NCBI GenBank assembly: GCA_035273045.1
Contig: DATEPR010000191.1
Coordinates: 1 to 30,461 of the forward strand
Source: Pseudonocardiaceae bacterium
GTDB taxonomy: Bacteria; Actinomycetota; Actinomycetes; Mycobacteriales; Pseudonocardiaceae
Reading direction: 5' to 3'
DNA length: 30,461 nucleotides
This document shows, piece after piece, positions 1 to 30,461 of the stretch. Each line of letters starts with the position of its first letter. The first letter of the stretch is position 1. The notes beneath the pieces are model-generated. The model had not been told where the DNA came from, made no database searches, and worked only from the letters and a program-made list of their open reading frames with translations. A program made the position numbers and the translations under genes.

Positions 1-70
1 CGTAGGCGCGGGCGGCGTTGGGCACGGTGACCTCGATGCCGTCCGGCACCCAGTCAGGTAGCTGCTCCAC
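1..70 (-). CDS. SAM-dependent methyltransferase (Methyltransf_19-like), 5' end only; runs off the left window edge
   Basis: GTG at 70 with GAGGA 9 nt upstream. Translates VEQLPDWVPDGIEVTVPNAARAY, nearly identical to the N-terminus of the 205-1011 protein (VTELPDWVPEGIEVTVPNAARIY). Not in the ORF track. Confidence 0.85.
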   Translation of the reverse strand, partial: MEQLPDWVPDGIEVTVPNAARAY

Positions 71-204
71 GCCGTGCTGTCCTCGTCTGTTCGGGTGATG
101 ATCCCGTACAGGCTACTGCCCATCGGGCCGTTCACGTGCCGCTGCCCGTAACAACGCGGTACCGTGATCTTCGCTACGGCCGGACTTGACGAAGTGCCCG
201 ACGG

Positions 205-1011
205 TCATACCTTGCGGGCCACGACGCCGACCACGCCGCGCACCGCGTTGTCCGCCGCGTCGGGCTCCTCGGGGCGCCACGAGTTCACGTCCACCACGCC
301 CGGCGGCACGATCTCCATGCCGGCCAGCATCGCCAGCAACTGCTCCGGGGTGCGCGAGTTCATCGCGGTGCGAGTGCGTTGGTAGAGCTTGAACACCTCG
401 TCCGCCTCCTCGACCCGGTCCTCGACCAGGGCATGGGTCAGGCTGACGTAGCTGCCCCGCACGATGGCCTCCCGGATGGTGGCGAGGATGCCTGGCGGGT
501 CGGCCGAGTCGGGCACGAAGTGCAGCACCGCGTTGAGCAGCACCGCCACCGGCTGGGAGAAGTCCAGCAGCCGGACCACGTCGGGGTGGTAGAGGATCTC
601 CTCGGGCCGCTGCACGTCGGCCTGGATGATGCCGGCGTTCGGGTTGCCGCTGAGGATGACCCGGCTGTGTGCGACCGCGACCGGGTCGATGTCGACGTAC
701 ATCACCTTGGCGTCCGGCCGGACACCCTGCGCCACCTCGTGCACGTTGCCCAGTGTCGGAATGCCCGAGCCGATGTCCAGGAACTGCGTGATGCCGGCCT
801 CGGTCACCAGCCAGCGCACCGACCGGCCGACGAACGCCCGGTTCGCCCGTCCGATGGCCATCGAACCCGGCGCGATGGCCTCCATCTTGTCCACGAACTC
901 CCGGTCCACGGCGAAGTTGTGGTAGCCGCCCAGCAGGTAGTCGTAGATGCGGGCGGCGTTGGGCACGGTGACCTCGATGCCCTCCGGTACCCAGTCGGGA
1001 AGCTCGGTCAC
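205..1011 (-). CDS. SAM-dependent methyltransferase, actinobacterial S-adenosyl methyltransferase family (Methyltransf_19-like), about 268 aa
   Basis: PNAARIYDYLLGG, FLDIGSGIPT, YVDIDPVAVAH and LHFV motifs. Start moved from 1095 to GTG 1011 (AGAGGA SD, matches the paralog start). Confidence 0.9.
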   Translation of the reverse strand: MTELPDWVPEGIEVTVPNAARIYDYLLGGYHNFAVDREFVDKMEAIAPGSMAIGRANRAFVGRSVRWLVTEAGITQFLDIGSGIPTLGNVHEVAQGVRPDAKVMYVDIDPVAVAHSRVILSGNPNAGIIQADVQRPEEILYHPDVVRLLDFSQPVAVLLNAVLHFVPDSADPPGILATIREAIVRGSYVSLTHALVEDRVEEADEVFKLYQRTRTAMNSRTPEQLLAMLAGMEIVPPGVVDVNSWRPEEPDAADNAVRGVVGVVARKV

Positions 1012-1072
1012 GCCGGATTCCTCTGCTCGACGGTGGCGGCGCGCCTGTCCACTCCGCTGCGCCGCCGTAAGG

Positions 1073-2656
1073 CTACTGCGCCGCGGCCTCCTCATGCCGC
1101 CACGACACCAGACGGTGGTCGGCGAACAGCAGCAACTGGTTCACCAAATACCCGATGATCCCCAACACGACGAAACACGCCCACAGGAACGGATAGTCGA
1201 ACGACGTGTTCTCGGCGACGTTGAGCTGGTAGCCGAGGCCGTCGATGGCGCCGCCGATCAGCTCGCTGATCACCATGAGCACCAGCGCCAGGCTCAGGCT
1301 GACCCGCAGGCCGGTGACGATCTTCGGGGCGGCCGCGGGCAGCACCACGGTGAGCGCGTGCCGGACCCGGCTGGTGCGGTAGGCGTGCGAGGTGTCGATC
1401 AGCACCGGCTCGATCGACCGCACACCCTCGATGGTCTGAATCAGGATCGGCCACGCGCAGCCCAGCGCGATCGTGGTGATCTCCAGGCCGGTGCCGAAGT
1501 GCACCCAGATCACCAGCACCGGCATGAGCAGCACCGGCGGGATCGCGCGGATGAACGCGCCCACCGGTTCGACCACGTCGGCCGCCCTGGGCAGCAGCCC
1601 CAGGAGCACGCCCAGCCCCACGCCGCCCACCGCGGCGATGCCCCAGCCGATGCCGATCTTGGCCAGCGAGATCGGGATGTTCTGGCCGAGCGTGGCCAGG
1701 TTCTGCCAGGCCGACCCGGCGATCGTGGTCGGCGTCGGCGCGAACTGGTTGTGCCCGGCCGCCGCGGCCAGTTGCCAGATCACCACGATCAGCACCAGCG
1801 TGCCCCAGCGCTGGGCGAACCGGATCACCCAGCGCCGCGCGCCCGCCTGGCCGGACTCGGGAGCGCCGGACGCGGTGGGGTGCAGCCACGGCAGCCGCTG
1901 CGCCATCACCAGCGCCAGGTTCGCGGCATAGCCGATGATCCCGATGATCACCGTGCCGGCCAGCACGGTCCTGGTGTCACCGACGGCCTGCCCCGCGTTC
2001 CACAGGTAGGCGCCGACACCGCCGGCGATGCCGGTGATCATCCCGGTGGACACGATGATGATGAGTTCCAGCGCCACCGACACGCGGAACCCGATCACCG
2101 CCGCCCGCGCCACCGCGGGCAGCCGCACCCGCGCGCCCACGGCGAACCTGCTCAGGCCGAACACCCGCGCGGTGTCCAGCAGCATCGGATCGGTCTCCCG
2201 CATCGCGCCGACGACGCCGAACAGCACCGGCCACACGCCGGCGAACACGGCCAGCGTGATCGTGGTGACCACGCCGGCGCCGAGCAGCACCGTGCACACC
2301 GGGATCAGCGCGATCGGCGGGATCGGCCGGACGAACTCGATCACCGCGCTGGTCGCCGTGCGCACCCCGGGCAGGCTGCCCAGCAGGATGCCCAGTGGCA
2401 CGGCGATGACGACGGTGATCACCAGCGACAGCAGCCACGTCAGCAGCGTGGCGATCAGCGCCCGCACGAAGTCCGGCTGCCCGACCTGCGCCAGCGCCTG
2501 GTAGTCGGACTGGCCGAGCAGCGAGACCATCCTGGTCGCCACGTCGGTGGGCGGCGGCAGCAGGAACGTGTCGACGAGACCGGCCTGGCTGACGATCTCC
2601 CACACCAGGAAGAGGCCAACCAGGCCGGCGACGCCGCGGACGAGGCGGCTGTTCAT
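1073..2656 (-). CDS. ABC transporter permease with two fused BPD_transp_1 domains (SsuC/NitT/TauT type)
   Basis: Two repeats of the hydrophobic module: RPIPPIALIP...DTARVFGLSR and RAIPPVLLMP...DTSHAYRTSR (EAA-loop regions). 527 aa. Confidence 0.9.
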   Translation of the reverse strand: MNSRLVRGVAGLVGLFLVWEIVSQAGLVDTFLLPPPTDVATRMVSLLGQSDYQALAQVGQPDFVRALIATLLTWLLSLVITVVIAVPLGILLGSLPGVRTATSAVIEFVRPIPPIALIPVCTVLLGAGVVTTITLAVFAGVWPVLFGVVGAMRETDPMLLDTARVFGLSRFAVGARVRLPAVARAAVIGFRVSVALELIIIVSTGMITGIAGGVGAYLWNAGQAVGDTRTVLAGTVIIGIIGYAANLALVMAQRLPWLHPTASGAPESGQAGARRWVIRFAQRWGTLVLIVVIWQLAAAAGHNQFAPTPTTIAGSAWQNLATLGQNIPISLAKIGIGWGIAAVGGVGLGVLLGLLPRAADVVEPVGAFIRAIPPVLLMPVLVIWVHFGTGLEITTIALGCAWPILIQTIEGVRSIEPVLIDTSHAYRTSRVRHALTVVLPAAAPKIVTGLRVSLSLALVLMVISELIGGAIDGLGYQLNVAENTSFDYPFLWACFVVLGIIGYLVNQLLLFADHRLVSWRHEEAAAQ

Positions 2657-2668
2657 CTGATCCGGTGC

Positions 2669-3706
2669 CTAGCCGTTCAGGCCGGAGAACGGCGCCAGGA
2701 TCTGCCGGACGTCGAAGTGCTGGTTGATGTAACCGGCCTTCTGCATCAGGTCGGCGACCCGCTGGATCCGGGCCGGGTCCAGGTCGGGCGGGAAGCCGGG
2801 CAGCGCCATGACGTCCAGCACCTGCTGGGACAGTGACGGCAGGTGCCGGTGGACCGCCTGCTCGACGGTGTTCCGGTTGTTCGTCGCGGCCGCGGCCCTG
2901 GCCATCGCCTTCTGGAACGCGGCGAGGGTCTTCGGGTCGCTCTGCACGAACTTGTCGGTGGAGAAGTAGCCGGCGTTCGGGATGTTGGCCTCGGCGCTGC
3001 CCTGCGGGAACAGGTCGACCACCGGACGGGCACCCAGCGCCTGCGCGGCCTCCGTGGTGTACGGCTCACTGGTCACCGTGGCGTCCACGCTGTGGCTCTT
3101 CAGCGCCGTCTCGCTCTGCGCGTACGGGACGGTGATGAAGTGCACGCTGTTCGGGTCGACGTTCACCGCGGCCAGGCTCTGCTTCAGCGTCGCGGTGATG
3201 CCGTCCTTGAGGGAGCTGACGCCGATCTTCTTGTTCTTGATGTCGGCCAGCTTGGTGATGCCGGAGCCGGGCAGGGCCGAGATCACGAAGGTGTTCGGGG
3301 CGCTGCTCGGGCCGTCGAACACCAGCTTCAGCGGCTGGCCCTTGATCTTGGCCGTGATGCCGCTGACGTCGTTGGCCAGCGTGATGTCCAGCGCGCCGCC
3401 CTCCAACTGGCTGAGCGCCTGGCCACCGTTGGAGGTGGTGACGATCTGGACGTTCAGGCCGGCCTGGTTGAAGAAGCCCTTGTCCTCGGCGATGTACAGC
3501 ACCGCGGAGGACGAACCGGCGATCGCGCCGACCTTGAGCGTGGGCTTCTCCAGGCCCACGTTCGGCGCCACTGTGGAGGGAGAGGGATTGCTGCCGGAAA
3601 GGGCGCTGCAGGACGCCGTCAGCACCAGCGCGCACATCGCGGTTGCACCGAGGGCGACTCGACCTGTTAACCGGCCGGAGCGGGCCTCGCGGACACGCCA
3701 CACCAT
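2669..3706 (-). CDS. ABC transporter substrate-binding lipoprotein (SsuA/NMT1/TauA-like)
   Basis: Lipobox-like LTASC; AEDKGFFNQAGLNV; SEPYTT; 12 nt upstream of the permease; AAAGGA SD. Confidence 0.88.
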   Translation of the reverse strand: MVWRVREARSGRLTGRVALGATAMCALVLTASCSALSGSNPSPSTVAPNVGLEKPTLKVGAIAGSSSAVLYIAEDKGFFNQAGLNVQIVTTSNGGQALSQLEGGALDITLANDVSGITAKIKGQPLKLVFDGPSSAPNTFVISALPGSGITKLADIKNKKIGVSSLKDGITATLKQSLAAVNVDPNSVHFITVPYAQSETALKSHSVDATVTSEPYTTEAAQALGARPVVDLFPQGSAEANIPNAGYFSTDKFVQSDPKTLAAFQKAMARAAAATNNRNTVEQAVHRHLPSLSQQVLDVMALPGFPPDLDPARIQRVADLMQKAGYINQHFDVRQILAPFSGLNG

Positions 3707-4120
3707 AGCTAGTTGTTTCCTTTGCCGTGAAGGACACGCGATACGGGATCACGTTGGACGGGGCATTCGGGGACTTGCGAAAACGCGGGCGGGGTGGGAC
3801 TCATTTCCGGGAATGCCGTCGCGCGCCCGGACGCCGGCATTCCGGCCGCACAGCGGACCCGGGTGGGCACCCGGGTGTCGACGGGACGGCGTGTGCCCAC
3901 GGGGCCGGGCACGGCACGCCGGCGGAACGGGATCGGACGGTTCACGGAACGCGATGCACCTTTACTGCGAGTGATGTCGGGGTCAGTCTGGTAACCCGTC
4001 GCAGCTCACGGGCTCGGGACGATACGCTGCGCGAGCCGCCCGGGTCACGGGCGGACATGCTAGTTGGTGCCGTGTCACGTCGATGTGGGCACACGGCGTC
4101 GGGACCACTCGCGAGGGGTG

Positions 4121-4134
4121 AAGTGTCGACACTT
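4121..4134. promoter_or_regulatory. Perfect 14-bp palindrome AAGTGTCGACACTT, candidate operator (core GTGTCGACAC repeated at 4251-4260)
   Basis: Read directly from sequence in the divergent SBP/DinB intergenic region. Cognate regulator unknown. Confidence 0.45.
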
Positions 4135-4387
4135 GGCCGGGTTCGGCGGCCGTGGCGACGCCCGTCGGCACTCGCCCCGGTGGGGCAATTAATGCCTGGC
4201 CGGAAAATCCGTGGTGCCGACTCGCGATCACGCGCGACAGAATGTCACGGGTGTCGACACTGTGTCAAACCCCTGGCCAGGCGTTTTCCGGCGTGAGGCA
4301 CGTCGACAGGCACCCGAATAGTCGGCCCACCGGCATATCCTCGCCGGTGCCGTATCCACAGTTGACCGGACAGCGGAGGCGCAGTCG

Positions 4388-4900
4388 ATGACCAGCACGG
4401 ACGTACTGATTGACGGGTTCGGCCGGGTTCGCGGGTCGGTCCACGCGGCGGTGGACGGGTTGACCCCGGACGAGCTCACCTACCGGGTGGACGCCGAGGC
4501 CAACTCGATCGCCTGGCTGGTCTGGCACCTGACCCGGGTGCAGGACGACCATGTCGCCGACGTCGCCGGGCTGGAACAGGTGTGGACGGCGAAGGGCTGG
4601 GTGGACCGGTTCGGCCTGCCGTTCGACCGGCTCGACACCGGCTACGGCCACAACTCCGACGACGTGGCCGCGGTGCGCGTCGAGTCCGGGGAACTGCTCA
4701 CCGCCTACCACGACGCCGTGCACCAGCAGACCGTCGACTACGTCAGCGGCCTGACCGACGCCGACCTGCCGCGGATCGTCGACGAGGGCTGGGACCCGCC
4801 GGTCACGCTCGGGGTGCGGCTGGTCAGCGTCATCGACGACGACCTGGAGCACGTCGGCCAGGCGGCTTTCGTCCGCGGAATCGTGTTGCGCCGCCGGTAG
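4388..4900 (+). CDS. DinB-superfamily protein, mycothiol S-transferase-like (DUF664)
   Basis: NSIAWLVWHLTRVQDDH and DDDLEHVGQAAFVRG metal-binding motifs typical of actinobacterial MSTs; GGAGG SD. Confidence 0.85.
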   Translation: MTSTDVLIDGFGRVRGSVHAAVDGLTPDELTYRVDAEANSIAWLVWHLTRVQDDHVADVAGLEQVWTAKGWVDRFGLPFDRLDTGYGHNSDDVAAVRVESGELLTAYHDAVHQQTVDYVSGLTDADLPRIVDEGWDPPVTLGVRLVSVIDDDLEHVGQAAFVRGIVLRRR

Positions 4901-4942
4901 GCTGGAACGATCTGACCAGCCGATATCCGAGGACATCCCGCC

Positions 4943-7912
4943 GTGCTCACCATGCAGGACGCGCTGCTCGCGCTGACCGCCTACTGGACCGAACGGGGCT
5001 GCCTGGTCGTGCAGCCGGTCAACACGGAGGTCGGCGCCGGTACCCAGAACCCGGCCACCGCGCTGCGCGTGCTGGGTCCGGAGCCGTGGCACGTGTCCTA
5101 CGTCGAGCCCAGCGTCCGCCCGGACGACGCCCGCTACGGCGAGAACCCCAACCGGTTGCAGACCCACACCCAGTTCCAGGTGATCCTCAAGCCGGACCCC
5201 GGTGACCCGCAGGAGCTGTACCTGGGCAGCCTGTCCGCGCTGGGCATCGACGTGCGCGCGCACGACGTCCGGTTCGTCGAGGACAACTGGGCGTGGCCGG
5301 CGTTCGGCGCGTGGGGCCTGGGCTGGGAGGTGTGGCTGGACGGGCTGGAGATCACCCAGTTCACTTACTTCCAGCAGGTCGGCGGCCAGACGCTGGACCC
5401 GGTGTCGGTGGAGATCACCTACGGCGTCGAGCGGATCATGATGGCACTGCAGGGTGTCGACCACTTCGCCAAGATCGCCTACGCGCCCGGCATCTCCTAC
5501 GGCGAGGCGTTCGGCCAGGCCGAGTACGAGCTGAGCCGGTACTACCTGGACGACGCCGACGTGGACACCAACCGGCGGCTGTTCGACGACTACGCCGCCG
5601 AGGCCGACCGCATGATCGCCGCACGGCTGCCGGTGCCGGCGCACTACTTCGTCCTCAAGTGTTCCCACACGTTCAACGTGCTGGACGCCCGCGGCGCGGT
5701 GTCCACAACGGAGCGGGCCAGGGCGTTCGGCCGGATGCGCCGGCAGGCCCGCGAGGTGACCCGGCTGTGGCAGGAGCGGCGCGCCGAACTCGGCCACCCG
5801 CTCGGCGTGCACCGGCCGCCGGCACCGGCCCAACTGCCCGCCGCGCCGCCCGAGGTCACCGAACCGGCCACGTTGCTGTTCGAGATCGGCACCGAGGAAC
5901 TGCCGGCCGCCGAGGTCACCGCCGCCGCGGCCAGGGTGCGCGACGCCGTGACCGCGAAGCTCGCCGCCACCCGCCTCGGCCACGGCACGGTCACCGCCCA
6001 CGCCACGCCCCGCCGCATCGTCACCGTCGTCGACGCCGTGCGACCCAGGGAACCGGACGCCGAACGGACCGTCCGCGGCCCCCGGATCGCCGCCGCCTAC
6101 GACACCGACGGCAACCCGACCCGCGCCGCCACCGGTTTCGCCCGCGGCCAGGGCGTCGACGTCGCCGACCTGCGCCGGGTCGGCGACAACGTCGTCGCGG
6201 TCCGCACCGACGCCGGACGCGGTGCCGTCGAGGTGCTGTCCGGCGTGCTCGGCGAGGTGGTCGCGGAACTGCGCTCGGACCGGAACATGCGGTGGAACGA
6301 CCCAGCGCTGTCGTTCGTCCGGCCGGTCCGGTGGCTGGTCGCGCTGCTCGGCGAGACCGAGGTGCCGATCGCGGTGTCCGCCCTGGCCGGCGGCCGGACC
6401 ACCAGGGTGCACCGCACGGCCGGCCAGCCGACCGTCGAGGTGCCGTCGGCCGACGGCTACGCCGACTTCCTCGCCGCCCACGACATCGTCCTGGACGTGG
6501 CGACGCGGCGGGCCAGGATCGTGGCGGCGGCCGGCGAACTGGCCGCCGGCGTCGGTGGCGTGATCGACGTGACCGGCGAGGCCGCGCTGCTGGACGAGAT
6601 CGCCAATCTCGTCGAGTCGCCGACGGCGATCCTCGGCTCGTTCGCCGAGCGGTACCTGGAGCTGCCGCCGGAGATCCTGGTCACGGTGATGCGCAAGCAC
6701 CAGCGGTACCTGCCGGTGCGGGACCGGGAGGGTGCGCTGCTGCCGTACTTCGTGACGGCGGCGAACGGCTCGTGCGACGTCGACGTGGTGCGGGCCGGCA
6801 ACGAGGCGGTGTTGCGGGCGCGCTACGAGGACGCGGCCTTCTTCTGGCGCGCAGACCTGCGCACCGACCTGGCGACCATGAAGGCCGGCCTGGCCCGGCT
6901 CGCGTTCGCCGAGGGCCTGGGCTCAATGGCCGACCGGGCCGACCGCATCGCGGACGCCGCCATGGCGCTGGCCGACGACCAGCCCTCAGCGGTTCGCGCG
7001 ACCCTGGCCAGGGCGGCCGCGTTGGCCAAGTTCGATCTCGGCTCGCGGATGGTGGTCGAGCTGACGTCGTTGGCCGGGACGATGGCCAGGGAGTACGCGC
7101 TGCGGGCGGGTGAGTCGGCCGAGGTGGCGACGGCGCTGTACGAGATGGAACGGCCCAGGTCGGCGGGTGACGAGCTGCCGGCGACCGCGCCGGGCGCGTT
7201 GCTGTCCTTGGCCGACCGGTTCGACCTGCTGGCCGGGTTGTTCGCCACGGGCGCGACGCCGTCGGGCAGTTCGGACCCGTTCGGCCTGCGGCGGGCGGCG
7301 CTGAGTGCGGTGGCGGTGCTGCGGGCGGTGCCTGCCGTGCGGGGCGTGACGTTGACCAGCGGTCTCGCCGCCGCGGCCGATCGGTTGCGGGCGCAGGGCG
7401 TCGAGGTGTCGGAGTCGGCGCTGGCGGAGGCACGGGAGTTCGCGGTGCGGCGGTACGAACAGCAGTTGCTGGACGCCGGTCACGACCACAGCATGGTGGC
7501 CGCCGTGCTGCCGCTCGCCGACTCGCCCGCGTCCGCGGACGAGGCACTGGCCGAAGTGGAGCGGCGCTCCGGCGAGGCGGGATTCGCTGAGGTGGTGGCG
7601 GCGCTGCAACGGGTCCGCCGGATCGTGCCGGCCGACTCGGTGGCCGAGTACGACGCGGCTGTGCTGACGTCACCGGCTGAGGTGGGGTTGCTCGGCGCGG
7701 TGGAGAAGGTCCGCCCGGAGTGGGAGGGACGGCCGGCGCTGTCGTCGTTCGTGGACACGGCGGCGACGCTGGTGGGACCGATCAACGCCTTCTTCGACGG
7801 GGTCCTCGTGATGGCAGAGGAACCGGCGGTCCGGGCCGCCCGCTTGGGCCTGCTGGCCACCATCCGGGACGCGGCCGACCAGGTCCTGAACTGGCAGCCG
7901 CTGGGCACATGA
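4943..7912 (+). CDS. glyQS: Glycine--tRNA ligase, fused alpha+beta chain
   Basis: GlyQ motifs AGTxNPAT, RYGENPNRLQ, EDNW...GAWGLGWEVWLDGLEITQFTYFQQ, LKCSHTFNVLDARG. GlyS-beta motifs LLFEIGTEELP, TPRR, FxRPVRWL, GSSDPFGLRR and a C-terminal DALR-like FFDGVLVM. Confidence 0.96.
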   Translation: MLTMQDALLALTAYWTERGCLVVQPVNTEVGAGTQNPATALRVLGPEPWHVSYVEPSVRPDDARYGENPNRLQTHTQFQVILKPDPGDPQELYLGSLSALGIDVRAHDVRFVEDNWAWPAFGAWGLGWEVWLDGLEITQFTYFQQVGGQTLDPVSVEITYGVERIMMALQGVDHFAKIAYAPGISYGEAFGQAEYELSRYYLDDADVDTNRRLFDDYAAEADRMIAARLPVPAHYFVLKCSHTFNVLDARGAVSTTERARAFGRMRRQAREVTRLWQERRAELGHPLGVHRPPAPAQLPAAPPEVTEPATLLFEIGTEELPAAEVTAAAARVRDAVTAKLAATRLGHGTVTAHATPRRIVTVVDAVRPREPDAERTVRGPRIAAAYDTDGNPTRAATGFARGQGVDVADLRRVGDNVVAVRTDAGRGAVEVLSGVLGEVVAELRSDRNMRWNDPALSFVRPVRWLVALLGETEVPIAVSALAGGRTTRVHRTAGQPTVEVPSADGYADFLAAHDIVLDVATRRARIVAAAGELAAGVGGVIDVTGEAALLDEIANLVESPTAILGSFAERYLELPPEILVTVMRKHQRYLPVRDREGALLPYFVTAANGSCDVDVVRAGNEAVLRARYEDAAFFWRADLRTDLATMKAGLARLAFAEGLGSMADRADRIADAAMALADDQPSAVRATLARAAALAKFDLGSRMVVELTSLAGTMAREYALRAGESAEVATALYEMERPRSAGDELPATAPGALLSLADRFDLLAGLFATGATPSGSSDPFGLRRAALSAVAVLRAVPAVRGVTLTSGLAAAADRLRAQGVEVSESALAEAREFAVRRYEQQLLDAGHDHSMVAAVLPLADSPASADEALAEVERRSGEAGFAEVVAALQRVRRIVPADSVAEYDAAVLTSPAEVGLLGAVEKVRPEWEGRPALSSFVDTAATLVGPINAFFDGVLVMAEEPAVRAARLGLLATIRDAADQVLNWQPLGT

Positions 7913-8055
7913 GCGGCAGCGGGAAGGCGTTCGGCGGCGGGGAGGCGTTCGGCGGCGGGGAGGCGTTTGGCGGCGGGAAGGCGTTTGGCGGCGCGGTGTC
8001 GCGCGGCTCCGGTTCGCTGGTCACCATCCGGCACGTGGCCGACCGGGGCGCGTGA
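7909..8055 (+). CDS. Putative 48-aa Gly-rich small protein MSGSGKAFGGGEAFGGGEAFGGGKAFGGAVSRGSGSLVTIRHVADRGA
   Basis: ATG overlaps the glyQS stop (ATGA); 45 of 48 codons end in G/C. Could equally be a non-coding repeat. Confidence 0.3.
   Translation: MSGSGKAFGGGEAFGGGEAFGGGKAFGGAVSRGSGSLVTIRHVADRGA
7915..7993 (+). repeat. 18-bp tandem repeat GGCRGCGGGRAGGCGTTY, 4 full copies plus a partial
   Basis: Units at 7915-7932, 7933-7950, 7951-7968, 7969-7986, partial at 7987-7993. Confidence 0.95.
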
Positions 8056-8360
8056 GCGGGCGCGGGTATGCAGGTTGGCGGTGCGCGGCTGCGGTTGCTG
8101 ACCAGGCTCTGGGATGTGGCTGACCGGGCGCTGGTATGCGGTTTGGCGGTGTGCGGCTGTGGGTTGCTGGCCAGCGTCCGGGATGTGGCCAACCAGTGGG
8201 CGTGGGTGCGCGAGCGGCGGCGGGTAAGCCGTCTGGCGGGCGGTGTCGGGCGGCTGCGGTTGCTGGCCAGCGTCCGGGACGTGGGCCGACCGGGTGGTGG
8301 GTGGAGCGTTTGGCGGTGGGGGCGCGGCTTGTCACCGTCCGGATGTGGCCGGTTGGCGGG
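7981..8360 (+). repeat. Five degenerate direct repeats of about 70-90 bp, core TTGGCGG...GCGGCTGCGGTTGCTGGCCAGCGTCCGGGAYGTGGCCRACCGG
   Basis: Best-conserved cores GTTGCTGGCCAGCGTCCGGGAYGTGG at 8163-8188 and 8259-8284; weaker copies near 8014-8046, 8093-8127 and 8328-8351. Confidence 0.75.
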
Positions 8361-8428
8361 GGCTTGGTGCGTTGGCGGGTGCGGGTAAACCGTTCGGCGA
8401 TGTGGTGTCGTACGGCTACATTCCGGTT

Positions 8429-9145
8429 GTGCGGTCGCTCACTGAATTCCTCGTCATCGCGCTCGTTGTGACGCTCACGCCTGGCCCGGCCACCGCTAAC
8501 GTGCTGCGGGTCGCGGCTCGGGACGGGCGGCGTGCGGCACTGTCGGTGATCGTGGGCAACAGTGGTGGCGTGTTGATGTGGGGTGTGCTGTCGGCGGTGG
8601 GCGTCTCCTCGTTGATTCTGGCGTCGCGGATCGCCTACGACACGCTGCGCATTGGCGGGGCCGTCGTGTTGATCGCGATGGGGATACGGGTGTTGTGGCA
8701 GCGGCGGCACGGCGTTGCGCCTGCGGGGCCTGGTGTTACGCCCGCGGAGTCTGCTGGTGCGGGTGTGGAATCTGCTGTGCCGCCCGTGGGATCTGCTGAC
8801 GCGGTCGGTGCGGCGCAGGGCGGTGTCATGCCTGGTCGGTTGGTGCGGCGGGGGACTGGTGGGTGGCGGTCCGGTCTGGTTACCAGCGTGTCCAATCCCA
8901 AGTTGGCCGTGTTCTTCGTGGCGTTGTTTCCGCAGTTCGTCACACCGGGCAGCCCGGTCCTGCCCTACGCACTGGCCATGGCCACCGTGATCGTCCTCCT
9001 CGACGTGCTCTGGTTCTCCACGTTGGCGGTCGCCGTCGACCGCGCCACCACGATCTTCCGCCCGAAGGTGCGGCTGATCATGGAGCGATTCACCGGTCTC
9101 GTCATGGTCGGCCTCGGCGTCCGGCTCGCCACCGAGGCCCGCTGA
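8429..9145 (+). CDS. LysE/RhtB family translocator (amino-acid exporter), 238 aa, probably leaderless
   Basis: TPGP...G motif in TM1 and SNPKLAVFF in the second half. GTG 8429 lies 6 nt after TACATT (-10). The ORF-track start at 8243 falls inside the repeats. Confidence 0.9.
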   Translation: MRSLTEFLVIALVVTLTPGPATANVLRVAARDGRRAALSVIVGNSGGVLMWGVLSAVGVSSLILASRIAYDTLRIGGAVVLIAMGIRVLWQRRHGVAPAGPGVTPAESAGAGVESAVPPVGSADAVGAAQGGVMPGRLVRRGTGGWRSGLVTSVSNPKLAVFFVALFPQFVTPGSPVLPYALAMATVIVLLDVLWFSTLAVAVDRATTIFRPKVRLIMERFTGLVMVGLGVRLATEAR

Positions 9146-9160
9146 CCGTCCCGTGTGGAC

Positions 9161-9799
9161 TCAGCGCACGCCGGCCGGGCGGAACTGGATGCTGATGCGC
9201 GGCCCCACTTTCCTCGCTGTCTTGGGAACGGCGTGCTCCCAGGTGCGCTGACACGAACCACCCATGACGATCAGGTCGCCGTGGCCCAGCGCGTACCGCT
9301 GCGTCGGGCCGGTCACCGGGCCGCCGGGCCTTGGTCGCAGCATCAGCGTCCGGGGCGTGCCGACCGACACGATCGCCACCATCGTGTCCTCCGTGCTGCC
9401 CCGGCCGATCCGGTCGCCATGCCACGCCACGCTGTCCCGGCCGTCCCGGTACAGGCACAGGCCAACCGTCCGGAACGGCTCACCCAACTCGGCCGCGTAG
9501 TGCCCGCTCAGCGCCGCCCGCGCCTCGGCCAGCACCGCGTGCGGTAACCGGTCAGCCTCGTCGTAGAACGACAGCAGCCTGGGCACGTCCACCACCCGGT
9601 CGTACATCCGCCGCCGTTCCGCCTGCCACGGCACGTCCCCGGACAGCGCCTGGAACAGCGCGTCCGCACCACGCAGCCACCCCGGTAACACGTCGACCCA
9701 CGCGCCCGCACCCAGCGGGGTGCGGACGGCGGCGTCGAGCGAGCCGACGGCGATCGTGTCGAAGCCGTCGAGCAGGGAGCCCTGGAGTGCGGTTGCCAT
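9161..9799 (-). CDS. alkB: AlkB-family 2OG-Fe(II) dioxygenase (ALKBH2/3-like DNA repair demethylase)
   Basis: YDRVVDVPRL, YRDGRDSVAWHGD (HxD), WEHAVPK (distal His), RISIQFR (RxxxxxR). Confidence 0.9.
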   Translation of the reverse strand: MATALQGSLLDGFDTIAVGSLDAAVRTPLGAGAWVDVLPGWLRGADALFQALSGDVPWQAERRRMYDRVVDVPRLLSFYDEADRLPHAVLAEARAALSGHYAAELGEPFRTVGLCLYRDGRDSVAWHGDRIGRGSTEDTMVAIVSVGTPRTLMLRPRPGGPVTGPTQRYALGHGDLIVMGGSCQRTWEHAVPKTARKVGPRISIQFRPAGVR

Positions 9800-9819
9800 G
9801 GGGACAGAGTAGCGCGGAG

Positions 9820-9835
9820 TCGAACATATGTTCTA
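9820..9835. promoter_or_regulatory. LexA (SOS) box TCGAACATATGTTCTA in the alkB promoter
   Basis: One mismatch to the actinobacterial consensus TCGAAC-N4-GTTCGA. Lies just upstream of the minus-strand -10 TACTCT (9811-9806), which is 6 nt from the alkB ATG. Confidence 0.85.
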
Positions 9836-9872
9836 CTGATGTCGCCTGACCGGGTGGTGACAGACTGGCCAC

Positions 9873-10397
9873 GTGGTACGCAGGGCGGACGCGCGCCGCA
9901 ACCACACGCTGCTGGTGCTGGCCGCCCGGGAGGTCTTCGCCGAGCAGGGTTCCGGCGCGCCGCTGGAGGCCGTGGCCCGCCGGGCCGGGGTCGGCAACGC
10001 CACCATGTACCGGCATTTCGCCACCCGGCACGACCTGGTCATCGCCGTCTACGCCGACGAGACCGCCGCCCTGTGCGCCACCAGGCTGGCCGCCGATCCG
10101 CACGACGCCCTGTTCGCCTGGCTGCGCCGCCTGGTCGCCTACCTGGCCACCAAACGCGACATCGCCCTGGCACTGACCGATCCGGACCGTCCGGACTCGA
10201 CGCTGTTCGACCGCTGGCACCGCACCGTGCTCGGCACCCTCACCGGCCTGCTGGACGCCGCCAGGAACACGGTCCGGCCCGATCTCACCGCGACCGACCT
10301 GCTGCTGCTCGCCGCCGGCATCGCGGTCACCGACGCGCGGCGCCACGACCGCCTGCTGGACCTGGTCCGGAACGGCGCGCGGCTCCCGCCTCGCTGA
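9873..10397 (+). CDS. TetR/AcrR family transcriptional regulator
   Basis: RADARRNH...AREVFAEQG...LEAVARRAGVGNATMYRHFATR HTH. CAGACT 6 nt upstream suggests a leaderless start. Confidence 0.92.
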   Translation: MVRRADARRNHTLLVLAAREVFAEQGSGAPLEAVARRAGVGNATMYRHFATRHDLVIAVYADETAALCATRLAADPHDALFAWLRRLVAYLATKRDIALALTDPDRPDSTLFDRWHRTVLGTLTGLLDAARNTVRPDLTATDLLLLAAGIAVTDARRHDRLLDLVRNGARLPPR

Positions 10398-10412
10398 CGC
10401 CGGGCGGCCCGG

Positions 10413-11420
10413 TCACGCCGACTGCCGCACCACCAGTTCGGTCGGCAGGGTCGTCGTCGGCTCGATCCGCTCACCGGCGGCCAGGCGCAGCACCTGCCGG
10501 GCCATCTGCCGGCCGATCTGGATGATCGGCTGACGCACCGTGGTCAGCGGGGGATCGGCGTGCCTGGCGATGACGGTGTCGTCGAAGCCGACCACGGCGA
10601 CGTCGTCGGGCACCCGCCGGCCGGCGTCCCGCAACGCCTTGAGCGCACCCTGGGCCATCAGGTCGGACGCGGCGAACACGGCGTCGAGGCCGGGATCGTC
10701 GGCAAGCAGTTGACGCATGGCCGCCACGCCGGAGTCGAGGGTGAAGTCGCCGACCGCCACGATGGACCGGCGGGACGAGTCGTGCAGGGCCGACCGGTAG
10801 CCGGCGAGCCGGTCGATGCCGGCGATCATGTCCTGCGGTCCGGCGATCGTGGCGATGCGGGTGCGTCCGGTGTCCAGCAGGTGGCGGACCGCGGCCGCCG
10901 CGCCGCCCTTGTTGTCCACGCCGACATAGGGCAGCGGCGTGGACCCGAGCGGACGTTCGTTGCACACCACCGGAATCCCGGTCCTGGCCAGCGCGGCGGG
11001 CAGCGGGTCGGCACCGTGCAGGGACGCGAGCAGCACGCCGTCCACGTGCCGCGCCGCGACCGACCGCTCGATCCTGGCGTGACTGGCCGCCGACCCGGCG
11101 AGCATCAGCACCAACTGCTTGTCCGCCTGCTCCAGCACCTGGCTGACGCCGTTGACCACGCCGGGGAAGAACTGGTCGTCGGAGAAGACCCGGTCGGTCG
11201 ACTCGGGCAGGACCAGCGCGATCAGGTCGGTGCGCTGGGTGACCAGGGTTCGCGCCGCGTGATTCGGCACGTAGCCCAGTTCGTCGATGGCCCGGCGCAC
11301 CGCCGCCTGGCTGGACTCGGTCACGGCGAGTCCGTTGACCACCCGGGACACGGTCGCCCTGGACACTCCCGCCCGCGCCGCGACGCTCTCCAGCGTCGGC
11401 CGGCCCGCCGCCCGACCCAC
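10413..11420 (-). CDS. LacI family transcriptional regulator (CelR-like)
   Basis: PTLESVAARAGVSRATVSRVVNG HTH; YVPNHAARTL; GFDD...PPLTTVRQP. Confidence 0.95.
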   Translation of the reverse strand: MGRAAGRPTLESVAARAGVSRATVSRVVNGLAVTESSQAAVRRAIDELGYVPNHAARTLVTQRTDLIALVLPESTDRVFSDDQFFPGVVNGVSQVLEQADKQLVLMLAGSAASHARIERSVAARHVDGVLLASLHGADPLPAALARTGIPVVCNERPLGSTPLPYVGVDNKGGAAAAVRHLLDTGRTRIATIAGPQDMIAGIDRLAGYRSALHDSSRRSIVAVGDFTLDSGVAAMRQLLADDPGLDAVFAASDLMAQGALKALRDAGRRVPDDVAVVGFDDTVIARHADPPLTTVRQPIIQIGRQMARQVLRLAAGERIEPTTTLPTELVVRQSA

Positions 11421-11447
11421 CTGACCTCCGAGCCGCGCCCCTCACCG

Positions 11448-11461
11448 TGAGAGCGCTCTTA
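11448..11461. promoter_or_regulatory. LacI-type operator TGAGAGCGCTCTTA (lacI-proximal)
   Basis: One mismatch from the perfect copy at 11535-11548; central AGCGCT typical of LacI-family operators. Confidence 0.8.
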
Positions 11462-11500
11462 ACACCACATTAAGCGGTTCTGGGCAATTTTGCCGGATGC

Positions 11501-11529
11501 TTGACGATATGTGTGAACGGCATCACTCT
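11501..11529 (+). promoter_or_regulatory. Sigma70/HrdB-type promoter for GH64: TTGACG-N17-CACTCT
   Basis: -35 at 11501-11506, -10 at 11524-11529; the operator begins 5 nt after the -10. Confidence 0.65.
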
Positions 11530-11534
11530 CAGTG

Positions 11535-11548
11535 TGAGAGCGCTCTCA
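11535..11548. promoter_or_regulatory. LacI-type operator, perfect palindrome TGAGAGCGCTCTCA
   Basis: Lies between the -10 and the AGGAGG SD of GH64; two-position variant of the CelR box TGGGAGCGCTCCCA. Confidence 0.88.
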
Positions 11549-11560
11549 GGAGGAGACAGG

Positions 11561-12694
11561 ATGCCCACCAGAAGGAACTTCCTACGCTGGTCAGCCGCTG
11601 CCGCCGCGCTGGCCGCGATCCCGGTCACCGACCTGGCCACCCGCGCGACCGCCACCGCGGCGACCACCCTGCCGCTGACCGTCGTCAACGACACCGGCCG
11701 CTTCGCGGACACGGCGATCTGGTTCTACATCGTCGGCGTCAACCCGGCCGGCCAGCAGGTCTACGTGCGGGCGGACGGCACGCCGGTGGTGGTGACGCCG
11801 TCGCTGAACGGCCCGGACGGCTTCGCCGACCTGTCCATCCCACTGGGCACCACGGTGAACCTGCCGCAGATGTCCGGGCGGATCTACTTCTCCATCAACG
11901 ACAAGCTGAAGTTCAAGGTGGTCGGCGCCAACGCGCTGCAGTACCCGGCCGGCTGGGTGAGCACGGACCCCAGCTTCAACGTCCTGCACGACTGGGTCGA
12001 GTTCACGCTCAACCCGTCCGGCATGTTCTGCAACACCACGATGGTGGACATGTTCGGCGTCCCGCTGGCCATCCACCTGGCCGGCGCCAGCCAGCAGACC
12101 ACGGGCACCCTCGTGGCCGGTGGCCGCACGGCGATCATGAACGGCATCGCCGCGCAGCCCGGTTTCGGACAACTGGTGCTGGCCAACGGATTGCGGGTGA
12201 TCGCGCCCGGCCACGGCATCGACGCCGGCCTGTTCTCGCCGACCTACTACGACGCCTACGTCAACCAGGTGTGGAGCACGTACACGGCCACGAACCTGAA
12301 CGTCACGGTCAACGGCACCACCCTGGCCGGCCGGGTGTCCGGCGGCAGCCTGGTGTTCGCCGGTGGTGGCGGCACCTTCGCCAAGCCCACCACGCAGGAC
12401 ATCTTCTACTGCGCCGGAGCCCTGGCCCCGCCCGCCGGCACGGCCGGACCGGTCGCCGCCGTGCTCGGCGCCGCGTTCAACCGGTCCACCCTGCTGTCCA
12501 GCGCGCAGCAGCCGGTGAACGACGCGGCCGCCTTCTACCAGAACGCGACCACGAACCACTACGCGCGGATCATCCACCAGAACACCGTGGACGGTAAGGC
12601 GTACGGGTTCCCGTTCGACGACGTCAGCGGGTTCGCCGCCTTCGTCTCGGACGGCGCGCCCACGTCGATCACGGTGACGTTGACCCCGTTCTGA
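11561..12694 (+). CDS. GH64 (thaumatin-like) beta-1,3-glucanase with Tat signal peptide, 377 aa
   Basis: MPTRRNFL twin-arginine signal; DWVEFT...NTTMVDMF (catalytic Glu/Asp region); LRVIAPGHG; NHYARIIH...YGFPFDDV; AGGAGG SD before ATG 11561. Confidence 0.92.
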   Translation: MPTRRNFLRWSAAAAALAAIPVTDLATRATATAATTLPLTVVNDTGRFADTAIWFYIVGVNPAGQQVYVRADGTPVVVTPSLNGPDGFADLSIPLGTTVNLPQMSGRIYFSINDKLKFKVVGANALQYPAGWVSTDPSFNVLHDWVEFTLNPSGMFCNTTMVDMFGVPLAIHLAGASQQTTGTLVAGGRTAIMNGIAAQPGFGQLVLANGLRVIAPGHGIDAGLFSPTYYDAYVNQVWSTYTATNLNVTVNGTTLAGRVSGGSLVFAGGGGTFAKPTTQDIFYCAGALAPPAGTAGPVAAVLGAAFNRSTLLSSAQQPVNDAAAFYQNATTNHYARIIHQNTVDGKAYGFPFDDVSGFAAFVSDGAPTSITVTLTPF

Positions 12695-13373
12695 GCTCGA
12701 TCCAGCCGAGGACCGTGTCGGCGAACTCGTCCGGCCGGCCGGCGTGCACGTTGTGGCCGGCGGGGATCGTGCGGAACGTGGCGTCCGGAATGCGGTCGGC
12801 GGCGTCGGCGAGCAGGTCCTGCGGGATGTGGCTGTCCGGGCCGCCGCCGATGATCAACGCCGGCGCGGTGATGGTGGCCAGCGCGGCCCACAGCCGCGGG
12901 TCCCCGGCGTTCACGGCGCCCACGATCGCGGGGACCACGGCCCAGTCGAACCCGATCGGCTCGGCCGGCCGTTCGGGTAGCGGCCGGTCCCGGCGGTAGG
13001 GCGGCGGAACGTCCTCGACGACGATCCGCGACACCAGGTCCGGCCGGGCGAGCGCGACCCGGTAGGTGACGACGCCACCCATCGAGTGCCCGACGAGCGT
13101 GACGCCGGTCAGCTCCAGCGCGTCCAGGAAGGCGACGGCGTCCGCGCACAGGGCGTCGAACGAGTACACCCCGGGCCGGTCGCTGTCGCCGTGCCCGCGC
13201 TGGTCGACCGCGTACACCCGGTGGTGCCGGGCGAACCGCGCCAGCACCGGTGCCCAGTCCGCCCGCGAGTCGCCGAGCGCGTGCAGCAACACCATCGGCG
13301 GAGCGTCCGGCTCGCCCGTGACGTCGTACCCGAGCCGGACCCCGTTGACCACGATGCTCCTGGCGTCCCCCAT
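12669..13373 (-). CDS. Alpha/beta fold hydrolase, 234 aa, probably leaderless
   Basis: LLHALG, DQRGHGDS, GHSMGG nucleophile elbow, AGHNVH. ATG 13373 lies 6 nt after TACGAT. Overlaps the GH64 3' end by 26 nt. Confidence 0.9.
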   Translation of the reverse strand: MGDARSIVVNGVRLGYDVTGEPDAPPMVLLHALGDSRADWAPVLARFARHHRVYAVDQRGHGDSDRPGVYSFDALCADAVAFLDALELTGVTLVGHSMGGVVTYRVALARPDLVSRIVVEDVPPPYRRDRPLPERPAEPIGFDWAVVPAIVGAVNAGDPRLWAALATITAPALIIGGGPDSHIPQDLLADAADRIPDATFRTIPAGHNVHAGRPDEFADTVLGWIELRTGSTSP

Positions 13374-13421
13374 GCCGGCATCGTACGGCGGTCGTCGGCG
13401 GTGGATGCGACACTGCCGGGC

Positions 13422-14012
13422 ATGATCGGACCCGAAGCGAAGGCGGACCTGCACCGCTACCTGAAGACCGTGCGGGAAGCCGTGCTGTGGAAGCTGGACG
13501 GACTGTCCGAGTACGACGTCCGGCGGCCGCTGACGCCGACCGGTACCAACCTGCTGGGCCTGGTCAAACACCTCGCCACCATGGAGGCGGGGTACTTCGG
13601 CGAGGTCTTCGGCCGTCCGTTCGGCGAACCGCTGCCCTGGATCGCCGACGACGCCGAACCGAACGCCGACATGTGGGCGACCGCGGACGAGTCGCGCGAG
13701 CAGGTCGTCGGGCTGTACCGCCGGTCATGGGCGCACGCGGACGCGACGATCGAAGCGCTCGGGCTGGACGCGACCGGCCACGTCTCCTGGTGGGCGGAGG
13801 GCCGGCGCGAGGTGACGCTGCACCGGATCCTGGTGCACATGATCGCCGAGACCAACCGGCACGCCGGCCACGCCGACATCGTCCGGGAACTCGTCGACGG
13901 AGCCGCCGGGCTCCGCCCGGACGTGGCCAACATGGCGCCCGGCGACCAGGCTTGGTGGGAGAGCTACCGGAACCGGCTGGAGCGGGTGGCGCAGCAGGCC
14001 GGCCGCGGTTAG
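13422..14012 (+). CDS. DinB family / DUF664 protein, 196 aa
   Basis: REAVLWKLDGLSEYDVRRPLTPTGTNLLGLVKH and HMIAETNRHAGHADIVRE motifs. Start moved from 13086 to ATG 13422. Confidence 0.88.
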   Translation: MIGPEAKADLHRYLKTVREAVLWKLDGLSEYDVRRPLTPTGTNLLGLVKHLATMEAGYFGEVFGRPFGEPLPWIADDAEPNADMWATADESREQVVGLYRRSWAHADATIEALGLDATGHVSWWAEGRREVTLHRILVHMIAETNRHAGHADIVRELVDGAAGLRPDVANMAPGDQAWWESYRNRLERVAQQAGRG

Positions 14013-15253
14013 CTCGGTGCGGGCACGCCCACCGACGCCAGGTACTTCTCGGCCAGTTCCGGGTCCATGAACCACTTGGCGAAGTCGGACGGGTCGGCGA
14101 ACCCGTTCACGAAGCGGCTGGCCACCTCGGGCACCGCGCTGGCGACGCCGAGGATGTTCATCACATGCGGCGGTGGCGGCATCAGCATCGCGTTGGTCCA
14201 CGTCGTGGCGTACTGGGCGTCGGACCAGAACTCGTCGAACGTGCCGCGCATCCAGTCGTCGTCGAACGGCTGGTCGCCCCGGTCCAGGATGCGGCGCAGG
14301 TAGGCGGCCGCGCACTTGCTGGCGTTGTTGGAGCCCTGCCCGGTGATCGGGTCGTTGGCGACGACGACGTCGGCCATGCCGAGCACCTTGCCGCCGGACG
14401 GCAGCCGGCCGATCGGCTGGCGCACCACGGGCGTGTAGCCGCCGGACAGGACGCCGTGCGCGTCGGTCAGCTCGACCGAGCCGCACCGGTCGTACTCCCA
14501 CGGCACGTACGTCCGCATCAGCTCCAGGAACCGGGTCAGGTGCTCGGCCGGGGCCGGCCGGTCCTGCCAGCAGTCCAGCGGGCCGCCCGGAATGCCCTCG
14601 AAGAACAGGATGTCGCACGGCCCGCTCAGCGTGTAGCCGGGAATCATGAACAGCTCGCCGATGCCGGGCACGGCGTTGAAGCGCACCGCGGTCAGGTTCG
14701 GGTGCTCCGGGCGCGGCGCCAGGCCGTGCACGTAGACGACGGACAGCGCGCGTTGCGGGCTGCTGTACGGCGAGCGCTCCGGGTCGCGGTCGAACAGCTG
14801 CACCAGTTCACCCTTGCCCGCCGCGACGATCACCAGGTCGTACAGCTTGGTGAGCGCGTCCAGGTCGGACGTGGTGACGCCGTGGTAGACGACCTGGCCG
14901 CCGCGGTCCTCCAGCAGCTCCAGCCAGCCGGCCATCTTGACCCGCTGGTCCACCGACTGCGCGTGCTCACGCAGTTCGGCGACCCAGTCCAGCGCCCGGC
15001 TGCCGTCCGGCCCGGCGATCGACAGGCCGATGCCGCCGACGTTCGGGCACTTCTCCTCCCACAGGTTCAGGTCGTAGTCCCGCTCGTGCTGGAGGGCCGG
15101 CCCGAACATGCACTGGGTGGACATCACCCAGCCGGCGCGGATCTCGTCCGGCGTGCGGGCCGACATGACCGTCACGTCGTAGTCGTGCCGCCGCAGGCTC
15201 AACGCCAGTTGCAGCCCCGACTGACCGGCACCGACGATCAGCACCTTGCGCAT
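14009..15253 (-). CDS. Styrene/indole monooxygenase-like FAD-dependent oxygenase (StyA-like), 414 aa
   Basis: MRKVLIVGAGQSG Rossmann motif; SVDQRVK; VAAGKG; ADVVVANDPITGQGSNNA. SD-like AGGAAGG 17 nt after the cvnD stop. Confidence 0.88.
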   Translation of the reverse strand: MRKVLIVGAGQSGLQLALSLRRHDYDVTVMSARTPDEIRAGWVMSTQCMFGPALQHERDYDLNLWEEKCPNVGGIGLSIAGPDGSRALDWVAELREHAQSVDQRVKMAGWLELLEDRGGQVVYHGVTTSDLDALTKLYDLVIVAAGKGELVQLFDRDPERSPYSSPQRALSVVYVHGLAPRPEHPNLTAVRFNAVPGIGELFMIPGYTLSGPCDILFFEGIPGGPLDCWQDRPAPAEHLTRFLELMRTYVPWEYDRCGSVELTDAHGVLSGGYTPVVRQPIGRLPSGGKVLGMADVVVANDPITGQGSNNASKCAAAYLRRILDRGDQPFDDDWMRGTFDEFWSDAQYATTWTNAMLMPPPPHVMNILGVASAVPEVASRFVNGFADPSDFAKWFMDPELAEKYLASVGVPAPS

Positions 15254-15270
15254 GCTTGCCTTGCCTTCCT

Positions 15271-15873
15271 TCAGACTCCGTAGGACAGCTGGAGATCCAT
15301 GCAGTAGGACACCAGCTCCTGCAGGACCTTCACCACCGAACCCGTGTCGCGGGCGTCGCAGGTGGTCAGCGGGACGTCCGGGGACAGCGCCAGCGCGTCC
15401 CGCACCTCGTCCAGGTCGTGGCGCAGTTCGCCGTCGAACATGTTGACGGCCACGATGAACGGCACATCCGAGTCGTTCTCGAAGTAGTTGATCGCGGCGA
15501 ACGACTCGGCGATCCGGCGCGTGTCCACCAGCACCACGGTGCCCAGCGCGCCACGCGACAGGTCGTCCCACAGGAACCAGAACCGCGCCTGGCCGGGCGT
15601 GCCGAACAGGTACAGCACCAGGTCGGAGTGCAGGGTGATGCGGCCGAAGTCCATCGCGACCGTGGTGGTGGTCTTGCCGCTGCCGGAAAGATGGGGGTCG
15701 ACCGGGTCGACGTCCTCGCTGGCCTCCGTCATCCACGCCTCGGTGTTGATCGGGGCGACCTCGGACACCGAGCTGACGAACGTCGTCTTGCCGACCCCGA
15801 AACCACCGGCGACCACGATCTTCGCCGAGATCAGCAGCGAAGACGTGTCAGGCGGGAAGTTTCTTGAGTCCAT
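15271..15873 (-). CDS. cvnD: Conservon small GTPase (ATP_bind_1)
   Basis: KIVVAGGFGVGKTT P-loop; TTTVAMDFGRI; LFGTPGQARFWFLWDDL; VNMFD; CDAR. Confidence 0.92.
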   Translation of the reverse strand: MDSRNFPPDTSSLLISAKIVVAGGFGVGKTTFVSSVSEVAPINTEAWMTEASEDVDPVDPHLSGSGKTTTTVAMDFGRITLHSDLVLYLFGTPGQARFWFLWDDLSRGALGTVVLVDTRRIAESFAAINYFENDSDVPFIVAVNMFDGELRHDLDEVRDALALSPDVPLTTCDARDTGSVVKVLQELVSYCMDLQLSYGV

Positions 15874-16216
15874 CGAGGATCCTCCCCAAGATGTTCTGGT
15901 CGTAGGCGTACGAGTAACCAGTGGGGTGGATGAACACCATCTCCGCCGCCGCGAGGTCCGACAGGAGCACCCGGATCACGCCGAGCGGGATGGTCAGGTG
16001 CGCGGACAGTTCGGCGATGGACGTGGTCTCCCGCGCCCGCTCGTACAGTGCCTGCGACTCCGGCATCAGCGACGAGCTGAACTGCGGGTCGTAGTGGGGG
16101 ACGGAGACCAGTGTCTCCACGAGCAGATGGTGGCGCGGTCTGGTCCGGCCGCCGGTGATCGCGTATGGCCGCACCCGCAAGCTGCGCATTGTGGTGTTCG
16201 CCACGCTGTTAACCAC
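15848..16216 (-). CDS. cvnC: Conservon DUF742 protein
   Basis: VRPYAITGGRTRP; SIAELSAHLTIPLGVIRVLLSDL; ILDGLKKL; GAGGAG SD. Confidence 0.92.
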   Translation of the reverse strand: MVNSVANTTMRSLRVRPYAITGGRTRPRHHLLVETLVSVPHYDPQFSSSLMPESQALYERARETTSIAELSAHLTIPLGVIRVLLSDLAAAEMVFIHPTGYSYAYDQNILGRILDGLKKLPA

Positions 16217-16237
16217 TGTGGTCGCTCCTCATGACGA

Positions 16238-16681
16238 TCAGTCCACCGGGCGCCTGGCGGTGACCACGCGACGCAGGTCGGCGCGCAACTGCGGGGTCAG
16301 CGCGTGCCCTGCCTTGTCCACGAACTGGGTCATCTCGTAGCCCACCACCCTCATGTCGCAGCCGCTGGAGGTCAGCACGCCGAAGCCGGCACTCCTGCCG
16401 ATGCCCATGAACAGGAAGTAACCACGGGAGAGCCGCACGATGATCTGTTCGCAGTTGCCCTTGTCGAACAGCCCGGCGGCGTTGCCGGCCAGGCTGAGCA
16501 GCCCGCTGGAGATGGCGGCGAGCTGCTCGGACTCGTCGGCGCCCAGCGAGTCCGACACCACCAGCGGGAAGCCGTCGGCCGACATCACCAGGGCGTGCGT
16601 CACGCCGTGCACGCGCTGCACGAAGCCGTTCAGCAGCCACGCGAAGTCCTGGGGGCTCGTGATGGCCGAGTCAGGTGTCAT
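16238..16681 (-). CDS. cvnB: Conservon Roadblock/LC7 domain protein, 147 aa
   Basis: FAWLLNGFVQRVHGVTHALVMSADG; EQLAAISSGLLSL; VGYEMTQFV. Start moved to ATG 16681, overlapping the cvnA stop. Confidence 0.92.
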   Translation of the reverse strand: MTPDSAITSPQDFAWLLNGFVQRVHGVTHALVMSADGFPLVVSDSLGADESEQLAAISSGLLSLAGNAAGLFDKGNCEQIIVRLSRGYFLFMGIGRSAGFGVLTSSGCDMRVVGYEMTQFVDKAGHALTPQLRADLRRVVTARRPVD

Positions 16682-17942
16682 CGGCACCGCCCTGTCCACT
16701 CGCCCCGCGGTCCGGGTCGACCGGGTCGACGAGCTGTCCGGTGCGTGCCTCCTCCTCGCCCTCGGTGAACGCGGCGAAGTCGTCCAGGAACCGTGCCCGG
16801 TCCTCGGCCGACTCGGTCGCGTCCGGTGCCGGTGCGGATTCCGGCGCGGGGGGCACGCCACCCCGCAGGCTGCGCGACTGCCGGCGGGGCAGGCCGCTGC
16901 GGGTGGTGCCCGCGACGACCGGTCGTTCGGCCAGTTGGGTGGCGCTGTTGCTCCGGTTGATCCGGCGTGGCAGCCCGGAGATGGTCGCCGGCCTGCGGTC
17001 CGGCGGGGCGTCGTCGGCCGAGGTCTCCGGGATCGACCCGGCGCTGGGCGGCCTGGTGAACGTGCGGGCGGGAGCCTCGCGCACCAGGTCGGTCGGCAGC
17101 AGCACGGTGGCGGTGGTGCCGTGCGGGGCGCGGCGGCCCAGCGTGACGCGGACGGCGTGCTTGTGCGCCAGCCGGCGGACGACGGCCAGGCCCATGTGCT
17201 CGATCGCGCTGCTGTCCAGCAGCGGCGGTTCGGTGAGCCAGTCGTTGAGTTCCTGCTGCCGCTCGTCGGGCATGCCGATGCCGGCGTCCTCGACCCGCAG
17301 CAGCACCGAGCCGCGTTCGGTCAGATGCGCGCTGACCAGGACCGTCGTCGTCGGCGGGGACTGGGTGGTGGCGTTGTCCAGCAGTTCGGCGAGCAGCCGG
17401 CTGATGTCGTCGGCGGCGAAGCCGACCACCGCCAGCGGCGCGACCCGGCCCACCTCGACGCGCGGGTACTGCTCGATGGACGACAGCGCGGCGCGGATCA
17501 CGTCCAGCAGGGACGACGTCTCATCGCTGCTTCCGCCGGCCTCCTGACCGGCGAGGACGCGCAGGTTCTCGGCGTTGCGGCGCAACCGGGTGGCCAGGTG
17601 GTCCAAACCGTACAGTCGCGCGAGCGCGTCCGGGTCCTCCTCCGCGGCTTCCAGCTGTTCCAGTTGTGCCAGCAGGGAATCCACCAGGTTCAGGTCGCGC
17701 AGCGCGATGGTGGCGCACACGCCGGCCAGCGCCTCCTGGTCACCGATGACGTCGATGACGGGGCGGTCGGTGAGTGCCGGGCGGGCAGGCGTCCTCACCA
17801 GAGCGTGCCTCGGTCTGGCGGGCGGCTGCGGGTTCAGCAGTTGGACCGCCGCCGCTCTCGCCTTCTCCTTCGCCTTGTCCAGCAAGTCGCGAGGGCTCTG
17901 GTTGCGGTACTGGTCGATCAGGGATCTCGCACGGCTCACCAT
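16671..17942 (-). CDS. cvnA: Conservon sensor-kinase-like ATPase (HATPase_c) without predicted transmembrane or extracellular domain
   Basis: EEDPDALARLYGLDHLATRLRRNAENLRVLAG; LAELLDNATTQS; VEDAGIG; GLAVVRRLA; low-complexity C-tail. The N-terminal ~65 aa are hydrophilic. Confidence 0.9.
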   Translation of the reverse strand: MVSRARSLIDQYRNQSPRDLLDKAKEKARAAAVQLLNPQPPARPRHALVRTPARPALTDRPVIDVIGDQEALAGVCATIALRDLNLVDSLLAQLEQLEAAEEDPDALARLYGLDHLATRLRRNAENLRVLAGQEAGGSSDETSSLLDVIRAALSSIEQYPRVEVGRVAPLAVVGFAADDISRLLAELLDNATTQSPPTTTVLVSAHLTERGSVLLRVEDAGIGMPDERQQELNDWLTEPPLLDSSAIEHMGLAVVRRLAHKHAVRVTLGRRAPHGTTATVLLPTDLVREAPARTFTRPPSAGSIPETSADDAPPDRRPATISGLPRRINRSNSATQLAERPVVAGTTRSGLPRRQSRSLRGGVPPAPESAPAPDATESAEDRARFLDDFAAFTEGEEEARTGQLVDPVDPDRGASGQGGADDT

Positions 17943-17982
17943 GCAGGCCCACCAAGGACTTCGCTGCTCCGCACGACGGCAG

Positions 17983-18010
17983 ACGGTACCGACTTACGCG
18001 CTAGCGTCAA
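17983..18010 (-). promoter_or_regulatory. Candidate conservon promoter TTGACG-N16-TACCGT
   Basis: Minus-strand -35 at 18010-18005, -10 at 17988-17983, about 40 nt upstream of the cvnA ATG. Confidence 0.55.
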
Positions 18011-18158
18011 CCCCGAAGGCTTACCCTCGGCGGGTGACCATGCGCACGGTGTCACTGTTTGCCGAGATAGCTCCACCTATGGCCACGATCGAGTGACCCA
18101 AAGATTAGGTGATCGACTGGGCAACGAGAACCGACCGACCCACTGGGATGAGGCCGAC

Positions 18159-18659
18159 GTGACCGACCCGGACCAGGACCGACCGGCGCTGCCGCTCGCC
18201 GGGGACGTCGCGGCCGACACCGGCGTCGTCGCGCGGCGCGTGCTCCAGTTCGCCGTGGACGTCGCGCTGGTCCAGGTGATCGCGATCACCGCGGCGGTTC
18301 TCGTCACACTGGCCTGCCGGCTGGCCTTCGGCGCCGGCCACCTGTTGCTTTTGGTGCTGGTCGGCAGCCTGGTGTGGTTGTGGCTCAGCCTGTTCGGCTG
18401 GCTGCTGGTCACCGTGCTGTGGCCGGTGCTGCGCGGCGGCCGCACGCCCGCGATGCGGTGGCTGGGGCTGCGCGTGGTGACGTCGTCCGGCCAGCCGCCG
18501 CGCCCGTCGGCGCACGTCCTGCGGTGCGCGCTGACCGTGGTGGACGGCTTCGCCTTCGGCCTCGTCGGACTGGTGATCATGACGAGTTCCCGCCGGCAGC
18601 AGCGGCTCGGTGACATGGTCGCCGGCACACTCGTCGTGCGCGACCGCGCCGGGTCATGA
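18159..18659 (+). CDS. RDD family membrane protein, 166 aa
   Basis: RRVLQFAVD, GRTPAMRWLGLRVV, QRLGDMVAGTLVV. Forms the true 3' part of track ORF 16440-18659. Confidence 0.88.
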   Translation: MTDPDQDRPALPLAGDVAADTGVVARRVLQFAVDVALVQVIAITAAVLVTLACRLAFGAGHLLLLVLVGSLVWLWLSLFGWLLVTVLWPVLRGGRTPAMRWLGLRVVTSSGQPPRPSAHVLRCALTVVDGFAFGLVGLVIMTSSRRQQRLGDMVAGTLVVRDRAGS

Positions 18660-18665
18660 TGGGGT

Positions 18666-19487
18666 GTGCGCGCGGGAGCCTGGTGGCGGGGAACCAGCCG
18701 CCGGCGGCAGCTGTTCTTCGCCGTCATCGGTGTGCTGGTGCTCGCGCTGGCCGGTGTGCTCGGGGTACGGCTGGCCGGCGGCGACCCGGAGCCGGCCGGG
18801 CTGCCCTCGCAGGCGACCCGGGGGCCGGTGCTGCTGGTCCCCGGCTACGGCGGCAACGCCGCCTCACTCGCCCCGCTCGCCGCGAAACTGCGCTCGGCCG
18901 GCCGCACCACCCAGATCGTCCGGCTTCCCGGTGACGGCACCGGCGACCTGCTGGTCCAGGTGAACACACTGGACGCCGCGGTGAACCGGGCACTGGCGGG
19001 CGGCGCGCCGTCGGTGGACGTCGTCGGCTACTCGGCCGGGGGAGTGGTGGCCCGGCTGTGGGTCGCCAGGGACGCCGGCCAGCACCGGGTCCGCAGGGTG
19101 GTGACGCTCGGCTCGCCGTTGCACGGCACCGGCATCGCCGCCGCGGGCACCGCGCTGCTGCCCGGCGCGTGCCCGCTGGCCTGCCAGCAACTGGTGCCGG
19201 ACAGCCCGCTGCTGCGTGGCGTGGACGCGCAGCCGCTGCCCACCGGCCTGCCCTGGCTGTCGCTGTGGACGGCAGACGACCAGACCGTCGTGCCACCGGA
19301 CTCGGCGCGGCTGCCCGGCGCGGTGAACGTGCCGTTGCAGGACATCTGCCCTTCGGTGCGGGTGTCGCACTCGCAGTTGCCCGGCGCGCCGCTGGTGGAC
19401 GGGATCGTGCTCGCCGCCCTGAACGGCCCACGCCTGGCAGCGCCCACACCGGACCAGTGCGCCGCGCTGACCGCGAACGGCCGCTAG
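18666..19487 (+). CDS. Secreted or anchored lipase-like alpha/beta hydrolase
   Basis: N-terminal hydrophobic segment; LLVPGYGG; GYSAGG; TLGSPLHG; DDQTVVP; SHSQLP. Confidence 0.88.
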   Translation: MRAGAWWRGTSRRRQLFFAVIGVLVLALAGVLGVRLAGGDPEPAGLPSQATRGPVLLVPGYGGNAASLAPLAAKLRSAGRTTQIVRLPGDGTGDLLVQVNTLDAAVNRALAGGAPSVDVVGYSAGGVVARLWVARDAGQHRVRRVVTLGSPLHGTGIAAAGTALLPGACPLACQQLVPDSPLLRGVDAQPLPTGLPWLSLWTADDQTVVPPDSARLPGAVNVPLQDICPSVRVSHSQLPGAPLVDGIVLAALNGPRLAAPTPDQCAALTANGR

Positions 19488-20314
19488 CTGGTGACGTCCT
19501 TGCTGGTCAGGTTCGCCCACGCGGCACCGAAGAACACCACGAGGTACACGCCCTGGACGATCAGTCCCTTGTCGATGTTGACCCAGAAGATCGGCGCGCG
19601 GAAGAAGTCGATCCAGGACAGCCAGTAGTTCGTCGGCAGGTACGGCTTGATCCGGTTGGCCGCGTCCAGCGTGGTCAGCACCTCGCTGGTGATCAGGACG
19701 GCGAGCGTGCCCAGCGCGGCGCCCAGGCCGGACACGGTGACGGTGGACAGGAACAGCGCGATCACGCCCACCCCGACCATGCACACCAGGATGTAGCCGA
19801 TCGCGCCGACCAGCCGCGCCACCAGGTCCAGCGGGGTGAGCGTGGTGCCGGACAGCGACGTCACCCCGCCCGGCTGGCCGACGGCCGCCGCCTGCCCGAA
19901 ACCGAACAGCCCACCGCCGACCAGGAACGACGTGACCACCACGAACAGGATCACCAGCAGCACGAACACCGCGATGGCGAGCAGTTTCGCCACCAGCAGC
20001 CGGGTCCGGCCCACCGGGCGGATCAGCAGGTAGCGCAGCGTCCCGTGCGCGGCCTCGCCGGCCACCGCGTCACCGGCGAACATGGCGACCGCCACCGGCA
20101 GGAAGATCGGCAGCACCAGCGCCAGCGCGGCGGCCGGGAACAGCGAGCCGTCGTTCTCCACCGCGGACAGGAACGCCGCGCCGTGGCCCGGGGGCGGCGT
20201 GATGTGCGTGGTGGCCAGGAACACGGCGACGATCGCCGGCAGCAGGCACAGCAGCAGGACGCTCACCCACATGCGCGGCCGCAGGAACAGCGTGCGCAGC
20301 TCGACCCGGATCAC
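19484..20314 (-). CDS. ABC-2 type exporter permease
   Basis: GDAVAGEAAHGTLRYLLIRPVGRTRLLVAK; PYLPTNYW; multiple TM helices. Confidence 0.9.
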   Translation of the reverse strand: MIRVELRTLFLRPRMWVSVLLLCLLPAIVAVFLATTHITPPPGHGAAFLSAVENDGSLFPAAALALVLPIFLPVAVAMFAGDAVAGEAAHGTLRYLLIRPVGRTRLLVAKLLAIAVFVLLVILFVVVTSFLVGGGLFGFGQAAAVGQPGGVTSLSGTTLTPLDLVARLVGAIGYILVCMVGVGVIALFLSTVTVSGLGAALGTLAVLITSEVLTTLDAANRIKPYLPTNYWLSWIDFFRAPIFWVNIDKGLIVQGVYLVVFFGAAWANLTSKDVTS

Positions 20315-21237
20315 GCCACACCACCGTCCATCCGGTCGCTGCCGTGCCCGGTCACGTCCAGCACGACCTGCTCCAGCGTCCTGCGCTGCACGCCGATCTC
20401 GCGCACCCGCACGCCGGCGCCCACCAGCTTGGCGTTCAGCTCGGCCGGGTCGTCGGCCCGCACCACCAGCGTCGCGCCGTCCCGGAACTCGACCCGGCCG
20501 TCCAGCAGGGCCACCGCGTCCGCCGGGTCCTGGGTGTCCACGACGACCCGTCCGGTCGGCGCCCGGAGCGCGGCCAGGTCGTCCTGGAGTACCAGCCGGC
20601 CCTGGTCCACGATGCCCACCCTGTCACACAGTTCGTCCACTTCGGACAACAGGTGGCTGGACAGGAACACCGTGGTGCCGGCCCGGTTCAGGGTCAGCAG
20701 CAGTTGGCGGATCTCCAGGATGCCGCGCGGGTCCAGCCCGTTGGTCGGCTCGTCCAGGATCAGCAGCCTCGGCCGGCGCACCAGCGCCGCGGCCAGGCCG
20801 AGCCGCTGCCGCATGCCCAGCGAGTACGCCCGCACCGGCCGGCCGTCGATGCCGCCCAGGCCGACCAGGCGCAACGCCTCCTCGATCCGGTCCCGCCGGT
20901 CGCGCCGCCCGCCGGTCCTCGGCCCGGCCGCGTCGACGATGGACAGGTTGGTCCGGCCGGACAGGTGCGGGATCGCGGCCGGACTCTCGACCAGTGCCCC
21001 GATCGACGGCAGCACGTCCCTGACCCGCCTGGGCACCGGCTGGCCGAGCAGTTCGATCTCGCCACTGGTCGGGTAGACCAGCCCGAGCAGCATCCGCACC
21101 AGCGTCGTCTTGCCCGACCCGTTCGGCCCCAGGAAGCCGTACCGGTCGCCCTCGCGCACCGTCACGCCCACGTCGTTGACCGCGACCGTCGAACCGAACC
21201 GTTTGGTCAGCGCCGTCGTCCTGATCAGGTCGGTCAT
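20311..21237 (-). CDS. ABC transporter ATP-binding protein
   Basis: Walker A GPNGSGKT, signature YSLGMRQR, Walker B LLILDEPTNGLDP, H-loop SSH. Confidence 0.96.
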   Translation of the reverse strand: MTDLIRTTALTKRFGSTVAVNDVGVTVREGDRYGFLGPNGSGKTTLVRMLLGLVYPTSGEIELLGQPVPRRVRDVLPSIGALVESPAAIPHLSGRTNLSIVDAAGPRTGGRRDRRDRIEEALRLVGLGGIDGRPVRAYSLGMRQRLGLAAALVRRPRLLILDEPTNGLDPRGILEIRQLLLTLNRAGTTVFLSSHLLSEVDELCDRVGIVDQGRLVLQDDLAALRAPTGRVVVDTQDPADAVALLDGRVEFRDGATLVVRADDPAELNAKLVGAGVRVREIGVQRRTLEQVVLDVTGHGSDRMDGGVA

Positions 21238-22343
21238 CTGAATCGTCCTCGGCGCAGGGACAGTTCGGTGGCGGCCTGGCGCAACACGGCGTGGTCGACG
21301 AACCCGGCCACCAGATAGGTCCGGAAGCCGACCTGCTCGATCAGCACGCCCAGCAGCGGAATCCCGATCAGCACGGCATGTCCTCTCGGCACCGGCACGT
21401 CCGTCGCGCCGGCCTTGGTCGCCGTGTCGATCGCGGGCGAGCCGATGTTGCGTGGCAGCGGCAGCACCACGAACGTGGCCAGGCCGGCGCCGTACCGGCC
21501 GACGCCGGGCAGGCCCGGCAGTTGCGGCTGGAGCCGGTACCCGGCCAGTTCACGCGGCAGCCGGGCCCGGGTGAAACCGGCGATGGCGCTGACGATGTCC
21601 GGCGCCTGCGCCGTGGCCAACTGGCCGCCGGCGTCCGGCGGGCGCAGCGCGGACGGGTCAGGGCCGCCCTGGTCGACGGTGACGAACTGGCTGGTCAGCA
21701 ACGGTTTGCCGGCGCCCTTCGCGGTCACCTCGACGCGCAGCGGCAGGCCGGTGGCCGGGTCGGCCCAGATGTCCACCTGACCGACGGTGGTGGCCGGGTC
21801 GGCCGGGCGCAGCCGCAGTCCCTCGGTGGCGATCCCGGCGATCCGCCTGGCCGGCAGCGCCACCGGCCGGTCCACCGGGTCCATCGCCAGCACCCGGCGG
21901 GCCAGGTCCGGTGGCAGCAGGTCGCCGGCCCTGGGCAGCCGGACCGGCTGGTCGCCGAGGATCTCGGTGAGCAGGCCGGTGCCGTAGTCCCAGGTGAACT
22001 GGCCGTTCGGGGTCTGGTAGACGTCCCGCTCGCCGACCGTGTCGATCACGTCCACCCGGTTGTCGTCCGGTGCCTGGTACCAGACGCGGATGTTCGTCGT
22101 GCCGGACAGCAGTTTCGTCACGTCGCCGACCGCGGGCAGGTCGGGCAGGCCGAGTTCGGCCTGCGTACTGGCGTAACCGGCGTACGGCTGGCCGGCCGAC
22201 GCCTCGATCCGCTGCCGCAACTGGGCAGCACTCAACGGACCACCGCTGACCGGCAGGCTCGCCACCACGGACGGCACGGCACACGCCACAGCGGCAGCCA
22301 CGGCCACCACCGCCCAGCGGGCCGTCCTCCTGCCCAGCACCAT
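21234..22343 (-). CDS. Exported LolA/RseB-like (DUF2092-type) protein, 369 aa
   Basis: Signal-like N-terminus; IRVWYQAPDDNRVD, WDY, VDIWADPATGLPLRVEV, typical of LolA-fold actinobacterial proteins. ATG 22343 with AAGGGAG SD. Confidence 0.65.
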   Translation of the reverse strand: MVLGRRTARWAVVAVAAAVACAVPSVVASLPVSGGPLSAAQLRQRIEASAGQPYAGYASTQAELGLPDLPAVGDVTKLLSGTTNIRVWYQAPDDNRVDVIDTVGERDVYQTPNGQFTWDYGTGLLTEILGDQPVRLPRAGDLLPPDLARRVLAMDPVDRPVALPARRIAGIATEGLRLRPADPATTVGQVDIWADPATGLPLRVEVTAKGAGKPLLTSQFVTVDQGGPDPSALRPPDAGGQLATAQAPDIVSAIAGFTRARLPRELAGYRLQPQLPGLPGVGRYGAGLATFVVLPLPRNIGSPAIDTATKAGATDVPVPRGHAVLIGIPLLGVLIEQVGFRTYLVAGFVDHAVLRQAATELSLRRGRFR

Positions 22344-22588
22344 CTCTCCCTTTGTACCTGCCGGTTCGTGCTGTTGATGTGTTACGAAATCCCCATGACC
22401 GCGCGGCGCCGCTGGCTCACTGTGGACCGCGCCCACCGTCTCCTACATCACGATGGTGACCGACCCGCACGCTTCCGCCGGCCAGATCGCCTGGTCAACG
22501 CGGCGCGCTGGCCGCCGGGCGGTGCTGCTGGCCGAGCCCCCGGCTGGCAGGATGGCCGCACCGTTGTCGACCGGCGAGGAGCGGGTAG

Positions 22589-23326
22589 ATGGCTGAACTG
22601 GACTCGTGGACGGCGTCCGACTTCCACCACGGCAAATGGACGTTTCCGGTCTACCGCAAGGGAACCGGTCCCGGCGTGATCGTGGTGCACGAGATGCCCG
22701 GGCTGACCCCGGCCGTGCTGGCGTTCGCCCAGGAGGTGGTGGACGCGGGGTTCACCGTGGCCGCGCCGTCGATGTTCGGCACGCCGGGCAGGCCGGTGTC
22801 GGTCGGCTACACGATGGGCACGCTGGGCCGGCTGTGCGTGCGCAGCGAGTTCACCAAACTCGCCCTGCGCCGCACGTCACCGGTGGCCGACTGGCTGCGG
22901 GCGCTGGCCCGGTCGCTGCACGAGGAACTGGGCGGTCCCGGTGTCGGCGCGGTCGGCATGTGCTTCACCGGCGGGTTCGCGCTGGCCATGATGGCCGACG
23001 CTCCGGTGGCCGCCCCGGTGGTGGCGCAGCCGTCGCTGCCGTTCCCGGTGAGCCGGGAGCGGCGTGGCGACCTTGGCCTGTCGCCCGCCGACCTGGCGTC
23101 GGTCAAGGCGAAGGCGGCGGACGGCTGTTCGGTGCTCGGGCTGCGGTTCGCCGACGACCCGGTCGTGGGCACCCGGTTCGACACGCTGCGCAGGGAACTC
23201 GGTGACAAGTTCATCGCCGTCGAGTTCCCCGGCCGCCAGCATTCGACGCTGACCGAGCACCGCCAGCAGGAGGGTGTCGACCGAGTACTGGCGTTCTTCC
23301 GGGACAAGCTGCGGCCGGCGGCCTGA
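22589..23326 (+). CDS. Dienelactone hydrolase family protein
   Basis: VIVVHEMPG; GMCFTGG (Cys nucleophile); DDP; HSTLT. Confidence 0.88.
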   Translation: MAELDSWTASDFHHGKWTFPVYRKGTGPGVIVVHEMPGLTPAVLAFAQEVVDAGFTVAAPSMFGTPGRPVSVGYTMGTLGRLCVRSEFTKLALRRTSPVADWLRALARSLHEELGGPGVGAVGMCFTGGFALAMMADAPVAAPVVAQPSLPFPVSRERRGDLGLSPADLASVKAKAADGCSVLGLRFADDPVVGTRFDTLRRELGDKFIAVEFPGRQHSTLTEHRQQEGVDRVLAFFRDKLRPAA

Positions 23327-23407
23327 CCTGCCGGGAACAAGTCCGTGGCGTATTCTCGTTTCCGAGGTAGTTGAACAAACAACGACCTACTGAGGAGGCG
23401 TGAGGCC

Positions 23408-24388
23408 ATGGCCGCAGTCACCGCGGACACACTGACCCTGCCCAGGGTGAGCGCCGCCGGTCTCGGCGACACCGAACGTCCCGTCCTGGCCATCTCCACC
23501 GCACCGGCCGGCTACGAGGGCGAGGGCTTCCCGGTGCGGCGCACGATGGCCGGCATCCGGTACGAGTACCTCGACCCGTTCATCATGATGGACCACATGG
23601 GCGAGGTCGACTACGCGGCCGGTGAGCCCAAGGGCACCAACTGGCACCCGCACCGCGGCTTCGAAACGGTCACCTACCTGGTTGAAGGCCAGTTCGTGCA
23701 CCAGGACAGCCACGGCGGCGGTGGCATCATCACCGAGGGCGCCACGCAGTGGATGACCGCCGGTGGCGGCCTGCTGCACATCGAGACCCCGCCCGAGCAG
23801 TTGGTCGAGAAGGGCGGCCTGTTCCACGGGTTCCAGCTCTGGGTGAACCTGCCGGCCAAGGACAAGTTCCTGGCGCCGAAGTACCAGCCGCTGGAGGCCA
23901 ACCAGGTGCTGCTGCTGGCCAGCGCCGACGCCGGCACCCTGCTGCGGGTCATCGCGGGCGAGGTCGACGGGCACGTCGGTCCCGGCTCCACGCACACTCC
24001 CATCACCCTGCTGCACGCCTCCATCGCGCCCGGTGCCCAACTGTCGCTGCCCTGGCAGGCCGACTACAATGCGCTGGCCTACGTCATGGCCGGCACCGGT
24101 ACGGCCGGGGTGCAGGGCGAGCCGATCCAGGCCGGGCAGTTGGCCGTGTTCGGCGCCGGCGACCGCATCACCATGGCCGCCAACGCCAAGCAGGACAGCC
24201 GGACCAACTCCCTGGAAGTGATCATGCTCGGCGGCCGCCCGATCCGCGAACCCATGGCCCACTACGGCCCGTTCGTGATGAACACCCGCGAGGAACTGAT
24301 CACCGCCCTGGAGGACTACCAGGCCGGCCGGCTCGGCGTCGTGCCACCGAACGCGATCATGCCCCACGTGCCGCGCGGCAGCCGCTGA
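23408..24388 (+). CDS. Pirin family protein
   Basis: DPFIMMDH; WHPHRGFETVTY; HQDS; QWMTAGGGLLHIE; YGPFVMNT. Confidence 0.95.
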   Translation: MAAVTADTLTLPRVSAAGLGDTERPVLAISTAPAGYEGEGFPVRRTMAGIRYEYLDPFIMMDHMGEVDYAAGEPKGTNWHPHRGFETVTYLVEGQFVHQDSHGGGGIITEGATQWMTAGGGLLHIETPPEQLVEKGGLFHGFQLWVNLPAKDKFLAPKYQPLEANQVLLLASADAGTLLRVIAGEVDGHVGPGSTHTPITLLHASIAPGAQLSLPWQADYNALAYVMAGTGTAGVQGEPIQAGQLAVFGAGDRITMAANAKQDSRTNSLEVIMLGGRPIREPMAHYGPFVMNTREELITALEDYQAGRLGVVPPNAIMPHVPRGSR

Positions 24389-26819
24389 TCGTCACGGGCG
24401 CGCTCTGCGGATGTGGCAGAGCGCGCCGCTGAACCGAGGTTGCTGCGGTCTCAGTCGTGAGGCGCGGCTGGTTGGTGTCGTGTGGGCGGTGGGTATTGGT
24501 GCGGCAGCCTGGTGTGTGGGCACGGCGCTTGTCATTTTGTCGACAATCATCTTCGTGGTCGCTCATACCGTGGGTCCGTCGTTGGCCGGCGCCCACCTGG
24601 ACAGTCGTCTCCTCGGTGCCCAGGTAGGGGTGGCTCGCCGACAGCACCACCTGGCCGGTCAGCCCACGGATCGTGCGCAGCCACACGGCCCCGGCGCCGC
24701 CGGCTGCCGCGAAGTCGAACGGGTTGTCGCCGATCAGCACGGCCGGCCCGGTGATGGCGAACGTCACCGGGCCGCTGACGTACGGGCGTGGCGCGCCGTA
24801 CCGGTCGACGGCCCGCACCACGACCCGCGTCGCGTCGGCGCCGTCGGCCATCAGTGTGTCGTCGTCGGCCGCGCAGGACAGCCCGTCCAGCGTCGGGTCG
24901 GCGCTGAAGTTCCTGCGCAGCACCATGCGTTCACCGACATAGCCGTCGATTCGCAGGTCCGGGTGTCCGTGGTGGACGGTCAGGTCGGTGAACCCCGGCT
25001 CGATCACCGGACGAATCGAAGGGTACACTTGGGACTGATAGAAGGCCGCGTCCAGCTTGGGAATCCGGATTACGTCGACGACGCCGGGGTACTTCACGCC
25101 GTCCGCCGAGTGGTACCAGCCGGACGGGTAGTCGAAACCGCACCACGCCAGCAGGCCGCAGTAGCGCGGATCGGCGGCCGCCCGCTCGTGCACCCAGGCG
25201 TGCAGCAGCGCCTGGTCCGCCTGCACGGCGACCGGGTCTACCCGGCGGTAGTGCGGGTGCCCGACCAGCGACCCGATGGCCTCGCTCACCAGGTACGGCA
25301 CGCCCGTCCTCGGCGGCCGCAGGGTGGGCGCGGCGGCCGGCGACCGTAGCGGGCTGTAGTCGTTGAAGGAGAACACCGACGAGCCGCCGGCCGTGGTCGG
25401 GTACAGCGGTTCGGTGTAGCCGCGCCGGCCGGCCACCGCGCCGGTGCACGGCCGGGACGGGTCGAGCCGCTGGGCGAGCAGGTCGGTGCGCTCGTACAGG
25501 GTCAACTGGCCCAGCGTCTCGTTCACCCTGGTGCCCCACACGATCACCGACGGCCGGTTGCGGTCCCGCACCACCATGTCGTGCACGTCGGCCAGCGCCC
25601 TGTCCCGCCACGTCACGTCGCCGACGTAGTCCCAGCCGGGAATCTCCTCCCACACCATGATGCCCAGTTCGTCACATGCGTCCAGAAACGCCGTCGACTG
25701 CGGATAGTGCGAACAGCGCACCATGGTGCAGTTCAGTTCGTGCTTCAGCAGTTCGGCGTCCCTGCGCTGCACCCGGTCCGGCATGGCGCCGCCGACGTAG
25801 GGGTACCACTGGTGCCGGTTCACCCCGAACAGCGTCAGCGGCCTGCCGTTGAGGTAGCAGCCGTCCTCGGTGAACAAGGCTTCCCGGAACCCGGTGCGGA
25901 CCCGGCGGGAGTGCACCTGGCGCCCGCCGACGGACAGCGTCACCAGCACGTCGCACAGCGCCGGGTCGGTCACGTCCCACAGTCGGACCCCGGCCAGCCC
26001 GGTCATGGTCATGGTGACCGCCGTCCGGCCGGCCGCCAGGCCGGTCAGGTCGGTCGACGTGCTCGCCAGCACCGTGCCGTACTGGGACAGCGTCGTCGTC
26101 AGCCGCACCGGGTTCGGCTCGCCGTCCGCCGAGTCGACCTCGCACCGCAGCACGAGGGCGCGGGCGTCGGTGAGCACGTCGACCGGCATCGCGAACACGT
26201 CGTCCAGGTACGTCCTCGGCGTGGCCAGGACCGTTGCCGTCCGGTACATTCCGGCCGGCTGGTAGAAGTCGATCACGGACGGTCGCCGGATGCCCGGTCG
26301 GTCCGGCGGGACGTCCTGCCGCCACCGGCCGTCCACGGTGACCGCGAGCACGTTGCCCTTCGCGGTGAGCAACCCGGTCATCTCACACGTCAGCGGCAGG
26401 TAACCGCCGACGGCCGAACCGATCCGGCGCCCGTTGAGTAACACCTCGACGGCGCTGAGCACGCCCTCCAGCCGCACGAACGCCCGGCCGGCCCGCAGCT
26501 CGTGCGGTGCGTCGAAGTGCTGCCGGTACACCCACAACGTCTCCCATGCCGCCGGCTGCCAGTCCCGCCAGGACAGTGGCGTCACGCAGTGCGGCACGGT
26601 GACCGTGGCGAGCCGGCTGTCGTCGTAGTCGGCGTCGGCGCAGCCGGCCGCGTACTCGCCGAACAGCCACTGGTCGCCGAACGGCCCACTGGCCAGCGGC
26701 GTGGTGGAGCTGAACAGCAACGCCCCCAACGACGTGGCGCTCGCCACGCCGGCACCGAGTCCGATGAGGAATGCGCGGCGGGACGGCCCCGCCGGTCGCC
26801 CGCCGGTCGCGTCGTCCAC
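24357..26819 (-). CDS. GH2 glycoside hydrolase (beta-galactosidase/glucuronidase-like) with Tat signal; possibly degenerate (internal deletion, read-through tail)
   Basis: SRRAFL Tat motif after GTG 26819 (GGAGG SD); GVNRHQ; VRCSHYPQ; RDRNRPSVIVWGTRVNE (acid/base); YLVSEAIG (nucleophile); ADGADATRV Ig domain. Confidence 0.85.
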   Translation of the reverse strand: MDDATGGRPAGPSRRAFLIGLGAGVASATSLGALLFSSTTPLASGPFGDQWLFGEYAAGCADADYDDSRLATVTVPHCVTPLSWRDWQPAAWETLWVYRQHFDAPHELRAGRAFVRLEGVLSAVEVLLNGRRIGSAVGGYLPLTCEMTGLLTAKGNVLAVTVDGRWRQDVPPDRPGIRRPSVIDFYQPAGMYRTATVLATPRTYLDDVFAMPVDVLTDARALVLRCEVDSADGEPNPVRLTTTLSQYGTVLASTSTDLTGLAAGRTAVTMTMTGLAGVRLWDVTDPALCDVLVTLSVGGRQVHSRRVRTGFREALFTEDGCYLNGRPLTLFGVNRHQWYPYVGGAMPDRVQRRDAELLKHELNCTMVRCSHYPQSTAFLDACDELGIMVWEEIPGWDYVGDVTWRDRALADVHDMVVRDRNRPSVIVWGTRVNETLGQLTLYERTDLLAQRLDPSRPCTGAVAGRRGYTEPLYPTTAGGSSVFSFNDYSPLRSPAAAPTLRPPRTGVPYLVSEAIGSLVGHPHYRRVDPVAVQADQALLHAWVHERAAADPRYCGLLAWCGFDYPSGWYHSADGVKYPGVVDVIRIPKLDAAFYQSQVYPSIRPVIEPGFTDLTVHHGHPDLRIDGYVGERMVLRRNFSADPTLDGLSCAADDDTLMADGADATRVVVRAVDRYGAPRPYVSGPVTFAITGPAVLIGDNPFDFAAAGGAGAVWLRTIRGLTGQVVLSASHPYLGTEETTVQVGAGQRRTHGMSDHEDDCRQNDKRRAHTPGCRTNTHRPHDTNQPRLTTETAATSVQRRALPHPQSAPVTISGCRAARGA

Positions 26820-26941
26820 CAGCACCTCCCCGTCAACCCACGCGCGACGACCGCTTGGCGGCGTCCAGATTGCCGGGATGGGTGTGGGGACAGCATGAGC
26901 GAGCCGGCGAGGAACGATCGCGTGCAAGTGTCGGCGGCGCG

Positions 26942-26971
26942 TTGACACCCCTGATCGGCGCCGCAGAGAAT
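26942..26971 (+). promoter_or_regulatory. Promoter of the condensation gene: TTGACA-N18-GAGAAT
   Basis: Consensus -35 at 26942-26947, -10 at 26966-26971, GGGAG SD before ATG 27004. Confidence 0.65.
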
Positions 26972-27003
26972 TCCGTCGCGGAACACGACGGTGGGAGTCC
27001 GGC

Positions 27004-28380
27004 ATGACAGGTCAGATCCTCGTTCCGTTCGATGGAGAGGGTGCTGGCGTCGAGGACCTCACATGGGGGCAGATCGGCTTCTGGCAGGGGATCGCGGAGG
27101 CGGGACGGTCGCTCACCATGGGCGGCGTGACCTCGCTGCCGCCCGGCCTCACCGTCGACGACTTGGCGGAGGCCCTGCGGTTCGCCATGTCACGGCACCA
27201 GTCGCTGCGCACCCGGCTGCGCCTGGACCCGAACGGCGGGCGGCCCAAGCAGGTGTGCTCGTCGTCCGGCGTGGTGCCGATGGAGATCGTGGACGTCGAC
27301 GCGGCAGGCGACCCGGCCGCCGTCGCCGACGAGGTGCTGGCCCGCTACGAGGAGCGGCACTTCGACTACGAACACGAGTGGCCGGTCCGGATGGCGGTGA
27401 TCCGGCACGACGGCCGCATCACCCACGGCGTCGTGATCTACCTGCACACCGCCATCGACGCGGGCGGCCTGGACGTGCTGCTCGCCGACCTGGCCGCCCG
27501 CGACCCGAGGACCGGTGCGGCCAGGGGGCCGGTCACCGCGACGCAGCCGCTGGCCCAGTCCCGGCAGCAGCGCAACGCCGCGGCCCGCCGGACCTGCCAG
27601 TCGTCACTGCGCCACCTGGAACACGTGCTGCGCACGGTCAGCCTGAACCGGTTCGGCGAACCGCGGTACGGCGACGAGCTGGCCATCCGGTTGATCCGCT
27701 ACCACTCGCCGGCGACCGCCCTGGCGGTCACGCGGATCGCGGCGCAGGAGAACGCCAACACGTCGTCGGTGCTGCTGGCCTGTTTCGCCGTGGGCCTGGC
27801 CCGGTTCACCGGCAACAACCCGGTGATGGCCATGGTGCTGGTGAGCAACCGGTTCCGGCCCGGGTTCGCCGAGTCGGTCAGCCCGGTGGTCCAGGTGAGC
27901 CCCTACCTGATCGACGTCGCCGACGTGTCGCTCAGCGAGGCCGTCAGCCGCGCGAAGGTCAGCGTGCTGAACACCTACAAGAACGCCTATTACGATCCCT
28001 ACGAGCAGGACGCCGTCATCGAACGGGTCAACGTGGAACGCGGCGCGGAAGTCGACATGTCGTGTTTCTACAATGACCGCCGCCGAGGTGACCGGGGACC
28101 GGCGGCGGGACCGTTGCCGTCGGCCGCCGACATCACCGCGGCACTGGCCGCCGCGGATTACCGGTGGGAACACGAAGCCGACCCGCCGCGGCGCAAACTC
28201 TACTTCAACGTCGACGATCCGCCGGGCGCCATCGACTTCGCGATGTCCGCGGACACCAGGTACTTCGACGACGACGACATGATCGCCATCGTCCGGGGCG
28301 TCGAAGCCGCCGCCGTGGCGGCCGCGCTGGAGCCGGCCGCGCCGACCGGTGTCCGGACACCGGCGTCGATTCGGCTCTGA
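27004..28380 (+). CDS. Stand-alone NRPS-type condensation-domain protein, 458 aa
   Basis: LTWGQIGFW (C1-like), RHQSLRTR (C2), FDYEHEWPVR, active-site variant YLHTAIDAGG (HHxxxDG-like), SNRFRPGFAESVSP. No A or T domain. Confidence 0.85.
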   Translation: MTGQILVPFDGEGAGVEDLTWGQIGFWQGIAEAGRSLTMGGVTSLPPGLTVDDLAEALRFAMSRHQSLRTRLRLDPNGGRPKQVCSSSGVVPMEIVDVDAAGDPAAVADEVLARYEERHFDYEHEWPVRMAVIRHDGRITHGVVIYLHTAIDAGGLDVLLADLAARDPRTGAARGPVTATQPLAQSRQQRNAAARRTCQSSLRHLEHVLRTVSLNRFGEPRYGDELAIRLIRYHSPATALAVTRIAAQENANTSSVLLACFAVGLARFTGNNPVMAMVLVSNRFRPGFAESVSPVVQVSPYLIDVADVSLSEAVSRAKVSVLNTYKNAYYDPYEQDAVIERVNVERGAEVDMSCFYNDRRRGDRGPAAGPLPSAADITAALAAADYRWEHEADPPRRKLYFNVDDPPGAIDFAMSADTRYFDDDDMIAIVRGVEAAAVAAALEPAAPTGVRTPASIRL

Positions 28381-28548
28381 ACGTTCCGCGCGCATTGTCG
28401 CGGCACCTTCGCGCCCGTATTTCCCAAGACGGTTGGGATTGGAGCCACAATGCCGGCTCCGGCTCCCGGAGCTGGTTTACTCGATTCGTTCATCGGGCCC
28501 GGTGAATTGTTCGCCCGTGTCGATTCCGTAGGGAAGGGGGGTGGCATC

Positions 28549-28605
28549 ATGCGCAGGTCGGTCAAGTCGTTCCGCACGGTGATCAAGCGCACGGAGATCA
28601 AGTAA
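28549..28605 (+). CDS. Putative 18-aa cationic micropeptide MRRSVKSFRTVIKRTEIK
   Basis: All 18 codons end in G/C amid an AT-richer intergenic region. AAGGGGGGTG SD-like tract upstream; TAA stop; hairpin downstream. Below the ORF-track cutoff. Confidence 0.6.
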   Translation: MRRSVKSFRTVIKRTEIK

Positions 28606-28624
28606 CGAGCTTCCCACACGGATG

Positions 28625-28660
28625 GGCGGGGGTGGCGGCACCGTGACTGCCACCCCCGTT
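28625..28660 (+). terminator. GC-rich hairpin after the micropeptide ORF (terminator or RNA stabiliser)
   Basis: CGGGGGTGGCGG (28627-28638) pairs with CTGCCACCCCCG (28647-28658): 12-bp stem with one G-U pair, 8-nt loop. Confidence 0.7.
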
Positions 28661-28680
28661 GGGTGTCCTAGGCTCGGGCG

Positions 28681-29142
28681 ATGGCCACCGAGATCGAACG
28701 CAAGTTCCTGGTCGCGCTCGACTGGTCACCGGGCGAACTGGACCCGACCCCGGTCCGCCAGGGCTACCTGACCGACAACGGTGCCGGCACCGAGATCCGG
28801 GTGCGCGCGCACGGCCAGCGGCGCCTGATGACCGTGAAGCGCCGCCGCTCGTCGGCCGGCGCCGCGGTGCGGGACGAGATCGAGTTCGCCGTCCCCGACC
28901 AAGTCTTCGACGAGCTCTGGCTGCTCACCGAGGGCCAGCGGGTGGCGAAGCTCCGTTACGCGGTGCCGCTCGGCGAGTTGCAGGCGACCGTGGACGTGTA
29001 CGCCGACCGCAACGACGGCCTCCGCGTCGTCGAGGTGGAGTTCCCCAGCGAGCAGGCCGCGGCCGAGTTCACGCCGCCCGAATGGTTCGGTCCGGAGGTC
29101 ACCGGAGACCCCCGCTACAGCAACCGCCGCCTCGCCCAGTAG
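28681..29142 (+). CDS. CYTH domain protein (triphosphate tunnel metalloenzyme), probably leaderless
   Basis: EIERKFLV (ExExK), RQGYL, EIRVR, RDEIE, K-R-Y, EVEF, DPRYSN. TAGGCT 6 nt before the ATG. Confidence 0.92.
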   Translation: MATEIERKFLVALDWSPGELDPTPVRQGYLTDNGAGTEIRVRAHGQRRLMTVKRRRSSAGAAVRDEIEFAVPDQVFDELWLLTEGQRVAKLRYAVPLGELQATVDVYADRNDGLRVVEVEFPSEQAAAEFTPPEWFGPEVTGDPRYSNRRLAQ

Positions 29143-29247
29143 CCCTTACCGAACCCGAACACAACGTCGACCTCACGCTCACGCCCGCCTGCCAGCCTCA
29201 TCGTGCAGTGCCCACCACGGGCGCCGACGACGAGGAGGCAACGATCC

Positions 29248-29661
29248 ATGAGCACCAGCCAGTGGGTTCGCCGGGTGGCCGTCACCGGATGCGCGGCCGG
29301 CGTCGGGCTGGCCATCGCCGGTGCCGGCACGGCCAGCGCGCAGGGCGGCCCGACCACGACGGTGCCCGCGCCGATCACCATCAGCTCGGCCCAGGTCGAG
29401 CGGTGGTGCGACCACACGGTGCCGAAACTGACGGCCGAGGTGAGCAAGCTCCTCGGCCGGATCAACGGTGGACCAACCGAGATCGGCTCGACCCGGTGGC
29501 TGCGCGCGCAGGCCGACCGTGCGCGGGCTGACGGTCGCCCGGCGCGGGCGGACATCCTCGACGGCCGCGCCGAACGCCGCACCGGCATCCTCACCATTCT
29601 GGACAGGGTGCGGACCAGGCTGACCGACTTCACCGCCAAGCACTGCGGCGGTGGCCAGTGA
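29248..29661 (+). CDS. Secreted hypothetical protein, 137 aa
   Basis: GAGGAGG SD; signal peptide ending ASA-Q; helical mature part with two Cys (RWCD...KHCG). Confidence 0.75.
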   Translation: MSTSQWVRRVAVTGCAAGVGLAIAGAGTASAQGGPTTTVPAPITISSAQVERWCDHTVPKLTAEVSKLLGRINGGPTEIGSTRWLRAQADRARADGRPARADILDGRAERRTGILTILDRVRTRLTDFTAKHCGGGQ

Positions 29662-29852
29662 GGGCGCGGCTGACCGGCCTGGTGGCCGCGGTCGGCGCCG
29701 CCGTCGTGCTGTGCGCGGGCTGCACGGGCACGTCCGCGCCGGCCGGCCAGGTGACGTCCGGTCCGAATGGCCGGTCGGGTGCCGAGCTGGACCAGATCCA
29801 GTCCACTCTGGACAGCGTGTCGGCGCGGGTGGACGCCGACTCGGCGCCCTGA
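29658..29852 (+). CDS. Small putative lipoprotein, 64 aa
   Basis: GTGA overlap with the upstream stop; lipobox-like LCAGC. Confidence 0.65.
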   Translation: MRARLTGLVAAVGAAVVLCAGCTGTSAPAGQVTSGPNGRSGAELDQIQSTLDSVSARVDADSAP

Positions 29853-29953
29853 TGTGACCCTGACGCGGTTCGCTGGCCGCTGGTGCGACCATGGGCGCCT
29901 GCACAGCCGGCGCGGCCGGCGCTCCAGCAAACCCCGACGGGGAGGTGCCGGCC

Positions 29954-30461
29954 ATGCAGCCGGGCGTGCCGGCCGGCCGAGGGCTGGTCCTCGTGGTCGA
30001 GGACGAGCGGGCCATCGCCGACCTGATCTCGCTGTACCTGCGGCGGGACGGTTTCGGCGTCGAGGTGGCCACGGACGGGCCGGCCGCGCTGGCCGCCGTC
30101 CGTGCCCTGCGGCCGGTGGCGGTCGTGCTGGACGTCGGCCTGCCGGGGATGGACGGCATCGAGGTGTGCCGCGCCATGCGGGCGGCCGACGACTGGACGC
30201 CGGTGCTGTTCGTGACCGCCCGCGACGACGAGATCGACCGGGTGCTCGGCCTGGAGATGGGCGCCGACGATTACCTGACGAAGCCGTTCTCGCCGCGGGA
30301 GCTCGTCGCCCGGGTGAAGACCGTGCTGCGCCGCGCGCATGGTGTGCCGGACGGCGGCCCGGCGCTGCAGGTCGGCCGGATCCGGCTGGAGCCGTCCCAA
30401 CGACGGGTGTACGCCGATGACCGCGAGGTGCCACTGACCGCCACCGAGTTCGACCTGCTGG
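29954..30461 (+). CDS. OmpR/PhoB family response regulator, truncated by the window end
   Basis: LVVEDE, VVLDVGLPGMDG, FVTARDDEIDRVLGLEMGADDYLTKPFSPRELVAR, LTATEFDLL; GGAGG SD. Not in the ORF track. Confidence 0.95.
   Translation, partial: MQPGVPAGRGLVLVVEDERAIADLISLYLRRDGFGVEVATDGPAALAAVRALRPVAVVLDVGLPGMDGIEVCRAMRAADDWTPVLFVTARDDEIDRVLGLEMGADDYLTKPFSPRELVARVKTVLRRAHGVPDGGPALQVGRIRLEPSQRRVYADDREVPLTATEFDLL

What the first reader, a model, noticed from the sequence alone, without database searches (positions are those of the whole stretch)
27004..28660. Candidate new system: orphan condensation enzyme paired with a ribosomally encoded Lys/Arg-rich micropeptide
Seen: a stand-alone C-domain gene with its own TTGACA-N18-GAGAAT promoter. 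168 nt after its stop comes an 18-codon ORF (MRRSVKSFRTVIKRTEIK) closed by a strong hairpin. No adenylation domain, carrier protein, PKS or thioesterase occurs anywhere in these 30 kb. Established: C domains form amide or ester bonds, and starter C domains acylate amines; enzyme + short precursor + 3' stem-loop is the usual RiPP layout. Inference: the C protein may acylate, ligate or cyclise the peptide (N-terminus, K6/K13/K18, or Ser/Thr), giving an NRPS-enzyme-modified RiPP. I know of no characterised class that matches, but I cannot search the literature.
Basis: partly seen in the sequence, partly recalled or inferred. Interest (0 to 1): 0.85.

Follow-up and report, generated by a model that had tools for sequence, protein, structure and literature searches.

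The report
Condensation enzyme with co-inherited peptide minigene
A free-standing peptide-bond-forming (condensation) enzyme in a soil actinomycete sits beside a real 18-codon gene, and this pairing with 5- to 25-codon minigenes recurs in one enzyme clade across several actinomycete genera, which suggests an undescribed enzyme-plus-tiny-peptide partnership of untested chemistry.

Summary
The window has a 458-aa condensation (C) gene with a conserved promoter. An SD-led 18-codon ORF starts 168 nt after its stop, followed by a -40 kcal/mol hairpin.

The ORF is a real gene. Homologs lie in 11 of 12 genomes of this uncultured Pseudonocardiaceae genus. They vary mainly at third codon positions, keep frame through indels, and are covered by soil metatranscriptome contigs.

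It is a repeat-expanded member of a wider minigene family: MIEIK, MVEIK, MAVKD, MSIKQ, MIEIKRVAVKRVAVKN and others. These adjoin one clade of stand-alone C genes in Actinokineospora, Solihabitans, Actinophytocola, Labedaea, Jatrophihabitans and this genus. They lie downstream, upstream or overlapping the C stop (ATGA). I found them beside 21-22 of 80 C loci, against 2 of 80 on the control strand, and none beside the sister clade.

So the pairing is supported. The proposed chemistry, with the peptide as acyl acceptor in a biarylitide-like minimal pair, is the best fit but untested (about 0.4). A cis-regulatory leader is the main rival.

- The C gene is an orphan only locally. PCP, aaRS-like ligase and E1 partner genes lie on other contigs.
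- In this genus the minigene also always heads a CYTH gene.

The parts
26911..26928 (+). Conserved motif GGAACGATCGCGTGCAAG upstream of the C promoter; possibly a regulator site
   Evidence: Conserved in the alignment of regions upstream of orthologous and paralogous C genes. Its function is inferred only.
26942..26971 (+). Sigma-70-like promoter of the C gene: TTGACA, 18-nt spacer, GAGAAT
   Evidence: The only promoter-like hit in 26800-28800, against 0.1 expected in shuffles. TTGACA and GAGAAT/GACAAT are conserved in 7 related loci.
27004..28380 (+). Free-standing condensation-domain enzyme, 458 aa, with active-site L-H148-T-A-I-D152-A-G-G
   Evidence: Pfam PF00668 E 1.1e-19. H148 and D152 are invariant in 17 homologs. 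The AlphaFold model has pLDDT 86.5. Foldseek best matches are SgcC5 (4ZNM) at 1.6e-21 and Bamb_5915 (6CGO) at 4.4e-21. The gene belongs to the minigene-bearing clade.
28428..28452 (+). Conserved block A (GACGGTTGGGATTSGAGCCACAATG) of the minigene element; probably its promoter or operator region
   Evidence: Conserved in 13 aligned elements and included in the covariance model R1 hit at 28427-28560.
28472..28529 (+). Conserved block B of the minigene 5' region: CTGGTTTACTC motif (28472-28482), hairpin P1 (28488-28507) and its 3' flank
   Evidence: GGTTTACT is invariant. One pair of P1 is kept through changes on both sides in 2 of 13 sequences, G-C to A-U. The motif recurs before minigenes in other genera and families. 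It pairs with the stop-codon region in 10 of 23 MFE folds.
28531..28544 (+). Strong Shine-Dalgarno sequence GGGAAGGGGGGTGG of the minigene
   Evidence: Read from the sequence. A GGRGGTG-type SD is conserved before every family member.
28549..28605 (+). 18-codon minigene MRRSVKSFRTVIKRTEIK with a TAA stop; a repeat-expanded member (R-x-x-[IV]-K units) of the MIEIK-type family
   Evidence: Homologs of 12-25 codons are found in 11 of 12 genus genomes. Variation is concentrated at third codon positions, 1/2/9. A 90-95% identical soil relative carries an in-frame 15-nt deletion. Neither of the two homologous micro-ORFs looked up (G008 22 aa, G004 24 aa) is called as a gene in a collection of 15 billion proteins; the window's own 18-aa peptide was too short to look up.
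28625..28660 (+). G+C-rich hairpin closing the minigene; terminator-like but without a U-tract
   Evidence: MFE -40.3 kcal/mol, z = -3.4. A hairpin is kept at this place with different stem sequences in the orthologous loci. Contigs assembled from two RNA libraries (X15, X16; DNA carry-over not excluded) run through it into the CYTH gene.
28669..28674 (+). TAGGCT, a -10-like hexamer 6 nt before the CYTH ATG; suggests a leaderless start
   Evidence: TANNNT followed by 6-7 nt and ATG/GTG is conserved in the C-bearing lineage. In G004, G002, G011 and G010 the CYTH gene instead has an SD. This is an inference.
28681..29142 (+). CYTH-domain (triphosphate tunnel metalloenzyme) gene; the invariant downstream neighbour of the minigene in this genus
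   Evidence: Pfam PF01928 E 4.5e-08. It lies downstream of the primary element in every genome read through. The ortholog is almost restricted to this genus within the family.

Best explanation
The 18-codon ORF is a translated minigene. It is the local, repeat-expanded member of a family of 5- to 25-codon minigenes (archetype MIEIK; unit x-x-[E/V]-[I/V]-K) that has been co-inherited with one clade of free-standing condensation enzymes.

Most likely the two genes form a minimal enzyme-plus-peptide pair, like the biarylitide pair of a pentapeptide gene and a P450.
- The C enzyme resembles its nearest solved relatives, SgcC5 and Bamb_5915, which pass a carrier-protein-bound acyl group to a free acceptor.
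- By analogy, this C enzyme would take an acyl or aminoacyl group from a stand-alone carrier protein and transfer it to the ribosomal peptide, at a Lys side chain or the N-terminus. The carrier would be loaded by the aaRS-like ligase and E1 enzymes encoded elsewhere in the genome.
- Tandem units and tandem minigenes would then supply several acceptor sites.

Shown:
- The gene pair is real, translated-looking and conserved.
- The enzyme has an intact H...D catalytic pair and a C-domain fold.
- Partner genes for carrier-bound donors exist.

Inferred:
- That the peptide is the enzyme's substrate.
- Which residue would be modified.
For: **The minigene is real**
- 14 copies are found in 11 of 12 genus genomes.
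- Extra nucleotide states at codon positions 1/2/3 are 1/2/9.
- The frame is kept through indels of repeat units.
- A strong SD precedes every copy.
- Contigs from two RNA libraries cover it.

**The pairing with the C gene is real**
- Same-strand minigenes ending in [VIAL]K(x) adjoin 21-22 of 80 named C loci, against 2 of 80 on the control strand. All of them lie beside C proteins at least 52.7% identical to this one.
- On the tree, every minigene-bearing C gene falls in one 40-row clade (SH-aLRT 99). None falls in the 38-row sister clade. The minimum number of state changes is 6.
- An unbiased pattern scan of 401 genomes of the order found MIEIK minigenes only directly after a C gene: 4 hits, 0 controls.
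- All four tiny-ORF hits of a second unbiased pattern adjoin a C gene.

**The position argues for a product acting in trans**
- The minigene overlaps the C stop by ATGA in the six Actinokineospora loci L082-L099; a seventh species, G085, has it abutting the C gene's end.
- It lies downstream with its own 5' element in this genus, Solihabitans and Jatrophihabitans.
- It lies upstream in Actinophytocola and Labedaea.
- At five loci the next gene downstream is convergent or appears so, leaving nothing to regulate in cis: checked by search at G005a and G085, read from the sequence at Solihabitans, G009:C16 and G001:C529. G006b also lacks CYTH downstream.

**Dosage-like duplications**
- G085 has two tandem MIEIK genes, each with its own SD.
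- G010 has two tandem elements.
- Multi-unit peptides occur, such as MIEIKRVAVKRVAVKN and MRELIKRELIK.

**Lys tracks the C gene**
- The three genus genomes whose minigene lacks an upstream C gene, plus one metagenome contig with the same peptide type (its context not checked), encode peptides with no Lys at all.

**The enzyme side fits**
- H148 and D152 are invariant.
- The fold matches the free-acceptor C enzymes SgcC5 and Bamb_5915.
- A PCP, an aaRS-like ligase and E1 alpha/beta flank the homolog in Actinokineospora, and homologs of them exist in this genome.

**Precedent**
- The 18-bp biarylitide gene with a single tailoring enzyme.
Against: - No direct evidence of modification exists. The complex prediction scored 0.01 and is uninformative.
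- Not all related minigenes contain Lys, for example MTIIEPVQSPR, MSFVEPVQS and MIVREL.
- A C domain acting on a free ribosomal peptide has no precedent that I could find.
- Five-residue peptides leave no room for a recognition leader.
- In this genus the minigene is tied at least as tightly to the CYTH gene (every genome read through) as to the C gene (8 of 11). RNA-library contigs join the minigene to CYTH, which fits a leader role.
- Most independent evidence comes from relatives, not from this window. The number of independent evolutionary events is small.
Confidence: 0.4

Rival explanations
1. The minigene is a cis-acting regulatory leader. Its translation remodels the 5' motif/stop-codon helix and the downstream hairpins. 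That sets termination or read-through into the next gene: CYTH here, CreE-like in Actinokineospora, and the C gene itself in Actinophytocola and Labedaea.
For: - The layout of a conserved structured 5' region, SD, tiny ORF, one or two hairpins and then a gene is that of an attenuator.
- Tiny ORFs lie 115-160 nt upstream of C genes in several lineages, including distant ones: MAVKD, MFGLKG, MKLVREL.
- In G004, G002 and G011 the CYTH gene has an SD only about 25 nt after the hairpin, so it must be transcribed through it.
- RNA-library contigs run from the minigene through the hairpin into CYTH.
- GGUUUACU pairs with the stop-codon region in 10 of 23 folds.
- Rare codons and TAA/TAG stops are enriched.
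Against: - At five or more loci the gene after the minigene and hairpin is convergent or appears so, leaving nothing to regulate.
- No mutually exclusive terminator/antiterminator pairing was found by inspection.
- The window's hairpin has no U-tract.
- CYTH in the C-bearing lineage has its own leaderless-type -10.
- Tandem duplication of whole minigenes, and strict retention next to a C gene through changes of position, are not expected of a leader.
Confidence: 0.25
2. The peptide is an independent small basic peptide, or a partner of the CYTH enzyme. Its adjacency to the C gene in this genus is inherited synteny without functional coupling.
For: - Every primary element read through in the genus is followed by CYTH, and 3 have no C gene upstream.
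- The CYTH ortholog and the long-form element are both nearly restricted to this genus.
- The peptide evolves fast. A 90-95% identical relative shows K6Q, F8V and loss of a 5-codon unit.
Against: - Two extra copies travel with a C paralog and without CYTH (G005a, G006b).
- Related minigenes adjoin the same C clade in other genera and families that have no CYTH there.
Confidence: 0.13
3. The minigene serves the C enzyme in another way: as a stoichiometric accessory or regulatory peptide, or as a generator of short peptidyl-tRNA that the enzyme uses as an acyl donor.
For: - The ATGA translational coupling in Actinokineospora gives production at about 1:1 with the enzyme.
- It is established knowledge, not tested here, that very short ORFs with strong SDs are prone to peptidyl-tRNA drop-off.
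- The last sense codon is usually AAG.
Against: - No C-domain enzyme is known to use a tRNA ester as donor.
- The long, repeat-expanded forms of 12-25 codons do not fit a drop-off generator.
- The complex prediction gave no support for binding.
Confidence: 0.1
4. The ORF is a chance reading frame within a conserved non-coding RNA or terminator region.
For: - The non-coding block upstream is more conserved than the ORF itself.
- There is no database annotation.
Against: - Variation is concentrated at third codon positions.
- The frame is preserved through many indels.
- The SD and ATG are conserved.
- MIEIK is identical in Actinokineospora, G009 and, as the first five residues, Solihabitans, across roughly 40% divergence of the C protein. 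Rfam finds no family here.
Confidence: 0.02

Closest known systems
Biarylitide (biarylicin) minimal RiPP clusters: the 18-bp pentapeptide gene bycA/bytA (MRYYH) plus one P450 (bioRxiv 10.1101/2020.07.21.214643)
   Same: - Both occur in actinomycetes.
- Both have an SD-led 5-codon gene within a few hundred bp of a single tailoring-type enzyme.
- In both, the minigene tracks one phylogenetic branch of a large enzyme family.
- Neither is called by gene finders.
- A basic residue precedes the conserved core.
   Different: - The enzyme here is an NRPS-type condensation domain, not a P450, so it needs an activated thioester donor.
- The peptide motif is [IV]-K, not Y-x-Y/H.
- Many members are expanded into 2-4 tandem units.
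- No product is known.
Free-standing condensation enzymes with free acceptors: SgcC5 (C-1027, PDB 4ZNM) and Bamb_5915 (enacyloxin chain release, PDB 6CGO)
   Same: - They are the best sequence and fold matches.
- They are single-domain C enzymes with the catalytic His-Asp pair.
- Bamb_5915 moves a PCP-bound acyl group on to a free acceptor, DHCCA. For SgcC5 I recall the same kind of role from the literature; the tools here confirmed only its identity.
   Different: - Identity is only 14-22%.
- Their acceptors are small metabolites, not ribosomal peptides.
- No minigene is reported beside them.
- The first His of HHxxxDG is Leu here.
Microcin C (mccA heptapeptide gene plus MccB)
   Same: A very small gene (21 bp) encodes a peptide that a neighbouring enzyme modifies directly, without a long leader. 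This is from my own knowledge and is also cited.
   Different: - MccB is a ThiF/E1-like adenylating enzyme acting on a C-terminal Asn.
- There is no sequence or enzyme relationship to the pair here.
Leader-peptide transcription attenuators and drug-sensing leader ORFs (trp/his leaders; cat-86 MVKTD, erm leaders)
   Same: A tiny SD-led ORF is followed by hairpins ahead of a gene. Some members, such as MAVKD, resemble pentapeptide leaders in size and composition.
   Different: - There are no runs of one regulatory amino acid.
- No alternative antiterminator was found.
- Many copies have no downstream gene.
- The constant partner is an adjacent C gene, on either side.

Membership tests
NRPS condensation-domain superfamily (PF00668) | Significant match to the family profile over the N- and C-lobes | tested here: met
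   PF00668 scores 70.9 bits against a cut-off of 30.6, E 1.1e-19, over residues 30-332.
NRPS condensation-domain superfamily (PF00668) | Catalytic HHxxxDG motif, with the second His and the Asp essential | tested here: met
   The motif reads L-H148-T-A-I-D152-A-G-G. H148 and D152 are invariant in 17 homologs. The first His is replaced by Leu and the motif Gly by Ala.
NRPS condensation-domain superfamily (PF00668) | Two-lobed chloramphenicol-acetyltransferase-like fold | tested here: met
   The model has pLDDT 86.5. Foldseek gives 1.6e-21 to SgcC5, 4.4e-21 to Bamb_5915 and about 1e-20 to many NRPS C domains.
NRPS condensation-domain superfamily (PF00668) | Uses a phosphopantetheinyl carrier-protein thioester as donor | not testable with these tools
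   Only indirect evidence. A stand-alone PCP and an aaRS-like ligase lie beside the Actinokineospora homolog, and homologs lie on contigs C292 and C537 of this genome.
Minimal RiPP pair (biarylitide type: minigene plus one enzyme) | A ribosomally translated minigene with an SD, next to the enzyme gene | tested here: met
   An SD is conserved before every family member. The codon-position pattern is 1/2/9. Coverage in RNA libraries shows the sequence is present there, not that it is translated.
Minimal RiPP pair (biarylitide type: minigene plus one enzyme) | The minigene co-occurs with one phylogenetic branch of the enzyme family across taxa | tested here: met
   21-22 of 80 loci against 2 of 80 controls. 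All lie in one clade supported at 99%. Unbiased scans agree.
Minimal RiPP pair (biarylitide type: minigene plus one enzyme) | The enzyme covalently modifies the encoded peptide | not testable with these tools
   The complex prediction scored 0.01, and the tool says this is no evidence either way. No product is known.
Leader-peptide transcription attenuator | The leader ORF lies upstream of the regulated gene on the same transcript | tested here: inconclusive
   This may hold for CYTH in the window, where contigs from RNA libraries span both (a contig across two genes is not proof of one transcript). It holds for the forms that lie upstream of a C gene. It does not hold at loci where the next gene is convergent (checked at G005a and G085; read from sequence at three more).
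Leader-peptide transcription attenuator | An intrinsic terminator with a U-tract and a mutually exclusive antiterminator | tested here: not met
   No terminator-like site with a T-run is found in 26800-28800. The hairpin is strong but lacks a U-tail. Inspection of L077 and L091 found no antiterminator pairing.
Any described RNA family (Rfam 15) | A covariance-model match at or near the gathering score | tested here: not met
   The only match is a chance-level ASdes hit inside the C gene (E 0.83, 18 bits against a gathering score of 40).

The most novel reading that the evidence does not exclude
A clade of free-standing NRPS condensation enzymes uses ribosomally made micro-peptides as its acceptor. 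These peptides range from the 18-bp gene MIEIK to repeat-expanded multi-unit forms such as the one in this window. The enzyme would off-load carrier-protein-bound building blocks on to a Lys of the peptide. That would be the first RiPP-like class tailored by a C domain. It would be a direct ribosomal/non-ribosomal hybrid, encoded by genes that tie with the smallest known.
Probability: 0.35. Interest if true: 0.88.

Novelty: new variant of a known kind. Interest (0 to 1): 0.72.

Why it matters
Stand-alone condensation enzymes are common in actinomycete genomes and mostly have no assigned substrate. Genes of 5-25 codons are invisible to annotation: the two micro-ORFs looked up are not in a collection of 15 billion predicted proteins.

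A minigene co-inherited with one C-enzyme clade gives a concrete, cheap hypothesis for what these enzymes act on.
- If the peptide is the acceptor, this is a new way of joining ribosomal and non-ribosomal peptide chemistry, and a new genome-mining handle: search the flanks of C genes for SD-led [IV]-K minigenes.
- If it is a leader, it is a new class of tiny regulatory ORF tied to secondary-metabolite genes.

Either outcome can be tested in cultured type strains of Actinokineospora and in Solihabitans fulvus, not only in this uncultured soil genus.

Tried and rejected
- **Rfam.** A scan of 26500-29200 at E <= 1 gave nothing relevant.
- **Pfam/NCBIfam on the extended 51-aa frame.** Nothing found. 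The 18-aa peptide is too short for these tools.
- **My early reading that the minigene is simply a CYTH leader with accidental C synteny.** I downgraded it after finding minigenes beside the same C clade in other genera, and C-plus-minigene duplicates without CYTH.
- **GGTTTACT as a -35 box.** It plays that role in an unrelated AAA-ATPase promoter family. In the minigene elements no -10 follows at 16-18 nt, so this remains unresolved.
- **SigF-type and ECF-type readings of the same motif.** Neither fits, by inspection.
- **Weak covariance-model hits** in G003, G010:C43, G018, G045 and G103. The two I read (G003, G010:C43) are spurious: coding sequence or an unrelated palindrome. The other three (E 0.002-0.007) were not followed up.
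- **CYTH orthologs outside the genus.** Only one was found (G111), and it has no minigene upstream.
- **Other C paralogs of this genome** (C292 twice, C137). They have no minigene, and the one placed on the tree (L030 of C292) falls in the minigene-free clade.
- **Complex prediction of C plus peptide.** Score 0.01, declared uninformative.
- **Exact look-up of two micro-peptides in the protein collection.** Absent.
- **Literature searches** for MIEIK, for C-domain/RiPP hybrids, and for nitrosuccinate plus C domain. No description of such a pair was found.
- **A terminator/antiterminator alternative.** None found by inspection.
Full report
**1. Observation**

The window comes from an uncultured, roughly 70% G+C genus of Pseudonocardiaceae. 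The assembly has 693 contigs and is 71% complete.

The gene at 27004..28380 (+) encodes a 458-aa protein with one Pfam Condensation domain, E 1.1e-19.

The promoter-like site TTGACA-N18-GAGAAT lies at 26942-26971. It is the only such hit in 2 kb, against 0.1 expected. It is conserved before related C genes, together with an upstream motif GGAACGATCGCGTGCAAG.

The 18-codon ORF starts at 28549, which is 168 nt after the C stop. It follows the SD GGGAAGGGGGGTGG and ends in TAA. A hairpin at 28625-28660 follows, with MFE -40.3 kcal/mol and z = -3.4. It has no U-tract.

No PP-binding, AMP-binding or ketosynthase domain lies on this contig. One alpha/beta-hydrolase ORF, 14 kb away, gives a marginal thioesterase-family match.

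**2. The micro-ORF is a gene**

Downstream of the orthologous C genes of the genus lie homologous ORFs of 12-25 codons. Examples:
- MRSV[KR]SARSIESRTVIKRLQVK
- MRNVRSARSVKSLRSVISARASVKQ
- MRRSVKSARTSVKQ
- MRSVKSARMVIK
- MRSVKSARNVKSARNSVKQ

A covariance model of the 5' part of the element finds 14 strong copies in 11 of 12 genus genomes. It finds none in 150 other genomes of the family.

In the first eight codons of six copies, the extra nucleotide states at codon positions 1/2/3 are 1/2/9. Length changes keep the frame.

Contigs assembled from two soil metatranscriptome libraries, from a relative 90-95% identical, cover the ORF. They show K6Q, F8V and an in-frame loss of one 5-codon unit. DNA carry-over in those libraries cannot be excluded.

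The region upstream of the ORF is even better conserved:
- Block A, at 28428-28452.
- Block B, with an invariant GGTTTACT and a hairpin that shows one compensatory pair.

Rfam has nothing here. The two micro-ORFs looked up are absent from a collection of 15 billion proteins.

**3. Neighbours within the genus**

Every primary element that could be read through is followed by a CYTH-domain gene. Eight have the C gene upstream.

G004, G002 and G011 instead have an unrelated gene upstream. It has no Pfam match and is 87% identical between two of these genomes.

Two extra copies (G005a, G006b) follow a 62-64% identical C paralog and are not followed by CYTH. In G005a the next gene is a convergent amine oxidase. 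G010 has two elements in tandem.

In the C-bearing lineage, CYTH has TANNNT 6-7 nt before its start codon, which is a leaderless-type layout. In the other lineage it has an SD about 25 nt after the hairpin, so it must be transcribed through the hairpin. RNA-library contigs join the minigene, the hairpin and CYTH.

At that stage a CYTH leader seemed the best reading.

**4. Beyond the genus, the picture changes**

Eighty named C loci and 78 metagenome loci were scanned.

Same-strand, SD-led tiny ORFs ending in [VIAL]K(x) adjoin 21-22 of the 80 named loci, against 2 of 80 on the control strand. All of them lie beside C proteins at least 52.7% identical to the window's.

The forms found are:

| Taxon or locus | Minigene | Position relative to the C gene |
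|---|---|---|
| Actinokineospora (6 named loci; a 7th species, G085) | MIEIK | overlaps the C stop by ATGA; the SD lies inside the C coding end |
| Solihabitans | MIEIKRVAVKRVAVKN | downstream |
| Second C paralog of this genus | MIEIK / MVEIK | downstream |
| Actinophytocola, Labedaea | MAVKD / MAVKE / MAAKD | 130-160 nt upstream |
| Jatrophihabitans | MSIKQ, preceded by GGTTTACT | downstream |
| Other loci | MIVAKP, MVAPVAPAKP, MRELIKRELIK, MRIEDKP repeats | various |
| Other loci (Lys-free) | MTIIEPVQSPR type | downstream |

On a tree of 78 C proteins, all the bearers fall in one 40-row clade (SH-aLRT 99). None falls in the 38-row sister clade. The minimum number of state changes is six.

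Two unbiased pattern scans agree.
- All four tiny-ORF hits of a motif/SD pattern in 301 family genomes adjoin a C gene.
- An MIEIK pattern in 401 genomes of the order hit only sites directly after a C gene. These include two tandem MIEIK minigenes in one species, each with its own SD.

The window's peptide, with units RTVIK-RTEIK, is therefore a repeat-expanded member of an old family of C-linked minigenes.

**5. What the enzyme is, and whether it is an orphan**

H148 and D152 of L-H-T-A-I-D-A-G-G are invariant in 17 homologs. The model (pLDDT 86.5) matches C domains. The best matches are the free-standing enzymes SgcC5 and Bamb_5915. Bamb_5915 passes a carrier-bound acyl group to a free acceptor. 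I recall the same of SgcC5, but the tools confirmed only its identity.

In Actinokineospora auranticolor the homolog lies in this cluster:
- dioxygenases, an ABC transporter and a glycosyltransferase;
- C2, a stand-alone PCP, a class-II aaRS-like ligase, E1 alpha and E1 beta;
- C1 with MIEIK;
- an FAD/NAD(P)-binding protein and a Lyase_1 protein (by recall these resemble the CreE/CreD nitrite-forming pair; that resemblance was not tested);
- C3 and a LuxR regulator.

This genome has counterparts elsewhere.
- Contig C537 has the aaRS-like gene, E1 alpha and E1 beta at 66-82% identity. They are followed by a probable exported, solute-binding-type protein gene (read from its N-terminal sequence; no Pfam search was run), not a C gene.
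- Contig C292 has PCP-C-C, a glycosyltransferase and an ABC transporter.

The window's C gene is thus an orphan only locally.

**6. Mechanism**

These points favour a peptide that acts in trans with the C enzyme:
- The minigene stays next to the C gene while its position changes: overlapping, downstream or upstream.
- At five loci the next gene downstream is convergent or appears so: checked by search at G005a and G085, read from the sequence at three others.
- Whole-minigene and unit duplications occur.
- MIEIK is identical across roughly 40% divergence of the C protein.
- The three C-less genomes encode peptides with no Lys at all.
- The biarylitide pentapeptide gene with a single enzyme is a precedent.

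These points favour a cis-regulatory leader:
- The layout of a structured 5' region, SD, ORF, hairpins and then a gene.
- The forms that lie upstream of a C gene.
- The link to CYTH.
- Predicted pairing of GGUUUACU with the stop-codon region in 10 of 23 folds.
- Rare codons and TAA/TAG stops.

The complex prediction was uninformative.

I put the substrate/acceptor model at about 0.4, the leader model at about 0.25, and other roles below that. I put the claim that the C gene and the minigene are functionally coupled in some way at about 0.8.

**7. Comparison and novelty**

The module works most like a biarylitide-type minimal RiPP pair, with a free-acceptor C enzyme in place of the P450. It cannot be filed as a RiPP, because modification of the peptide is untested.

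I found no description of a C-domain/minigene pair in the literature searched.

Noticed in passing
L160/L161 (Actinokineospora auranticolor, G317:C1:5226000-5259000): An apparently uncharacterised biosynthetic cluster. It holds three stand-alone C genes, a stand-alone PCP, a truncated class-II aaRS-like ligase, E1 alpha/beta, an FAD/NAD(P)-binding protein and a Lyase_1 protein (by recall these resemble the CreE/CreD nitrite-forming pair; not tested), HPPD-like and PhyH dioxygenases, a glycosyltransferase and a LuxR regulator.
   Followed up: partly
L149-L151, L156-L158 (six Pseudonocardiaceae genomes): A conserved promoter-like element, TGC-GGTTTACT-N16-TANNNT-like followed by an SD, precedes a conserved AAA-type ATPase of about 430 aa (MLRSFRLGNHRSF...GANASGKSNLL). 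It shares the GGTTTACT octamer with the minigene element but is otherwise unrelated.
   Followed up: no
window 28669-28683: The CYTH gene appears to be leaderless in the C-bearing lineage (TAGGCT, 6 nt, ATG). It is SD-led in G004, G002, G011 and G010. The translation-initiation mode seems to have switched within one genus.
   Followed up: partly
window 28573-28587 (soil metatranscriptome runs X15, X16): A relative 90-95% identical lacks exactly one 15-nt repeat unit (RTVIK) of the minigene. The repeat number is therefore polymorphic among close strains.
   Followed up: partly
G000 contigs C537 and C292: The genome's homologs of the Actinokineospora cluster are split over at least two contigs. 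C537 also carries a ketosynthase, an AMP-binding gene and a further C paralog, so it may be a hybrid cluster that the fragmented assembly hides.
   Followed up: partly
window 12669-13571 (-): An alpha/beta-hydrolase ORF gives a marginal Thioesterase (PF00975) match of 31.7 bits. It is the only NRPS/PKS-associated family hit on the contig apart from the C gene.
   Followed up: no
L213, L232, L234-L236, L239 (metagenome contigs): Distant C paralogs (38-40% identity) also have SD-led tiny ORFs 115-145 nt upstream: MFGLKG, MKLVREL and MIVREL. Tiny ORFs before C genes may therefore be more widespread than the clade studied here.
   Followed up: no
window 26911-26928: The motif GGAACGATCGCGTGCAAG is conserved about 15 nt upstream of the -35 box of the C promoter in orthologs and paralogs. 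It is a candidate regulator binding site.
   Followed up: no

What the first reader, a model, noticed from the sequence alone, without database searches (positions are those of the whole stretch)
28549..28660. Micro-ORF absent from the ORF track, with coding-type codon bias, internal pentapeptide repeats and its own 3' hairpin
Seen: all 18 codons end in G/C. The peptide is three R-x-x-[VI]-K units (RRSVK, RTVIK, RTEIK), and the last two are encoded by a 15-bp tandem repeat with one mismatch (cgcacggtgatcaag / cgcacggagatcaag). It has 4 Arg + 3 Lys against 1 Glu. The downstream CYTH gene has its own leaderless-type -10 (TAGGCT, 28669-28674), so this ORF is unlikely to be a CYTH attenuator leader. 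An in-frame upstream ATG at 28450 (GGAG SD) would give a 51-aa form containing a TTA codon (28477-28479); its first 33 codons have poor GC3, so the short form is preferred.
Basis: partly seen in the sequence, partly recalled or inferred. Interest (0 to 1): 0.7.

Follow-up and report, generated by a model that had tools for sequence, protein, structure and literature searches.

The report
Conserved repeat micropeptide gene beside condensation enzyme
The 18-codon ORF is a real, translated and conserved micro-gene for a basic tandem-repeat peptide, and relatives of it sit directly behind one clade of stand-alone condensation-domain enzyme genes, which suggests an undescribed enzyme and micropeptide pair.

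Summary
ATG 28549 to TAA 28605 encodes MRRSVKSFRTVIKRTEIK, with a strong SD, a 15-bp tandem repeat and a GC hairpin (28625-28660).

I collected 20 distinct copies from 11 of 12 species of one uncultured Pseudonocardiaceae genus and from soil metagenomes. All keep SD, ATG and an open frame of 12-37 codons. The peptides are built from S-(A/V/L)-R-x-V-x units.
- Ser is encoded 14 times by TCN and 16 times by AGY.
- pN/pS is 0.30.
- 57 of 102 substitutions fall at third codon positions.

So the peptide is under selection. The 51-aa long form is refuted by 1-nt indels in the upstream block. That block is a non-coding ~120-nt leader, about as conserved as the coding DNA of the neighbouring CYTH gene.

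CYTH keeps a leaderless-type TANNNT promoter in this clade, also in two relatives that lack the module. Two orphan copies face convergent genes. A CYTH attenuator is therefore unlikely.

Unexpected: a well-supported clade of the 458-aa stand-alone condensation proteins has a repeat micro-ORF just downstream in 14 of 14 assessable cases, including another genus (MIEIKRVAVKRVAVKN). A separate genus has MIEIK overlapping the enzyme's stop codon.

Function is inferred, not shown. The most likely role is partner or substrate of the condensation enzyme. The scan's own note e1-5301470 proposed this pairing on this window.

The parts
27004..28380 (+). Stand-alone condensation-domain protein (458 aa), with the active-site variant YLHTAIDAGG. 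It belongs to the clade whose genes are followed by repeat micro-ORFs.
   Evidence: Pfam PF00668, E = 1.1e-19. Nearest solved relatives are the stand-alone C domains 6cgo and 4znm. The H-x3-D motif is kept in 41 of 42 homologues. Tree clade with 100/98 support.
28427..28548 (+). Conserved non-coding 5' leader of the micro-gene. It begins with box A at 28427-28452. The motif CTGGTTTACTC at 28472-28482 is identical in 18 of 20 copies. Hairpin P2 is at 28489-28506. A small hairpin P3 at 28524-28535 abuts the SD.
   Evidence: Covariance model R1 scores 119.7 bits on the window. 1-nt indels between copies exclude coding. P2 has compensatory G-C to A-U changes in two copies. Nucleotide identity between copies is 0.58-0.84, close to CYTH coding DNA (0.71-0.85) and above the next 120 nt upstream (0.49-0.63). 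No Rfam match.
28536..28541 (+). Shine-Dalgarno run GGGGGG, 7 nt before the ATG.
   Evidence: A G-run or GGGAG lies 6-8 nt from the ATG in all 20 copies. The same GG(A/G)GGTG context precedes the micro-ORFs behind other condensation genes.
28549..28605 (+). Micro-gene: 18 codons plus TAA, encoding MRRSVKSFRTVIKRTEIK.
   Evidence: Family evidence for translation and purifying selection.
28573..28602 (+). Two 15-bp tandem repeat units (RTVIK / RTEIK) with one mismatch.
   Evidence: A close relative lacks exactly one unit (15 nt left out at 28573).
28625..28660 (+). GC-rich 3' hairpin with a G-run on the 5' arm, no U-tract. Outer pairs extend it to about 28606-28677.
   Evidence: A strong equivalent hairpin is present in all 20 copies, with a compensatory change in one (GGGGATGGG / CCCATCCCC in M050).
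28669..28674 (+). TAGGCT, the -10 of a leaderless-type CYTH promoter, 6 nt before the ATG at 28681.
   Evidence: TANNNT followed by 6-7 nt and a start codon is conserved in G000, G008, G007, G005a, G006a, G009, G001 and M065, and in the module-less L066 and G003. Inference from conservation only, with no transcript-start data.
28681..29142 (+). CYTH (triphosphate tunnel metalloenzyme) gene, 153 aa. It is the downstream neighbour in 18 of 20 copies.
   Evidence: Pfam PF01928. Synteny. Orthologues without the module exist.

Best explanation
The ORF at 28549-28605 is a genuine protein-coding micro-gene whose selected product is the peptide itself: a short polycationic chain of 5-6-residue repeat units, each carrying a Ser or Lys.

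It is a self-contained unit with three parts. There is a conserved, partly structured ~120-nt leader that ends in a strong SD. The repeat ORF follows, and its unit number expands and contracts in-frame. A stable GC hairpin closes or insulates the unit from the CYTH gene, which in this clade is inferred from a conserved -10 element to be leaderless.

The unit belongs to a wider set of repeat micro-ORFs that have been co-inherited with one clade of stand-alone condensation-domain enzymes. The most likely role is therefore as dedicated partner of the upstream 458-aa condensation protein. It would most plausibly serve as the acceptor substrate, with the Lys or Ser side chains receiving an acyl or aminoacyl group.

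Shown by comparison: conservation, peptide-level selection, a non-coding leader and co-inheritance with the enzyme clade. Translation is inferred from these. Inferred only: the promoter, termination at the hairpin, and any modification of or binding to the peptide.
For: Coding.
- All 20 distinct copies keep SD, ATG and an open frame of 12-37 codons.
- The 30 S-(A/V/L)-R-x-V units occur in 26 different nucleotide versions. Ser is TCN 14 times and AGY 16 times.
- Over 10 disjoint pairs pS = 0.357 and pN = 0.106, a ratio of 0.30. Differences by codon position are 25/20/57.
- Length changes within the ORF are whole codons, while the leader tolerates 1-nt indels.
- One 15-nt unit is missing in a close relative.

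Autonomy.
- Orphan copies in G005 and G006 are followed by convergent genes.
- G010 has a tandem duplicate.
- The CYTH promoter is kept with and without the module.
- The stop codon lies 19-30 nt before the first hairpin, and the arms that an antiterminator would need are both G-rich.

Link to the enzyme.
- A condensation gene lies directly upstream in 11 of 20 copies, including both orphans.
- In the ML tree the 10 module-bearing enzymes included (of the 11) form a 100/98 clade with L110, L092, L078, L079 and L077. All 14 assessable members have a repeat micro-ORF 47-190 nt downstream with a GG(A/G)GGTG SD and a GC hairpin.
- In another genus the micro-ORF is the last cistron before a convergent gene.
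- In a separate enzyme clade, 5 of 5 species have MIEIK overlapping the enzyme's stop codon through ATGA.
- G003 lacks both the module and the whole enzyme family but keeps CYTH.
- The catalytic H-x3-D is kept in 41 of 42 enzymes.
- Background rate: only 115 strong-SD ATG sORFs lie outside long ORFs in the 4.46-Mb genome.
Against: - No experimental evidence of translation, of a peptide, or of any modification exists. The organism is known only from metagenome-assembled genomes.
- In a second clade of 8 copies no condensation gene lies upstream. Two of these have only a 38-45% paralogue convergent behind CYTH. The CYTH link (18 of 20) is numerically stronger there.
- Those genomes carry a different repeat micro-ORF behind the orthologous enzyme. 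Pairing may therefore be with another peptide, and the SARRV-type peptide may have a separate role.
- A 5-residue MIEIK, identical at every nucleotide in five species, looks more like a translational or regulatory device than a substrate.
- I did not look for a carrier protein or adenylation enzyme to supply a donor.
- Codon usage of the family (rich in CGT and GCT) departs from both average and ribosomal-protein genes. Nucleotide-level constraints or recent repeat amplification therefore also shape the ORF.
- The peptides have no leader/core architecture of the kind typical for modified ribosomal peptides.
Confidence: 0.45

Rival explanations
1. An autonomous small polycationic protein with no functional tie to the condensation enzyme. 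The Arg/Ser/Lys-rich disordered peptide would bind a polyanion such as RNA, ribosome or polyphosphate. It might act with the CYTH triphosphatase next door, or on its own conserved leader or hairpin RNA in the manner of arginine-rich-motif peptides.
For: - Peptide-level selection and autonomy are as in the best explanation.
- 18 of 20 copies sit directly upstream of CYTH on the same strand.
- The clade-2 copies have no adjacent condensation gene.
- A second RS-repeat micro-ORF elsewhere in the genome (C314:3785-3883) has no condensation gene in the 395 nt available upstream.
- The leader and the 3' hairpins are conserved to a degree that would suit a protein- or peptide-binding RNA.
Against: - It does not explain why every assessable member of one enzyme clade, across two genera, keeps a repeat micro-ORF just downstream.
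- It does not explain why both orphan copies travelled with an enzyme paralogue rather than with CYTH.
- CYTH orthologues do without the module in G003, L066, L062 and L068.
Confidence: 0.25
2. A cis-acting leader ORF. Translation of the micro-ORF, pausing at Arg, Ser or rare CGT/AGG codons, would control read-through of the downstream hairpin(s) into CYTH.
For: - The ORF, then hairpin(s), then CYTH lie on one strand in 18 of 20 copies.
- In clade 2 and in G010, CYTH has an SD (GAGGAG or AGGGAG) and no TANNNT between hairpin and start. It must therefore be read from the micro-ORF transcript.
- Contigs from soil RNA libraries run from 28533 or 28536 across the ORF and hairpin into CYTH. This is weak evidence, because DNA carry-over is not excluded and a contig is not a transcript.
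- Most copies have two successive hairpins, and the ORF is unusually rich in CGT and AGG codons.
Against: - In the window's clade CYTH keeps its own leaderless-type promoter.
- Orphan copies regulate nothing downstream.
- The stop codon lies 19-30 nt before the first hairpin, so a terminating ribosome would not reach it.
- No mutually exclusive antiterminator pairing was found by inspection of the minimum-free-energy folds.
- The whole repeat unit is conserved, not only one kind of codon.
- CYTH is not an amino-acid biosynthesis gene.
- Repeat number varies from 1 to 6 units.
Confidence: 0.15
3. A non-coding element: a small RNA, or just the 3' UTR and terminator region of the condensation gene. 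In this reading the ORF is incidental and the repeats are RNA-level motifs.
For: - The leader is more uniformly conserved than the ORF.
- ATGCG(T/C)AG is conserved at nucleotide level even where the third residue differs.
- Codon usage is atypical.
- Other frames are also open in several copies.
Against: - Ser switches between TCN and AGY at the same motif position.
- There are 26 nucleotide versions of 30 repeat units.
- pN/pS is 0.30 with a third-position excess of changes.
- SD and ATG are kept at fixed spacing in 20 of 20 copies.
Confidence: 0.05

Closest known systems
RiPP-type pairs of a precursor peptide and a tailoring enzyme, especially lipidated ribosomal peptides and multi-core precursors
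   Same: A very short ribosomal ORF is kept next to, and co-inherited with, a single enzyme gene. The repeat units each offer one nucleophile (Lys or Ser). Peptide sequences diverge quickly between paralogous enzyme loci.
   Different: - The enzyme is an NRPS-type condensation domain, for which I know no precedent acting on a ribosomal peptide. This rests on my own knowledge; the literature searches found none.
- There is no leader/core architecture.
- No protease, transporter or recognition domain was identified.
- No product is known.
- Some partners are only 5 residues long.
Stand-alone condensation enzymes that join a carrier-bound acyl group to a free nucleophile (Bamb_5915, PDB 6cgo; SgcC5, PDB 4znm)
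   Same: These are the closest solved relatives of the upstream protein by sequence. They have the same stand-alone format, and the catalytic His and Asp are kept.
   Different: Those enzymes sit in polyketide or enediyne clusters next to their carrier proteins and act on small-molecule acceptors. Here the conserved neighbour is a micro-ORF, and the family has 5-18 paralogues per genome.
Leader-peptide transcription attenuators (trpL, hisL, thrL type; actinobacterial examples in PMC1262725)
   Same: A short ORF with repeated codons, followed by a hairpin and then a gene on the same strand.
   Different: - No antiterminator alternative was found.
- The stop codon lies well before the hairpin.
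- The hairpin has no U-tract.
- The whole repeat unit is conserved.
- Orphan copies exist.
- The downstream gene has its own promoter in this clade.
Very small basic actinobacterial ribosomal proteins bS22 and bL37
   Same: Size, extreme basicity, a strong SD and a terminator hairpin. My genome-wide sORF scan recovered them with the same criteria.
   Different: - Those proteins occur throughout the Actinomycetota and have fixed length and sequence (my own knowledge).
- This family is confined to one genus among those searched.
- It varies from 12 to 37 residues.
- It is duplicated or absent in some genomes.
- It shows no sequence similarity to them.

Membership tests
Leader-peptide transcription attenuator | Short ORF directly upstream of, and on the same strand as, the regulated gene | tested here: inconclusive
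   True for 18 of 20 copies (CYTH). Two orphan copies are followed by convergent genes.
Leader-peptide transcription attenuator | Intrinsic terminator between leader ORF and gene, with a mutually exclusive antiterminator that overlaps the ORF or its stop | tested here: not met
   A strong hairpin is present but has no U-tract. The stop lies 19-30 nt upstream of the first hairpin. The arms that would have to pair are both G-rich. No alternative pairing appears in the folds of the 20 copies.
Leader-peptide transcription attenuator | Regulatory codons match the pathway of the regulated operon | tested here: not met
   The downstream gene is a CYTH triphosphatase-type enzyme, not an Arg, Ser or Val biosynthesis gene. 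The whole S-A-R-x-V unit is conserved, not one codon type.
RiPP precursor peptide | Short ribosomally encoded peptide genetically linked to its modifying enzyme | tested here: met
   A condensation gene lies upstream in 11 of 20 copies. 14 of 14 assessable members of the enzyme clade have a micro-ORF. 5 of 5 species of another clade have an overlapping MIEIK.
RiPP precursor peptide | Leader (recognition) region plus core region, and an enzyme from a known RiPP tailoring family | tested here: not met
   The peptides are 5-37 residues made almost wholly of repeats. The neighbour is PF00668, which is not a known RiPP tailoring family to my knowledge.
RiPP precursor peptide | A post-translationally modified product | not testable with these tools
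   This needs mass spectrometry in a cultured relative or a heterologous host.
Small ribosomal proteins bS22 / bL37 | Sequence similarity and near-universal single-copy presence in Actinomycetota | tested here: not met
   The genome has separate bS22-like and bL37-like ORFs (C125, C674). The module was not found in 146 genomes of 59 other genera of the family, nor in 150 genomes of 19 families of the order.
Type I toxin / membrane micropeptide | Hydrophobic transmembrane stretch | tested here: not met
   Composition over 20 copies is R 24%, S 21%, V 16%, A 9%, K 6%, with no hydrophobic run.
Known structured RNA family (riboswitch or leader) for the 5' block | Match to an Rfam covariance model, or strong covariation for a multi-helix fold | tested here: not met
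   No relevant Rfam hit even at E up to 10. Only one hairpin (P2) shows compensatory changes, and P2 is deleted in two copies.
NRPS-type condensation domain (the upstream partner) | PF00668 fold and HHxxxDG catalytic motif | tested here: met
   PF00668, E = 1.1e-19. The motif variant is L-H-x3-D-A, with the catalytic His and the Asp kept in 41 of 42 homologues.

The most novel reading that the evidence does not exclude
A clade of stand-alone NRPS-type condensation enzymes in Pseudonocardiaceae uses dedicated, ribosomally made tandem-repeat micropeptides as acceptor substrates. It would acylate or aminoacylate one Lys or Ser per repeat unit. The 18-residue peptide in this window would be one such substrate. 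This would be a new route to hybrid ribosomal/non-ribosomal peptides that needs neither a leader peptide nor an assembly line.
Probability: 0.2. Interest if true: 0.85.

Novelty: new variant of a known kind. Interest (0 to 1): 0.6.

Why it matters
Gene callers miss ORFs of this size, and the 37-residue family member I searched with has no counterpart in a 1.8-billion-protein library. This work gives comparative evidence that such a micro-gene is under peptide-level selection, and a covariance model that finds it.

More important is the recurrent pairing of repeat micro-ORFs with one clade of stand-alone condensation enzymes. This gives a concrete, testable lead on what these enzymes do. They are abundant, with 5-18 paralogues per genome here. 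If the peptides are their substrates, this would be a new class of modified ribosomal peptide. If they are not, the pairing still defines a new conserved bicistronic arrangement that needs explaining. Complete or near-complete genomes of relatives (genera of G069 and G297), which may be isolates, would make experiments possible.

Tried and rejected
- **51-aa long form (28450-28605):** rejected. The frame is not conserved and the block has 1-nt indels.
- **Rfam:** nothing relevant on the window region or on three related loci.
- **Promoter and terminator scan of 28200-28900:** nothing called. I could not place the micro-gene's promoter. By eye there is an AT-richer stretch just 5' of box A, but no consistent TANNNT.
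- **Paralogues in the window's own genome:** nhmmer found only the one copy. The assembly is 71% complete.
- **Peptide searches:** HMMER of the 37-aa family member against 1.84 billion representatives gave 0 hits. The ESM Atlas gave no usable hit. The search for homologous proteins refuses queries under 40 aa.
- **Complex prediction:** the 37-aa peptide against its CYTH neighbour returned 'no answer' (score 0.00, partner pLDDT about 30). This counts neither for nor against binding.
- **Codon usage as a sign of high expression:** rejected. Ribosomal and EF genes of G008 use CGT for 14% of Arg codons and GCT for 3% of Ala codons, far from the family's 42% and 45%.
- **SD sequestration by the leader:** the predicted unpaired probability of the SD is low in most copies (median about 0.25). 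There was no shuffled control and no consistent anti-SD, so it was not used.
- **Soil metatranscriptome contigs:** they cover the ORF and bridge into CYTH, but depth is similar on the condensation gene and DNA carry-over is not excluded. Used only as a weak hint. Uncovered parts were not interpreted.
- **Contig L054 (two copies):** excluded. It has 36-40 gap openings per kb relative to L051 and its CYTH is frameshifted too.
- **Pattern hits in Porticoccus, Algimonas and Chthoniobacterales contigs:** not confirmed by the covariance model, so taken as chance matches.
- **Literature searches:** no description of this arrangement.

Full report
**1. What is in the window**

The stretch 28381-28680 lies between a 458-aa condensation-domain gene (27004-28380, PF00668) and a 153-aa CYTH gene (28681-29142, PF01928), all on the + strand. 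The micro-ORF runs from ATG 28549 to TAA 28605 and encodes MRRSVKSFRTVIKRTEIK.
- All 18 codons end in G or C.
- The last ten sense codons are a 15-bp tandem repeat with one mismatch (28573-28587 and 28588-28602).
- A G6 Shine-Dalgarno run ends 7 nt before the ATG.
- A GC hairpin occupies 28625-28660. The stretch 28600-28680 folds at -44.4 kcal/mol, z = -2.95.

**2. Related copies**

A DNA search of relatives showed that the region is conserved within the genus and that some genomes hold two copies. From 12 copies I built the covariance model R1, which covers the upstream block plus the first five codons.
- R1 finds the element in 11 of 12 species of the genus, 14 copies in all.
- It finds none in 146 genomes of 59 other genera of the family, and none in 150 genomes of 19 families of the order. 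Both searches used Infernal's stricter filters.
- A pattern scan of GTDB genomes named the genus members as uncultured Pseudonocardiaceae from soil metagenome assemblies.
- Metagenome contigs and contigs found through CYTH orthologues added six more distinct copies.
- One contig, L054, was excluded as riddled with indel errors.

**3. The ORF is coding, and the peptide is what is selected**

All 20 copies keep the SD, the ATG at 6-8 nt, and an open frame of 12-37 codons. The peptides start M-R-(R) and consist of one to six units of S-(A/V/L)-R-x-V-x. Examples are MRSVKSARMVIK, MRRTQSLRRVSSARRVSARSVQAD and a 37-mer.
- The 30 S-(A/V/L)-R-x-V units occur in 26 different nucleotide versions.
- Their Ser codon is TCN 14 times and AGY 16 times. 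That switch needs two substitutions and is expected only under selection on the amino acid.
- Over ten disjoint pairs pS = 0.357 and pN = 0.106, a ratio of 0.30. One pair (G004 and M052) differs by seven synonymous changes and one non-synonymous change.
- Differences fall 25/20/57 on codon positions 1/2/3.
- A roughly 94%-identical relative in soil libraries lacks exactly one 15-nt unit.

One caveat: codon usage of the family is odd. CGT is 42% of Arg codons, GCT is 45% of Ala codons and GC3 is 0.80. This differs from neighbouring genes and from ribosomal-protein genes. Repeat amplification or nucleotide-level constraints therefore also act on the ORF.

**4. The upstream block is a non-coding leader**

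Between copies the block has 1-nt deletions and insertions, and in G008 and G007 the upstream ATG is out of frame with the micro-ORF. The 51-aa form is therefore refuted, and the 'TTA codon' is part of the motif CTGGTTTACTC (28472-28482), which is identical in 18 of 20 copies.
- The leader (28427-28548) is 0.58-0.84 identical between copies. This is close to CYTH coding DNA (0.71-0.85) and well above the next 120 nt upstream (0.49-0.63).
- One hairpin (P2, 28489-28506) shows compensatory G-C to A-U changes, but it is missing from two copies.
- A small hairpin of variable sequence abuts the SD.
- Rfam has no match.

I could not locate the promoter, and I do not claim a riboswitch.

**5. Relation to CYTH**

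In 18 of 20 copies CYTH follows on the same strand. In the window's clade, TANNNT followed by 6-7 nt and a start codon is conserved in all 8 CYTH-linked copies. It is also conserved in two CYTH orthologues that lack the module altogether: L066 (77% identity) and G003 (80%). Two more distant orthologues, L062 and L068, also lack the module.

In a second clade and in G010, CYTH has an SD and no such promoter, so there it is probably read from the micro-ORF transcript. Those copies carry two hairpins and an invariant stretch, CTGGGTAGCCTGAC.

The stop codon always lies 19-30 nt before the first hairpin, and I found no antiterminator alternative. Two orphan copies, in G005 and G006, are followed by convergent genes. 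A classical attenuator for CYTH is therefore unlikely in this window.

**6. Relation to the condensation enzyme**

This context was unexpected. The enzyme gene lies directly upstream in 11 of 20 copies, including both orphans, where an enzyme paralogue and the micro-gene were evidently duplicated together.
- The enzyme family is expanded to 5-18 paralogues per genome, and most paralogues have no module.
- I surveyed 32 further homologue loci across the family and built an ML tree.
- The 10 module-bearing enzymes included in the tree form a 100/98-supported clade with L110 (another genus), L092, L078, L079 and L077.
- Every assessable member of that clade (14 of 14) has a tandem-repeat micro-ORF 47-190 nt downstream, with a GG(A/G)GGTG SD and a GC hairpin.
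- The peptides differ widely: MIEIKRVAVKRVAVKN, MTVEPVLSPIIEPVLSPR, MAKPLKPPVKPSFKPLKPVQS.
- The sister clade has none.
- In a separate enzyme clade, five of five species of another genus have MIEIK overlapping the enzyme's stop codon through ATGA.
- In G069 the micro-ORF is the last cistron before a convergent gene.
- G003 lacks the module and the whole enzyme family but keeps CYTH.
- The catalytic His and Asp are kept in 41 of 42 enzymes.
- As a background rate, a scan of the 4.46-Mb genome found only 115 strong-SD ATG sORFs outside long ORFs. That scan also recovered bS22-like, bL37-like and PqqA-like genes.

**7. Interpretation**

Shown by comparison: a conserved micro-gene under peptide-level selection, with a non-coding conserved leader and a conserved hairpin, co-inherited with one enzyme clade. 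Translation is inferred from these patterns, not observed.

Inferred: the peptide works with the condensation enzyme. The closest solved relatives of that enzyme are stand-alone C domains that join a carrier-bound acyl group to a free nucleophile. Each repeat unit offers one Lys or Ser, so an acceptor-substrate role is the most economical mechanism. I give the whole statement 0.45, made up as follows:
- about 0.85 that the micro-gene is real and under peptide-level selection;
- about 0.2 for actual enzymatic modification.

Rivals:
- an autonomous polyanion-binding peptide, possibly tied to CYTH (0.25);
- a cis-acting leader for CYTH (0.15);
- a non-coding element (0.05).

Weak points: clade-2 copies lack an adjacent enzyme gene, the 5-residue MIEIK looks regulatory, I did not look for a donor-supplying gene, and there are no experimental data.

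**8. Earlier notes of the scan**

Note e1-5301470, on this same window, proposed the enzyme and micropeptide pairing from adjacency alone. Note e1-5301472, on the active-site variant, agrees.

**9. Novelty**

There is no Rfam or Pfam family, no protein-library hit and no paper found. As a conserved small-protein gene it is a new family of a known kind. The pairing with condensation domains is, as far as I could find, undescribed, so I rate it a new variant of a known kind.

Noticed in passing
G000 contig C314:3785-3883 (- strand; own genome, outside the window): A second micro-ORF with a strong SD and a downstream hairpin: MIEIKGPMSHHGERHRGRRRHSRSRSRSRSRD. It shares the MIEIK start with the micro-ORFs behind condensation genes in other genera, and the Arg/Ser repeats with the clade-2 peptides. 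No condensation gene lies in the 395 nt available upstream. The downstream gene is convergent.
   Followed up: partly
L117-L121 (genus of G093, G132, G297, G357, G424); e.g. L119:2895-2912 (+): A five-codon ORF MIEIK overlaps the stop codon of the condensation gene through ATGA, with an SD GAGGGAGGTG inside the enzyme's 3' end. It is identical at every nucleotide in five species. L121 has a second copy 82 nt further on. A hairpin and an FAD/NAD-binding-type gene follow.
   Followed up: partly
L030, L023, L025, L050, L051, L052, L057, L067 (clade-2 copies), between the micro-ORF stop and the CYTH start: The stretch CTGGGTAGCCTGAC followed by a GGGGGTGGGTGCGCG hairpin is almost invariant, while the 5' arm of the preceding hairpin varies. 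In several copies an outer stem (for example GGCGAGGG / CCTTCGCC, or GGCGTCGG / CCGACGTC) encloses both hairpins just before the CYTH SD. This may be a separate structured regulatory RNA for CYTH.
   Followed up: partly
Genus-wide; in G000: C191:27004-28377, C292:1922-3265 and 3393-4730, C137:1970-3301, C576:421-1698, C537:6328-7587: The roughly 450-aa stand-alone condensation family is expanded to 5-18 paralogues per genome, some in tandem. Other clades are followed at once by KAS III-like, E1-alpha-like or DinB-like genes. One genus member, G003 (90% complete), has none at all.
   Followed up: partly
window 28681-29142 and orthologues: This CYTH orthologue was not found at E <= 1e-10 in 78 genomes of 59 other Pseudonocardiaceae genera. 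In the protein library, identity drops from at least 62% (genus clade, about 60 clusters) to at most 54% (Streptomyces, Kitasatospora, Micromonospora, Chthoniobacterales). This may reflect acquisition by the genus.
   Followed up: no
G000 contigs C125:4808-4909, C674:7777-7851, C508:553-645, C514:9918-10007, C208:5222-5326: The strong-SD sORF scan also picked up a bS22-like ORF, a bL37-like ORF and a PqqA-like ORF. It further found a Cys-rich 29-mer (MTSTEHPHGGCSCCANCTGPGCGCCSGCK) and an acidic 34-mer, which could be unannotated small genes.
   Followed up: no
L023 (G002), about 60 nt upstream of the leader: Direct repeats of GTCC(T/C)GAAATGGCT lie just 5' of box A, with similar TCCGAAAT words in G004, M051 and M052. 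These may be an operator or promoter element for the micro-gene in clade 2.
   Followed up: no
window 28488-28516: GTTCATC / GTTCGCC words recur at 22-nt spacing, with an inverted copy between them (the 3' arm of P2). The third copy is not kept in deeper copies, so I did not pursue a repeat-operator reading.
   Followed up: no
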